Virus record (IMG/VR): IMGVR_UViG_2541047932_000013 | Span: 1 to 8,634 of that record | Length of the DNA: 8,634 bases | Source: a virus | Taxonomy: Duplodnaviria > Heunggongvirae > Uroviricota > Caudoviricetes | Strand: one strand, 5' to 3' | Shown: positions 1 through 8,634 of the stretch, one piece after another | How positions within the stretch are numbered: position 1 is the first letter of the stretch | Layout of the letters: each line of letters begins with the position of its first letter | The notes under the pieces: generated by a model | What the model was told of the DNA's origin: nothing | Databases searched by the model: none | Seen by the model: the letters and a program-made list of their open reading frames with translations, nothing else | Translations under genes and position numbers: made by a program

Positions 1-131
1 TGTGGTACCGAAAGACTTGCTGCCCCCATCTCGCGCCCGAGCGCGCAAAAGAAAACCCGCGCATAGGCGGGCTCCAGAAGCAGCGGTTCATTGAATGCTG
101 CGGCAATAATGTGTGAAAGATTACGTCTCAC
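1..131 (-). CDS. C: Partial gpC-like head protease/scaffold protein; only the N-terminal ~43 codons are inside the window
   Basis: Minus-strand translation from GTG at 129-131 gives (M)RRNLSHIIAAAFNEPLLLEPAYARVFFCALGREMGAASLSVP, matching the recalled lambda gpC N-terminus (LRNLPHIASMAFNEPLMLEPAYARVFFCALAG). GGAG lies about 10 nt upstream. The start overlaps the portal stop by 11 nt and the ORF runs off the window edge. Confidence 0.6.
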   Translation of the reverse strand, partial: MRRNLSHIIAAAFNEPLLLEPAYARVFFCALGREMGAASLSVP

Positions 132-1713
132 GGGGTGTTGTCTCCTCTTCCGGCCTGCGACTCTCCGCTATCTGCTGCTGATACGCCTGCGCTATCCACA
201 CCGGACGTGAGAGTCCGGCTTTTTGCCGCTCAGCAGATTCCCTGACCTGCTGGCGGAAAATGTCCTGATAATCCTCGCCCATCAGCGCCAGCTCTTTCTC
301 ATACGTGCTCAGTCCGGCCTCAATGCGCATCACCGATTCCTGAACCTCCTTGAGCCCGTCAATGGCCATTCTTCCGGCACCAATCCACTCTGCCCGTGAC
401 CAGGCTGATCGCGCCTGATAAAAATCAAAACGCGCCCGTGGCGGACGGATAATCCCCCGAAGAAGTGCCTCTTCCAGCCAGCAGGAAAACATCTGCGTGG
501 CCAGCCGGGCCGCAATAAATTTTCGCCGCCCCATAAAATAGCGCCACGACTCATTGGCAGAGGCCCTGGCACTTGAATAACTGACCTTCGAGTAATCACG
601 GGACAACTGTTCGTAGGAAACGCCAAGACCGGCGGCGATATACCGCAGCAGCGCCTGTTCAAGCGCCGAAAATCCATTGTCTGAATCCTGCGCAGTCTGT
701 AGTTTCAGATCATCCCCGGGGAAAAGGTGCGGAATTTTGACTCCGCCCAGCGTCACGCTATTCGTGTCATACCAGCTGGAGAACTTCTCCAGAATATTAA
801 TAAGCGGATTATCCTTCTGCTCCTGTGGCGCGCCGGCGATATATTCAAAGGCCTTTTCGGTATCAAGTTCACTTTCAATCGTCGCTGCATACATGGCTTT
901 CACAATGGCCGACTGAAGCTGTGTTGCCTGCAGGGAATCCAGCATCTTCAGCCGTTCCATGACGCTGTAAAACTGATTAGCCCCACGGGTCTGCCCGTCC
1001 TCCACCGGCTCGAAAATATGCAGCATGGCCGGACGCCCGGTGGGAAGTTCACGCGGGATCCGTTCCCATCGTCCACTCCCGGAGAACGGAAAATCATCCT
1101 CACAGATATGGTACGCAACGGCACGGCCATATCGATCGACCTCCACCCCGGCCCGCAGAAAACGGTTCCCCATACCGTGTCCTGGCGTGTCCACCCGTTT
1201 CGGACTCACGGCTTTAAAACGCGTACGAAACAGTTGCGTACTCTCCGTATCCCAGACCGGCTGCACAAAGATTTCGCCGTTAAACGCATGAACGCCCACA
1301 CCTTCACGGATAAATTCCGTAAACGTGCGTCTCCCTTCCACGTCGATCTCACCAAACATCCCTTCTGCGTATTCTGACCAGGCCGCCTCCACCTCATCGA
1401 CAAAACTTTTTGCCGCGGTCTCCCGCATCCCCAGCCAGCGCCAGTTCGGACGGTAGCTAATCAGAAACATATGCCCGACAATGTGATCCTTATGCAGGGC
1501 CACCGCATTGGCCGCTATTCCGTTATTGCGCACCAGATCATCTGCACGGGCATTCCCCAGACGCAACGCGGGCAGCAGGGCCGCATCGGCACTCTGCGAG
1601 GGTGGCAACCACTCTGCCATTTGCCCGCCAAATCCTGCACCGCCACCGTTGTAGCTGAGGCTCTCCCGAAGCGGAACGCCGTTCACATCAATCAGGACAG
1701 GCGTTCGTTTCAT
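121..1713 (-). CDS. B: Portal protein (lambda gpB family)
   Basis: 530-aa ORF of lambda gpB-like size (~533 aa) in the conserved order A-W-B-C. Its ATG overlaps the gpW stop in an ATGA arrangement. Confidence 0.88.
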   Translation of the reverse strand: MKRTPVLIDVNGVPLRESLSYNGGGAGFGGQMAEWLPPSQSADAALLPALRLGNARADDLVRNNGIAANAVALHKDHIVGHMFLISYRPNWRWLGMRETAAKSFVDEVEAAWSEYAEGMFGEIDVEGRRTFTEFIREGVGVHAFNGEIFVQPVWDTESTQLFRTRFKAVSPKRVDTPGHGMGNRFLRAGVEVDRYGRAVAYHICEDDFPFSGSGRWERIPRELPTGRPAMLHIFEPVEDGQTRGANQFYSVMERLKMLDSLQATQLQSAIVKAMYAATIESELDTEKAFEYIAGAPQEQKDNPLINILEKFSSWYDTNSVTLGGVKIPHLFPGDDLKLQTAQDSDNGFSALEQALLRYIAAGLGVSYEQLSRDYSKVSYSSARASANESWRYFMGRRKFIAARLATQMFSCWLEEALLRGIIRPPRARFDFYQARSAWSRAEWIGAGRMAIDGLKEVQESVMRIEAGLSTYEKELALMGEDYQDIFRQQVRESAERQKAGLSRPVWIAQAYQQQIAESRRPEEETTPRET

Positions 1714-1916
1714 AACCTCACTCCCAGCGGACGACGGCGACGGCGGGTTGTCCCCAGTACCGACTCCGCATCATTGATCGCCCGGTTAAGCTCATCCAGA
1801 GAAGCCGCCGTATATTCAATTCTGCGACCATCTTTCTGGACAGACACCACCCGTTTACCGGTTAATAAATCAAGGCGCGCCTGACGCAGCGCCTGCAGTT
1901 CAGCGACTGTAACCAT
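1710..1916 (-). CDS. W: Head-tail joining / head completion protein (lambda gpW family)
   Basis: 68-aa ORF MVTVAELQALRQARLDLLTGKRVVSVQKDGRRIEYTAAS... closely resembles recalled lambda gpW (…[26 protein letters not shown]…). Same length and position between terminase large subunit and portal. Confidence 0.85.
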   Translation of the reverse strand: MVTVAELQALRQARLDLLTGKRVVSVQKDGRRIEYTAASLDELNRAINDAESVLGTTRRRRRPLGVRL

Positions 1917-3828
1917 TCACTCCTCCGGACAGCTTCGCTGCCAGTTCTTTAAGGGTTGGCCGGGTCGTCTCTTCTTCCCGGGATTTTGCCAGTACAGCCA
2001 GATCAAGCTGCCAGCGTTGCACGGACACACGTAATGCCGCGTAGGCATACACCAGGCAGTCCAGCGCTTCGTTACGCCGCTTTTTGTTATCCCACAGCAG
2101 ACGCATCTTTCCTTTTTCCCACTTCTCCACAAGCTCTTCCGCCACCAGTTGCTGCGCCTCTGTCTGCGAAAAAATCTCCGGATCATCAGGAAAACGGATG
2201 GCATACGACGTGGCTTCATCCGCAGGCGTGGGATCGGCTTTCATACGGGCATAGAGAATTTCTTTTGCGGTGTCCGTCCCCACTTCGCACAGATACACGC
2301 CCCGCTGATTGCGGGTTTTTGGCATGGTGATCACCGGCTTGCCATAAACAGATGCACCTTTTACCGGCAGCACCCGGAAAACACCGTGTTTTTTTGACCT
2401 CTGATAGACAATTTCGCCATCGATCCCCCCGGTGTCCCAGCAGACACGGGAAATGGTCATTTCGGTTCCGTCTGCATGGCGGTATTTTTTGTTGATCGCC
2501 ACATCCACACGTAACAGCGTCTCTTCCTCATCGGGACGCCCCATAATGATGATTTTATCCACCAGAAAGGCTTCCTCTCCCGGAGCCCATCCCCAGACAT
2601 ACATCTCAAAACGGTTTCGCTGCGAGTCAATGCCCGCCGTCAGATAAACCACCCGGGAAGGCACCGCAGCCGTGTAACGCACAACCTTATCCATCAGCAC
2701 CTGGTGATCGAGTTTTTCGCCCACGGCCTCTTCCCAGGTCTCGCCCAGCGTGGTGTTCACAAAGGTTTTCAGGCCGTTGGGATCTTTCAGTGCATCCAGC
2801 CAGTCATAGACAATCTGTACCCAGGTGGTGAACGGACTGTACGCCGTCCAGATATGGAATGTGATGGAGCGCGGCGGCGGAATTTCATTATCCGCGGCGC
2901 TGAAAAACGTCAGACCGTCGCGGGTCCACATGCCCGTGTTTTCGCAGATCCACCGCCCGTTGCTCTGGTCAAGCTCAGACTGATGGATCACGCAGCCATG
3001 ATGTTCACAGAGGTAGAAAACGCTTTCGGGGCTGTCCTTCTCCCATTTAAGGCCAAAAGGCGTGGACTCATCGCCAAATTTCAGATACTGCGCCTCCCCA
3101 CAGTGCGGGCAGGACACATAAAAACGCATGAAATGCGCCGACTCGTTGGCCGCTTTTTCGATCTGGCAGGAGCCTTTTATTTTAGGCGTCGAGCCGCGAA
3201 TGGATTTTGGCCATACCGAGCCCTCAATACGCTTATCCCCCAGCAGGGTTGGCGAGCCCTCTTTTTCGACATCCGGCTCGAACGAGGAAAGTTCGTCATA
3301 GCAGACCACGTCCACGGATTTTTCACGGTAGTTTTTTGCTGCCGCACCACCCAGGCACCAGAAGCCCACCCCCGATGAAAAGCGTTTCAGCGTGAGAGTA
3401 TTGTCACGATGTTTACGACCCAGCCACGGGGAAAGGTCTTTCAGGCATGGCACGTCCCGAATCGTCGCCTCCACGTGAGACTTCATAAAATCTTCAGCGG
3501 CAGAATCCGTGGGCTGAAAAAGCAGACTGTTTCGGGATTTATGCTCAATAAAATACCCGGCGACTCCCAGCAACATCTTTGTATAGCCAACACGGGCAGA
3601 TTTAATCAGATTAACAGTGCGGATCTGATCATTCCCCATACTGTTCATGATGGCGATCTGGAACGGCAGCGTTTTCCATTCGCCGTCACCGTATGAGGAT
3701 TCTTTAGGCAGATAATAATACTGGTCAGCCCATTCAACTGCCGTCATCGGTACAACCCTGACCAGAGGCTGCAGCGCAACCGAAACGGCGGCCACCATAT
3801 TATTCAGTTGTTGCTCTGATATATTCAT
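1900..3828 (-). CDS. A: Terminase large subunit (lambda gpA family)
   Basis: Strong similarity along the whole length to recalled lambda gpA (TAVEWADQYYYLPKES…, KRFSSGVGFWCLGGAAAKNYREKSVD, WTAYSPFTTWVQIV, RNEALDCLVYAYAALR). The six-frame ORF extends to 3885, but the homologous start is the internal ATG at 3826-3828 (MNISEQQ… versus lambda MNISNSQ…). Confidence 0.9.
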   Translation of the reverse strand: MNISEQQLNNMVAAVSVALQPLVRVVPMTAVEWADQYYYLPKESSYGDGEWKTLPFQIAIMNSMGNDQIRTVNLIKSARVGYTKMLLGVAGYFIEHKSRNSLLFQPTDSAAEDFMKSHVEATIRDVPCLKDLSPWLGRKHRDNTLTLKRFSSGVGFWCLGGAAAKNYREKSVDVVCYDELSSFEPDVEKEGSPTLLGDKRIEGSVWPKSIRGSTPKIKGSCQIEKAANESAHFMRFYVSCPHCGEAQYLKFGDESTPFGLKWEKDSPESVFYLCEHHGCVIHQSELDQSNGRWICENTGMWTRDGLTFFSAADNEIPPPRSITFHIWTAYSPFTTWVQIVYDWLDALKDPNGLKTFVNTTLGETWEEAVGEKLDHQVLMDKVVRYTAAVPSRVVYLTAGIDSQRNRFEMYVWGWAPGEEAFLVDKIIIMGRPDEEETLLRVDVAINKKYRHADGTEMTISRVCWDTGGIDGEIVYQRSKKHGVFRVLPVKGASVYGKPVITMPKTRNQRGVYLCEVGTDTAKEILYARMKADPTPADEATSYAIRFPDDPEIFSQTEAQQLVAEELVEKWEKGKMRLLWDNKKRRNEALDCLVYAYAALRVSVQRWQLDLAVLAKSREEETTRPTLKELAAKLSGGVNGYSR

Positions 3829-4309
3829 CGAGTAAATCCGGTAATTTATCCCCTGCCCGCGCACACTGATTTGCCCCCTTCGCAATAAGGGTTTTCAGAT
3901 GGTCAAGATGGCGCGGTGTTAAATCAGGAAACTGTCGCTGCATGGATAAAGGGATGGAATCAAGCGTACTGGATAACGCCATTGCCAGCTTACTGAGGGC
4001 AAAAATACAGAACCCGGTGTCAATAAGTTTTCCTTTTGACACCTCATTTTTTAACTGCTGTGTAACAGCCTGTTCTGCTGTCAGTTCCCATCTGGCAATA
4101 AGCAATTTCTCCTCATAGTCGTCTTCGCTATCGCCATCAGGCACATCGTTTTTACTTCTCCTCAGATACGATATGTAAAAATCGCGCCAGGCATCCAGAT
4201 CCAGTTGCCCTCGCTTATTCGATATCGGGGCACCCGGTAATTTCTGCAATCTGCGAAGCTGGCGATCGGTCAGACTTAAATGCCTGGCAACTTCAGTCTG
4301 CGTAGCCAC
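3800..4309 (-). CDS. nu1: Terminase small subunit, Nu1-like, with a divergent N-terminal DNA-binding domain
   Basis: C-terminal half (DTGFCIFALSKLAMALSSTLDSIPLSMQRQFPDLTPRHLDHLK…LPDLLDEYI) matches the recalled lambda Nu1 gpA-interaction region. The N-terminal ~90 aa (MATQTEVARHLSLTDRQLRRLQ…) is HTH-like but not lambda-like. GTG start with GAGGTGAGGA immediately upstream; the 3' end overlaps the A start. Confidence 0.8.
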   Translation of the reverse strand: MATQTEVARHLSLTDRQLRRLQKLPGAPISNKRGQLDLDAWRDFYISYLRRSKNDVPDGDSEDDYEEKLLIARWELTAEQAVTQQLKNEVSKGKLIDTGFCIFALSKLAMALSSTLDSIPLSMQRQFPDLTPRHLDHLKTLIAKGANQCARAGDKLPDLLDEYIRATTE

Positions 4310-4346
4310 TCCTCACCTCGCAAAAACTCTCACCTCACAATCACAA

Positions 4347-4455
4347 CAAAACCGGTCATGTCCGGTTTACATGTCTGTTTTTTGTTCATGTCCGGTTCAC
4401 AGAAGACCTGTTTTTATATTTTTCATATAGTTAACTTGAAGAGAAACCGGACATG
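4347..4455. promoter_or_regulatory. cosB-like terminase binding region with three copies of a CATGTCCGGTT(y)AC element
   Basis: Seen directly: catgtccggtttac at 4347-4360, catgtccggttcac at 4387-4400, and the inverted copy aaccggacatg at 4445-4455. An AT-rich spacer (4401-4444) separates the second and third copies. The block lies between cosN and the nu1 start, as lambda R1/R2/R3 and I1 do. Confidence 0.6.
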
Positions 4456-4492
4456 GATCCCGGAAAATTTTCATAAATAGCGAAAACCCGCG

Positions 4493-4504
4493 AGGTCGCC
4501 GCCC
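4493..4504. other. cosN, the 12-nt cohesive-end sequence (reverse complement of GGGCGGCGACCT)
   Basis: Plus strand 4461-4504 is the exact reverse complement of the first 44 nt of the lambda left end as recalled (GGGCGGCGACCTCGCGGGTTTTCGCTATTTATGAAAATTTTCCG). The flanking 4505-4560 resembles the lambda right end (…CCGTAACC.GTCGGATC.CCGGAAAGGACC…). Confidence 0.85.
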
Positions 4505-4710
4505 CGTAACCGGTCGGATCGCCGGAAAGGACCCACGAAATGATAATGATTATCATCTATATAAGGTTTATCACAACATGTGTGTACGCCATCAAACCAC
4601 GAGAAATAATCAATTATGACGCAGGTATCGTATTAATTGATCTGCGTCAAATTAACGTAAAAGCAACTTCAGATAATACAAATCAGCAACACTGAATATG
4701 GGGAAACATT

Positions 4711-4896
4711 ATGTCATCAAAGAACAGAACCCGCAGAACAACAACCCGCAACATCCGATTTCCAAACCAGATGATTGAACAAATTAACATCGCTCTTGAT
4801 CTGAAAGGTTCAGGAAACTTTTCAGCGTGGGTTATTGAAGCCTGCAGAAGAAGGCTGTCAACAGAGAGTTCGGGTATGAATTACATAATTAAGTAA
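4711..4896 (+). CDS. Small basic protein, possibly a ribbon-helix-helix DNA-binding protein, of the kind found next to cos in lambdoid prophages (YlcI/DUF3950-like by recollection)
   Basis: 61-aa ORF MSSKNRTRRTTTRNIRFPNQMIEQINIALDLKGSGNFSAWVIEACRRRL…: basic N-terminus followed by a strand-helix-helix-like pattern. Transcribed opposite to the late operon. GGGGAAACATT lies upstream of the ATG. Confidence 0.55.
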   Translation: MSSKNRTRRTTTRNIRFPNQMIEQINIALDLKGSGNFSAWVIEACRRRLSTESSGMNYIIK

Positions 4897-5028
4897 CATG
4901 GTGTTCACAGAACACGCAGTTACCGGACACATCAGTTTTCCATTCGCTCCCCGGCAGTACAGGCTTCCCCTCTGACGGGATAGCCTGAAAAAATAACACA
5001 GAAAATTATTTGTTATAATTAATATAAC

Positions 5029-5169
5029 TTACTCAAAAAAAAGCGACGAGAAAATCAGCATCAACGAACAATAAGCGCCAATACGTGATAACAAATGGCA
5101 GCCATATTTATCTGCAGTATAAGCAATGGACAGGATAACCACACCAGAAACCGTCAGCATAAAATCCAT
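5029..5169 (-). CDS. Candidate 46-aa hydrophobic small protein (below the ORF-track length cutoff)
   Basis: Hand translation of the minus strand: MDFMLTVSGVVILSIAYTADKYGCHLLSRIGAYCSLMLIFSSLFFE, stop at 5029-5031. GGGGAAG lies 6 nt upstream of the ATG at 5167-5169. It sits in an AT-rich region where lambda carries bor. Confidence 0.3.
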   Translation of the reverse strand: MDFMLTVSGVVILSIAYTADKYGCHLLSRIGAYCSLMLIFSSLFFE

Positions 5170-5519
5170 TTGAACTTCCCCGGACAAAATCGACTCATCT
5201 AAAGATTTACAGCTCTTTTTATTATCAATATGTTAAAAGTAAAATAAACAGATGTTCAATAACACGAATACAAAAACGTGCTGAAATTCAATGAATCCAT
5301 TTCTGTGTCATCAATTAATAGTGATAAACATCCGGCTTCTTCCACCATCGCACCGGACAGGCGACTATGAGGGAACAACGCCGCGCTCCGTTAACGCGGT
5401 AAACCCCGGTGTGTATCGTTTTTGATTATCCCCGCACACTCGCGCAGAGGAGTCTCCCTGTCGGGCTGCGGTCTCTGTTAATGAGGGAATACAGCGACGA
5501 TACGGCGCATCAACAAAAC

Positions 5520-5987
5520 TTATTTCAGGCACTGAGTGCGGATATAGTCCTGTGCCCCTTCCAGTTGCTTGTGCATCGTCATCAGCCGCTCTCTGAGGGT
5601 GAAATAATCCCGTGTAACGGTGTCTGCCAGTTGGGGGCCGGTTGCATTATCCACGCCGGAGGTGGTGGGGGCTTCACGCACGGAGCCTGGACAGGTGGCG
5701 TTGATCCGCAGGCGCTTACGACCAGCGGCAACGTCAGCGCGAAGAGTTTCATTTTCAGCTCTCGCATCGGCTAATTCCTTCGTGTATCTGGCATCAAGCG
5801 CAGCGACATCTCGCTGGCGCTGCTGCATGTCAGTAATAGTGGCATTCGCCAGTTTCAGCTCACTGACTTTTTTATCGCGCTGCGCTTTGTAGGTGATGGC
5901 GTTATCGCGGTAATGATTCAGCCCCAGACTAAGCACACCACAGGCTACCAGCAGGACAATAATCACCACACACAGAACACGGTTCAT
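5520..5987 (-). CDS. Rz: Rz i-spanin (inner-membrane spanin subunit)
   Basis: Very close to recalled lambda Rz ([16 protein letters not shown]…[33 protein letters not shown]…[17 protein letters not shown]). The real start is most likely the internal ATG at 5985-5987 ([13 protein letters not shown]…, N-terminal TMD); the six-frame ORF's extension to 6071 is probably not translated. Confidence 0.9.
5582..5767 (-). CDS. Rz1: Rz1 o-spanin (outer-membrane lipoprotein spanin subunit), embedded in Rz in the +1 frame
   Basis: [61 protein letters not shown] matches recalled lambda Rz1 (…LPLVVVGC…[30 protein letters not shown]…). Lipobox VSAC and a proline-rich tract are present; the gene is fully nested in Rz. 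Confidence 0.88.
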
Positions 5988-6086
5988 ATCACCACCAACG
6001 GATTGCCCAGACCAGAACAGCAATGGCCACAATACGAATGGCAAATGCCATTGCCCGAATAAGTTCAGCACTCATCTTTTTAAAGT

Positions 6087-6200
6087 TCACGATTTCAGCG
6101 CAATGACCAGTTTTGCCAGCCCATACAGCATCGGAGACACAGCAATACCAACAGCCACCCACTTAATAGCAAAAGCCAGCGCTCTGCTGATGTCATCAGT
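6087..6200. repeat. Direct repeat, copy 1 (~114 bp, ~94% identical to 6352-6465)
   Basis: Hand alignment: 7 mismatches in 114 nt against the copy 265 bp downstream. The flanks differ on both sides. Confidence 0.9.
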
Positions 6201-6209
6201 CACTGTCAC
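6087..6209 (-). CDS. Candidate 40-aa membrane peptide, a paralog of the 6352..6534 ORF; no ATG, putative GTG start coupled to the upstream stop
   Basis: The minus frame encodes (M)TVTDDISRALAFAIKWVAVGIAVSPMLYGLAKLVIALKS. It differs from the downstream copy by one I/V substitution despite 7 nucleotide differences. GTG at 6207-6209 overlaps the TGA of the preceding ORF (GTGA). Confidence 0.3.
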   Translation of the reverse strand: MTVTDDISRALAFAIKWVAVGIAVSPMLYGLAKLVIALKS

Positions 6210-6337
6210 CCCAGCAGCCCCGACGAAGACAACATCATCCAGGCCATGGAAAGAAAAAGAGCAACCAGCATTAGTGAAAATGAAATGCCGACAATTACAC
6301 AGAGGATCTTCGCCAGCGTTATGAGTTTGTCTGACAT
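6206..6337 (-). CDS. Candidate 43-aa hydrophobic membrane peptide
   Basis: MSDKLITLAKILCVIVGISFSLMLVALFLSMAWMMLSSSGLLG, with a strong SD (GGGAGGA) 6 nt upstream of the ATG at 6335-6337. It begins 14 nt after the stop of the upstream small ORF. The six-frame ORF 6206..6427 has an unlikely N-terminal extension. Confidence 0.4.
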   Translation of the reverse strand: MSDKLITLAKILCVIVGISFSLMLVALFLSMAWMMLSSSGLLG

Positions 6338-6351
6338 GCTTAATCCTCCCT

Positions 6352-6465
6352 TCACGATTTCAACGCAATGACCAGTTTTGCCAGCCCATACAGCATCGGG
6401 GACACAGCAACACCGACCGCCACCCACTTAATGGCAAAAGCCAGTGCTCTGCTGATGTCATCAGT
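6352..6465. repeat. Direct repeat, copy 2
   Basis: See copy 1. Confidence 0.9.
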
Positions 6466-6534
6466 TACAGGCGCTTTCAGTTCAAGGCCATTTTTCATAG
6501 TCAACCTCAACAGAATTCGTTTATACTTCGCCAT
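6352..6534 (-). CDS. Candidate small membrane peptide (60 aa from the ATG at 6532-6534, or 48 aa from the ATG at 6496-6498)
   Basis: …MKNGLELKAPVTDDISRALAFAIKWVAVGVAVSPMLYGLAKLVIALKS. GAGG lies 6 nt upstream of the 6498 start and GGGAG 3 nt upstream of the 6534 start. The C-terminal 38 codons are duplicated at 6087-6200. Confidence 0.4.
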   Translation of the reverse strand: MAKYKRILLRLTMKNGLELKAPVTDDISRALAFAIKWVAVGVAVSPMLYGLAKLVIALKS

Positions 6535-6567
6535 GTTCTCCCTTGCCTTACTCAAGGTCAGAAACAC

Positions 6568-6600
6568 AAAACCCCGCTTGGTGCCAATAAACGGGGTTTT
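6568..6600. terminator. Bidirectional intrinsic-terminator-like hairpin between the endolysin and the small-peptide ORFs
   Basis: AAAACCCCG (6568-6576), a 15-nt loop, then CGGGGTTTT (6592-6600): a 9-bp GC-rich stem. T-rich sequence follows on the plus strand (TTACTTTTATT) and on the minus strand (TTTTGTGTTTCTG). Confidence 0.5.
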
Positions 6601-6690
6601 TACTTTTATTCACTTACGTTTCGCCAGTTCGCAGGATTTCATGTTATCCGCCCGCGTGGCCATGCCTTATTTTTCAGCAAAATATTCTGC

Positions 6691-7224
6691 TTATCTGTCG
6701 ATACCCCAGCACGCCAGCGCGCTCTCCTGGTCACGACGGGATACCTGACCGTAGCAGTTGTTTGAACGAATACGGCAGTCTCTGCCACCGTCCTTAATCC
6801 ACCAGCGAATCGCCTCACATGCTCCCCTGCGATCACCAGCATTAATTCGTCTGTAAAACGTCGACGGGAAACACTTACCGGGACCAATGTTGTACGGACA
6901 GAATGACGCGATCCCCGCTTTCTGGGGTTCGGTCAATGGCACTTTGATGTTTTTCTCCACCCATGCCAGCGCCTTATCACGTTCGATGGCGTTAACCTGG
7001 TCGCATTTCTCCTTCGACAACTTCATGCCCGGGACGACAGGTTTACCATCCACCAGAATGGCACCGCGACAGATGGTCCAGATACCCGCGCCATCACGGT
7101 ATGCCGTGGTGTGGTTACCTTCCTTTTCATCCAGAAACTGGTCGAGAATGTCAGGCGCAGGCGCACCAGCGGCAATCAGCGCCAGAACGGCAGCCGACAG
7201 GCCGTATTTGATTTTGGTGTTCAT
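6691..7224 (-). CDS. R: Endolysin, T4-lysozyme-type (GH24), with an N-terminal signal-anchor-release-like hydrophobic segment
   Basis: 177-aa ORF. N-terminal KYGLSAAVLALIAAGAPA hydrophobic stretch, followed by a lysozyme catalytic E…D…T spacing (EKEGNHTTAYRDGAGIWT). It is partnered with an S21-type pinholin. Confidence 0.85.
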   Translation of the reverse strand: MNTKIKYGLSAAVLALIAAGAPAPDILDQFLDEKEGNHTTAYRDGAGIWTICRGAILVDGKPVVPGMKLSKEKCDQVNAIERDKALAWVEKNIKVPLTEPQKAGIASFCPYNIGPGKCFPSTFYRRINAGDRRGACEAIRWWIKDGGRDCRIRSNNCYGQVSRRDQESALACWGIDR

Positions 7225-7260
7225 GGATATATTAAATATTCAGCCGCTGTCCCTGGCCCA

Positions 7261-7818
7261 CTAAATACGCACTTTAAGATAAGTCAGCCCCGGATGAAGC
7301 CAGTAAGCCGGCACTTTTTTAAAGGGTGGAGTATTAAAATCACGAAGAAGAGCCTCCCGCACAATTGCATCCTTATCAGCACCACTGGCCAGCGCTTCAA
7401 TCTCAGCGGCTACCTGAAGATATCCCATGCAACGGCCAACGCGCTTCATCAGCCCCTGCTTTTTATTGTTCTTCAGGTAATCAATGGCAAATTCAATGAG
7501 CTCCTCACTGTGCTGGTGCAATGGAGGTGTTACTTTCCCATTTTCTGAGATGGTTATTTTCCCGGCATCACCGGATACAACAAAGGATGGCCGGTTACAC
7601 TCCCATTCCAGGTTACTGAAATTATCATTATGAATACTGAAACACTCTGAGAGATTTCTGCTCATCACTTTCCGACAATAATCGTCAAACGCAGCAAACT
7701 GCTCATCGCGGCGTTTTTTTTCATCTTCAGAAGGCATCAGCGTCGACAGTTTTTTATTCAGTTCAGCAATTTCATTTTCCAGACGACTGAAGCGCTGATT
7801 CATTTCTTCATGGTTCAT
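7261..7818 (-). CDS. Hypothetical 185-aa soluble protein with an N-terminal coiled-coil-like segment, inserted between holin and endolysin
   Basis: ATG at 7816-7818 lies directly after the holin stop (7822-7824), with GGGGAG upstream. No TM segment or signal peptide is visible; the N-terminus reads EEMNQRFSRLENEIAELNKKLSTL. The sequence is visibly more AT-rich than the neighbouring lysis genes. No family recognised. Confidence 0.6.
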   Translation of the reverse strand: MNHEEMNQRFSRLENEIAELNKKLSTLMPSEDEKKRRDEQFAAFDDYCRKVMSRNLSECFSIHNDNFSNLEWECNRPSFVVSGDAGKITISENGKVTPPLHQHSEELIEFAIDYLKNNKKQGLMKRVGRCMGYLQVAAEIEALASGADKDAIVREALLRDFNTPPFKKVPAYWLHPGLTYLKVRI

Positions 7819-7821
7819 CAC

Positions 7822-8028
7822 CTAATCTCCCCGGGCAGCCTTGCGACGGTCCTCTCTGATTTTGAAATACAGGTTAGTCAGATACGTCAGCAGGCCAAAC
7901 AGCAGACTCCCCAGCACACCTATCGCCACCCACTGGGACGGAGAGACTTTGTCCAGCAGCTGCAGTAACCAGTATCCCGTCCCCACCGCTGACGTGGTGT
8001 ATGACACACCCGTTGTGATTTTTTCCAT
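7822..8028 (-). CDS. S: Class II holin (pinholin), phage 21 S21-like
   Basis: 68 aa: [68 protein letters not shown]. It is nearly colinear with the S21 pinholin as recalled (two TMDs, …[14 protein letters not shown]…[21 protein letters not shown]). Confidence 0.88.
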
Positions 8029-8069
8029 CTGATGTATGTCTCCGTCACCGCCGACAGAAAATGAAAGTA

Positions 8070-8108
8070 AAGGAAAACAAAAAGCCGCCAGTGTCGCCCA
8101 CTGACGGC
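8070..8108 (-). terminator. tR'-like intrinsic terminator upstream of the holin (minus strand)
   Basis: On the minus strand: stem GCCGTCAGTG / CACTGGCGGC (10 bp, one mismatch; plus 8084-8108) followed by TTTTTGTTTTCC. It ends about 40 nt upstream of the holin start, the position of the terminator read through by Q in lambdoid phages. Confidence 0.5.
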
Positions 8109-8187
8109 CAACGCCGGGAGCCGTGATTATGGCATTCAGGCTCTGCTAAAAATGCCAGATAACATTCCGGCTCCCCCCCTGATTCAG

Positions 8188-8214
8188 GTTATAAATGACA
8201 CAATATCTTGACAA
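8188..8214 (-). promoter_or_regulatory. Candidate late promoter (pR'-like): -35 TTGTCA and -10 TATAAC on the minus strand
   Basis: Minus-strand reading TTGTCA-(15 nt)-TATAAC, about 80-110 nt upstream of the tR'-like hairpin. The spacer is short and Q was not seen in the window, so this is tentative. Confidence 0.25.
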
Positions 8215-8287
8215 CACCCATCACTGTCTGTCAGAAAATGTACTGCCAGATATAAGTATCATGTGAAACCCAACTATCCTTCTTAGC

Positions 8288-8329
8288 CAGTACTTCTCCG
8301 ACGAAAGTCAGTACTGGCTGTTTTTTTAT
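8288..8329 (+). terminator. Plus-strand intrinsic terminator hairpin abutting the stop of the partial upstream ORF
   Basis: CCAGTACT…AGTACTGG (8-bp stem, 15-nt loop with an internal GAC/GTC pair) followed by CTGTTTTTTTATT on the plus strand. The minus-strand reading has only an A-run before the stem and no U-tract after it. Confidence 0.45.
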
Positions 8330-8634
8330 TATGCTGCCGGTGCATTTATCTCCAGCACCAGACTTTCTATCTCAACGCCATACGCTGCATTTTTTGTAAC
8401 ATCCGTCAGCGTCAGCGCATTCAGTCCCAGTGTCAGACTGTCTTTTATAACCTGGAATGCCGGGCCAGCCACTCCATTCAGTTTCGGAGTAACCGTGGCA
8501 CTGCCGGCGGTGAACACCAGCTCCAGCGTCTGCCAGTCGTTACCGTAATCGCCGAACTCCCCCAGCTTCGTGTTTCCGGCTTTCCTGTGATGCATCAGAT
8601 TCACTCTGCCGTCAGTGGTCTGAGTGAAGTACGA
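8329..8634 (-). CDS. Partial ORF of unknown function (C-terminal ≥101 aa; N-terminus beyond the window edge)
   Basis: The reading frame is open from the window edge to the stop at 8329-8331 (…TLELVFTAGSATVTPKLNGVAGPAFQVIKDSLTLGLNALTLTDVTKNAAYGVEIESLVLEINAPAA). It is beta-rich-looking and not Q-like (no Cys/His zinc motif). It sits in the slot between the Q region and the lysis genes where lambdoid phages carry cargo. Confidence 0.45.
   Translation of the reverse strand, partial: SYFTQTTDGRVNLMHHRKAGNTKLGEFGDYGNDWQTLELVFTAGSATVTPKLNGVAGPAFQVIKDSLTLGLNALTLTDVTKNAAYGVEIESLVLEINAPAA

What the first reader, a model, noticed from the sequence alone, without database searches (positions are those of the whole stretch)
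4340..4570. Chimeric cos site: lambda-identical cosN with a non-lambda cosB and a matching divergent Nu1 DNA-binding domain
The 44 nt around cosN are an exact match to the lambda left end as I recall it, and the right-end side is near-identical. Immediately after TTTTCCGG the sequence diverges from lambda cosB and instead carries three CATGTCCGGTT-type elements, two direct and one inverted, around an AT-rich spacer. In parallel, the small terminase keeps a lambda-like C-terminal (gpA-binding) domain but has a different N-terminal HTH domain. This is the pattern expected for a packaging-specificity switch (as between lambda and 21), so these repeats are probably the R sites recognised by this Nu1 variant.
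Basis: partly seen in the sequence, partly recalled or inferred. Interest (0 to 1): 0.5.

Follow-up and report, generated by a model that had tools for sequence, protein, structure and literature searches.

The report
Uncharacterised cosB class in lambdoid prophage
This is the DNA-packaging start site of a lambda-like E. coli prophage: the cutting site is identical to lambda's, but the adjacent recognition repeats and the DNA-binding head of the small terminase are a matched, non-lambda pair. That pair is common in E. coli, and I found no description of it in the cos literature I could search.

Summary
The window lies in reverse lambda orientation, so lambda bp n equals window 4505-n. Bp 1-45 of the left end match lambda 45/45 and cosQ (GGGTCCT) is present. 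Identity then drops to about 27%. CATGTCCGGTT boxes sit at bp 50-61, 107-118 (inverted) and 137-148 (inverted), around a 72% A+T spacer whose best IHF-like match lies where lambda I1 lies.

The small terminase aligns to lambda Nu1 only over aa 73-164 (46%). Its first 55 residues are predicted to form the same winged helix-turn-helix fold, with about 17% identity.

This pair is not that of phage 21, N15/Monarch, Gifsy-1 or lambda. In about 30 distinct relatives, from Enterobacteriaceae to Azospirillum and Pseudomonas phage, nearly all with this kind of recognition helix (about 26) carry a TCCG-type core at the R3 position; four with a different helix do not. Arg20 helices pair with TGTCCGG and non-Arg helices with TTCCGG.

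The boxes are conserved within the population, and near-identical PhiR12 phages are deposited as phage isolates. The module occurs in 1156 of 5426 complete E. coli genomes.

Verdict: a real cosB with lambda architecture and a different, uncharacterised predicted specificity. Binding is inferred, not shown.

The parts
4528..4534 (-). cosQ (GGGTCCT), 30 nt before the left cohesive end
   Evidence: Sequence. It has the same offset as in lambda and 21. It is invariant in 43 haplotypes and present in nearly all related loci.
4493..4504 (-). cosN 12-nt cohesive-end sequence GGGCGGCGACCT (lambda bp 1-12)
   Evidence: Identical to lambda. Nicking itself is inferred from lambda.
4460..4504 (-). Lambda-identical left-end segment bp 1-45 (cosN plus the cosN-to-cosB spacer, the I2 region). 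The mosaic junction follows TTTTCCGG.
   Evidence: 45/45 identity. The blastn alignment to lambda ends exactly at lambda bp 45.
4444..4455 (-). R3-equivalent box CATGTCCGGTTT, bp 50-61
   Evidence: Exact repeat. It overlies lambda R3 (bp 50-65, with the contacted bp 55-63; PMC9026076). 0/11 columns vary in 43 haplotypes. The core sits at the same bp in all complex type-A loci.
4421..4433 (+). Candidate IHF site I1 (TTTCATATAGTTA, bp 72-84, bottom strand in lambda orientation)
   Evidence: It has 2 mismatches to WATCAANNNNTTR, which is not significant alone. It is positionally orthologous to perfect matches in L013, L014 and L016, and to lambda I1 (also 2 mismatches) and 21 I1.
4387..4398 (+). 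R2-equivalent box CATGTCCGGTTC, inverted relative to R3, bp 107-118
   Evidence: It sits at the same position as the annotated R2 of phage 21 (bp 107-122). 3/11 columns vary.
4357..4368 (+). R1-equivalent box CATGTCCGGTTT, in the same orientation as R2, bp 137-148
   Evidence: 2/11 columns vary. A box at a similar position is present in L013 and L019, absent in L014-L018, and in the opposite orientation in L111.
4349..4360 (-). Overlapping 11/12 copy CATGACCGGTTT in R3 orientation (bp 145-156), which makes an 18/20 palindrome with R1
   Evidence: It is less conserved (6/11 variable columns, mostly from two haplotypes). Its function is uncertain.
4370..4380 (+). Degenerate copy CATGTCTGTTT, probably not functional
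   Evidence: 2 mismatches. 7/11 columns vary, and the copy is lost in PhiR12_2.
4145..4309 (-). terS codons 1-55: type-A winged-HTH DNA-binding domain (helix 15-22, wing about 31-36, helix 38-54)
3800..4309 (-). terS (Nu1-family small terminase, 169 aa, GTG start)
   Evidence: Pfam PF07471, E 1e-18 over aa 49-150. 99.4% identical to PhiR12 Nu1.
1900..3828 (-). terL (gpA homologue). The real start is the ATG at 3828, not the TTG at 3885.
   Evidence: Pfam GpA_ATPase and GpA_nuclease. 65.7% identity to lambda gpA, starting at ORF residue 20. PhiR12 has the same 29-nt terS/terL overlap.

Best explanation
Window 4340-4560 is the cos site of a lambda-like prophage, read on the minus strand. TerL (a gpA homologue) would nick the lambda-identical cosN. 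It would be positioned there by the small terminase, whose N-terminal winged-HTH domain ('type A') binds the CATGTCCGGTT boxes of cosB.

The box nearest cosN (R3, bp 50-61) and the inverted box (R2, bp 107-118) flank an A+T-rich spacer with an IHF-type site at the lambda I1 position. A TerS dimer would therefore bridge R3 and R2 across an IHF-induced bend, as modelled for lambda. The third box (R1) is accessory.

Because the boxes and the recognition helix differ from those of lambda, 21 and N15, this terminase should package only DNA carrying this cosB. It would still share cosN and cosQ, and hence cohesive ends and termination signals, with lambda.

Shown: the sequence anatomy, the fold prediction, co-occurrence and covariation across relatives, and population conservation. 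Inferred: binding, IHF use, nicking and specificity.
For: 1. Anatomy and geometry match the lambda/21 paradigm.
- cosQ lies at -30 and cosN is 45/45 identical to lambda.
- The R3 core is at bp 54-60, the inverted R2 at bp 108-114, the best IHF match at bp 72-84, and the terS start at bp 196.
- For comparison, lambda R3 is bp 50-65 with TerS contacts at bp 55-63 (PMC9026076). The annotated R3, I1 and R2 of phage 21 are at bp 50-65, 72-86 and 107-122.

2. The DNA-binding domain and the motif co-occur.
- Every complex type-A locus (Klebsiella, Salmonella, Citrobacter, Enterobacter, E. coli) has xxxTCCGGTT at bp 54-56 and AACCGGAxxx at bp 107-109.
- Most distant type-A loci carry a tandem TTCCG(G/C)TTCCGGTT at bp about 48-70, just upstream of terS. 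These include Microbulbifer, Azospirillum, marine Gammaproteobacteria, Pseudomonas phage LPPA33 and E. coli phage 705R4. A few carry only one or a degenerate unit.
- Loci with N15-type or lambda-type domains lack the motif and carry their own boxes.

3. Protein and DNA covary. All four distinct helices with Arg at residue 20 pair with (A/G)TGTCCG. One of them is a distant lineage with a simple cosB (L119). All 19 distinct non-Arg helices that have TCCG boxes show TTCCG in their main boxes (Fisher p = 6e-4).

4. The population footprint fits. Among 43 distinct haplotypes, R3 has 0/11 variable columns, R2 3/11 and R1 2/11. The rest of cosB has 46/117 (p = 0.007).

6. The module is probably functional. 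PhiR12_1 to PhiR12_5 are deposited as phage isolates with E. coli K-12 or C listed as host. They carry TerS at 99.4% aa identity and cos plus terS at 96.6% nt identity.

7. The module is modular. Near-identical C-terminal domains are fused to three different N-terminal domains.
Against: - There is no binding, footprint or packaging data for this terminase or cosB.
- The IHF match in this window has 2 mismatches. Such matches are no more frequent than chance across the window (58 found against 72 expected).
- R1 is oriented like R2, not like R3 as in lambda, 21 and Monarch. It is missing in several relatives, so the three-site model is only partly transferable.
- The covariation test is not corrected for phylogeny. 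The covarying base (bp 53) lies 5' of where a simple transfer of the lambda E24-to-bp-56 register would put residue 20.
- The domain is not detectably related to Nu1 by sequence search. hhalign probability is only 30%.
- The left half of the box (TCATGTC) resembles the phage 21 R consensus, so some cross-recognition cannot be excluded.
Confidence: 0.8

Rival explanations
1. The boxes are diverged phage-21-type R sites, and this phage shares (or partly shares) 21's packaging specificity rather than having its own.
For: The 21 R boxes read (T)TTCATGTCGG(A/G)CC or ATCGTGTCGGTAC. The window boxes read TCATGTCCGGTT, so they share TCATGTC plus GG. R3 and R2 sit at the same bp positions. The lysis cassette is also 21-like, with the P21 holin family.
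Against: - The TerS N-terminal domain shows no sequence similarity to 21 gp1. tblastn aligns only aa 64-166.
- The conserved core across all type-A relatives is TCCGGTT, not CATGTC. The D/N-helix subgroup has CATTTC or CACTTC instead.
- 21 has one base fewer between GTC and GG, and a different 3' half.
Confidence: 0.05
2. The inverted repeats act as an RNA stem in the late transcript, or as a DNA cruciform, that regulates terS translation. They are not protein-binding sites.
For: The 12-nt arms at 4444-4455 and 4357-4368 are perfectly complementary (4387-4397 matches 11 nt), and they pair in the minimum-free-energy fold.
Against: - The fold is not more stable than shuffles (z = -0.89; 34 of 200 shuffles fold at least as well).
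- Distant relatives carry the same core as tandem direct repeats, which cannot pair.
- Some arm pairs are not complementary at their outer bases, for example CATTTCC against GATTTCC in L013.
- Lambda, 21 and Monarch have the same inverted layout, and it is attributed to protein sites.
Confidence: 0.03
3. The boxes are bound by another factor, for example the adjacent DUF3950 ribbon-helix-helix-like protein (4711-4896) or a host regulator, and TerS recognises something else.
For: A small conserved putative DNA-binding ORF lies 250 bp away, on the cosQ side.
Against: - That ORF lies in the segment that is 88.6% identical to lambda, and lambda has no such boxes.
- The boxes track the TerS N-terminal domain type and its residue 20 across distant taxa.
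- Their positions coincide with the lambda and 21 R sites.
Confidence: 0.04
4. This is a decayed, non-functional cos in a cryptic prophage. The repeats are relics with no present role.
For: - The window is not identical to any complete E. coli genome (best 96.8%).
- Many E. coli lambdoid prophages are defective (my general knowledge, not tested here).
- A degenerate box copy exists at 4370-4380.
Against: - terS, terL, W, the portal gene and the lysis genes are all intact ORFs.
- The boxes are identical to those of the deposited PhiR12 phage isolates.
- The boxes are under visible constraint in the population.
Confidence: 0.08

Closest known systems
Bacteriophage lambda cos (cosQ-cosN-cosB with R3-I1-R2-R1) and gpNu1
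   Same: - cosQ is the same, and cosN plus bp 13-45 are identical.
- An R3-position box lies at bp 50-61, with an inverted R2 about 55 bp further on.
- An IHF-like site sits at the same bp as I1, with the same number of consensus mismatches.
- The terS start is at bp 196 against 191.
- TerS has an N-terminal winged HTH, a helical core and a C-terminal domain 46% identical to Nu1. TerL is 66% identical to gpA.
   Different: - The box sequence is CATGTCCGGTT, against lambda's CGTTTCC core.
- The DNA-binding domain is about 17% identical and is not found by BLAST or Pfam.
- R1 is oriented like R2, not like R3.
- An extra overlapping palindromic copy is present.
Phage 21 cosB and gp1, the classic lambda/21 specificity pair
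   Same: The principle is the same: shared cosQ and cosN, private cosB plus a private TerS recognition helix. R3, I1 and R2 lie at the same coordinates. The left half of the box (TCATGTC) is similar.
   Different: The 21 domain is clearly lambda-like, at more than 50% identity to Nu1 over the N-terminus. This one is not alignable by sequence search. The conserved core differs (TCCGGTT against GTCGG).
N15/Monarch specificity group (Feiss et al. 2015, PMC4669245)
   Same: It is a third TerS N-terminal sequence family on a Nu1-type body. It exists in both a 'simple' form (single R3, as in N15) and a 'complex' form (R3-I1-R2-R1, as in Monarch). Type A shows the same duality: tandem boxes next to terS in distant relatives, and the complex form in this window.
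   Different: The boxes are GAGGTTGTTGTT-type and the domain starts MAxLLNKSDMA.... In type A the simple form is a tandem doublet with a 6-bp period, not a single site plus a remote rR2.
Rpp proteins of Gram-negative PICIs (RppC, PDB 6HN7)
   Different: Rpp lacks the TerL-binding C-terminus and works as a heterodimer with the phage TerS. This protein is a full-length TerS, and identity to RppC is only 17%.

Membership tests
Lambda-type cos site | cosN: a 12-nt 5' cohesive-end sequence with conserved flanking bases | tested here: met
   Bp 1-45 match lambda 45/45. Actual nicking was not testable.
Lambda-type cos site | cosQ heptamer GGGTCCT about 30 bp upstream of the left end | tested here: met
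   Window 4528-4534. It has the same offset as lambda and 21 and is invariant in 43 haplotypes.
Lambda-type cos site | An R3 repeat at about bp 50-65 and an inverted R2 about 50-60 bp further on | tested here: met
   Boxes lie at bp 50-61 and bp 107-118, inverted, with the 11-nt core CATGTCCGGTT exact in both.
Lambda-type cos site | An IHF site (I1) between R3 and R2 | tested here: inconclusive
   TTTCATATAGTTA at bp 72-84 has 2 mismatches, which is not above chance alone. Perfect consensus matches occur at the same bp in L013, L014 and L016, and lambda I1 also has 2 mismatches.
Lambda-type cos site | R1 in the same orientation as R3 (opposite to R2) | tested here: not met
   The exact R1 box (4357-4368) is oriented like R2. 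Only an overlapping 11/12 copy (4349-4360) has the R3 orientation. R1 is absent or variable in relatives.
Lambda-type cos site | TerS binds the R boxes and positions TerL for nicking | not testable with these tools
   Inferred from co-occurrence, covariation and conservation only.
Nu1-family small terminase (Pfam PF07471) | A Pfam Phage_Nu1 match above the gathering score | tested here: met
   67.9 bits against a 30-bit cut-off. Only aa 49-150 align, to profile positions 62-163.
Nu1-family small terminase (Pfam PF07471) | An N-terminal Nu1-type winged-HTH DNA-binding domain | tested here: inconclusive
- Sequence level, not met: no Pfam hit, no PDB sequence hit, and hhalign probability of 30%.
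Phage 21 packaging specificity | A 21-type recognition helix (PRTIERWQ) and R boxes C(A/G)TGTCGG | tested here: not met
   The helix is DRQLRRLQK and the boxes are CATGTCCGGTT. tblastn to 21 gp1 covers only aa 64-166.
N15/Monarch packaging specificity | The MAxLLNKSDMA... domain and GGTTGTTGT boxes | tested here: not met
   These features are seen in L020, L021 and N15, but not in the window.

The most novel reading that the evidence does not exclude
Type A is a fourth packaging-specificity family of lambda-like cos phages, after lambda, 21 and N15, and it has not been tested experimentally. It uses a very diverged winged HTH that reads a TCCGGTT core.

It appears to be split into two sub-specificities: Arg20 with TGTCCGG, and Asp/Asn20 with TTCCGG. 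It exists in a 'simple' tandem-box form across Proteobacteria and in a lambda-like R3-I1-R2 form in Enterobacteriaceae.

This would document how a whole cosB scaffold can be re-coded for a new DNA-binding domain while cosQ, cosN and the I1 position stay fixed.
Probability: 0.55. Interest if true: 0.55.

Novelty: new member of a known kind. Interest (0 to 1): 0.42.

Why it matters
Lambda packaging specificity is a textbook case of protein-DNA co-evolution. Feiss et al. (PMC4669245) state that only three specificities (lambda, 21, N15) are documented, and that more diversity would be expected because co-resident prophages would otherwise mis-package each other.

This module is found in 21% of complete E. 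coli genomes (1156/5426). By the same measure the 21 type is found in 14%.

Its specificity determines three things:
- which prophages, cosmids or PICI-like elements can be mobilised by which helper phage in pathogenic E. coli carrying several lambdoid prophages;
- whether lambda-based packaging tools will work on these elements;
- which recombinants between co-resident lambdoid prophages are viable.

The Arg20-to-G covariation also gives a concrete, testable contact for a winged-HTH terminase.

Tried and rejected
- Searching papers for the box sequence returned only unrelated hits.
- The two most relevant Feiss papers (PMC4461450 and PMC5006951) are not held. I therefore cannot exclude that this cosB class is mentioned there.
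- Searches for the PhiR12 source paper found nothing.
- A PDB sequence search with the domain profile gave only insignificant HTH hits.
- The IHF consensus scan in the window alone is uninformative. Only positional comparison with relatives helps.
- The fifth, degenerate box copy (4370-4380) was rejected as functional because it is not conserved.
- The CCGGTT next to cosN on the right-end side (4508-4513) was rejected because that stretch varies among haplotypes and is absent in relatives.
- The first viral-contig scan returned only near-identical loci. These were useful for the population footprint but not for covariation, so two further scans with divergent queries were needed.
- Identity with phage 21, N15, Gifsy-1 or lambda-type cosB was checked and rejected.
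- The RNA-structure reading was rejected.

Full report
**Orientation and context**

The window is a lambda-like morphogenesis and lysis junction in reverse orientation. All genes below are on the minus strand.
- Portal, a gpB homologue: 121-1713.
- W: 1710-1916.
- TerL, a gpA homologue: 1900-3828.
- TerS, a Nu1 homologue: 3800-4309, with a GTG start.
- cos.
- A 21-type lysis cassette: Rz/Rz1 at 5520-6071, lysozyme at 6691-7224 and a P21-family holin at 7822-8028.

In lambda orientation, bp n of the left end equals window coordinate 4505-n.

**Checking the observation**

- The left end GGGCGGCGACCT begins at window 4504. The first 45 bp match lambda 45/45.
- cosQ (GGGTCCT) lies 30 nt upstream, at window 4534-4528.
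- blastn against lambda joined at cos gives one segment, window 4845-4460 aligned to lambda 48169 through bp 45, at 88.6% identity. It stops exactly after TTTTCCGG.
- Beyond that point, ungapped identity to lambda cosB is 39/145.
- The terminase genes are only 66-69% identical at the DNA level. gpA is 65.7% identical in protein, and the portal 61%.

The cos region is therefore mosaic. It has a lambda-like cosQ/cosN block, a non-lambda cosB, and moderately diverged lambda-family terminase genes.

CATGTCCGGTT occurs exactly three times, at 4357-4367 (+), 4387-4397 (+) and 4445-4455 (-). A given 11-mer is expected about 0.004 times in this window (my arithmetic). There is also a 1-mismatch copy at 4350-4360 (-). 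It overlaps the 4357 box and forms an 18/20 palindrome with it. A 2-mismatch copy lies at 4370-4380. All copies with 0 or 1 mismatch lie within 106 bp. The spacer between the inverted pair is 72% A+T.

**The small terminase**

- tblastn and BLASTP align TerS to lambda Nu1 only over aa 73-164 (45.7%), to 21 gp1 over aa 64-166 (39.8%) and to N15 gp1 over aa 59-164.
- Pfam Phage_Nu1 matches aa 49-150 only.
- The first 55 residues hit no Pfam family and no PDB sequence.
- AlphaFold models them with pLDDT 87 as strand, helix (4-10), helix (15-22), wing, helix (38-54).
- hhalign places the helix-turn-helix in register with lambda Nu1, aligning window Q4-G34 to lambda K5-G34. Probability is only 30%.

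**Is it simply phage 21 or another characterised phage?**

No.
- The annotated R boxes of phage 21 are AATCGTGTCGGTACTT, TTTCATGTCGGACCTT and TTTCATGTCGGGCCTT, with a lambda-like domain.
- N15 and the 'Monarch-like' loci L020 and L021 carry GGTTGTTGT boxes, with an MAxLLNKSDMA... domain.
- Gifsy-1 carries AGATCC boxes, with a lambda-like domain.
- In the phage collection, only PhiR12_1 to PhiR12_5 carry this module. TerS is 99.4% identical and cos plus terS 96.6% identical. These are 2025 records with E. coli K-12 or C listed as host. Their deposit as phage isolates suggests the module works in a phage that can be propagated.

**Comparative evidence that the boxes are TerS sites**

An alignment of homologues shows near-identical C-terminal halves fused to three unrelated-looking N-terminal domains. 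I call them type A (this window), type B (N15-like) and type C (lambda/21-like).

I fetched type-A loci from species-representative genomes, assemblies and IMG/VR.

- Every enterobacterial 'complex' locus has a box with core CCGGTT starting at bp 54-56 and an inverted AACCGG at bp 107-109.
- In all but one of them (L019) the best IHF match is at bp 71-73 on the bottom strand.
- It is a perfect WATCAANNNNTTR in three loci (L013, L014, L016).
- It has 1 mismatch in four (L015, L017, L018, L019).
- It has 2 mismatches in the window, as does lambda's own I1.
- R1 is present in the R2 orientation in the window, L013 and L019. It is absent in L014-L018 and in the R3 orientation in L111. This fits an accessory role.
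- Distant type-A loci have cosQ and then, at bp about 48-70 and immediately before terS, usually a tandem TTCCG(G/C)TTCCGGTT. These come from Microbulbifer, Azospirillum, Rhodospirillaceae, marine Gammaproteobacteria, Pseudomonas phage LPPA33 and E. coli phage vB_EcoM-705R4. A few, such as L113, L120 and L010, have only one or a degenerate unit. This is a 'simple' cosB, reminiscent of the N15 versus Monarch duality.
- Four lineages whose helix is different (QQAVGK-type) lack the CCGG core.

**Covariation**

Residue 20 of the recognition helix is Arg in four distinct helices: TDRQLRRLQK, TERQLRRLQK, DVRQIRRLQQ and TDRHLRRLIQ. All of their boxes read (A/G)TGTCCG. This includes L119, a distant GC-rich lineage with a simple cosB (GTGTCCGTGTCCGGTT).

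In the 19 distinct non-Arg helices that have TCCG boxes (D, N, S, T, K or Q at residue 20), the main boxes read TTCCG at the same position. The one G scored in that group is an off-target TCCG next to R2 in the TERWLRDLQK loci. On distinct helices, Fisher's test gives p = 6e-4, not corrected for phylogeny.

By overall TerS identity, the window is closer to Asp20 proteins (81% and 77%) than to other Arg20 proteins (60-71%). The helix and the boxes therefore travel together, as a module.

**Population footprint**

Eighty IMG/VR loci plus PhiR12_2 and the window gave 73 usable sequences of window-type cos, falling into 43 distinct haplotypes. The numbers of variable columns are:
- R3: 0/11
- R2: 3/11
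- R1: 2/11
- cosQ: 0/7
- the 12-nt cohesive end: 1/12
- the rest of cosB: 46/117

For boxes against the rest of cosB, Fisher's one-sided test gives p = 0.007. The degenerate copy has 7/11 variable columns and is lost in PhiR12, so I discount it. R3 being the most constrained box agrees with lambda genetics (PMC9026076).

**Rivals**

- RNA stem formed by the inverted boxes. This is not supported. The fold z-score is -0.89, and the tandem direct arrangement in relatives cannot pair.
- Binding by the neighbouring DUF3950 protein. This is unlikely, because that gene lies in the lambda-like block and lambda lacks the boxes.
- Shared specificity with phage 21. The only suggestion is the common TCATGTC left half. 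The conserved core and the domain both differ.
- A dead relic. This is countered by intact genes, box conservation and the PhiR12 phages.

**Mechanism proposed**

The steps below are inferred by analogy with lambda (PMC4669245 and PMC9026076).
1. A TerS dimer docks its two winged HTHs on R3 and the inverted R2, across an IHF-bent spacer.
2. The C-terminal domain holds TerL.
3. TerL nicks cosN 12 bp apart.
4. cosQ serves termination.

Specificity lies in the helix-box pair. Cohesive ends and termination signals are interchangeable with lambda's.

**Novelty**

Feiss et al. state that only the lambda, 21 and N15 specificities are documented. The 2022 review adds phi80 and Gifsy-1 as having three-R architectures. 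None of the 33 held papers that mention both cosB and cosN appears, from its title and abstract, to concern this class; I read only three of them. Two key subscription papers could not be read.

The protein is routinely annotated as a small terminase (PHROG 57). The module is common: at least 80% of a cosB plus terS-5' query is found in 1156 of 5426 complete E. coli genomes. By the same measure the lambda type is found in 3976 (top listed hits annotated nohD), the 21 type in 761 and this Monarch-type sequence in 24.

I rate it a new member of a known kind. It has the same architecture and mechanism, with an undescribed recognition pair, and it offers a testable residue-base covariation.

Noticed in passing
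window 6086-6203 and 6351-6468: There is a 118-nt direct duplication (93% identical, 265 bp apart) inside the lysis region. It gives two copies of a small predicted membrane ORF ending ...AFAIKWVAVG(I/V)AVSPMLYGLAKLVIALKS (6087-6209 and 6352-6567, minus strand). Neither copy has a Pfam match.
   Followed up: partly
window 4711-4896 (+): A 61-aa DUF3950 ORF reads away from cos, on the cosQ side. Its motif (NIRFPNQMIEQINIAL...) looks ribbon-helix-helix-like to me. It lies in the block that is 88.6% identical to lambda's right end, where NC_001416 annotates no gene.
   Followed up: partly
L001/L025 (lambda) bp 38-48; window 4460-4467: Lambda itself has TTTTCCGGTTT at bp 38-48. That is a perfect TTCCGGTT core of the Asp/Asn-type type-A box, about 14 bp closer to cosN than R3. 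The window reads TTTTCCGGGAT at the same place. Whether type-A terminases touch this conserved TTTTCCGG is unknown.
   Followed up: no
L003 (phage 21) R boxes vs window 4357-4455: The phage 21 R consensus (T)TCATGTCGG and the window box TCATGTCCGGTT share their left 7 nt, although the TerS DNA-binding domains are not alignable. This could be chance, shared wing or minor-groove contacts, or descent of the cosB DNA with replacement of the protein.
   Followed up: partly
L004-L012, L022, L023, L113-L121: Distant type-A terminases use a 'simple' cosB. It is typically a tandem TTCCGGTTCCGGTT with a 6-bp period at bp about 48-70, with terS starting at bp 75-98 and no R2 or IHF site. This parallels the N15 (simple) versus Monarch (complex) pair. 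It suggests that the complex architecture was built more than once, or re-coded.
   Followed up: partly
L122-L125, L153-L155: A sub-branch of MATQAEVA... terminases has a different helix (TQQAVGK or SRQAVGD). These loci lack the CCGG core and instead have ...ATA(A)GGGGTTG... before terS. This may be yet another specificity.
   Followed up: no
window 1900-3885: The mechanical ORF for TerL starts at a TTG (3885). The alignment to lambda gpA and the PhiR12 annotation place the real start at the ATG at 3828, which overlaps terS by 29 nt.
   Followed up: yes
whole window: No complete E. coli RefSeq genome is identical to the window. The best matches are O55:H7 strains, at 96.5-96.8% over 98% of the window. 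The source is therefore a related but distinct prophage.
   Followed up: partly

What the first reader, a model, noticed from the sequence alone, without database searches (positions are those of the whole stretch)
4900..5520. AT-rich accessory region in the bor position, with a 46-aa hydrophobic ORF and about 350 bp of non-coding sequence
Between Rz and the cos-proximal small ORF there is no bor homolog. Instead there is a strongly AT-rich stretch with a short minus-strand ORF (MDFMLTVSGVVILSIAYTADKYGCHLLSRIGAYCSLMLIFSSLFFE, GGGGAAG SD) and a long AT-rich leader (5170-5520) without ORFs. The arrangement of a small hydrophobic peptide plus an extended untranslated region resembles type I toxin loci or small-membrane-protein morons, and the AT-richness suggests foreign origin or H-NS silencing.
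Basis: inference. Interest (0 to 1): 0.5.

Follow-up and report, generated by a model that had tools for sequence, protein, structure and literature searches.

The report
Small membrane-protein moron in lambdoid prophage
The AT-rich stretch is a 485-bp piece of optional prophage cargo carrying a probable 46-residue membrane protein of unknown function. The GC-rich 190 bp beside it is a separate non-coding element, shared with phage lambda itself, that looks like a folded RNA.

Summary
The 46-aa ORF (5029-5169, minus strand), its GGGGAAG Shine-Dalgarno sequence and the absence of bor are all real. The "350-bp AT-rich leader" is really two unrelated pieces.

**Module B (4846-5330, 36% GC)** is an optional cargo module. 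It is absent from lambda, K-12 and Stx1 phages, and present whole in 734 of 5426 complete E. coli genomes. It holds the ORF, which RefSeq already annotates as a hypothetical protein, and a 35-nt promoter-like block.
- A rare 73%-identical allele keeps the block identical.
- That allele keeps the ORF open and more conserved than its flanks (82% versus 66%, p=7e-4; dN/dS 0.31).
- The protein has no homologue outside E. coli prophages.
- It is predicted to form a two-helix membrane hairpin.

My best reading is a moron encoding a small inner-membrane protein. Nothing beyond size and hydrophobicity supports a type I toxin.

**Module C (5331-5516, 57% GC)** is conserved in about 400 lambdoid phage records, including lambda. 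It is non-coding and shows compensatory base-pair changes, so it is probably a structured RNA in the late transcript. It has no Rfam match.

The true bor slot, between module C and Rz, is empty. Module B occupies the next slot, which is hypervariable.

The parts
4846..5330 (.). Module B: an AT-rich (36% GC) optional cargo module. It carries orf46, its upstream promoter-like tract and the last 17 codons of the YnfO-family gene.
   Evidence: Homology to lambda stops at 4845 and homology to Stx1a phage resumes at 5331. It is present whole in 734 of 5426 complete E. coli genomes: 257 at >=99% identity, 476 at 95-99% (listed rows about 97.5%) and 1 at 76.7% by blastn. Within-clade diversity is uniform and low across the module.
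5029..5169 (-). orf46: a 46-aa hydrophobic ORF, MDFMLTVSGVVILSIAYTADKYGCHLLSRIGAYCSLMLIFSSLFFE. It is predicted to form a two-helix membrane hairpin.
   Evidence: ORF list. PGAP annotates it as WP_000347013.1, hypothetical protein, in O104:H4 and EDL933. The SHP24 allele encodes 45 aa at 71% identity with the same start and no internal indel. dN/dS is 0.31. The ORF is 82% identical against 66% for the flanks, p=7e-4. AF2 predicts helices 2-22 and 24-45 at pLDDT 76. GRAVY is 1.11. There is no Pfam, NCBIfam, PHROG or PADLOC hit.
5175..5181 (-). Shine-Dalgarno-like GGGGAAG, 5 nt upstream of the ATG.
   Evidence: Read directly from the sequence. GGGGAA is retained at the same spacing in SHP24.
5215..5249 (-). 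A 35-nt block identical between alleles that are otherwise 73% identical. It is the probable core promoter of orf46: -10 GATAAT at 5226-5221 with weak -35 candidates, or alternatively TTGAAC (5259-5254)-N18-TAACAT (5235-5230).
   Evidence: Alignment A1. It is the longest identical run; 12 of 20000 shuffles reach that length. A plus-strand consensus match, TTTACA-17-TATGTT at 5206-5234, overlaps it, so the strand assignment is inferred.
4897..5028 (.). Convergent intergenic spacer between the stop codons of orf46 and ynfO. It holds two stable hairpins (4961-4984 and 4892-4922) but no canonical intrinsic terminator.
   Evidence: Folding z-scores are -2.7 and -2.9. The hairpins are absent from the SHP24 allele (z +0.46). 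Only a weak terminator-like hit was found at 4915-4901.
5331..5516 (-). Module C: a GC-normal, non-coding element conserved across lambdoid phages and probably a structured RNA in the late transcript. Helices: H1 5503-5497/5419-5413; H2 5491-5481/5437-5427; H5 5399-5395/5385-5381; H6 5357-5352/5336-5331.
   Evidence: 398 phage records match at 60-99% identity, including lambda 46868-46981, 933W, phage 21 and ES18. It is not coding: amino-acid identity is below DNA identity, ES18 has a frameshift, there is no 3-nt periodicity, and stops occur in all frames. 96.5% of cells are paired. 11 pairs have changes on both sides, against 3.3+-1.3 in shuffles (0 of 500) and 2-5 in slid controls. Alifold energy is -31.8 for the sense strand and -14.2 for the antisense strand. 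No Rfam hit.
5510..5522 (.). The empty bor slot. Module C abuts the Rz stop codon (TAA at 5522-5520).
   Evidence: In lambda, 933W and phage 21, bor plus about 115 nt lies between module C and Rz. In the EDL933 prophage a 74-aa ORF sits there instead.

Best explanation
Positions 4846-5330 are a moron-type cargo module. It sits in the hypervariable slot between a conserved late-operon element (module C) and the cos-proximal ynfO/cos segment of a lambdoid prophage.

The module carries one small gene, orf46.

**Shown**
- The module is optional, compositionally foreign and recently spread.
- The ORF and a 35-nt upstream block are under constraint.

**Inferred**
- The block is a sigma-70 promoter (-10 GATAAT). 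It would transcribe orf46 in the lysogen with a 5' UTR of about 45-55 nt.
- Q-modified RNA polymerase also reads through the gene late in infection, because it lies on the late strand.
- Translation starts at the ATG, 5 nt after GGGGAAG.
- The 46-residue product inserts in the inner membrane as a helical hairpin. The K21/H25/R29 turn would face the cytoplasm and both termini the periplasm.

**Guessed**
- Like other moron-encoded small membrane proteins such as HK97 gp15, it may act by binding a host or phage membrane component. The most plausible role is to protect the lysogen, for example by excluding superinfecting phage at DNA entry.

The neighbouring 5331-5516 is not its leader. It is an independent conserved RNA-like element.
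For: **Presence/absence between homologous flanks**
- Lambda aligns to 4505-4845 and to 5394-5509 and 5542-5684, but not between.
- Stx1a phages align to 4702-4845 and 5331-5700.
- 734 of 5426 genomes carry the whole module.
- At least 14 different cargo types follow module C in 110 IMG/VR elements. Some join module C directly to the cos region.

**Composition**
- 36% GC against 51% for the window.

**Gene reality**
- The SHP24 allele keeps the SD, ATG, length and hydrophobic pattern.
- dN/dS is 0.31, and 0.27 for a third allele against SHP24.
- The ORF shows 18% mismatched columns against 34% in the flanks, Fisher p=7e-4. The ORF has only a terminal poly-T gap, while the flanking spacers have 12 gap columns.
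- It is intact (44-46 aa) in about 86 of 95 IMG/VR copies.
- PGAP calls it as a gene.

**Promoter**
- A 35-nt identical run, p about 6e-4.

**Fold**
- Two helices, pLDDT 76. The hydropathy profile shows two hydrophobic segments around a polar, net-basic turn.
Against: - No expression data could be obtained. The supplements of EHEC ribosome-profiling and TSS papers did not contain the locus or were truncated.
- Only one deep comparison exists. The dN/dS test alone is weak (permutation p about 0.13). Substitutions are not concentrated at third codon positions (8/6/10).
- No canonical terminator closes the unit, and the hairpins are not conserved.
- The -35 element is poor. A plus-strand promoter match overlaps the conserved block.
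- The family is confined to E. coli prophages and has no homologues. Function is therefore pure inference.
- Frameshifted and poly-T slippage variants exist.
Confidence: 0.5

Rival explanations
1. The ORF is a fortuitous or proto-gene frame in an AT-rich spacer. On this reading the constrained features, the 35-nt block and parts of the ORF sequence, act as DNA or RNA signals. They could be a promoter firing on the plus strand into module C and antisense to Rz, or an H-NS nucleation site, rather than specifying a functional protein.
For: - An open 46-codon frame in 36% GC DNA is not rare.
- The dN/dS permutation p is only about 0.13, and there is no third-position bias.
- Within the main clade, diversity is the same in the ORF and its flanks.
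- A plus-strand TTTACA-17-TATGTT promoter match overlaps the block.
- The protein is an orphan.
- The poly-T tract gives variable C-termini.
Against: - The ORF is significantly better conserved than its flanks and has no internal indel.
- The SD, ATG and length are retained at 73% DNA identity, and the replacements are conservative.
- No conserved plus-strand ORF or terminator lies downstream of the putative plus-strand promoter. The plus-strand 44-aa ORF loses its ATG in SHP24.
Confidence: 0.25
2. The protein is real but works in the lytic cycle rather than the lysogen. It would be a late-operon accessory membrane protein expressed by read-through from pR'. It might modulate lysis timing or membrane energisation, or block secondary infection during growth.
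For: - It lies on the late strand, about 350 nt downstream of Rz/Rz1, with no strong terminator in between.
- It is a two-helix membrane hairpin, as class II holins and pinholins are.
Against: - It has no charged C-terminal tail and no holin or antiholin family hit.
- It is separated from the lysis genes by the conserved module C, in a slot that elsewhere holds lysogen-expressed morons such as ybcV/ybcW, cspI and gnsB.
- It has its own conserved promoter-like block.
Confidence: 0.15
3. The locus is a type I toxin-antitoxin system. The hydrophobic peptide would be a membrane-depolarising toxin whose translation is held down by a cis- or divergently encoded antisense RNA.
For: - The peptide is small and very hydrophobic.
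- Overlapping divergent promoter-like sites at 5206-5249 could give 5'-complementary transcripts.
Against: - No sRNA gene signature (promoter plus terminator) was found on the opposite strand, and no Rfam family matches.
- The inferred 5' UTR is short. It and the whole mRNA fold no better than shuffled sequence (z +0.37 and -1.2).
- The '350-nt leader' is an unrelated conserved element.
- There are two hydrophobic helices rather than the usual single one.
- No hit to Hok, Ldr, TisB, Ibs or similar families.
- The locus is single-copy, not tandem.
Confidence: 0.07

Closest known systems
Morons of lambdoid phages (Hendrix/Juhala concept; for example lambda bor and lom, and HK97 gp15)
   Same: It is an extra gene inserted between conserved modules and present in only some relatives. 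Its base composition deviates from its surroundings. It has a promoter-like element of its own and a small envelope or membrane product.
   Different: No clear terminator closes the unit. It lies on the late strand, whereas bor is antisense to late transcription. It has no sequence similarity to Bor, Lom or any PHROG family, and its function is unknown.
HK97 gp15, a moron-encoded small inner-membrane superinfection-exclusion protein (from my own knowledge of Cumby et al. 2012)
   Same: Both are very small inner-membrane proteins encoded by a moron of a lambdoid prophage. gp15 is a plausible functional analogue.
   Different: There is no detectable homology (no PHROG hit). It sits at a different genome position, after the lysis cassette rather than among the tail genes. 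Exclusion activity has not been tested.
Type I toxins of E. coli (Hok, Ldr, TisB, IbsC, ShoB, DinQ, ZorO)
   Same: Both are hydrophobic peptides of fewer than 60 residues encoded in accessory DNA.
   Different: No antisense RNA, no long structured leader and no family match were found. It has two helices rather than one.
Cargo of the same slot in other prophages: lambda p78/p79, DLP12 ybcV-ybcW, Qin ydfO-gnsB-ynfN-ynfR-ynfQ-cspI, and phage 21 CPT_21_72-75
   Same: The position between the lysis region and the ylcI/ynfO-cos segment is the same. The cargo is small genes, often convergent with the YlcI/YnfO gene. In K-12, ybcW-ylcI is reported as a convergent excludon (PMC12288877).
   Different: The sequences are unrelated.

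Membership tests
Moron (phage accessory transcription unit) | Present in some phages and absent from close relatives, between homologous flanks | tested here: met
Moron (phage accessory transcription unit) | Base composition differs from neighbouring phage genes | tested here: met
   36% GC against 51% for the window and 53-55% for Rz, terL and the endolysin.
Moron (phage accessory transcription unit) | Own promoter | tested here: inconclusive
   A 35-nt invariant block with -10 GATAAT. The -35 is weak, the consensus scan reports only a plus-strand match, and there are no TSS data.
Moron (phage accessory transcription unit) | Own terminator | tested here: not met
   No canonical intrinsic terminator was found. 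The hairpins at 4961-4984 and 4892-4922 lack U-tracts and are not conserved.
Moron (phage accessory transcription unit) | Expressed from the repressed prophage | not testable with these tools
   Needs RNA-seq, Ribo-seq or a reporter fusion in a lysogen.
Type I toxin-antitoxin | Small hydrophobic membrane peptide | tested here: met
   46 aa, GRAVY 1.11.
Type I toxin-antitoxin | Antisense or divergent antitoxin sRNA gene | tested here: not met
   No sRNA-like promoter-plus-terminator unit was found, and no Rfam hit.
Type I toxin-antitoxin | Long structured 5' UTR that controls translation | tested here: not met
   Folds are no better than shuffled sequence. The supposed leader at 5331-5520 is an independent conserved element.
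Type I toxin-antitoxin | Toxicity on overexpression | not testable with these tools
   Requires an experiment.
Bor/Iss lipoprotein | Sequence homology to lambda Bor | tested here: not met
   tblastn best E 3.5.
Class II holin / pinholin | Two TMDs plus a charged C-terminal tail, a family match, and a position upstream of the endolysin | tested here: not met
   Two helices are predicted. There is no charged tail and no Pfam or PHROG hit. The gene lies downstream of Rz.
Known RNA families (for module C, 5331-5516) | Match to an Rfam covariance model | tested here: not met
   No relevant hit at E<=10.

The most novel reading that the evidence does not exclude
The GC-rich half of the supposed leader (5331-5516) may be a previously undescribed structured RNA of about 180 nt. 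It would be embedded in the late transcript of most lambdoid phages, lambda itself included (lambda 46868-46981). It marks the boundary between the lysis cassette and a hypervariable cargo slot. Possible roles are an mRNA processing or stability element, or a protein-binding element. Beside it, orf46 may be a lysogen-expressed two-helix microprotein that excludes superinfecting phage.
Probability: 0.35. Interest if true: 0.6.

Novelty: new member of a known kind. Interest (0 to 1): 0.3.

Why it matters
The ORF sits in prophages of major pathogens, including O157:H7 EDL933 and O104:H4 outbreak strains, and in 13.5% of complete E. coli genomes. Even so, it remains an orphan annotated as hypothetical. 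If it is a lysogen-expressed membrane protein, it joins the small set of phage morons that alter host phenotype or phage immunity.

The map is the more general result: Rz, then the bor slot, then module C, then a hypervariable slot, then ynfO/cos. This clarifies where lambdoid phages load cargo. It also flags a conserved, apparently structured non-coding element, present even in phage lambda, that is absent from Rfam.

Tried and rejected
**Homology searches for orf46, all negative**
- Pfam, NCBIfam, PHROG and PADLOC gave no hits.
- The 5.8-billion protein word search found only E. coli near-identical proteins.
- The exhaustive HMMER search of 1.84 billion representatives gave only spurious low-complexity hits.
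- GTDB representative genomes gave nothing, by peptide patterns or by the promoter block.

**Literature, nothing found**
- The accession and peptide string had no hits.
- The Sakai small-gene supplements lack the peptide.
- The stored copies of the EDL933 TSS supplements are truncated before the locus.
- The Pas sRNA preprint describes elements elsewhere in the prophage.
- The Chi-hotspot paper was not relevant, and the window has one Chi site, which is within chance.

**Readings rejected**
- orf55 and its PHROG 6954 'Rz-like spanin' label were rejected as coding.
- Phage 21 CPT_21_72, which occupies the analogous position, is not homologous to orf46.
- Within-clade polymorphism was too uniform to detect selection.
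- One alignment row, the window row in A4, was mis-trimmed by 10 nt and so lacks the H1 5' arm. This only removes that row from seven pair counts.

Full report
**Context.** The window is the right-end/left-end junction of a lambda-type prophage, read in reverse.
- Portal, W, terminase large subunit and Nu1 lie on the minus strand at 121-4309.
- cos lies at about 4480-4505.
- A 61-aa YlcI/YnfO-family (DUF3950) ORF lies on the plus strand at 4711-4896.
- Rz and Rz1 are at 5520-5990 (Rz) and 5582-5767 (Rz1), the endolysin at 6691-7224 and the holin at 7822-8028.
- The stretch is 99.7% identical to a prophage of E. coli O104:H4 2011C-3493.

**Check of the observation.** The quoted ORF, its GGGGAAG motif and the lack of a bor homologue are correct. 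The composition claim holds only for 4846-5330, which is 36% GC, with 5170-5330 at 29%. Positions 5331-5520 are 57% GC.

**Mosaic anatomy.** Local BLAST against lambda, DLP12, Qin, Stx1a phage, 933W, phage 21 and ES18 splits the region into three modules.
- *Module A (4505-4845)* matches the last 334 bp of lambda at 87% identity. It includes most of the YnfO-like gene. Lambda encodes an unannotated homologue of that gene, 90% identical over 52 aa.
- *Module B (4846-5330)* has no counterpart in lambda, K-12 or the Stx1a phages.
- *Module C (5331-5516)* is conserved in about 400 phage records.

In lambda, 933W and phage 21, module C lies on the far side of bor from Rz. In ES18 it lies beyond rha. 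In this window it abuts the Rz stop codon.

So the bor slot is empty here, and module B occupies a second slot between module C and ynfO/cos. Other phages fill that second slot differently:
- lambda has p78 and p79;
- DLP12 has ybcV and ybcW;
- Qin has six small genes;
- phage 21 has four.

Some of them run straight into the cos-proximal sequence.

**Module B and orf46.** The module is present whole in 734 of 5426 complete E. coli genomes.
- The main clade is nearly uniform: 257 records at >=99% identity and 476 at 95-99% (the listed rows are about 97.5%, and include EDL933).
- One record, strain SHP24, matches at 76.7% by blastn. A reciprocal search found the same allele in one further genome. 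The identity is 72.8% over all aligned columns of module B.
- It occurs in only two deposited phage records and in no GTDB representative genome.
- PGAP annotates the ORF as hypothetical protein WP_000347013.1.

Within the main clade, polymorphism is evenly low at 5-8% of sites across the ORF and its flanks. Module C shows 57%. Module B therefore looks like a recent, horizontally spread insert.

The informative comparison is window against SHP24.

| Segment | Identity |
|---|---|
| Upstream tract | 72% |
| 35-nt block 5215-5249 | identical (12 of 20000 shuffles give so long a run) |
| 5' UTR | 67% |
| ORF | 82%, with only a terminal poly-T length change |
| 3' spacer | 62%, with 8 gap columns |

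- The ORF is significantly better conserved than its non-coding flanks (Fisher p=7e-4).
- The SD, ATG and length are kept, at 45 against 46 aa.
- The 13 replacements are mostly conservative (V/I, S/A, M/I, F/L), and residues 26-34 and 38-45 are invariant.
- dN/dS is 0.31, and 0.27 for a third allele against SHP24. With 24 differences this is suggestive only: the permutation p is about 0.13 and there is no third-position excess.

The protein has no detectable relatives or family. AlphaFold2 without an alignment predicts two helices, 2-22 and 24-45, at pLDDT 76. Hydropathy shows two hydrophobic segments around a polar, net-basic turn, ADKYGCHLLSR. By the positive-inside rule this suggests a cytoplasmic turn and periplasmic termini. 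That topology is an inference.

**Transcription signals.**
- The invariant block contains a good -10 (GATAAT, 5226-5221) with only weak -35 candidates.
- An alternative is TTGAAC-N18-TAACAT.
- A plus-strand consensus match, TTTACA-17-TATGTT, overlaps the block.

I assign the block to the orf46 strand for two reasons. It spans almost exactly -1 to -35 of the GATAAT promoter, and nothing conserved lies downstream on the other strand. This assignment is an inference.

No canonical terminator follows the ORF. Two stable hairpins in the convergent spacer are not conserved. Because the gene lies on the late strand, it must also be transcribed by Q-modified polymerase during lytic growth, which follows from established lambda biology.

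**Type I toxin reading.** Apart from size and hydrophobicity, every defining feature I could test was absent.
- There is no antisense sRNA unit and no Rfam hit.
- The mRNA and 5' region fold no better than shuffled sequence.
- There is no toxin family hit.
- The 'extended untranslated region' that prompted the idea is largely module C.

**Module C.** It is not coding.
- The 55-aa frame, which hits PHROG 6954 labelled 'Rz-like spanin', shows 53-57% amino-acid identity at 77-79% DNA identity, and is frameshifted in ES18.
- Variability has no 3-nt periodicity, and every frame has stops in several members.

On the late-transcript strand the family supports a multi-helix fold (helix coordinates are in the parts list).
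- In 28 diverse members, 96.5% of cells pair.
- 11 of 35 pairs change on both sides, against 3.3+-1.3 in shuffles (0 of 500) and 2-5 with slid partners.
- Compensatory examples are CCGGU/ACCGG to CCUGU/ACAGG and to CUCGAU/AUCGAG in H6, CCGCG/CGCGG to CUGUG/CGCAG and to CUCAU/AUGGG in H5, and C-G to G-C in H2 of lambda.
- Frequent G-U pairs and alifold energies (-31.8 sense against -14.2 antisense) favour the late strand.

One caveat applies: I derived the structure from these same sequences. The 3' end of H6 coincides with the point where cargo sequences diverge. Function is unknown. A processing or stability element, or a protein-binding element at the boundary between lysis and packaging genes, is speculation.

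**Verdict.** The finding is a real but fairly ordinary accessory locus. It is a moron-like module with a probable small membrane-protein gene of unknown function, already annotated as hypothetical in RefSeq. The most interesting by-product is the conserved, apparently structured, unannotated element at 5331-5516.

Noticed in passing
window 5331-5516 (minus strand); lambda 46868-46981; L010 1500-1680; L011 1228-1390; L012 90-256: A non-coding element of about 180 nt is conserved across lambdoid phages, with compensatory base-pair changes on the late-transcript strand. It has no Rfam match and always lies between the lysis cassette (plus bor or rha morons) and the cargo or packaging region.
   Followed up: partly
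window 5346-5348 (ATG) to 5256, minus strand: A 30-aa ORF (MVEEAGCLSLLIDDTEMDSLNFSTFLYSCY) starts inside the loop of helix H6 of module C and runs into module B. The MVEE(T/A)G start recurs in many phages with different cargo and is annotated as CPT_21_72 in phage 21. It is absent from lambda and ES18, and is only 57% identical in SHP24.
   Followed up: partly
lambda 48148-48303, complement (L003 3649-3804): Phage lambda encodes an unannotated YlcI/YnfO-family (DUF3950, ribbon-helix-helix-like) ORF next to cos. It is 90% identical over 52 aa to the window's 4711-4896 gene.
   Followed up: partly
window 5031-5042 (poly-T at the 3' end of orf46): A run of 8-9 T just before the stop codon varies in length among copies. 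This gives C-termini of 45, 46 or 49-51 aa and is a slippage-prone tract.
   Followed up: partly
window 6087-6209, 6206-6340 and 6352-6567, minus strand: A tandem duplication lies between the endolysin and Rz. Two small ORFs share a nearly identical 38-aa hydrophobic C-terminus (phrog_1115). Between them is a 44-aa hydrophobic ORF (phrog_4906). All are of unknown function.
   Followed up: no
window 7261-7821, minus strand: A 186-aa ORF of unknown function (phrog_1085) is inserted between the holin and the endolysin. Related prophages carry YdfR-family genes at this position.
   Followed up: no
L008 3178-3402 (EDL933 prophage), L001 3316-3540, L009 2185-2409: In some relatives the bor slot between Rz and module C holds a 74-aa ORF (MKKLLVTVKPFQGT...) on the late strand instead of bor.
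   Followed up: no
window 6570-6600: A GC-rich hairpin with flanking A and T runs (AAAACCCCGC...CGGGGTTTTT) lies between the endolysin and the small ORFs. It looks like a bidirectional intrinsic terminator inside the late operon, and surfaced as a weak rimP-leader hit.
   Followed up: no
L219-L221: An intermediate orf46 allele (89% amino-acid identity) sits next to a different packaging module without a ynfO gene. So module B moves independently of ynfO.
   Followed up: partly

Follow-up and report, generated by a model that had tools for sequence, protein, structure and literature searches.

The lysis cassette is usually described as a set of four genes, S, R, Rz and Rz1, and in lambda and many of its relatives R abuts Rz. 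Stx-converting and related lambdoid prophages control the release of toxin via this cassette. Morons such as bor or lom, which are typically expressed in the lysogen, and the ant gene between R and Rz of Stx phages represent accessory late-region cargo at mosaic boundaries. In phage Mu, the releasin gp25 (DUF2730) is needed for the SAR endolysin to be released (PMC9239132), and hokW-sokW of the Sakai prophage Sp5 provides an example of a prophage-borne membrane toxin that can assist lysis and phage release (PMC8621323).

The window analysed in our study, i.e. the whole stretch of 8,634 nucleotides (positions 1 to 8,634 of IMG/VR record IMGVR_UViG_2541047932_000013, Caudoviricetes), is part of an E. 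coli prophage and contains a lysis cassette of the phage 21/Stx type. The gene order is pinholin S, an insert encoding 186 aa, the predicted SAR endolysin R, an array of small peptide genes and the spanins Rz/Rz1. R exhibits a weakly hydrophobic, Ala/Gly-rich stretch at its N-terminus (residues 9-27) and belongs to a lysozyme class described as SAR endolysin (PMC8136144). The stop of R at 6691 and the start of Rz at 5987 are 703 nt apart, in good agreement with the distance of about 700 bp given in a first-pass annotation made from the sequence. This annotation described three tightly packed minus-strand mini-ORFs in the interval. Packing and strand were correct, but there are four ORFs, as pepC with its 28 aa had been overlooked. 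The following genes were assigned:

7822..8028, minus strand: S, phage 21-type holin (pinholin), 68 aa; Pfam PF04971 (Phage_holin_2_1), E 8.9e-33
6691..7224, minus strand: R, lysozyme, predicted SAR endolysin (R21 type); Pfam PF00959, E 1.4e-24, residues 33-167
6534..6352, minus strand: pepA, 60 aa, phrog_1115; ORF with Shine-Dalgarno (SD) site, RefSeq WP_001151823.1
6337..6206, minus strand: pepB, 43 aa, strongly hydrophobic peptide with a single predicted TM helix; SD site, phrog_4906, E 2.1e-23
6209..6087, minus strand: pepA', 40 aa, 5'-truncated paralogue of pepA; GTG start overlapping the pepB TGA
6075..5989, minus strand: pepC, 28 aa, short member of the pepA family, paralogous to its '...RWW' branch; phrog_4493, E 3.8e-6
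5520..5987, minus strand: Rz, i-spanin; Pfam PF03245, E 1.4e-48
5582..5767, minus strand: Rz1, o-spanin inside Rz, lipobox LVVSAC; ORF, an embedded Rz1 being likewise annotated in 933W

Within the array, neighbouring ORFs overlap or are separated by up to about 14 nt, and 1 nt lies between the end of the chain and the start of Rz. Every mini-ORF possesses an SD site or start-stop coupling, the 3'-terminal codons of each upstream ORF supplying the SD site for the next gene. Judged by their sequences, three of the genes (pepA, pepA' and pepC) form one small family of paralogues, to which pepB is unrelated.

The array resembles S21-68/S21-71 of phage 21 in that small, predicted inner-membrane helix proteins are encoded beside a pinholin and a predicted SAR endolysin. 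Furthermore, the two candidate starts of pepA, each with an SD site, recall the dual-start motifs of holins, and 12 residues of pepA (KWVAVGVAVSPM) resemble TMD2 of S. A homology of pepA to TMD2 of the S21 pinholin (p 0.0025 against shuffled sequences in local alignment) was rejected, HHalign giving a probability of 4%. pepA contains one helix compared to two in S21, its starts are 12 codons apart compared to 1-3, and unlike the S21 pair the pepA family is also found together with other types of holin and endolysin and outside of lysis cassettes. With gp25 of Mu the array peptides share the small size, the (predicted) membrane tethering and the location of their genes close to those of spanins and a SAR endolysin. 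The need for gp25 in the release of the endolysin hints at one way in which an accessory TM peptide might act. However, gp25 consists of an N-terminal TMD and a cytoplasmic domain, whereas the helix of pepA is C-terminal and pepB is nearly all TMD. In addition, the peptides show no match to DUF2730 in Pfam, and a pepC-type gene is located beside a non-SAR M15 endolysin, too.

Two further comparisons concern hok/sok and the morons. As in hok/sok, there is a hydrophobic peptide of <60 aa together with a candidate cis-antisense RNA that would cover the translation-initiation region (a 5' overlap of the symE/symR type). Unlike in hok/sok, homology to Hok or to Rfam antitoxins and a dedicated toxin promoter were not found, and the genes lie in-line in a late operon. 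Like bor, lom and ant, the array can be regarded as accessory late-region cargo at a mosaic boundary, and the pepA unit moves between contexts as morons do. Morons typically have their own promoter and a downstream terminator, whereas here a hairpin is located upstream and no sense promoter was seen.

The start of pepA at 6534 is preceded by AAGGGAGAA as SD site. An internal ATG at 6498 with its own SD site (GAGG) would give a form of 48 aa, so that candidate in-frame starts lie at M1 and M13, the long form having 4 additional basic residues. Diverged members of the family keep both the Y[KR][KR] motif of the N-terminal extension and the MKNG start. A basic N-terminal segment is followed by one long C-terminal helix, which the AF2 model places at residues 23-59 (pLDDT about 90). 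In the PHROG profile search pepA matched phrog_1115 with an E-value of 2.6e-42. Its pN/pS of 0.17 is the lowest among the six frames and, judging from this variation, pepA shows purifying selection. The pepA family is narrow, with 24 clusters among 1.84 billion representatives. No relatives were found in a contig scan with one genome per species, which fits a family confined to particular prophages of E. coli and Salmonella.

For pepB, the strong SD site noticed in the first-pass annotation was found as GAAGGGAGGA in front of the start. Homologues of pepB are full-length and open in 276 phage records, with identities of 65-100%. The ORF is open across 22 unique variants with a pN/pS of 0.54, and pepB thus appears weakly constrained. 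A frameshift in its C-terminal tail is tolerated, as seen in 4-5 loci; the hydrophobic helix, and not the 3' end alone, is conserved across Stx phages. An unannotated pepB homologue is present in phage 933W, and XECs191 of E. coli O157:H7 Sakai (MMGWLMISDKLITLVKSLCVLVGISFLVMLVAIFFSTAWRVLTLSGLVG) is a direct homologue of pepB. XECs191 was described as a 'novel small gene' with RNA-seq and RIBOseq signal, and a location in the inner membrane with a single TM helix was predicted for its product (Huecker et al. 2017, PMC5597208). The translatome RPKM in LB was 12.6 and the RCV 0.43, which is a low signal from uninduced cultures (PMC5597208). Thus, a Ribo-seq signal, proposed in the first-pass annotation as a check on translation, exists for the Sakai homologue of pepB. 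In the Stx phage arrangement XECs191 is located after ant, whereas pepB of the window is located after pepA; the publication assigns XECs191 no function and does not discuss its place beside Rz (PMC5597208). A derivation of pepB from a duplicated N-terminal TMD of Rz (both contain 'LCV') was unsupported (shuffle p 0.06), and the best match in the domain search, DUF3930 with an E-value of 0.08, was treated as noise. In all likelihood pepA and pepB are real, translated genes of small membrane proteins.

The third ORF, pepA', had been proposed to start at a GTG overlapping the upstream TGA, and this GTG at 6209 indeed lies on the TGA of pepB. A second GTG follows at 6203. pepA' matches phrog_1115 with an E-value of 6.4e-25 and is annotated in RefSeq in a 51-aa version (WP_042004856.1). 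The alignment of pepC with pepA reaches a score of 48, which was attained by 0 of 2000 shuffled sequences, and the RefSeq entry of pepC is WP_032140280.1. The stop of pepC is located 1 nt ahead of the Rz ATG at 5987, and its terminal codons form the SD site of Rz. Polymorphisms of pepA' and pepC in type II cassettes (described below) amount to 3-4 each, too few for a test of selection. For these two ORFs the balance tips only slightly towards real, translated genes of small membrane proteins.

All peptides of the array comprise 28-60 aa, with Kyte-Doolittle values of 1.9-2.9 in the best window of 19 residues. Together with the AF2 helix in pepA, these values support the earlier prediction of a single hydrophobic helix in each mini-ORF. 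The AF2 models add nothing beyond helices. The peptides end 0-14 residues past the helix and contain no lipobox, hence they do not have a spanin-type architecture. The first-pass annotation could not assign a known family. The products do fall in PHROGs 1115/4493/3246 (pepA, pepA', pepC) and 4906 (pepB) and have RefSeq entries, but these PHROGs are all labelled 'unknown function' and the RefSeq proteins are hypothetical, so that this statement holds with regard to function. Searches of Pfam, NCBIfam, PADLOC and PDB revealed no similarity of the peptides to holins, antiholins, releasin (DUF2730), Hok or spanins. Known type I toxin and antitoxin families (e.g. Hok/Gef, Ldr, Ibs, TisB; Sok, Rdl, Sib) were likewise not found in Pfam, NCBIfam and Rfam, and full-text literature searches with the peptide sequences or WP accessions gave no papers.

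One family of direct repeats was detected, its two copies lying in the cores of pepA' and pepA:

6086..6203, no strand assigned: direct repeat copy 1 (pepA' core), 118 nt; repeat search
6351..6468, no strand assigned: direct repeat copy 2 (pepA core), 118 nt; repeat search

The copies are 93% identical and differ at 8 positions, of which 7 are synonymous and 1 is an I/V exchange in the minus frame. The pattern is that noted in the first-pass annotation, whose figures (about 114 bp, 7 differences, 6 of them synonymous plus I/V) have to be corrected. In the best plus frame 5 differences are synonymous and 3 are not; the remaining four frames contain stops or mainly non-synonymous changes across the repeat. 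From the excess of synonymous differences it had been concluded that both copies are translated and under purifying selection. This conclusion does not follow for the truncated copy, since full-length alleles with exactly the peptide of pepA' occur at other loci. The 7:1 excess is no proof of selection on, or translation of, the truncated copy because it reflects divergence between full-length alleles.

The origin of the two copies becomes apparent from the comparison with other loci. Two cassettes were distinguished, type I with the order R-pepA-pepB-Rz (about 75 of 86 loci) and type II, to which pepA' belongs, with the order R-pepD-pepB-pepA'-pepC-Rz (about 85 of 101 loci). The pepD gene was considered as a further paralogue of pepA, as the C-terminal 23 residues of its product align with pepA (p 0.0035), but it belongs to a separate PHROG, 6632. 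The window aligns continuously with type I over 7234..6206 and with type II over 6340..5529, the overlap being pepB. The combined array was seen only in the window and in one further locus (L050) among the loci compared, and among the best-ranked matches in complete E. coli genomes none covers >84% of it. Hence, the 118-nt duplication very probably reflects a rare recombinant of type I and type II generated by homologous recombination through the shared pepB, and not a tandem duplication in situ kept by selection. As this case illustrates, what looks like a 'duplication under purifying selection' can be the outcome of mosaic recombination.

A search of 5426 complete E. coli genomes gave 990 with the type I arm and 581 with the type II arm. 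The module has this position between R and Rz in hundreds of prophages, which is the recurrence that the first-pass annotation had suggested checking. In Stx phages the order is ant-pepB-Rz. Salmonella exhibits the order holin-lysozyme-hairpin-pepA-Rz with a different holin and a different lysozyme, and a cassette with an M15 endolysin (L095) carries a pepC-type gene of 57 aa. The distance between the last stop and the Rz ATG is 1 nt in 93 loci and 7 nt in 22 loci; the others show 11 nt or an overlap. The slot between R and Rz is mosaic, containing ant, an Ant-like gene, pepA, pepD or pepA'/pepC in different phages. Members of the pepA family were also encountered outside of lysis cassettes, namely behind tail-fibre genes, close to the ends of prophages and in front of a portal-like gene. 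The peptide genes occur together with a predicted SAR endolysin in the E. coli cassettes, an association that fails in the M15 cassette and in the non-lysis contexts. Position alone is therefore weak evidence for a role in lysis, since the pepA family occurs elsewhere and the slot hosts the non-lysis gene ant. The functions put forward in the first-pass annotation (antiholin, lysis timing, spanin modulation, small toxin) are candidate roles.

At the left boundary of the peptide module we detected a hairpin and, within pepA, a hypothetical promoter on the opposite strand:

6568..6600, no strand assigned: GC-rich hairpin with T-runs on both strands, resembling a bidirectional intrinsic terminator; inverted-repeat search
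6498..6527, plus strand: antisense sigma-70 promoter-like site TAGTCA-18-TATACT, hypothetical; promoter search

The hairpin is located upstream of pepA-family genes in every context examined, and 5 of its 13 pairs show compensatory double changes. It persists where another terminator sits just upstream, one locus (L201) carries two tandem units of hairpin and gene, and in 933W, which has ant in place of the module, the hairpin is missing. The promoter-like site lies inside codons 3-12 of pepA, points at the hairpin and is the only such match in the region 5400-8634. Equivalent matches with differing hexamers and spacers were found in 7 of 9 distinct family genes (e.g. TGGTCA-18, TTGGCC-16 and TGGACA-18, each with TATACT, and TTCATA-16-TAAAAT) and are absent from the other two. 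The background of promoter-like matches is 3.6e-4 per nt and strand, corresponding to about 0.03 expected matches per 90-nt window. The motif may, however, be a by-product, because its -10 element overlaps conserved Lys-Tyr codons and its -35 element overlaps the region of the internal start. As predicted from these elements, an antisense RNA of about 70-75 nt (about 6535..6610) would be complementary to the 5' UTR and SD site of pepA. Its predicted fold has -18.8 kcal/mol (z -1.95), marginally better than shuffled sequences. In Rfam, searched with the complete window at E<=1, there were no more than three chance matches, all below threshold, and a sense-strand promoter for the peptides was not found in the six loci searched. 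No sequences of the antisense RNA or promoter were found in the supplementary files of a TSS study of EDL933, a strain which may lack the module.

Taken as a whole, the locus is best explained as a mosaic array of four tiny membrane-peptide genes that are accessory in the lysis cassette, a reading to which we give about even chances. A role of the peptides in lysis itself is a more tentative proposal, possible rather than probable. Our best guess is that they are accessory inner-membrane factors of late lysis that tune the membrane step. The late transcript antiterminated by Q would read through the hairpin after R and thereby include the array, and the ORFs would be translated from their own SD sites or by coupling. 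At the time of lysis the products may become embedded in the inner membrane, and the loading of ribosomes onto Rz might be aided by translation of the last small ORF. Candidate targets are the collapse of the proton-motive force with triggering of the pinholin, the release of the membrane-tethered endolysin and the function of the spanins. The peptides would be accessory rather than essential because R abuts Rz in lambda and many relatives, and others carry different sets.

That the real genes are the plus-strand ORFs 6103..6324 and 6368..6748, with the minus-strand peptides as their shadows, is extremely improbable. Both ORFs exist, their frame is open over the repeat in all variants with a pN/pS of 0.30, and long antisense ORFs are open in two further loci (L089 and L091), too. 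An open antisense frame is to be expected, though, where TTA, CTA and TCA codons are rare. It is the minus frame that is better conserved (pN/pS 0.17) and that has the higher ratio of synonymous to non-synonymous changes in the repeat (7:1 compared to 5:3). Neither of the plus-strand ATGs is preceded by an SD site, the 126-aa plus-strand ORF passes through the terminator hairpin into the antisense strand of R, and the evidence from PHROG, RefSeq and RIBOseq all concerns minus-frame products. Within the minus frame, pepA', pepC and possibly pepB could be recombination debris, at most 'coupling ORFs' feeding ribosomes into Rz once insertions had moved Rz away from R. pepA' and pepC lack the conserved N-terminal MKNGLExxAP of their full-length relatives, and a classical ATG is missing from pepA'. 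The 7:1 excess is explained by divergence between alleles of full-length genes, and the frameshift-tolerant tail of pepB and the SD sites provided by upstream ORF ends point in the same direction. Yet in each of the 81 close type II loci (19 haplotypes) none of the four ORFs, pepA' included, is disrupted, pepC-type genes occur at the same position as full-length forms of 37-57 aa (57 aa in L095 and L101), and the helix of pepB is conserved across Stx phages. A coupling ORF would need no transmembrane helix either. We regard this explanation as unlikely.

Somewhat unlikely, in our view, is a moron-type cargo unrelated to lysis, acting e.g. in superinfection exclusion, membrane remodelling or host fitness, for which the R/Rz slot would be a permissive hot spot and tight packing an economical way of insertion into the late operon. 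The mosaic slot, the varied contexts of the pepA family and its narrowness argue for it, as does the hairpin, which travels with the gene like part of a mobile unit. On the other hand, expression in the lysogen is not apparent since no sense promoter was found, and the upstream terminator would block transcription that is not antiterminated. Moreover, genes of the pepB and pepC types lie directly at the start of the spanin gene, with anything from an overlap to a gap of 11 nt, even at 65% identity of pepB, which exceeds what random insertion would keep. PADLOC gave no match of the peptides. An interpretation of the pepA family as a module similar to type I toxins with antisense RNA is unlikely as well. 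The promoter within the first approximately 12 codons would fire backwards constitutively, and the RNA of about 70 nt ending at the hairpin would pair with the 5' UTR and SD site of the peptide mRNA and would thereby keep the lysogen from leaky production of a peptide toxic to the membrane. After induction the antisense RNA would be overwhelmed by the mass of late transcript, with the peptide then contributing to depolarisation or permeabilisation of the membrane. This is suggested by the single promoter match in 3.2 kb with its equivalents far above expectation, the constant hairpin including the tandem units, and the size and hydrophobicity of the peptides, which are similar to those of type I toxins. 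A precedent is hokW-sokW of the Stx2 prophage Sp5, which promotes lysis and phage release (PMC8621323). Against it stand the two family genes without the motif, the lack of an Rfam family match, of a sense toxin promoter and of homology to Hok or other toxins in our searches, and the marginal fold. The type I reading is compatible with an accessory array in the lysis cassette, to which it would add a regulatory layer.

A wider version, in which the pepA family is the toxin half of an antisense-RNA-guarded membrane-peptide module recruited repeatedly into late and lysis operons of enterobacterial lambdoid phages, is less likely still. If true, hairpin, 5' UTR and peptide gene with its internal antisense promoter would travel as a unit, and this module would, jointly with pepB, serve as an additional factor for depolarisation or lysis timing encoded upstream of the spanins. 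Pinholin/SAR-endolysin cassettes would then have a fourth functional class of genes, which roughly a fifth to a third of E. coli genomes would contain. The predicted antisense RNA, if real, would add a new case in which toxic peptides within a phage late operon are guarded by RNA. Should the peptides tune the timing of lysis or depolarisation, burst size and the release of Shiga toxin would be affected. In Stx-converting and related lambdoid prophages, a large share of lysis cassettes carries one to four extra genes for small membrane peptides coupled directly to the spanin gene.

The minus strand of the window carries a lambdoid late region (ORF and Pfam searches), in which the terminase and portal genes come after Rz/Rz1. 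The interval between the stop of the endolysin gene R (6691) and the start of the i-spanin gene Rz (5987) amounts to 703 nt, in agreement with the roughly 700 bp of the first-pass annotation. The three mini-ORFs reported there (pepA, pepB and pepA') are all present as described, but a fourth, pepC, had been missed. The genes are as follows (SD, Shine-Dalgarno site):

8028..7822, minus: S, phage-21-type holin (PF04971, E 9e-33)
7821..7261, minus: 186-aa ORF of unknown function (phrog_1085, E 1e-111)
7224..6691, minus: R, lysozyme with an Ala/Gly-rich, weakly hydrophobic N-terminus (PF00959)
6534..6352, minus: pepA, 60 aa, SD AAGGGAGAA
6337..6206, minus: pepB, 43 aa, SD GAAGGGAGGA
6209..6087, minus: pepA', 40 aa, its GTG start overlapping the pepB TGA
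6075..5989, minus: pepC, 28 aa, TGA 1 nt before the Rz ATG
5987..5520, minus: Rz (PF03245, E 1e-48)
5767..5582, minus: Rz1, embedded in Rz

The R-type lysozyme of Stx phages has been described as a SAR endolysin (PMC8136144).

The pep genes are real, conserved and tightly packed genes for small membrane peptides, embedded in and coupled to the lysis and spanin genes of a very common prophage cassette. In RefSeq/PGAP the minus-strand ORFs are entered as hypothetical proteins, of 60 and 43 aa in one common layout (type I) and of 43, 51 and 28 aa in the other (type II). PepA, PepA' and PepC fall in PHROGs 1115, 4493 and 3246 and PepB in PHROG 4906, all families of unknown function; none of the four has a Pfam, NCBIfam, PADLOC or PDB match. 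Among 17 unique intact sequences, the pepA core shows a pN/pS of 0.17 in its own frame, the lowest of the six frames, against 0.30 in the codon-aligned shadow frame. For pepB the value is 0.54, and none of 22 variants contains a stop. The plus-strand ORFs lack an SD and one of them crosses a terminator hairpin; scarcity of TTA, CTA and TCA codons is expected to leave a shadow frame open.

A 48-aa product results from an internal pepA ATG at 6498, which has a GAGG of its own; the long form has four extra basic residues N-terminally. Diverged members of the pepA family keep MK(N/D)GLExxAP...AFAI(K/R), and since an MKNG start is seen in some and a conserved Y[KR][KR]-hydrophobic extension in others, either start (6534 or 6498) could plausibly serve. 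Similarly, pepA' has a second GTG at 6203, 5 nt past a GGGG. The AF2 model of PepA (24 homologues) consists of a long helix (23-59, pLDDT about 90), with lysines close to both ends, and a low-confidence N-terminal helix (2-16). By Kyte-Doolittle the hydrophobic core of PepB scores highest (2.89) and that of PepA is moderate (1.88). PepC aligns to PepA over the AFAI[KR] core with a score reached by 0 of 2000 shuffles; together with the PHROG matches, this indicates that the window carries three paralogues of one family, plus pepB. C-termini in the family are of three types (...ALKS, ...RWW and ...PLIxALK); PepC ends in RWW, and its '...RWW' relatives exist at full length (37-57 aa).

The 3' codons of each mini-ORF provide the SD of the next gene, that of Rz being formed by the last pepC codons (GGTGGTGA). 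Across loci, the stop of the upstream peptide lies 1 nt from the Rz ATG for pepC (93 loci), and 7 or 11 nt away, or overlapping, for pepB. By analogy with established lambdoid biology, a translationally coupled peptide chain would feed into Rz within the Q-antiterminated late transcript.

Upstream of pepA a hairpin of 13 pairs (6568-6600) has T-runs on both strands and shows compensatory double changes in 5 pairs. Each context examined has a homologous or analogous hairpin ahead of the pepA-family gene. It follows R in E. coli and Salmonella, a 93-aa gene in an M15-endolysin cassette, and tail-fibre genes, in which case another terminator is already present just upstream; beside a portal-like gene it occurs twice in tandem, before two paralogues. 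In phage 933W, where the gene ant replaces the module, homology with the window stops just before the hairpin position, marking a mosaic boundary at about 6600 and the hairpin as the left boundary of the module. The approximately 85 nt downstream of R (6601..6690) are kept together with R, even in 933W. A metagenome contig (L201, 240..740) carries two tandem units of hairpin and pepC-type gene (59 and 46 aa) directly upstream of a portal-like gene, so the unit also duplicates and moves outside lysis cassettes.

The direct repeat noticed earlier is real and comprises 118 nt at 93% identity (6086-6203 and 6351-6468). Its copies differ at 8 sites, which in the minus frame are 7 synonymous and 1 I/V change, and in the best plus frame 5 synonymous and 3 non-synonymous; the remaining frames contain stops. 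Alignment of the window to a type I locus runs unbroken over 7234..6206, and alignment to a type II locus covers 6340..5529; the segment common to both is exactly pepB. The alignments indicate that the duplication is a recombinant of type I and type II cassettes meeting at pepB. The window and a single IMG/VR contig (L050) were the only places where arrays with pepA and pepA' together were seen; among the best-ranked matches in complete E. coli genomes, coverage of the 626-nt query does not exceed 84%. As the PepA' sequence recurs unchanged in full-length PepA alleles elsewhere (e.g. loci L078 and L066), the 7:1 synonymous excess reflects allele divergence and not selection on a truncated copy. 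The first-pass observation is confirmed and its interpretation supported in part; the proposed duplication under purifying selection is accounted for by mosaicism. In type II, each of 81 close loci (19 haplotypes) keeps the four ORFs intact, with only 3-4 polymorphisms per gene, too few for a selection test.

Further junction variants confirm a recombination hot spot, namely pepA-pepC-Rz, pepD-pepB-pepA'-pepB-Rz (pepD being the extra type II gene) and a pepB with a frame-shifted C-terminal tail overlapping the Rz start. In this last variant (L066, L067, L069, L081) a frameshift past codon 27 turns the tail into RLDDVVFVGDAGVRGI; the TM helix is retained, the original tail is lost and the stop overlaps the Rz start. 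A natural PepB-PepA' fusion is represented by one database protein, modelled by AF2 as a two-helix hairpin (pLDDT 73).

Module DNA matches 1812 of 5426 complete E. coli genomes; the hairpin-pepA-pepB arm is found at ≥80% coverage in 990 of them and the pepB-pepA'-pepC-Rz arm in 581. Type I (R-hairpin-pepA-pepB-Rz) accounts for about 75 of 86 loci, and type II (R-hairpin-pepD-pepB-pepA'-pepC-Rz), in which pepD encodes a fifth TM peptide (about 31 aa, PHROG 6632), for about 85 of 101. PepB alone occurs at full length (65-100% identity) in 276 phage records, mainly of Stx-converting phages, where it is placed between ant and Rz. In 933W (L199, NC_000924) the homologue of 44-49 aa (locus 5421..5570, record 27420..27569) has no RefSeq annotation and occupies an apparent 153-nt ant-Rz gap, and it is likewise unannotated in many Stx-phage records. 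Huecker et al. 2017 (PMC5597208) list the O157 Sakai homologue, XECs191, among translated intergenic small genes, class it as 'real' (LB: transcriptome RPKM 30.0, translatome 12.6, RCV 0.43, coverage 0.55) and predict that its product lies in the inner membrane with a single TM helix. Protein searches returned only 'hypothetical protein' names, all from Escherichia and Salmonella, a profile search of 1.84 billion representatives gave just 24 clusters, and a scan with one genome per species found no relative; judged by these searches, the pepA family is narrow.

Lambda and many relatives do without the pep genes, which are therefore accessory. They would be expressed late and the peptides inserted into the inner membrane, where they may act in the membrane step of lysis or else drive Rz translation. 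The main argument for such a lysis-related role is position: a pepA- or pepC-type gene, immediately in front of the spanin or the next gene, follows three different types of endolysin and two or more types of holin. However, members of the pepA family are also located behind tail-fibre genes and in front of a portal-like gene, and ant too can occupy the R/Rz slot. We therefore hold the lysis role only tentatively, and consider cargo unrelated to lysis less likely still. The array belongs neither to the holin families nor to the releasins (DUF2730, PMC9239132; no match), nor to Hok and other type I toxins (Pfam, Rfam), and differs from spanins in that the peptides lack a periplasmic domain or lipobox. 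The closest functional likeness is to accessory membrane proteins of lysis cassettes, and possibly to type I toxins.

A type I toxin-like arrangement is suggested by the sole sigma-70-like match in 5400-8634 (plus strand, 6498-6527, TAGTCA-18-TATACT), which lies within pepA codons 3-12 and faces the hairpin. The predicted antisense RNA (~6535-6610, 70-75 nt; fold -18.8 kcal/mol, z -1.95) would be complementary to the pepA 5' UTR and SD. Equivalent sites were found in L086 (same scan), L089 (TTGGCC-16-TATACT), L095 and L101 (TGGACA-18-TATACT), L200 (TGGTCA-18-TATACT) and the second L201 paralogue (TTCATA-16-TAAAAT), but in neither L091 nor the first paralogue of L201. With a re-implemented promoter rule, 7 of 9 distinct genes have a match inside a 90-nt window, for which ~0.03 are expected from a background of 3.6e-4 per nt-strand. 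A precedent is hokW-sokW of the Stx2 prophage Sp5, an antisense-RNA-guarded membrane toxin promoting lysis and phage release (PMC8621323). Nevertheless, the -10 falls on conserved Lys-Tyr codons and the -35 on the internal start region, the sequences compared are related to one another, and searches for an Rfam match and a sense promoter found none; we consider the reading as a type I toxin with antisense RNA unlikely.

The ORF sequences of the array had previously entered RefSeq and PHROGs as unknowns, and a pepB homologue had been reported as a translated small gene. As new results, the analysis identifies a paralogous array of peptides chained to Rz, defines the two main architectures of this array and how common they are, traces the repeat to recombination and brings out the layout of hairpin and antisense-promoter-like site. 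In Stx-type lysis cassettes the array is a common component, uncharacterised so far and accessible to experiment.

Some neighbouring genes deserve mention. In phiSTEC1575-Stx2k (L095, 1980..2337) an M15-endolysin cassette carries a 57-aa pepC-type gene, 1 nt past whose stop a 60-aa predicted lipoprotein (lipobox FLLVGC, phrog_7528, unknown function) replaces Rz; no i-spanin is evident near it. A Salmonella locus (L086, 2715..2813) has a 32-aa hydrophobic ORF (MAAMICFVAAFMLACDGRSGWGWFLLVGLIVM; weak phrog_14810 match only) overlapping the lysozyme gene end upstream of hairpin-pepA. In the window, the ATG of the 186-aa ORF between S and R adjoins the S stop, and the ORF has no Pfam, NCBIfam or PADLOC match; the slot is variously empty, truncated or given as a 'YdfR family' pseudogene in related loci, making it a second variable insertion point of the cassette. 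About 55 nt upstream of the S start, a strong terminator-like hairpin (8083..8109, minus; 11 pairs, then TTTTGTTTT) separates the end of an esterase-like gene from the lysis cassette. Between Rz and the terminase genes, a 61-aa opposite-strand ORF (4711..4896, plus) is the counterpart of the YlcI/YnfO (DUF3950) family gene annotated at this position in related prophages.

Follow-up and report, generated by a model that had tools for sequence, protein, structure and literature searches.

In lambda, tR' is located directly after pR', and termination has been mapped there. Both tR' and the StxS terminator of Stx phages are intrinsic terminators of the late transcription unit, which unmodified RNA polymerase obeys and Q-modified polymerase passes. 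At lambda tI/sib, only the read-through RNA forms a longer duplex. The late regions of lambdoid phages, for example of HK97 and in lambda-family genomes, also carry morons, which are autonomous insertions of a promoter, a gene, and a terminator. A moron site is mentioned in PMC4104026, and the terminated late product of the Stx phages, StxS, is a stable small RNA (PMC7547250). The phage L genome paper describes terminators as common within the late operons of lambdoid phages and their role as unknown, and suggests that they could act either in partial termination, or by stopping transcription that began without the antiterminator (PMC8022706).

Here, we analyzed a hairpin in the lysis cassette of a prophage of the Shiga-toxin-phage-like lineage. 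The whole stretch of DNA containing it, 8,634 nucleotides from the IMG/VR record IMGVR_UViG_2541047932_000013, is called the window. The hairpin is probably a Rho-independent (intrinsic) terminator, as predicted from its sequence, which ends a non-coding R tail of ~90 nt on the minus strand. In our best reading, the tail and the hairpin would together form the end of the holin-endolysin module, at a site where extra genes have entered between R and Rz. The genes accepted at this site are small membrane peptides in the window, and an antirepressor in 933W-like phages.

As with tR' and StxS, this would be an intrinsic terminator of a late unit. It differs from tR' by being located several genes downstream, past R, and by being a predicted terminator only. 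Rho-independent terminators have likewise been predicted inside the late operon of the phage L / P22 group, which has a single antiterminated promoter (PMC8022706). The phage L terminator, however, is found at the end of the procapsid gene module, whereas the window hairpin is part of the lysis cassette, follows a conserved tail of ~90 nt, and is placed at the R-Rz insertion site. The likeness to morons lies in the extra genes between conserved late genes, in their being bounded by a terminator, and in the sharp homology breaks. In contrast to morons, the predicted terminator of the window stands ahead of the inserted genes and not behind them. Furthermore, no promoter was seen in the 33 nt between the hairpin and the next ORF, of 60 aa, and therefore the small ORFs would have to be read from the late transcript. 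A description of this particular terminator was not found in the literature searched. We regard it as a conserved example of an already known element type, of low to moderate interest.

Layout of the lysis cassette

The window carries its lysis genes, holin, R, and Rz/Rz1, on the minus strand (Table 1). A Nu1-like small subunit of the terminase, and the long ORFs that follow it, are on this strand as well. The window does not extend to the pR'/Q region; in syntenic prophages, a Q gene is found upstream. The endolysin R shares 90–98% of its amino acids with the R proteins of Stx phages. It has a hydrophobic N-terminal segment of the signal-anchor-release (SAR) type, and is similar to rrrQ and to the 933W R.

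An earlier note on this DNA had placed a hairpin at 6568–6600, inside the lysis block and between R and the genes for the small peptides, Rz, and Rz1. The location proved exact. The R stop codon is at 6693–6691 and the next ATG at 6534, so that the hairpin is found 90 nt past the one and 33 nt ahead of the other. It leaves uncovered the Shine-Dalgarno sequence of the 60-aa membrane ORF (AAGGGAG, 6544..6538).

Table 1. Features of the window around the hairpin, with nucleotide diversity among related loci where available.
Feature	Position	Strand	Evidence or description	Diversity
Terminator-like hairpin, tail TTTTTTTATTAT	8284–8320	+	−18.1 kcal/mol	
Terminator-like hairpin, tail TTTTGTTTTC	8083–8109	−	11 bp, −20 kcal/mol; 55 nt between its end and the holin ATG	
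Phage 21-type holin, 68 aa	7822–8028	−	Pfam PF04971, E = 8.9e-33	
ORF between holin and endolysin, 186 aa	7261–7821	−	PHROG 1085, without Pfam match	
Endolysin R, phage lysozyme, 177 aa	6691–7224	−	Pfam PF00959, E = 1.4e-24; PHROG 7	
Codon positions 1 / 2 of R				0.012 / 0.023
Codon position 3 of R				0.153
R 3' untranslated tail, conserved, non-coding	6601–6690	−	Sequence comparison	
A-rich tract GUGAAUAAAAGUA, 5' of stem	6601–6613	−	Nearly invariant	0.004
Terminator-type hairpin	6568–6600	−	Folding and conservation	
5' arm, AAAACCCCGUUU	6600..6589	−	Sense RNA	0.000
Loop, AUUGGCACC	6588..6580	−	Sense RNA	0.108
3' arm, AAGCGGGGUUUU	6579..6568	−	Sense RNA	0.03
Distal U-rich tail GUGUUUCUG	6559–6567	−	Directly after the 3' arm	0.119
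Beyond the tail			Mosaic	0.37
Small membrane ORF, 60 aa	6352–6534	−	PHROG 1115, E = 2.6e-42; first gene 3' of the hairpin	
Small membrane ORF, 43 aa	6206–6337	−	PHROG 4906	
Small membrane ORF, 28 aa	5989–6075	−	PHROG 4493; C-terminus ...IRWW, abuts the Rz start	
Rz spanin, 155 aa	5520–5987	−	Pfam PF03245, E = 1.4e-48	
Rz1, embedded in Rz	5582–5767	−	Pfam PF06085, E = 4.4e-20	

Several other observations were made in the window. The slot of the 186-aa ORF is occupied in most relatives by a YdfR (DUF1327) gene of roughly 100–115 aa. Small membrane peptides (PHROGs 1115, 4493, 3246, and 4906) seem to be shuffled in the interval from R to Rz. A partial tandem duplication is found there on the minus strand, at 6350–6470 and 6087–6210; the duplicated part encodes the last 38 residues of the membrane ORF of 60 aa (VTDDISRALAFAIKWVAVG.AVSPMLYGLAKLVIALKS), with the truncated second copy placed after the 43-aa ORF.

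Upstream of the holin, the two strong terminator-like hairpins of Table 1 face each other in a gap of 300 nt, and neither has an Rfam match. For prophages, sRNAs of the PasA/PasC class have been reported from the position immediately 5' of the holin. The same insertion region, close to the late promoter, also houses RNAs of the AgvB/AsxR type, arranged in convergent pairs. At the other end of the cassette, positions 5331–5564 are 94% identical to the segment just beyond Rz in Sakai Sp10 that holds the Hfq-binding sRNA HnrS (EcOnc11). HnrS represses hha (PMC13502914). Judging from this similarity, the window probably carries a copy of HnrS at about 5398–5446, on the plus strand, opposite in direction to the late genes and pointing at Rz and the hairpin.

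Fold of the hairpin

On the plus strand, AAAACCCCG (6568–6576) pairs with CGGGGTTTT (6592–6600), leaving a loop of 15 nt. This is the stem of 9 bp that had been described as GC-rich. The length was right, and the 5 G-C and 4 A-T pairs make it GC-rich in its core only. The T-tracts claimed on both sides were found as a T-rich run 3' of the stem on each strand, TTTTTACTTTTATT on the plus and TTTT GTGTTTCTG on the minus strand.

The sense RNA, which is that of the minus strand, folds further. G.U pairs extend the stem to 12 bp, with a loop of 9 nt and a free energy of −15.7 kcal/mol, and the base of the stem is CCCCG/CGGGG. The last four U of the 3' arm join the distal tail in the tract UUUUGUGUUUCUG, whose U-rich start, UUUUGUGU, has 6 U in 8 positions; the U-tail is interrupted by a G. 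The plus-strand fold has an internal mismatch and −13.1 kcal/mol, and is followed by the U-tract UUUUUACUUUUAUU. The complement of this plus-strand T-tract is the A-rich tract in front of the sense stem, a series of A-R-N triplets.

Intrinsic terminators consist of a stem-loop with a G-C-rich base (typically 5–14 bp, with a short loop) and a U-rich tract directly 3' of the stem, at a non-coding site downstream of a gene and on its strand. The sense strand of the hairpin has such a stem-loop, followed directly by UUUUGUGUUUCUG, 90 nt past the R stop. Together with the A-tract upstream, this is the anatomy of an intrinsic terminator that the earlier note had recognized. When the RNA was cut at the end of the stem, which mimics the polymerase on the U-tract, the terminator hairpin was part of the minimum-energy fold in 47 of 50 tail variants.

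The word “strong”, on the other hand, is an overstatement for the window copy. A G-to-A change opens its upper stem (A.C mismatch), and because of it the copy reaches −15.7 kcal/mol, compared to about −21 kcal/mol for the family consensus. On the sense strand, most relatives have a stem of 14–15 bp and a loop of 3–5 nt. By energy alone, the window copy is unexceptional (z = −1.6; 13 of 200 shuffles fold equally well), and in a custom scan it ranked fifth on the minus strand and seventh on the plus strand among the terminator-like sites of the window. A standard terminator scan missed it, because its loop is longer than 8 nt. The consensus form in a relative, with 15 pairs and a loop of 3, was in contrast the best site returned by the same scan, and this only for the sense strand. 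That the hairpin is more than a chance structure is grounded in its conservation across relatives, and not in the energy of the window copy.

Searched against Rfam 15 at gathering thresholds, the whole window gave no match. The only match in a permissive search was below threshold, to the rimP leader on the plus strand (25.6 bits versus a gathering threshold of 47; E = 0.45).

Distribution and downstream genes

A query of 501 nt across the hairpin matched 316 phage records, mostly of Stx-converting phages, and 2122 of the 5426 complete E. coli genomes. Many of the matches end at the hairpin or a few bases past it, and in 933W-like phages they end just ahead of it. In H-19B, the hairpin is present in an R-Rz spacer of 300 nt.

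A 16-mer conserved in the R tail, used to scan viral contigs, found 116 related loci, which split into five classes by what follows downstream. Four of the classes have different sets of small membrane ORFs, each with the same hairpin in front. Homology between the classes breaks 6–15 nt past the stem, and although the break falls inside it, the tail 3' of the stem is U-rich in every class. A single broken stem pair was found in ~15 of roughly 106 loci sampled through the 16-mer.

The fifth class is formed by 933W-like phages, and includes Sakai Sp10, Sp11, and BP-4795. Here, homology is lost ~10 nt before the stem, and a replacement hairpin (AGGCACC-GUAAU-GGUGCCU) is followed by UUGUCAUUUCUG, and then by the antirepressor gene. 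The replacement hairpin has a U-rich tail on the sense side only. In Sakai Sp10 and similar copies it is degraded (−8 kcal/mol, z = +1.5), and therefore a hairpin at this site is not indispensable. Among the loci with this type of hairpin (L012, L042, L124, which is Sakai Sp10 7385–7425, and L369, which is BP-4795), some copies have an intact stem of 11 bp. A G-to-A change weakens those of Sakai Sp10 and similar prophages. A second hairpin, of 7 bp and without a U-tail, follows the replacement hairpin.

To keep the sampling unbiased with respect to the tail, 80 loci were picked by the R protein alone. A recognizable R end was found in 75 of these, with the first hairpin in 68 and the second type in the other 7. 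In a search for other genomic contexts, every copy found of the first hairpin followed an R tail, and the R tail was always attached to R. The AT-rich 16-mer GTGAATAAAAGTAAAA, used in a scan of genome contigs, matched 120 unrelated genomes, none of them with the hairpin.

Where R directly overlaps Rz, as for rrrQ/rzpQ of the K-12 Qin prophage and in phage mEp460, neither the tail nor the hairpin is present. The mEp460 R belongs to the same family (92.6% protein identity). This indicates that the tail and the hairpin go with the genes inserted between R and Rz. It also bears out the statement that an internal terminator is not part of the canonical cassette, since these two R genes overlap Rz and leave no spacer.

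Conservation and strand of the hairpin

Diversity was calculated from the R-sampled set, with 49 distinct sequences (Table 1). When 24 third codon positions of R were drawn at random 20,000 times, no draw came down to the diversity of the stem, which points to purifying selection. Among 37 distinct variants of 70 nt, pairing in the stem was kept in 95.9% of the cells. The changes seen were one-sided (G-C to G.U, U.G to U-A, and U-A to U.G), and no compensatory double substitutions were found among the 37 variants. The sequences are too similar for double changes, and for this reason the support for pairing comes only from the one-sided changes and the low diversity.

Low diversity could partly result from frequent recombination at a module joint, rather than from function. 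Taken further, the hairpin region would be a passive linker, shared by lambdoid phages for recombination and conserved through constant exchange. The breaks in homology on both sides of the hairpin, and the presence of at least five different downstream modules after the same tail, are what such a joint would produce. Exchange alone, however, does not predict that the loop varies (0.108) when the arms do not (0.00–0.03), nor that changes in the arms mostly preserve pairing on the sense strand. We therefore consider a purely passive joint quite unlikely, and a predicted terminator remains our preferred reading.

Which strand is under selection is indicated by two of the stem pairs. In most variants these are G.U pairs on the sense RNA, and C.A mismatches on the antisense, which suggests that selection acts on the sense RNA. 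The 37 variants have a mean fold of −18.8 kcal/mol in sense and −13.3 kcal/mol in antisense, a mean difference of about 5 kcal/mol, and in 36 of 37 variants the sense fold was the more stable. These comparisons favor a structure maintained on the minus strand, which is the strand of the lysis genes.

As an alternative, the earlier note had proposed the termination of antisense transcription. A bidirectional or antisense terminator at this place would halt plus-strand transcription before it reaches R, with leak-through from an HnrS-like sRNA beyond Rz as a possible source. The plus-strand T-tract does exist, and UUUUUACUUUUAUU is a good U-tract whose complement is nearly invariant; this A-tract is even more conserved than the distal sense tail (0.004 versus 0.119). 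In addition, 5331–5564 is a copy of the Sakai region with HnrS (PMC13502914), and here HnrS would be on the plus strand. The proposal is nevertheless weakened by the C.A mismatches in the upper stem, and by a plus-strand fold that is weaker in nearly all variants. A bidirectional terminator would be located between convergent units, with symmetric tracts and a stem that is stable on both strands. Here, both tracts are present and conserved, and the antisense stem has the C.A mismatches and the mean of −13.3 kcal/mol. The site has no adjacent convergent gene: all neighbors are on the minus strand, and the nearest plus-strand unit is the HnrS-like region ~1 kb away. For HnrS, an intrinsic terminator of its own has been reported (PMC13502914). 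Moreover, the standard scan flagged only the sense strand, and the replacement hairpin of the 933W-like phages has its U-rich tail only there. We consider a bidirectional or antisense terminator very unlikely.

A related proposal is a plus-strand antisense RNA of ~70 nt, running from a promoter-like site at 6498–6527 (TAGTCA-18-TATACT) to the hairpin. It would be complementary to the ribosome-binding site of the 60-aa ORF, as in a type I toxin-antitoxin system. For this, the promoter-like match has the right distance from the plus-strand terminator. The window, however, has fewer promoter-like matches than shuffled sequence (3 versus 7.8). The −10 hexamer is TACACT in 10 related loci, the −35 is changed in 9, and where other modules follow downstream, the hairpin is retained although the promoter-like site is missing. 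With hexamers that are not conserved, this RNA was rejected as hardly credible.

The R tail

The tail between the R stop codon and the hairpin is itself structured. It starts with a stop-proximal hairpin (6691..6676), followed by a variable patch and by an almost invariant block, CGGAUAACAUGAAAUCCUGCG (6650..6630), in which a local hairpin GGAU/AUCC is possible. The practically invariant blocks of the tail, TAAGCAGAATATTTTGCTGAAAAAT and GGCGGATAACA(C/T)GAAATCCTGCGAACTGGC, are as invariant as the non-synonymous sites of R. In the consensus fold, two further small hairpins are predicted 5' of the terminator. Judging from this conservation, the R tail is not a neutral spacer.

No conserved ORF was found in the R tail or across the hairpin among the related loci. 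A small ORF in the tail (MATRADNMKSCELAKRK) was rejected, as its start codons are not conserved. In H-19B-type loci, a GTG-started ORF continues across the hairpin into the following gene. It was rejected as well, because the window closes this frame, and because a proper Shine-Dalgarno sequence and start are found past the hairpin. The tail was also considered as the decayed 5' end of an older Rz, and this was rejected, as local alignment to the Rz of mEp460 and to K-12 rzpQ was no better than for shuffles.

One potential explanation for the invariant blocks is a small RNA. In this case, the R tail and the terminator (~125 nt) would be released from late or leaky transcripts as a 3'-UTR-derived, Hfq-binding regulator. 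The predicted layout of two small hairpins, an A-R-N-rich linker, and a terminator is consistent with this, and so is the invariance of the blocks. Prophages of this group encode many sRNAs, one of which arises from early termination of the late transcript (PMC7547250; PMC4104026). Against it stand the lack of a promoter-like site in or before the tail (window scan and inspection), the lack of an Rfam family match, and a U-tail broken by a G. Furthermore, the spacers from R to the next gene in Sakai contain neither an Hfq-crosslink peak nor a top-100 intergenic region, according to published tables. This is a weak test, as both Sakai prophages examined, Sp10 and Sp11, have the hairpin of the second type, and the late genes were silent in the cultures. 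Overall, we consider such an sRNA highly improbable.

The second invariant block is complementary to the 3' arm of the terminator, its tail, and the next few bases. The potential long-range duplex has 15 bp, a bulge, and 3–4 bp, with −23.0 kcal/mol in the window and −26.5 kcal/mol in H-19B. Dinucleotide shuffles were as good in 1 of 1000 cases for the window and in none of 1000 for H-19B. In the window, the two folds of the whole tail are nearly equal (−35.6 versus −35.0 kcal/mol). The tail and the hairpin could be modeled as a regulatory RNA device, in which the block CGGAUAACA(C/U)GAAAUCCUGCG would re-pair, in Q read-through RNA, with the 3' arm of the terminator, the U-tail, and the next bases. 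If so, the duplex of ~19 bp could be a processing site similar to tI/sib, or the released tail could be a small RNA, and the fate of the holin-endolysin message would be coupled to the antitermination state.

Such a terminator, whose read-through RNA could form a longer alternative duplex (−23 to −26.5 kcal/mol), is reminiscent of lambda tI/sib. The difference is that the complementarity here is weaker in one downstream class, where 35 of 1000 shuffles are as good, and absent in phages with the other hairpin type, which still keep the same block. In addition, the tail alignment holds no covariation in support of the long-range helix. For these reasons, we find the device extremely doubtful. 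To our knowledge, there is no RNase III cleavage at this tail or hairpin.

Proposed function and implications

As a terminator, the hairpin would act on polymerase that is not modified by Q, and that could have read through tR' or started spuriously in a lysogen. On such polymerase, the stem of 12–15 bp would form, and the transcript would be released at the U-tract. The small peptides, the spanins, and the terminase downstream would then be left untranscribed. During lytic growth, Q-modified polymerase would ignore the hairpin and transcribe the whole late operon, as suggested by the established behavior of lambdoid late operons. Termination, Q read-through, and the shielding of the small peptides and spanins from leaky expression, all of which the earlier note had put forward, are what we infer from sequence.

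The hairpin could also stabilize the 3' end of an RNA. After endonucleolytic cleavage, it would block 3'-to-5' exonucleases, the holin-endolysin RNA would outlive the distal part, and termination would be incidental. A stable sense stem kept between the cistrons of one operon fits this role. Furthermore, considering the known antitermination by Q, modified polymerase should not stop at the hairpin in lytic growth, so that any lytic role must act on the RNA. Yet a stabilizer needs neither a U-tract nor an A-tract, and here the A-tract and the four proximal U hardly vary, and the tail is U-rich across unrelated downstream modules. We consider this role unlikely, and continue with the predicted terminator.

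If the hairpin terminates as predicted, it would set how much of the late operon is transcribed past the endolysin, in a lysogen or by polymerase that has escaped antitermination. The part affected would include the spanins and the packaging genes as well as the small membrane peptides. This does not alter how lysis or antitermination is understood. For annotation, the hairpin and its tail provide a conserved non-coding element in about 40% of the complete E. coli genomes, and a clean landmark for the comparison of lysis cassettes. ORFs that are called across the element are spurious. For the Stx-type phages themselves, the hairpin marks, within a few bases, the joint at which they swap genes between R and Rz.

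Follow-up and report, generated by a model that had tools for sequence, protein, structure and literature searches.

A DUF1327-less member of a modular gene family as probable exchangeable cargo between pinholin and lysozyme in E. coli lambdoid prophages

The DNA analysed here (the window) is a stretch of 8,634 nt from a member of the Caudoviricetes (IMG/VR record IMGVR_UViG_2541047932_000013, positions 1 to 8,634), with genes arranged on the minus strand as in the late operon of a lambdoid phage. In the direction of reading, the C-terminus of a DUF6645 (NanS-p-like) protein (8332-8634) is followed by an S21-type pinholin (7822-8028; Phage_holin_2_1 / P21 holin S, PF04971, E 9e-33), the open reading frame that is the subject of this study (the target; 7261-7818), a SAR-type, RrrQ-like lysozyme with a hydrophobic N-terminus (6691-7224; Phage_lysozyme, PF00959, E 1e-24, and the RefSeq annotation of near-identical loci), several small ORFs, and Rz and Rz1 (5520-6071 and 5582-5767), beyond which lie Nu1, the large terminase subunit, gpW and the portal. 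An allele survey classed the holin as single-start: the in-frame codons upstream of its ATG at 8028 (8029-8040) read GAC ATA CAT CAG (DIHQ) and include no second Met, and at other loci the corresponding codons are GGT ATG TAC CAG (GMYQ), a dual-start arrangement resembling S21-71/68. Because its holin is the single-start allele, the prophage of the window may make no N-terminally extended antiholin.

Several further features flank the lysis genes. Between the lysozyme and Rz, a 118-nt direct repeat (6086-6203 and 6351-6468; 93% identical, spacing 265 nt) gives two paralogous small hydrophobic minus-strand ORFs (6087-6209 and 6352-6567; phrog_1115), and further small ORFs belong to phrog_4906. 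The sequence between Rz and Nu1 at 4350-5400 is AT-rich (36-42% GC), includes a plus-strand DUF3950 (YnfO-like) ORF running against the late operon (4711-4896), and resembles a further cargo region. On the minus strand, some 55 nt before the start of the holin, a terminator-like hairpin (8083-8109; 11 pairs, 7 of them GC, then a T-run) may be a site that Q-modified polymerase reads through.

The target comprises 185 codons plus a stop on the minus strand, from an ATG at 7818 to a TAG at 7261-7263, and was delimited from the ORF list, the sequence itself and a match to the phrog_1085 profile. An in-frame GTG at 7821 would lengthen the product by one residue; the ATG form is the one annotated by RefSeq in a locus 99.3% identical on an E. 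coli chromosome (product 'hypothetical protein'). The initial annotation had described a soluble, AT-rich ORF without a transmembrane segment, wedged between pinholin and endolysin under late control, and this description was confirmed by the sequence and by the PF04971 and PF00959 neighbours. The GC content of the target is 44.6%, ten points poorer than both the holin (54.6%) and the lysozyme (54.9%), and no transmembrane segment was detected in its product (maximum 19-residue Kyte-Doolittle mean 0.75; pI 6.5). The ATG lies 3 nt past the holin stop and the lysozyme starts 36 nt past the target stop. A simple scan of the coding strand from 5400 to 8634 found no sigma-70-like promoter, and Rfam and tRNA scans of the window gave no match. 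The exact protein is present on 84 public contigs, always named 'hypothetical protein', and one IMG/VR contig is identical to the window in holin, target and lysozyme alike.

Structure prediction, which the initial annotation had proposed, resolved the target into two parts. A first AF2 run using E. coli relatives only was confident for an N-terminal hairpin alone, left the C-terminal domain (D) at pLDDT below 50, and was discarded. The second run added distant homologues from a profile search and from a search of 1.84 billion representatives (36 matches in all), and reached a mean pLDDT of 81.8 and a pTM of 0.61, with D at about 90. In this model, helices 3-27 and 31-55 form an antiparallel hairpin (pLDDT 76-93), which constitutes module B (residues 1-55; 7654-7818, minus strand), and a disordered linker (54-70) leads to module D (residues 70-185, about 115 aa; 7264-7611, minus strand), delimited by the AF2 model and conserved columns. 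The hairpin displays a heptad-like 3-4 spacing of hydrophobic residues (M6, F10, L13, I17, L20, L24, L27), and a coiled-coil criterion was satisfied for residues 6-27 and roughly 41-56 only. The earlier description of the target as a coiled-coil protein therefore holds for residues 3-55, about one third of the chain; residues 70-185 are predicted to be globular alpha/beta. As modelled, module B would probably make the target oligomeric.

Domain D is predicted to contain strands at 80-84, 87-92 and 95-97 and helices at 101-117, 123-144, 151-161 and 178-184. Alignments of the family (A3 and A4; 26 sequences, down to 25% identity) define the motif H-x-H ... GRCMGYLQVAAEIEA ... DFxxPPFKxxPxxWxxPGxxYLKxR, and its family positions (H103, G128-R129, L134-Q135, A137, P164-P165, K167, W173, P176-G177 and Y180-L181) are present in the target. 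Codon 101 of the target (7516-7518), directly before the conserved H-x-H, encodes Leu (PPLHQH), and nearly all relatives have Ser there. Invariant or near-invariant positions are mostly hydrophobic, Gly or Pro, in addition to H103, R129, Q135, E139, K167, W173 and Y180, and position 130, Cys in the target, is Ser or Ala in some members. Since the conserved positions are mostly hydrophobic, Gly or Pro, with only a few polar or aromatic residues of surface type, we infer that D is more in keeping with a binding domain than with an enzyme. A confident match to a characterised family of mundane function had been named in advance as a possible refutation, and none turned up: no relatives of D were found in Pfam, NCBIfam, PADLOC, PDB or BFVD, a profile search of D against PDB sequences gave nothing below E 0.03, and Pfam, NCBIfam and PADLOC scans of the whole target returned only sub-threshold coiled-coil matches (for example, Relaxase_C at E 0.09).

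Alignments and translations of genes from the same slot reveal a modular family, composed of module A (DUF1327, about 75 aa), module B (GC about 40% in the target), an optional insert beginning YSITVKSAGEEG, and one of two alternative C-terminal domains, D or E, the latter exemplified by the 161-aa Stx2a phage protein BCI49172. The combinations found were A, A+B, A+B+D, A+D, B+D, B+insert+D, A+B+E and B+E, so that the hairpin also precedes C-terminal domains other than D. The target is a B+D form and has no DUF1327. Its match to phrog_1085 (E 2e-111) spans residues 1-185 and profile positions 117-296 of 296 only; the profile describes a long form with no known function, the DUF1327 part of which is not covered by the target. 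The B+D architecture without DUF1327 also occurs in Salmonella enterica diarizonae, in a homologue 32% identical to the target, so that B+D is a stand-alone unit.

The initial annotation had named ydfR of the Qin prophage as a gene at the equivalent position, while holding that homology to it could not be established. The position proved correct, with E. coli K-12 Qin reading essQ-ydfR-rrrQ-rzpQ, and the question of homology can now be settled. PF07041 (DUF1327) did not match the target at E up to 1 (long relatives match at 9e-41), and BLASTP of the target against K-12 YdfR gave no alignment. Proteins of 287-296 aa annotated as 'YdfR family' match the target at 85-87% identity over their C-terminal two thirds (about 106-296), and residues 1-74 of a 296-aa A+B+D protein share 81% identity with K-12 YdfR. 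The target and YdfR are thus connected through domain fusion and a shared locus, rather than by common descent of the whole protein.

The target is also a recombinant: its 5′ part matches B+E genes and the remainder matches A+B+D genes. In megablast comparisons with phages and E. coli genomes, using a 561-nt query running from window position 7821 down to 7261 (the GTG included), query positions 1-191 were 97-98% identical to B+E genes and positions 119-561 were 98.9% identical to 296-aa A+B+D genes, marking 7704-7821 (minus strand) as a 5′ segment of different ancestry. A 233-aa reverse-strand ORF (L090 2735-3436, minus strand; also in L013) overlaps the 3′ part of the B+E or A+B+E slot gene by about 250 nt and has no Pfam match; either of these two ORFs may be the real gene there.

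Long forms of the family can be obscured in public annotation. In E. coli C9 (NZ_CP059281.1; L004 2550-3443), a DUF1327+B+D ORF of 297 aa is intact, and the RefSeq/PGAP feature there, an 'incomplete YdfR family' pseudogene, stops after the first 336 nt and leaves the D part unannotated. At least in this genome, the one that was checked, the label hides the D domain. A pseudogene reading of unannotated RefSeq matches was considered and rejected for the C9 locus, where the ORF is intact. Among the E. coli genomes searched, fourteen more rows contain the same match, at 98.4-98.9% identity and with no feature annotated beneath it.

Five independent B+D genes were inspected and each was intact, and pairwise dN/dS between B+D genes was 0.17-0.30 over the whole gene in every comparison with dS of at least 0.1, with similar values when modules B and D were taken separately. 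The target is under purifying selection (dN/dS about 0.2-0.3).

The genes of this family occupy a site with sharp edges. In blastn comparisons of the window with loci holding other slot contents (L007, L018, L004, L090 and L080), homology ends at 7814 and returns at 7230, delimiting an exchangeable cassette at 7231-7813 on the minus strand. The sharp boundaries and the AT-richness are as expected for exchangeable cargo. The initial annotation had also described a start immediately after the holin stop with a Shine-Dalgarno sequence of the gene's own. The gene does start there, but neither the start position nor the Shine-Dalgarno sequence belongs to it alone. The Shine-Dalgarno sequence GGGGAG (7827-7832, minus strand) falls within the final codons of the holin and precedes the ATG by 8 nt, and an alignment of slot starts from six loci indicates that all slot genes share both GGGGAG near the 3′ end of the holin gene and a start codon 4-5 nt past its stop. 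Because every gene after this holin uses GGGGAG, including the lysozyme of the empty-slot locus L080, which starts at the same position, the motif is part of the conserved flank. Cargo ORFs are swapped behind a constant translation start.

To see how the slot is filled elsewhere, S21-type cassettes were surveyed, as had been proposed at the outset, among the 80 best IMG/VR matches to the window holin, a sample of best matches rather than a random draw and one that includes redundant prophages; the lysozyme was located in 70. A lysozyme directly after the holin had been taken as the canonical arrangement, and this is true of 22 of the 70 cassettes, in which a different lysozyme (28-34% identical to that of the window) abuts or overlaps the holin. 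The remaining 48 carry the window's lysozyme type, and among these the slot is filled in 47, with holin and lysozyme adjacent in a single case (L080). Most often, the occupant is a DUF1327 N-terminus without other modules (28/48, mostly 114-116 aa), followed by a reverse-strand 104-aa ORF alone (8/48), B+D (6/48, four of them also with the reverse ORF), DUF1327+B+D (2/48), DUF1327+B+E (2/48) and DUF1327+B (1/48). An occupied slot is therefore the rule, not the exception, in cassettes with this lysozyme type, and with ydfR in the same slot of Qin the target is no anomaly. Across complete E. coli genomes, 811 of 5426 (about 15%) match part of the target DNA and 278 match at least 80% of it.

As the holin lies directly beside the lysozyme in 23 of the 70 sampled cassettes overall, and others hold unrelated contents, the slot gene appears to be dispensable for lysis. 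Replacement of the antiholin by the slot gene was considered and rejected, because the dual-start (GMYQM) and single-start (DIHQM) holin alleles both occur with empty, A-only and B+D slots. Neither of the features expected of an antiholin or lysis regulator, a holin-like membrane topology or a genetic link to the holin, was found, given the lack of a transmembrane segment and the independence of slot content from holin allele.

Distant homologues place D genes in late regions of quite different construction. Contigs of Salmonella enterica diarizonae, and others related to them, encode a B+D protein of 165-190 aa upstream of the holin, in the order Q ... DUF4406, B+D, a reverse DUF1883 gene and holin; the holin is Phage_holin_2_3 in two contigs and Phage_holin_2_1 in a third, and lysozyme and Rz come next in the contig that extends far enough. 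A metagenome contig encodes a D protein, then a reverse 105-aa gene, then a GH108 endolysin, while another genome has a lambda-type Phage_holin_3_1, a 138-aa ORF, a 206-aa B+insert+D protein and a reverse 101-aa gene. D genes are thus found in the late region, on the same strand as the lysis genes, beside Phage_holin_2_1, Phage_holin_2_3, Phage_holin_3_1 and a GH108 endolysin, and such a range of four unrelated families speaks against any one holin or endolysin being a specific partner.

A second gene recurs beside D. The reverse gene phrog_1853 (about 104 aa) lies tail-to-tail with D in phage 86 and many E. coli loci, with 16-19 nt between the aligned gene ends in the E. coli loci. Tail-to-tail pairs are known from three deep lineages in all (L002 3359-3673, minus strand; also L011, L042, L088, L095 and L096-L102), and homologues of phrog_1853 with 42% (L088) and 29% (L095; E 4e-10) identity follow D genes only 29-36% identical to that of the window. 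Pfam, NCBIfam and PADLOC gave no match to phrog_1853, and no consensus sigma-70 site emerged from a simple scan upstream of it in phage 86. The two genes are not always paired: D occurs without phrog_1853 in seven E. coli loci and the window, where tblastn found nothing phrog_1853-like at E up to 10 and only 36 nt separate the target from the lysozyme, and phrog_1853 occurs without D in eight loci. Enrichment is weak, with phrog_1853 present in 4 of 8 cassettes with D and 8 of 40 without it (48 cassettes of the window's lysozyme type). At least one slot holding phrog_1853 only, that of L032, is a deletion derivative of a fuller cassette, because the first 11 codons of a DUF1327 gene remain there (3209-3244) and run into a stop (MNKQYELVVK, then stop). 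Divergence of D and phrog_1853 is correlated (Spearman 0.79, loci partly redundant), and this co-variation was set aside as uninformative, since linkage of the genes alone predicts it. The recurrent phrog_1853 neighbour offers the sole lead to the function of D, and a circumstantial one.

Taken together, the target is very probably genuine, selected late-operon cargo, namely the DUF1327-less B+D isoform of a modular family that occupies a fixed docking site between pinholin and SAR lysozyme in E. coli lambdoid prophages. Its function can be proposed far more tentatively. In the reading that we favour, which may well prove wrong, the target is an oligomeric binding protein of the cytoplasm that is expressed late and takes part in phage-phage or prophage conflict. 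Under this proposal, the target would be produced alongside the lysis proteins and at no earlier stage of the lytic cycle, would not be needed for lysis, and would bind and neutralise another protein, for which the best candidate would be the phrog_1853 product. Because the prophage of the window lacks phrog_1853, the target would here be an orphan 'late-strand half' of a two-gene module, acting on partners from co-resident or rival lambdoid prophages. Against the proposal, the Salmonella lineage has an unrelated reverse DUF1883 gene in place of phrog_1853. Among the three titles listed for DUF1883, none deals with phage defence. In PADLOC-DB 2.0, no family matched the target at E up to 0.1, and other slot proteins gave two weak, non-significant matches only.

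The main rival to a role in conflict is that the target regulates the timing of lysis from the cytoplasm, binding either a portion of the pinholin exposed to the cytoplasm, such as the charged tail at its C-terminus, or a host factor that determines when triggering occurs. This idea, which draws on analogy with the antiholin cofactor RIII of phage T4, would account for the location of the gene in or beside the lysis cassette and on the lysis-gene strand in every lineage examined, for its close translational coupling to the holin, and for its company in the window with a holin that does not have the upstream Met of the dual-start allele. However, slot content is uncorrelated with the single-start or dual-start allele, the gene is absent from many otherwise identical cassettes, and D genes accompany four unrelated holin/endolysin families and lie upstream of the holin in the Salmonella lineage. 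The target also has no transmembrane segment, and the swapping of domains (D or E, with or without DUF1327) would be unusual for a protein tuned to one lysis partner. We consider a lysis-timing regulator unlikely on this balance.

A more specific version of the conflict reading would make D and phrog_1853 together an undescribed two-gene phage-phage conflict module at a cassette-exchange site. The antisense half would defend lysogens, the late half would serve as antidote or counter-defence, and the window would carry only the late half, as orphan counter-defence against rival lambdoid prophages. In this full form, the scheme is speculative and quite unlikely to hold in every part.

An improbable alternative is that the target modulates host RNA metabolism, like the DUF1327 domain to which D is often fused, acting on RNase E, the degradosome or RNA during late expression. 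The one experimental datum for the family concerns E. coli K-12 YdfR, residues 1-72 of which interact in two-hybrid and pull-down assays with the N-terminal, catalytic half of RNase E; RNA is also recovered along with purified YdfR (PMC13232886). The E. coli forms met most often join D to DUF1327, and an N-terminus resembling DUF1327 is present in more distant D proteins too. However, the window protein has no DUF1327, fusion indicates functional association and not the same activity, and structure comparisons detected no RNA-binding fold. YdfR overproduction, moreover, had little effect on the transcriptome (PMC13232886).

The target could also be a prophage defence or exclusion effector in its own right, acting through abortive infection or superinfection exclusion against competing phages. 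The gene lies in a variable prophage cargo slot, is low in GC and undergoes modular shuffling of a kind typical for conflict genes, but PADLOC yielded no match and the protein displays no enzymatic or membrane-active features. In addition, the gene is embedded in the late operon with no promoter of its own detected, and for that reason is probably silent in lysogens. A direct defence role is decidedly improbable. The weakest alternative, also foreseen by the initial annotation, is a functionless remnant of a long DUF1327-B-D gene after 5′ loss, and despite the existence of longer, commoner forms and of slot-gene deletion derivatives (L032, which keeps 11 codons, and the frameshifted L016), it is largely refuted and barely credible given selection on both modules, the intact B+D genes, hundreds of full-length database copies, a proper start at the common docking site and the same B+D architecture in the 32%-identical Salmonella homologue.

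The carriers of target-matching sequence include Stx-converting phages of pathogenic strains, and, from its operon position, the gene is co-transcribed with those that release phage and toxin. Were D to control the timing of lysis, it would affect the release of toxin; were it to act in prophage conflict, it would add a new fold and a new lambdoid cassette-exchange hotspot to the repertoire of defence and counter-defence. The gene is tractable to experiment.

The closest known relatives are the long phrog_1085 forms, such as gp05 of the Stx2-converting phage 86 (YP_794052.1, 268 aa) and the 296-aa E. coli proteins (P0033). These share with the target the S21-type holin-lysozyme slot and a D domain that is 82-99% identical, and the 287-296-aa forms share the same B hairpin; unlike the target, they carry an N-terminal DUF1327, and phage 86 gp05 is without B. 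Qin YdfR (DUF1327, PF07041, 103 aa) has the identical genomic position and corresponds to the N-terminal module of the long relatives, but has no detectable sequence similarity to the target, and its RNase E binding maps to a domain that the target does not have. More generally, the target resembles the morons of lambdoid late operons, which include lambda bor and lom and the stx genes and nanS-p upstream of S, in being non-essential cargo in or beside the late or lysis unit, of atypical composition and patchy distribution (for the stx-S region, PMC8136144 and PMC10462455). In contrast to the target, which is cytoplasmic and coupled to the holin, these morons are either driven by promoters of their own or encode secreted or membrane proteins whose roles are known. 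Two reviews of the Stx-phage lysis region treat holin, lysozyme, Rz and the stx-S interval, with the slot gene absent from both (PMC8136144, PMC10462455). T4 RIII, described as a cytoplasmic antiholin cofactor in lysis timing (PMC8385771), is likewise a small, soluble, helical cytoplasmic phage protein; the likeness is one of functional analogy only, and no sequence or fold relationship was found. Our literature search returned no paper that mentions the target protein. Lambdoid late regions are rich in uncharacterised cargo, and nothing about the target contradicts expectation for such regions; what is new here is the module map, the description of the docking site, a confident model of an undescribed domain, and its recurrent convergent neighbour, phrog_1853.

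Follow-up and report, generated by a model that had tools for sequence, protein, structure and literature searches.

A probable PasA/PasC-family small RNA gene lies tail to tail with nanS-p between the cargo and lysis genes of a lambdoid prophage

INTRODUCTION

The closest described relatives of the locus analyzed here are the small RNAs (sRNAs) PasA and PasC. In EPEC E2348/69, PasA is encoded on the minus strand of NC_011601 (743499→743415) with a major form of 85 nt (Table S6, PMC8550237, Pearl Mizrahi et al. 2021), and a minor form of 236 nt, which ends at 743264, was also reported, as was the northern probe GCCAGCACTGACTTTCGGTGGAGAG for PasA (PMC8550237). The gene is located between E2348C_0688 (esterase) and E2348C_0689 (holin), on the opposite strand to both ('> < >'), while PasC (1290909→1290832) adjoins the esterase stop codon in PP5 (PMC8550237). 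Both are discrete RNAs of ~80–85 nt, of which the size was confirmed by northern blotting and the stability depends on Hfq in E2348/69, and RIL-seq revealed dozens of partners for them among core and accessory mRNAs (PMC8550237). Their homologues in EHEC are EcOnc51 and EcOnc52 (PMC8550237), which were described as Hfq-CRAC sRNA candidates in EHEC O157:H7 Sakai (Tree et al. 2014, PMC4104026).

Other short Hfq-binding RNAs are encoded antisense in lambdoid prophages. The anti-sRNAs AgvB and AsxR (Rfam RF02702 and RF02703) come from the 'moron' region downstream of pR', a setting like that of the sRNA described below, although their sequence and position are different, AsxR being located 282 bp 3' of stx2AB and upstream of nanS-p.

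NanS-p is a characterized and very common esterase of Stx phages and lambdoid prophages. Its gene is recognized as a variable gene of the Q–S region, and its expression increases upon phage induction (PMC10462455). The NanS-p homologue of phi24B was reported to be a processed capsid-decorating protein (2026 preprint).

Herein, we analyzed a phage-derived sequence of 8,634 nt (hereafter the window, meaning this whole stretch), in which a partial ORF on the minus strand meets a hairpin with a U-tract on the plus strand. Our reading, to which we give a probability of about 0.88, is that two known elements lie tail to tail at this point: the 3' end of nanS-p on the minus strand and a self-contained 85-nt sRNA gene of the PasA/PasC family on the plus strand. 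The layout 'esterase–PasA–holin–lysozyme' has already been published, the window agrees with it, and both elements belong to described families.

RESULTS

The window covers the late region of a mosaic lambdoid prophage, and all of its major genes are on the minus strand, as listed below.

121–1713, minus: lambda-family portal
1900–3885, minus: terminase gpA
3800–4309, minus: Nu1
5520–6071, minus: Rz
6691–7224, minus: lysozyme
7261–7821, minus: ORF with no function assigned
7822–8028, minus: class II (P21-type) holin S, which opens the lysis cassette (Pfam Phage_holin_2_1, E = 8.9e-33)
8329–8634, minus: 3' end of nanS-p (sialate O-acetylesterase), last 101 aa, identified by translation and homology; the gene runs past the window

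Several features of this region were recorded apart from the locus of interest. Terminator-like sites were enriched in the whole window (23, against 9.0 ± 2.8 in shuffles), and sigma-70-like promoter sites were depleted (3, against 7.8 ± 3.2). The 186-aa ORF between the holin and lysozyme genes (7261–7821) had no domain in a Pfam search and matched only positions 117–296 of the 296-position PHROG 1085, a family of unknown function; the S–R slot that it occupies varies among relatives, with 263 aa in a Stx1 phage and 114 aa in Sakai Sp12. Between the end of the lysozyme gene (6691) and small minus-strand ORFs (phrog_1115 and phrog_4906), a CCCCG...CGGGG hairpin (6568–6610) with an A-run upstream and T-runs downstream resembles a bidirectional terminator, and its sub-threshold Rfam match to the rimP leader probably reflects mere terminator shape. 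Two small plus-strand ORFs of 51 aa (phrog_9395) and 61 aa (phrog_949), both from families of unknown function, are located at 4540–4896, antisense to the late operon in the Nu1–Rz interval, which is a classic moron position.

The minus-strand frame at the edge of the window stays open for 101 codons, from 8634 down to the TAA stop codon at 8331–8329. These residues were identical at 100 of 101 positions to residues 516–616 of the 616-aa yjhS/NanS-p of Stx1 phage LC567819, and the C-terminal domain is DUF6645/jelly-roll (Pfam PF20350, E = 3.9e-8, above the cut-off). The full-length homologue has the Pfam architecture DUF1737 + SASA + DUF6645 and matches PDB 3pt5 (NanS) and 6yp6 ('NanS-p'), the latter over homologue residues 420–613. 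When 7800–8634 was searched by megablast, 345 phage records were matched, mainly Stx-converting phages, and the annotation under the matches was either 'yjhS: 9-O-acetyl-N-acetylneuraminic acid deacetylase' or the RefSeq label 'SASA family carbohydrate esterase'. By this homology, the partial ORF is identified as the C-terminus of NanS-p, the usual cargo between stx/Q and holin S. Like the nanS-p genes of 933W and other Stx phages, it is located upstream of holin S, and its 101 residues are 99% identical to annotated NanS-p, while the window holds only the last sixth of the protein, with the DUF1737 and SASA part beyond base 8634. LC567819 carries these genes in the order Q ... stx1A stx1B, esterase (616 aa), holin.

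These results bear on a reading made earlier from the sequence alone. The original prediction described a minus-strand ORF that runs off the window, ends at 8329, is neither Q nor a lysis protein and sits in the cargo slot between Q and S, all of which agrees with NanS-p, whose gene lies between stx/Q and holin S. Its label of 'unknown' for the ORF has to be given up, since the ORF encodes the DUF6645/jelly-roll end of a characterized and very common protein. Two findings had been named there as together counting against it, a common structural or regulatory phage protein as the full ORF and the absence of a plus-strand transcript; the first half applies, NanS-p being very common.

The spacer from holin S to this ORF is 300 bp long (8029–8328). 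The following features were located in it and at its edge.

8083–8109, minus: terminator-like hairpin followed by UUUUUGUUUU on the sense strand, 55 nt upstream of the holin start and inside the 8029–8200 block
8208–8236, plus: putative promoter-like element, with TTGACA (8208–8213), a 17-nt spacer and TCAGAA (8231–8236)
8243–8327, plus: PasA/PasC-family sRNA gene of 85 nt, window allele ('class W'), identified by alignment to PasA/PasC and by a covariance model
8284–8320, plus: sRNA terminator hairpin, −18.7 kcal/mol, z = −4.1, with covariation across four allele classes
8321–8327, plus: U7 tract (T7 in the DNA), a likely Hfq proximal-face site by prediction; every allele class has its T-run on the plus strand
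8341–8371, minus: stretch of the nanS-p 3' coding end (GAUAGAAAGU CUGGUGCUGGA GAUAAAUGCA), identical to the reported PasA RIL-seq site in the E2348/69 esterase mRNAs

The hairpin beside the nanS-p stop codon has an outer stem in which A8285–T8294 pairs with A8310–T8319 (arms AGCCAGTACT / AGTACTGGCT), extended by a U8284–G8320 wobble, and an inner GAC/GTC stem that closes a GAAA loop (8300–8309). Its folding energy as plus-strand RNA (−18.7 kcal/mol, z = −4.11) was equalled by none of 200 dinucleotide shuffles. After the stem, the plus strand continues with G and T7 (8320–8327) and then ATTA, of which the last three bases complement the nanS-p stop codon. Read on the minus strand, this hairpin has the A-tract before it and AAGAAGGAUAGUUGGG / AAGAAGGAUAG after it, without a U-tract. 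Thus the combination that defines a Rho-independent terminator, a stem containing G+C with an adjoining U-tract, was found on the plus strand only, in line with what the original prediction had stated. The consensus terminator scan did not detect the 8284–8320 hairpin because it permits only loops of 3–8 nt.

Compensatory changes in the stem were observed across more than 100 related loci in which the hairpin recurs. The covariation alignment contained 15 distinct modules in four allele classes, with the stems GCCAGCAC (class A), GCCAGTAC (class W, the window), GCCAGCGTCC (class C) and GCCAGCG (class B). In the 11-pair stem, 91.5% of cells were paired, and 5 of the 11 pairs were altered on both sides; the covariation score was reached by 0 of 500 shuffles, slid-register controls were paired at 19–50%, and RNAalifold independently recovered the same stem. 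The changes comprised C-G/U-A, A-U/G-C and, in the class C (PasC-class) stem, a U-G wobble that corresponds to an A-C mismatch on the opposite strand. Considering that four allele classes represent few independent events, the covariation is supportive rather than overwhelming. The hairpin at 8284–8320 is no chance feature, and it was assigned to the plus strand because the T-run is on that strand in every class, because of the class C U-G pair, and because of the published strand-specific mapping.

The unit that ends at this hairpin aligned position for position with PasA (NC_011601 743499→743415) and PasC (1290909→1290832), from a conserved 5' CTGCCA (C8243 in the window) to the U-tract. A covariance model (R1), built from PasA, PasC, EcOnc51 and close variants with the window-class rows excluded, was run on the whole window with filters off and returned a single match, 8243–8325 on the plus strand, with 88 bits and E = 4.5e-19. 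The RNA is predicted to fold into a small 5' hairpin, ~23 nt of single strand, the terminator hairpin and U7. It is antisense to the late operon and flanked by the 3' end of the esterase gene (8329–8634, minus) and the holin gene (7822–8028, minus), so that the '> < >' layout of the family, with SASA esterase and class II holin as flanks, is present in the window.

Among the RefSeq records matched by the sRNA sequence, no feature was annotated under any match. The whole-window Rfam scan (E ≤ 1) gave only three sub-threshold chance matches and none to AgvB, AsxR, STnc100 or Esr41, and membership of the AgvB/AsxR families was rejected in the absence of an RF02702 or RF02703 match at that cut-off. 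One of the sub-threshold matches, Bacillus ncr982 at 8249–8333 (plus), reflects a generic shape of 5' hairpin plus terminator. A hidden micro-protein in the spacer was also rejected: there were only mechanical frames of 20–23 aa, none of them conserved as a gene.

The comparison with the known loci showed that the spacer is collinear with those of PasA and PasC, and that it is near-invariant from the holin start to CTGCCA; the RNA body varies, and conservation returns at the outer stem and U-tract. PasA and PasC represent the same locus type, between a SASA esterase and a class II holin and antisense to both (PMC8550237; Zhu, Shabalina and Storz 2026 preprint); in the fetched loci, E2348C_0688 and E2348C_1246 are SASA esterases. 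The upstream 214 nt agree with the window to within 4%, the 5' CTGCCA and the terminator architecture are shared, and the length of 85 nt is that of PasA, while the arrangement is that of PasC in PP5, a single module whose U-tract adjoins the esterase stop codon exactly as in the window. By contrast, the body and the stem of the window RNA differ from both: the stem is GCCAGUAC/GUACUGGC instead of GCCAGCAC (PasA) or GCCAGCGUCC (PasC), and the 5' half is like Sakai Sp12 or a 'PasA-2'-like form. The Hfq CRAC peaks of EcOnc51 (Sp12) and EcOnc52 (Sp4) fall on homologous modules on the same relative strand, both antisense with predicted intrinsic terminators; EcOnc51, the module nearer the holin, has a 5' body like that of the window, and EcOnc52 is the esterase-proximal paralogous module. 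Compared with these relatives, the window has one module rather than two in tandem, and its stem and seed are different. In the phage 434 record, terminators are annotated on the antisense strand at the homologous place.

A promoter-like element (8208–8236) is located ~35 nt upstream of the RNA start, within the nanS-p/S spacer, and its geometry would place +1 at about C8243, the counterpart of the mapped PasA and PasC 5' ends. The element is invariant in the spacer alignment. TTGACA was retained in 108 of 109 copies with a variable spacer, a count subject to ascertainment because a neighboring anchor served to retrieve the loci, and the paralogous class B module retains TTGACA-N10-CTGTCTGT-GAAAA. 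A strict consensus promoter scan did not pass 8208–8236, the −10 (TCAGAA) being too weak, and found no other plus-strand promoter-like site in 7700–8634. The PasA 5' end may derive from processing of a longer transcript (2026 preprint). Considering the weak −10, the failed scan and this possible processing, we treat the promoter as putative, and the assignment could be wrong. A possible minus-strand promoter diverging from the −35 of the sRNA (TTGTCA-15 nt-TATAAC, 8214→8187) was rejected for its short spacer.

Next to the sRNA gene, a ~170-nt block upstream of the holin start (8029–8200, minus) shows almost no variation among EPEC, Stx1 phages and phage 434 and has a strong fold (−51 kcal/mol, z = −3.7). 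The site homologous to 8083–8109, within this block, is labeled 'terminator' in the phage 434 record OL657226. This site may insulate the lysis genes from stx/nanS-p transcription lacking Q modification, or it may represent a separate RNA.

The predicted seed of PasA overlaps the 5' arm of the terminator (PMC8550237 supplement), and the corresponding arm in the window is GCCAGUACUU (8286–8295), against the published seed GCCAGCACCU. Because the window seed carries two C-to-U changes, the RNA does not belong to PasA sensu stricto (PasA/PasA-2) and was classed as a separate allele within the PasA/PasC family. Both changes would in principle still permit G-U pairing with a PasA-type target, while a seed that differs at two positions may also mean that targets differ or are lost.

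Many relatives carry a second module. In the Stx1 phage, the homologous spacer contains two tandem modules of ~150 nt antisense to the late genes, each with ATATxTTGACA, a short body, the hairpin AGCCAGxx...xxCTGGCT and a T-run, and their stems differ by compensatory changes. The two-module layout was found in PP2, Stx1 phages, Sakai Sp12, phage 434 and E. albertii, whereas the window has the PasC-like single module. The second module is diverged (TTGACAGGCATCATTGCTGTCTGTGAAAAAT...AGCCAGCG...CGCTGGCT and a T-run) and located ~150 nt downstream of the PasA-type module; it was observed in locus L001 (6553–6661), in the interval between the PasA terminator and the esterase stop codon of E2348/69 PP2 (L002), in Sakai Sp12 (L107) and in phage 434 (L108, 2520–2689), and it is the EcOnc52 of Sakai Sp4. 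Its terminator ends exactly at the 236-nt PasA end (743264), which suggests that the minor species is read-through to the second terminator. According to a 2026 preprint, copies of pasA never occur in tandem, so the second paralogue was apparently left uncounted there as a Pas copy.

The family was present in 663 of 5426 complete E. coli genomes. The 151 nt of 8195–8345 were 100% identical in many of them, and the 85-nt window allele was full-length and 100% identical in 86; strains with the identical allele include O145:H28 RM13514, O103:H2 12009 and O157:H7 PV15-279. In ~290 genomes, mostly O157:H7, a window-type allele is cut after nt 50 (compare window 8243–8292), inside the 5' arm of the terminator, with loss of the terminator; in the IMG/VR locus L062, the cut is joined to an IS629/IS1203-type end (TGAACCGCCCCGGAAATCC...) and matches the O157:H7 truncation point. 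Among 185,579 species-representative genomes, an exact-anchor scan found no match, and a degenerate-anchor scan found E. albertii only, in agreement with the published restriction of Pas sRNAs to Escherichia and Shigella. EPEC, EHEC, phage 434, Stx1 phages and E. albertii all keep the module between cargo and lysis genes.

DISCUSSION

By analogy with its homologues, the window RNA would most likely be an Hfq-dependent trans-acting sRNA expressed from the prophage. It would be transcribed antisense to the late operon from the element at 8208–8236 and end at the hairpin and U7 that touch the nanS-p stop codon. As in the homologues, it would be made in the lysogen and stabilized by Hfq on the U-tail, and its seed, which overlaps the 5' arm of the terminator stem, would pair in trans with core as well as accessory mRNAs; a side effect of the terminator would be to keep antisense transcription out of nanS-p. 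Expression, size, Hfq dependence and interaction partners are all taken here from the literature on the homologues, while the identity of the ORF, the homology, position and strand of the sRNA gene, and the structure and covariation of its terminator come from the present analysis. We infer expression of this allele, a primary 5' end at C8243 and a seed that still works despite its changes.

An action mainly in cis is unlikely, though it survives better than the other alternatives. The RNA would then serve as an antisense or convergent element that uncouples esterase or toxin expression from that of the lysis genes, through RNase III processing or interference. By construction, it is perfectly complementary to the nanS-p–S spacer of the late transcript, and its cargo/lysis position is kept from EPEC and EHEC to phage 434, Stx1 phages and E. 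albertii. RIL-seq chimeras with 'pasA.E2348C_0688.IGR' and 'pasA.E2348C_0689.IGR' point the same way, as does the PasA site at the esterase 3' end (supplementary file 9, PMC8550237), which is present at window 8341–8371. However, the reported partners of PasA are mostly trans-encoded, and a Q-modified polymerase is expected to read through in any case. RNAduplex pairing of the sRNA with the part of the nanS-p mRNA that the window contains (306 nt) gave −45.7 kcal/mol, where shuffles averaged −45.8, and 46% of the shuffles were at least as good; since this signal is not above the shuffles, no specific cis target is claimed.

That the hairpin and U-tract form a mere insulator, stopping stray plus-strand transcription from the lysis side before it enters nanS-p with no functional RNA involved, is highly improbable. 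The terminator does face the lysis side and adjoin the nanS-p stop codon, and the minor 236-nt read-through form of PasA in E2348/69 implies that the control of termination matters here. Upstream of it, however, is a unit with a conserved promoter-like element and an 85-nt body; the homologues of this body are abundant RNAs of discrete size that depend on Hfq and have dozens of partners in RIL-seq, and the consensus scan found no other plus-strand promoter-like site in 7700–8634. The second paralogous module, which repeats the sequence from promoter to terminator in tandem in relatives, suggests selection on the units themselves. The original prediction had seen the terminator mainly as such a shield against transcription from the lysis promoter side, an emphasis that does not hold for a terminator ending a dedicated 85-nt unit with a promoter-like element ~35 nt upstream of the RNA start; its further suggestion of a short plus-strand RNA ending at the terminator is supported, at the level of sequence, by the PasA/PasC homology and the 88-bit covariance match.

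A minus-strand role for the hairpin, as a 3' stabilizing stem or weak terminator of the nanS-p mRNA, is the least credible of all: it lies 9 nt past the nanS-p stop codon and folds nearly as well on that strand (−18.0 kcal/mol, z = −3.5), but no U-tract follows the stem in any allele class, the PasC-class U-G pair becomes A-C, the published strand-specific data put the RNA 3' end on the plus-equivalent strand, and the nearest sense-strand terminator-like site is at 8109–8083.

The preferred reading, a PasA/PasC-family sRNA gene beside nanS-p, leaves little residual novelty, which consists of an un-named seed allele and an unrecognized tandem paralogue in relatives. A tentative extension, which we consider doubtful, is that class W is a third, un-named PasA/PasC allele class with stem-compensated seed changes and perhaps a target set unlike that of PasA, or that the real job of the family is cis-antisense control at the nanS-p/S junction.

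For annotation, 8243–8327 (plus) should be labeled as a PasA/PasC-family sRNA gene and 8329–8634 (minus) as nanS-p; otherwise, the finding matters little. It also indicates that a reading of the sequence alone can correctly flag the terminator of an unannotated sRNA. Pas sRNAs rank among the abundant partners of Hfq in EPEC and EHEC, and a catalogue of their seed alleles that includes the window allele could aid target prediction.
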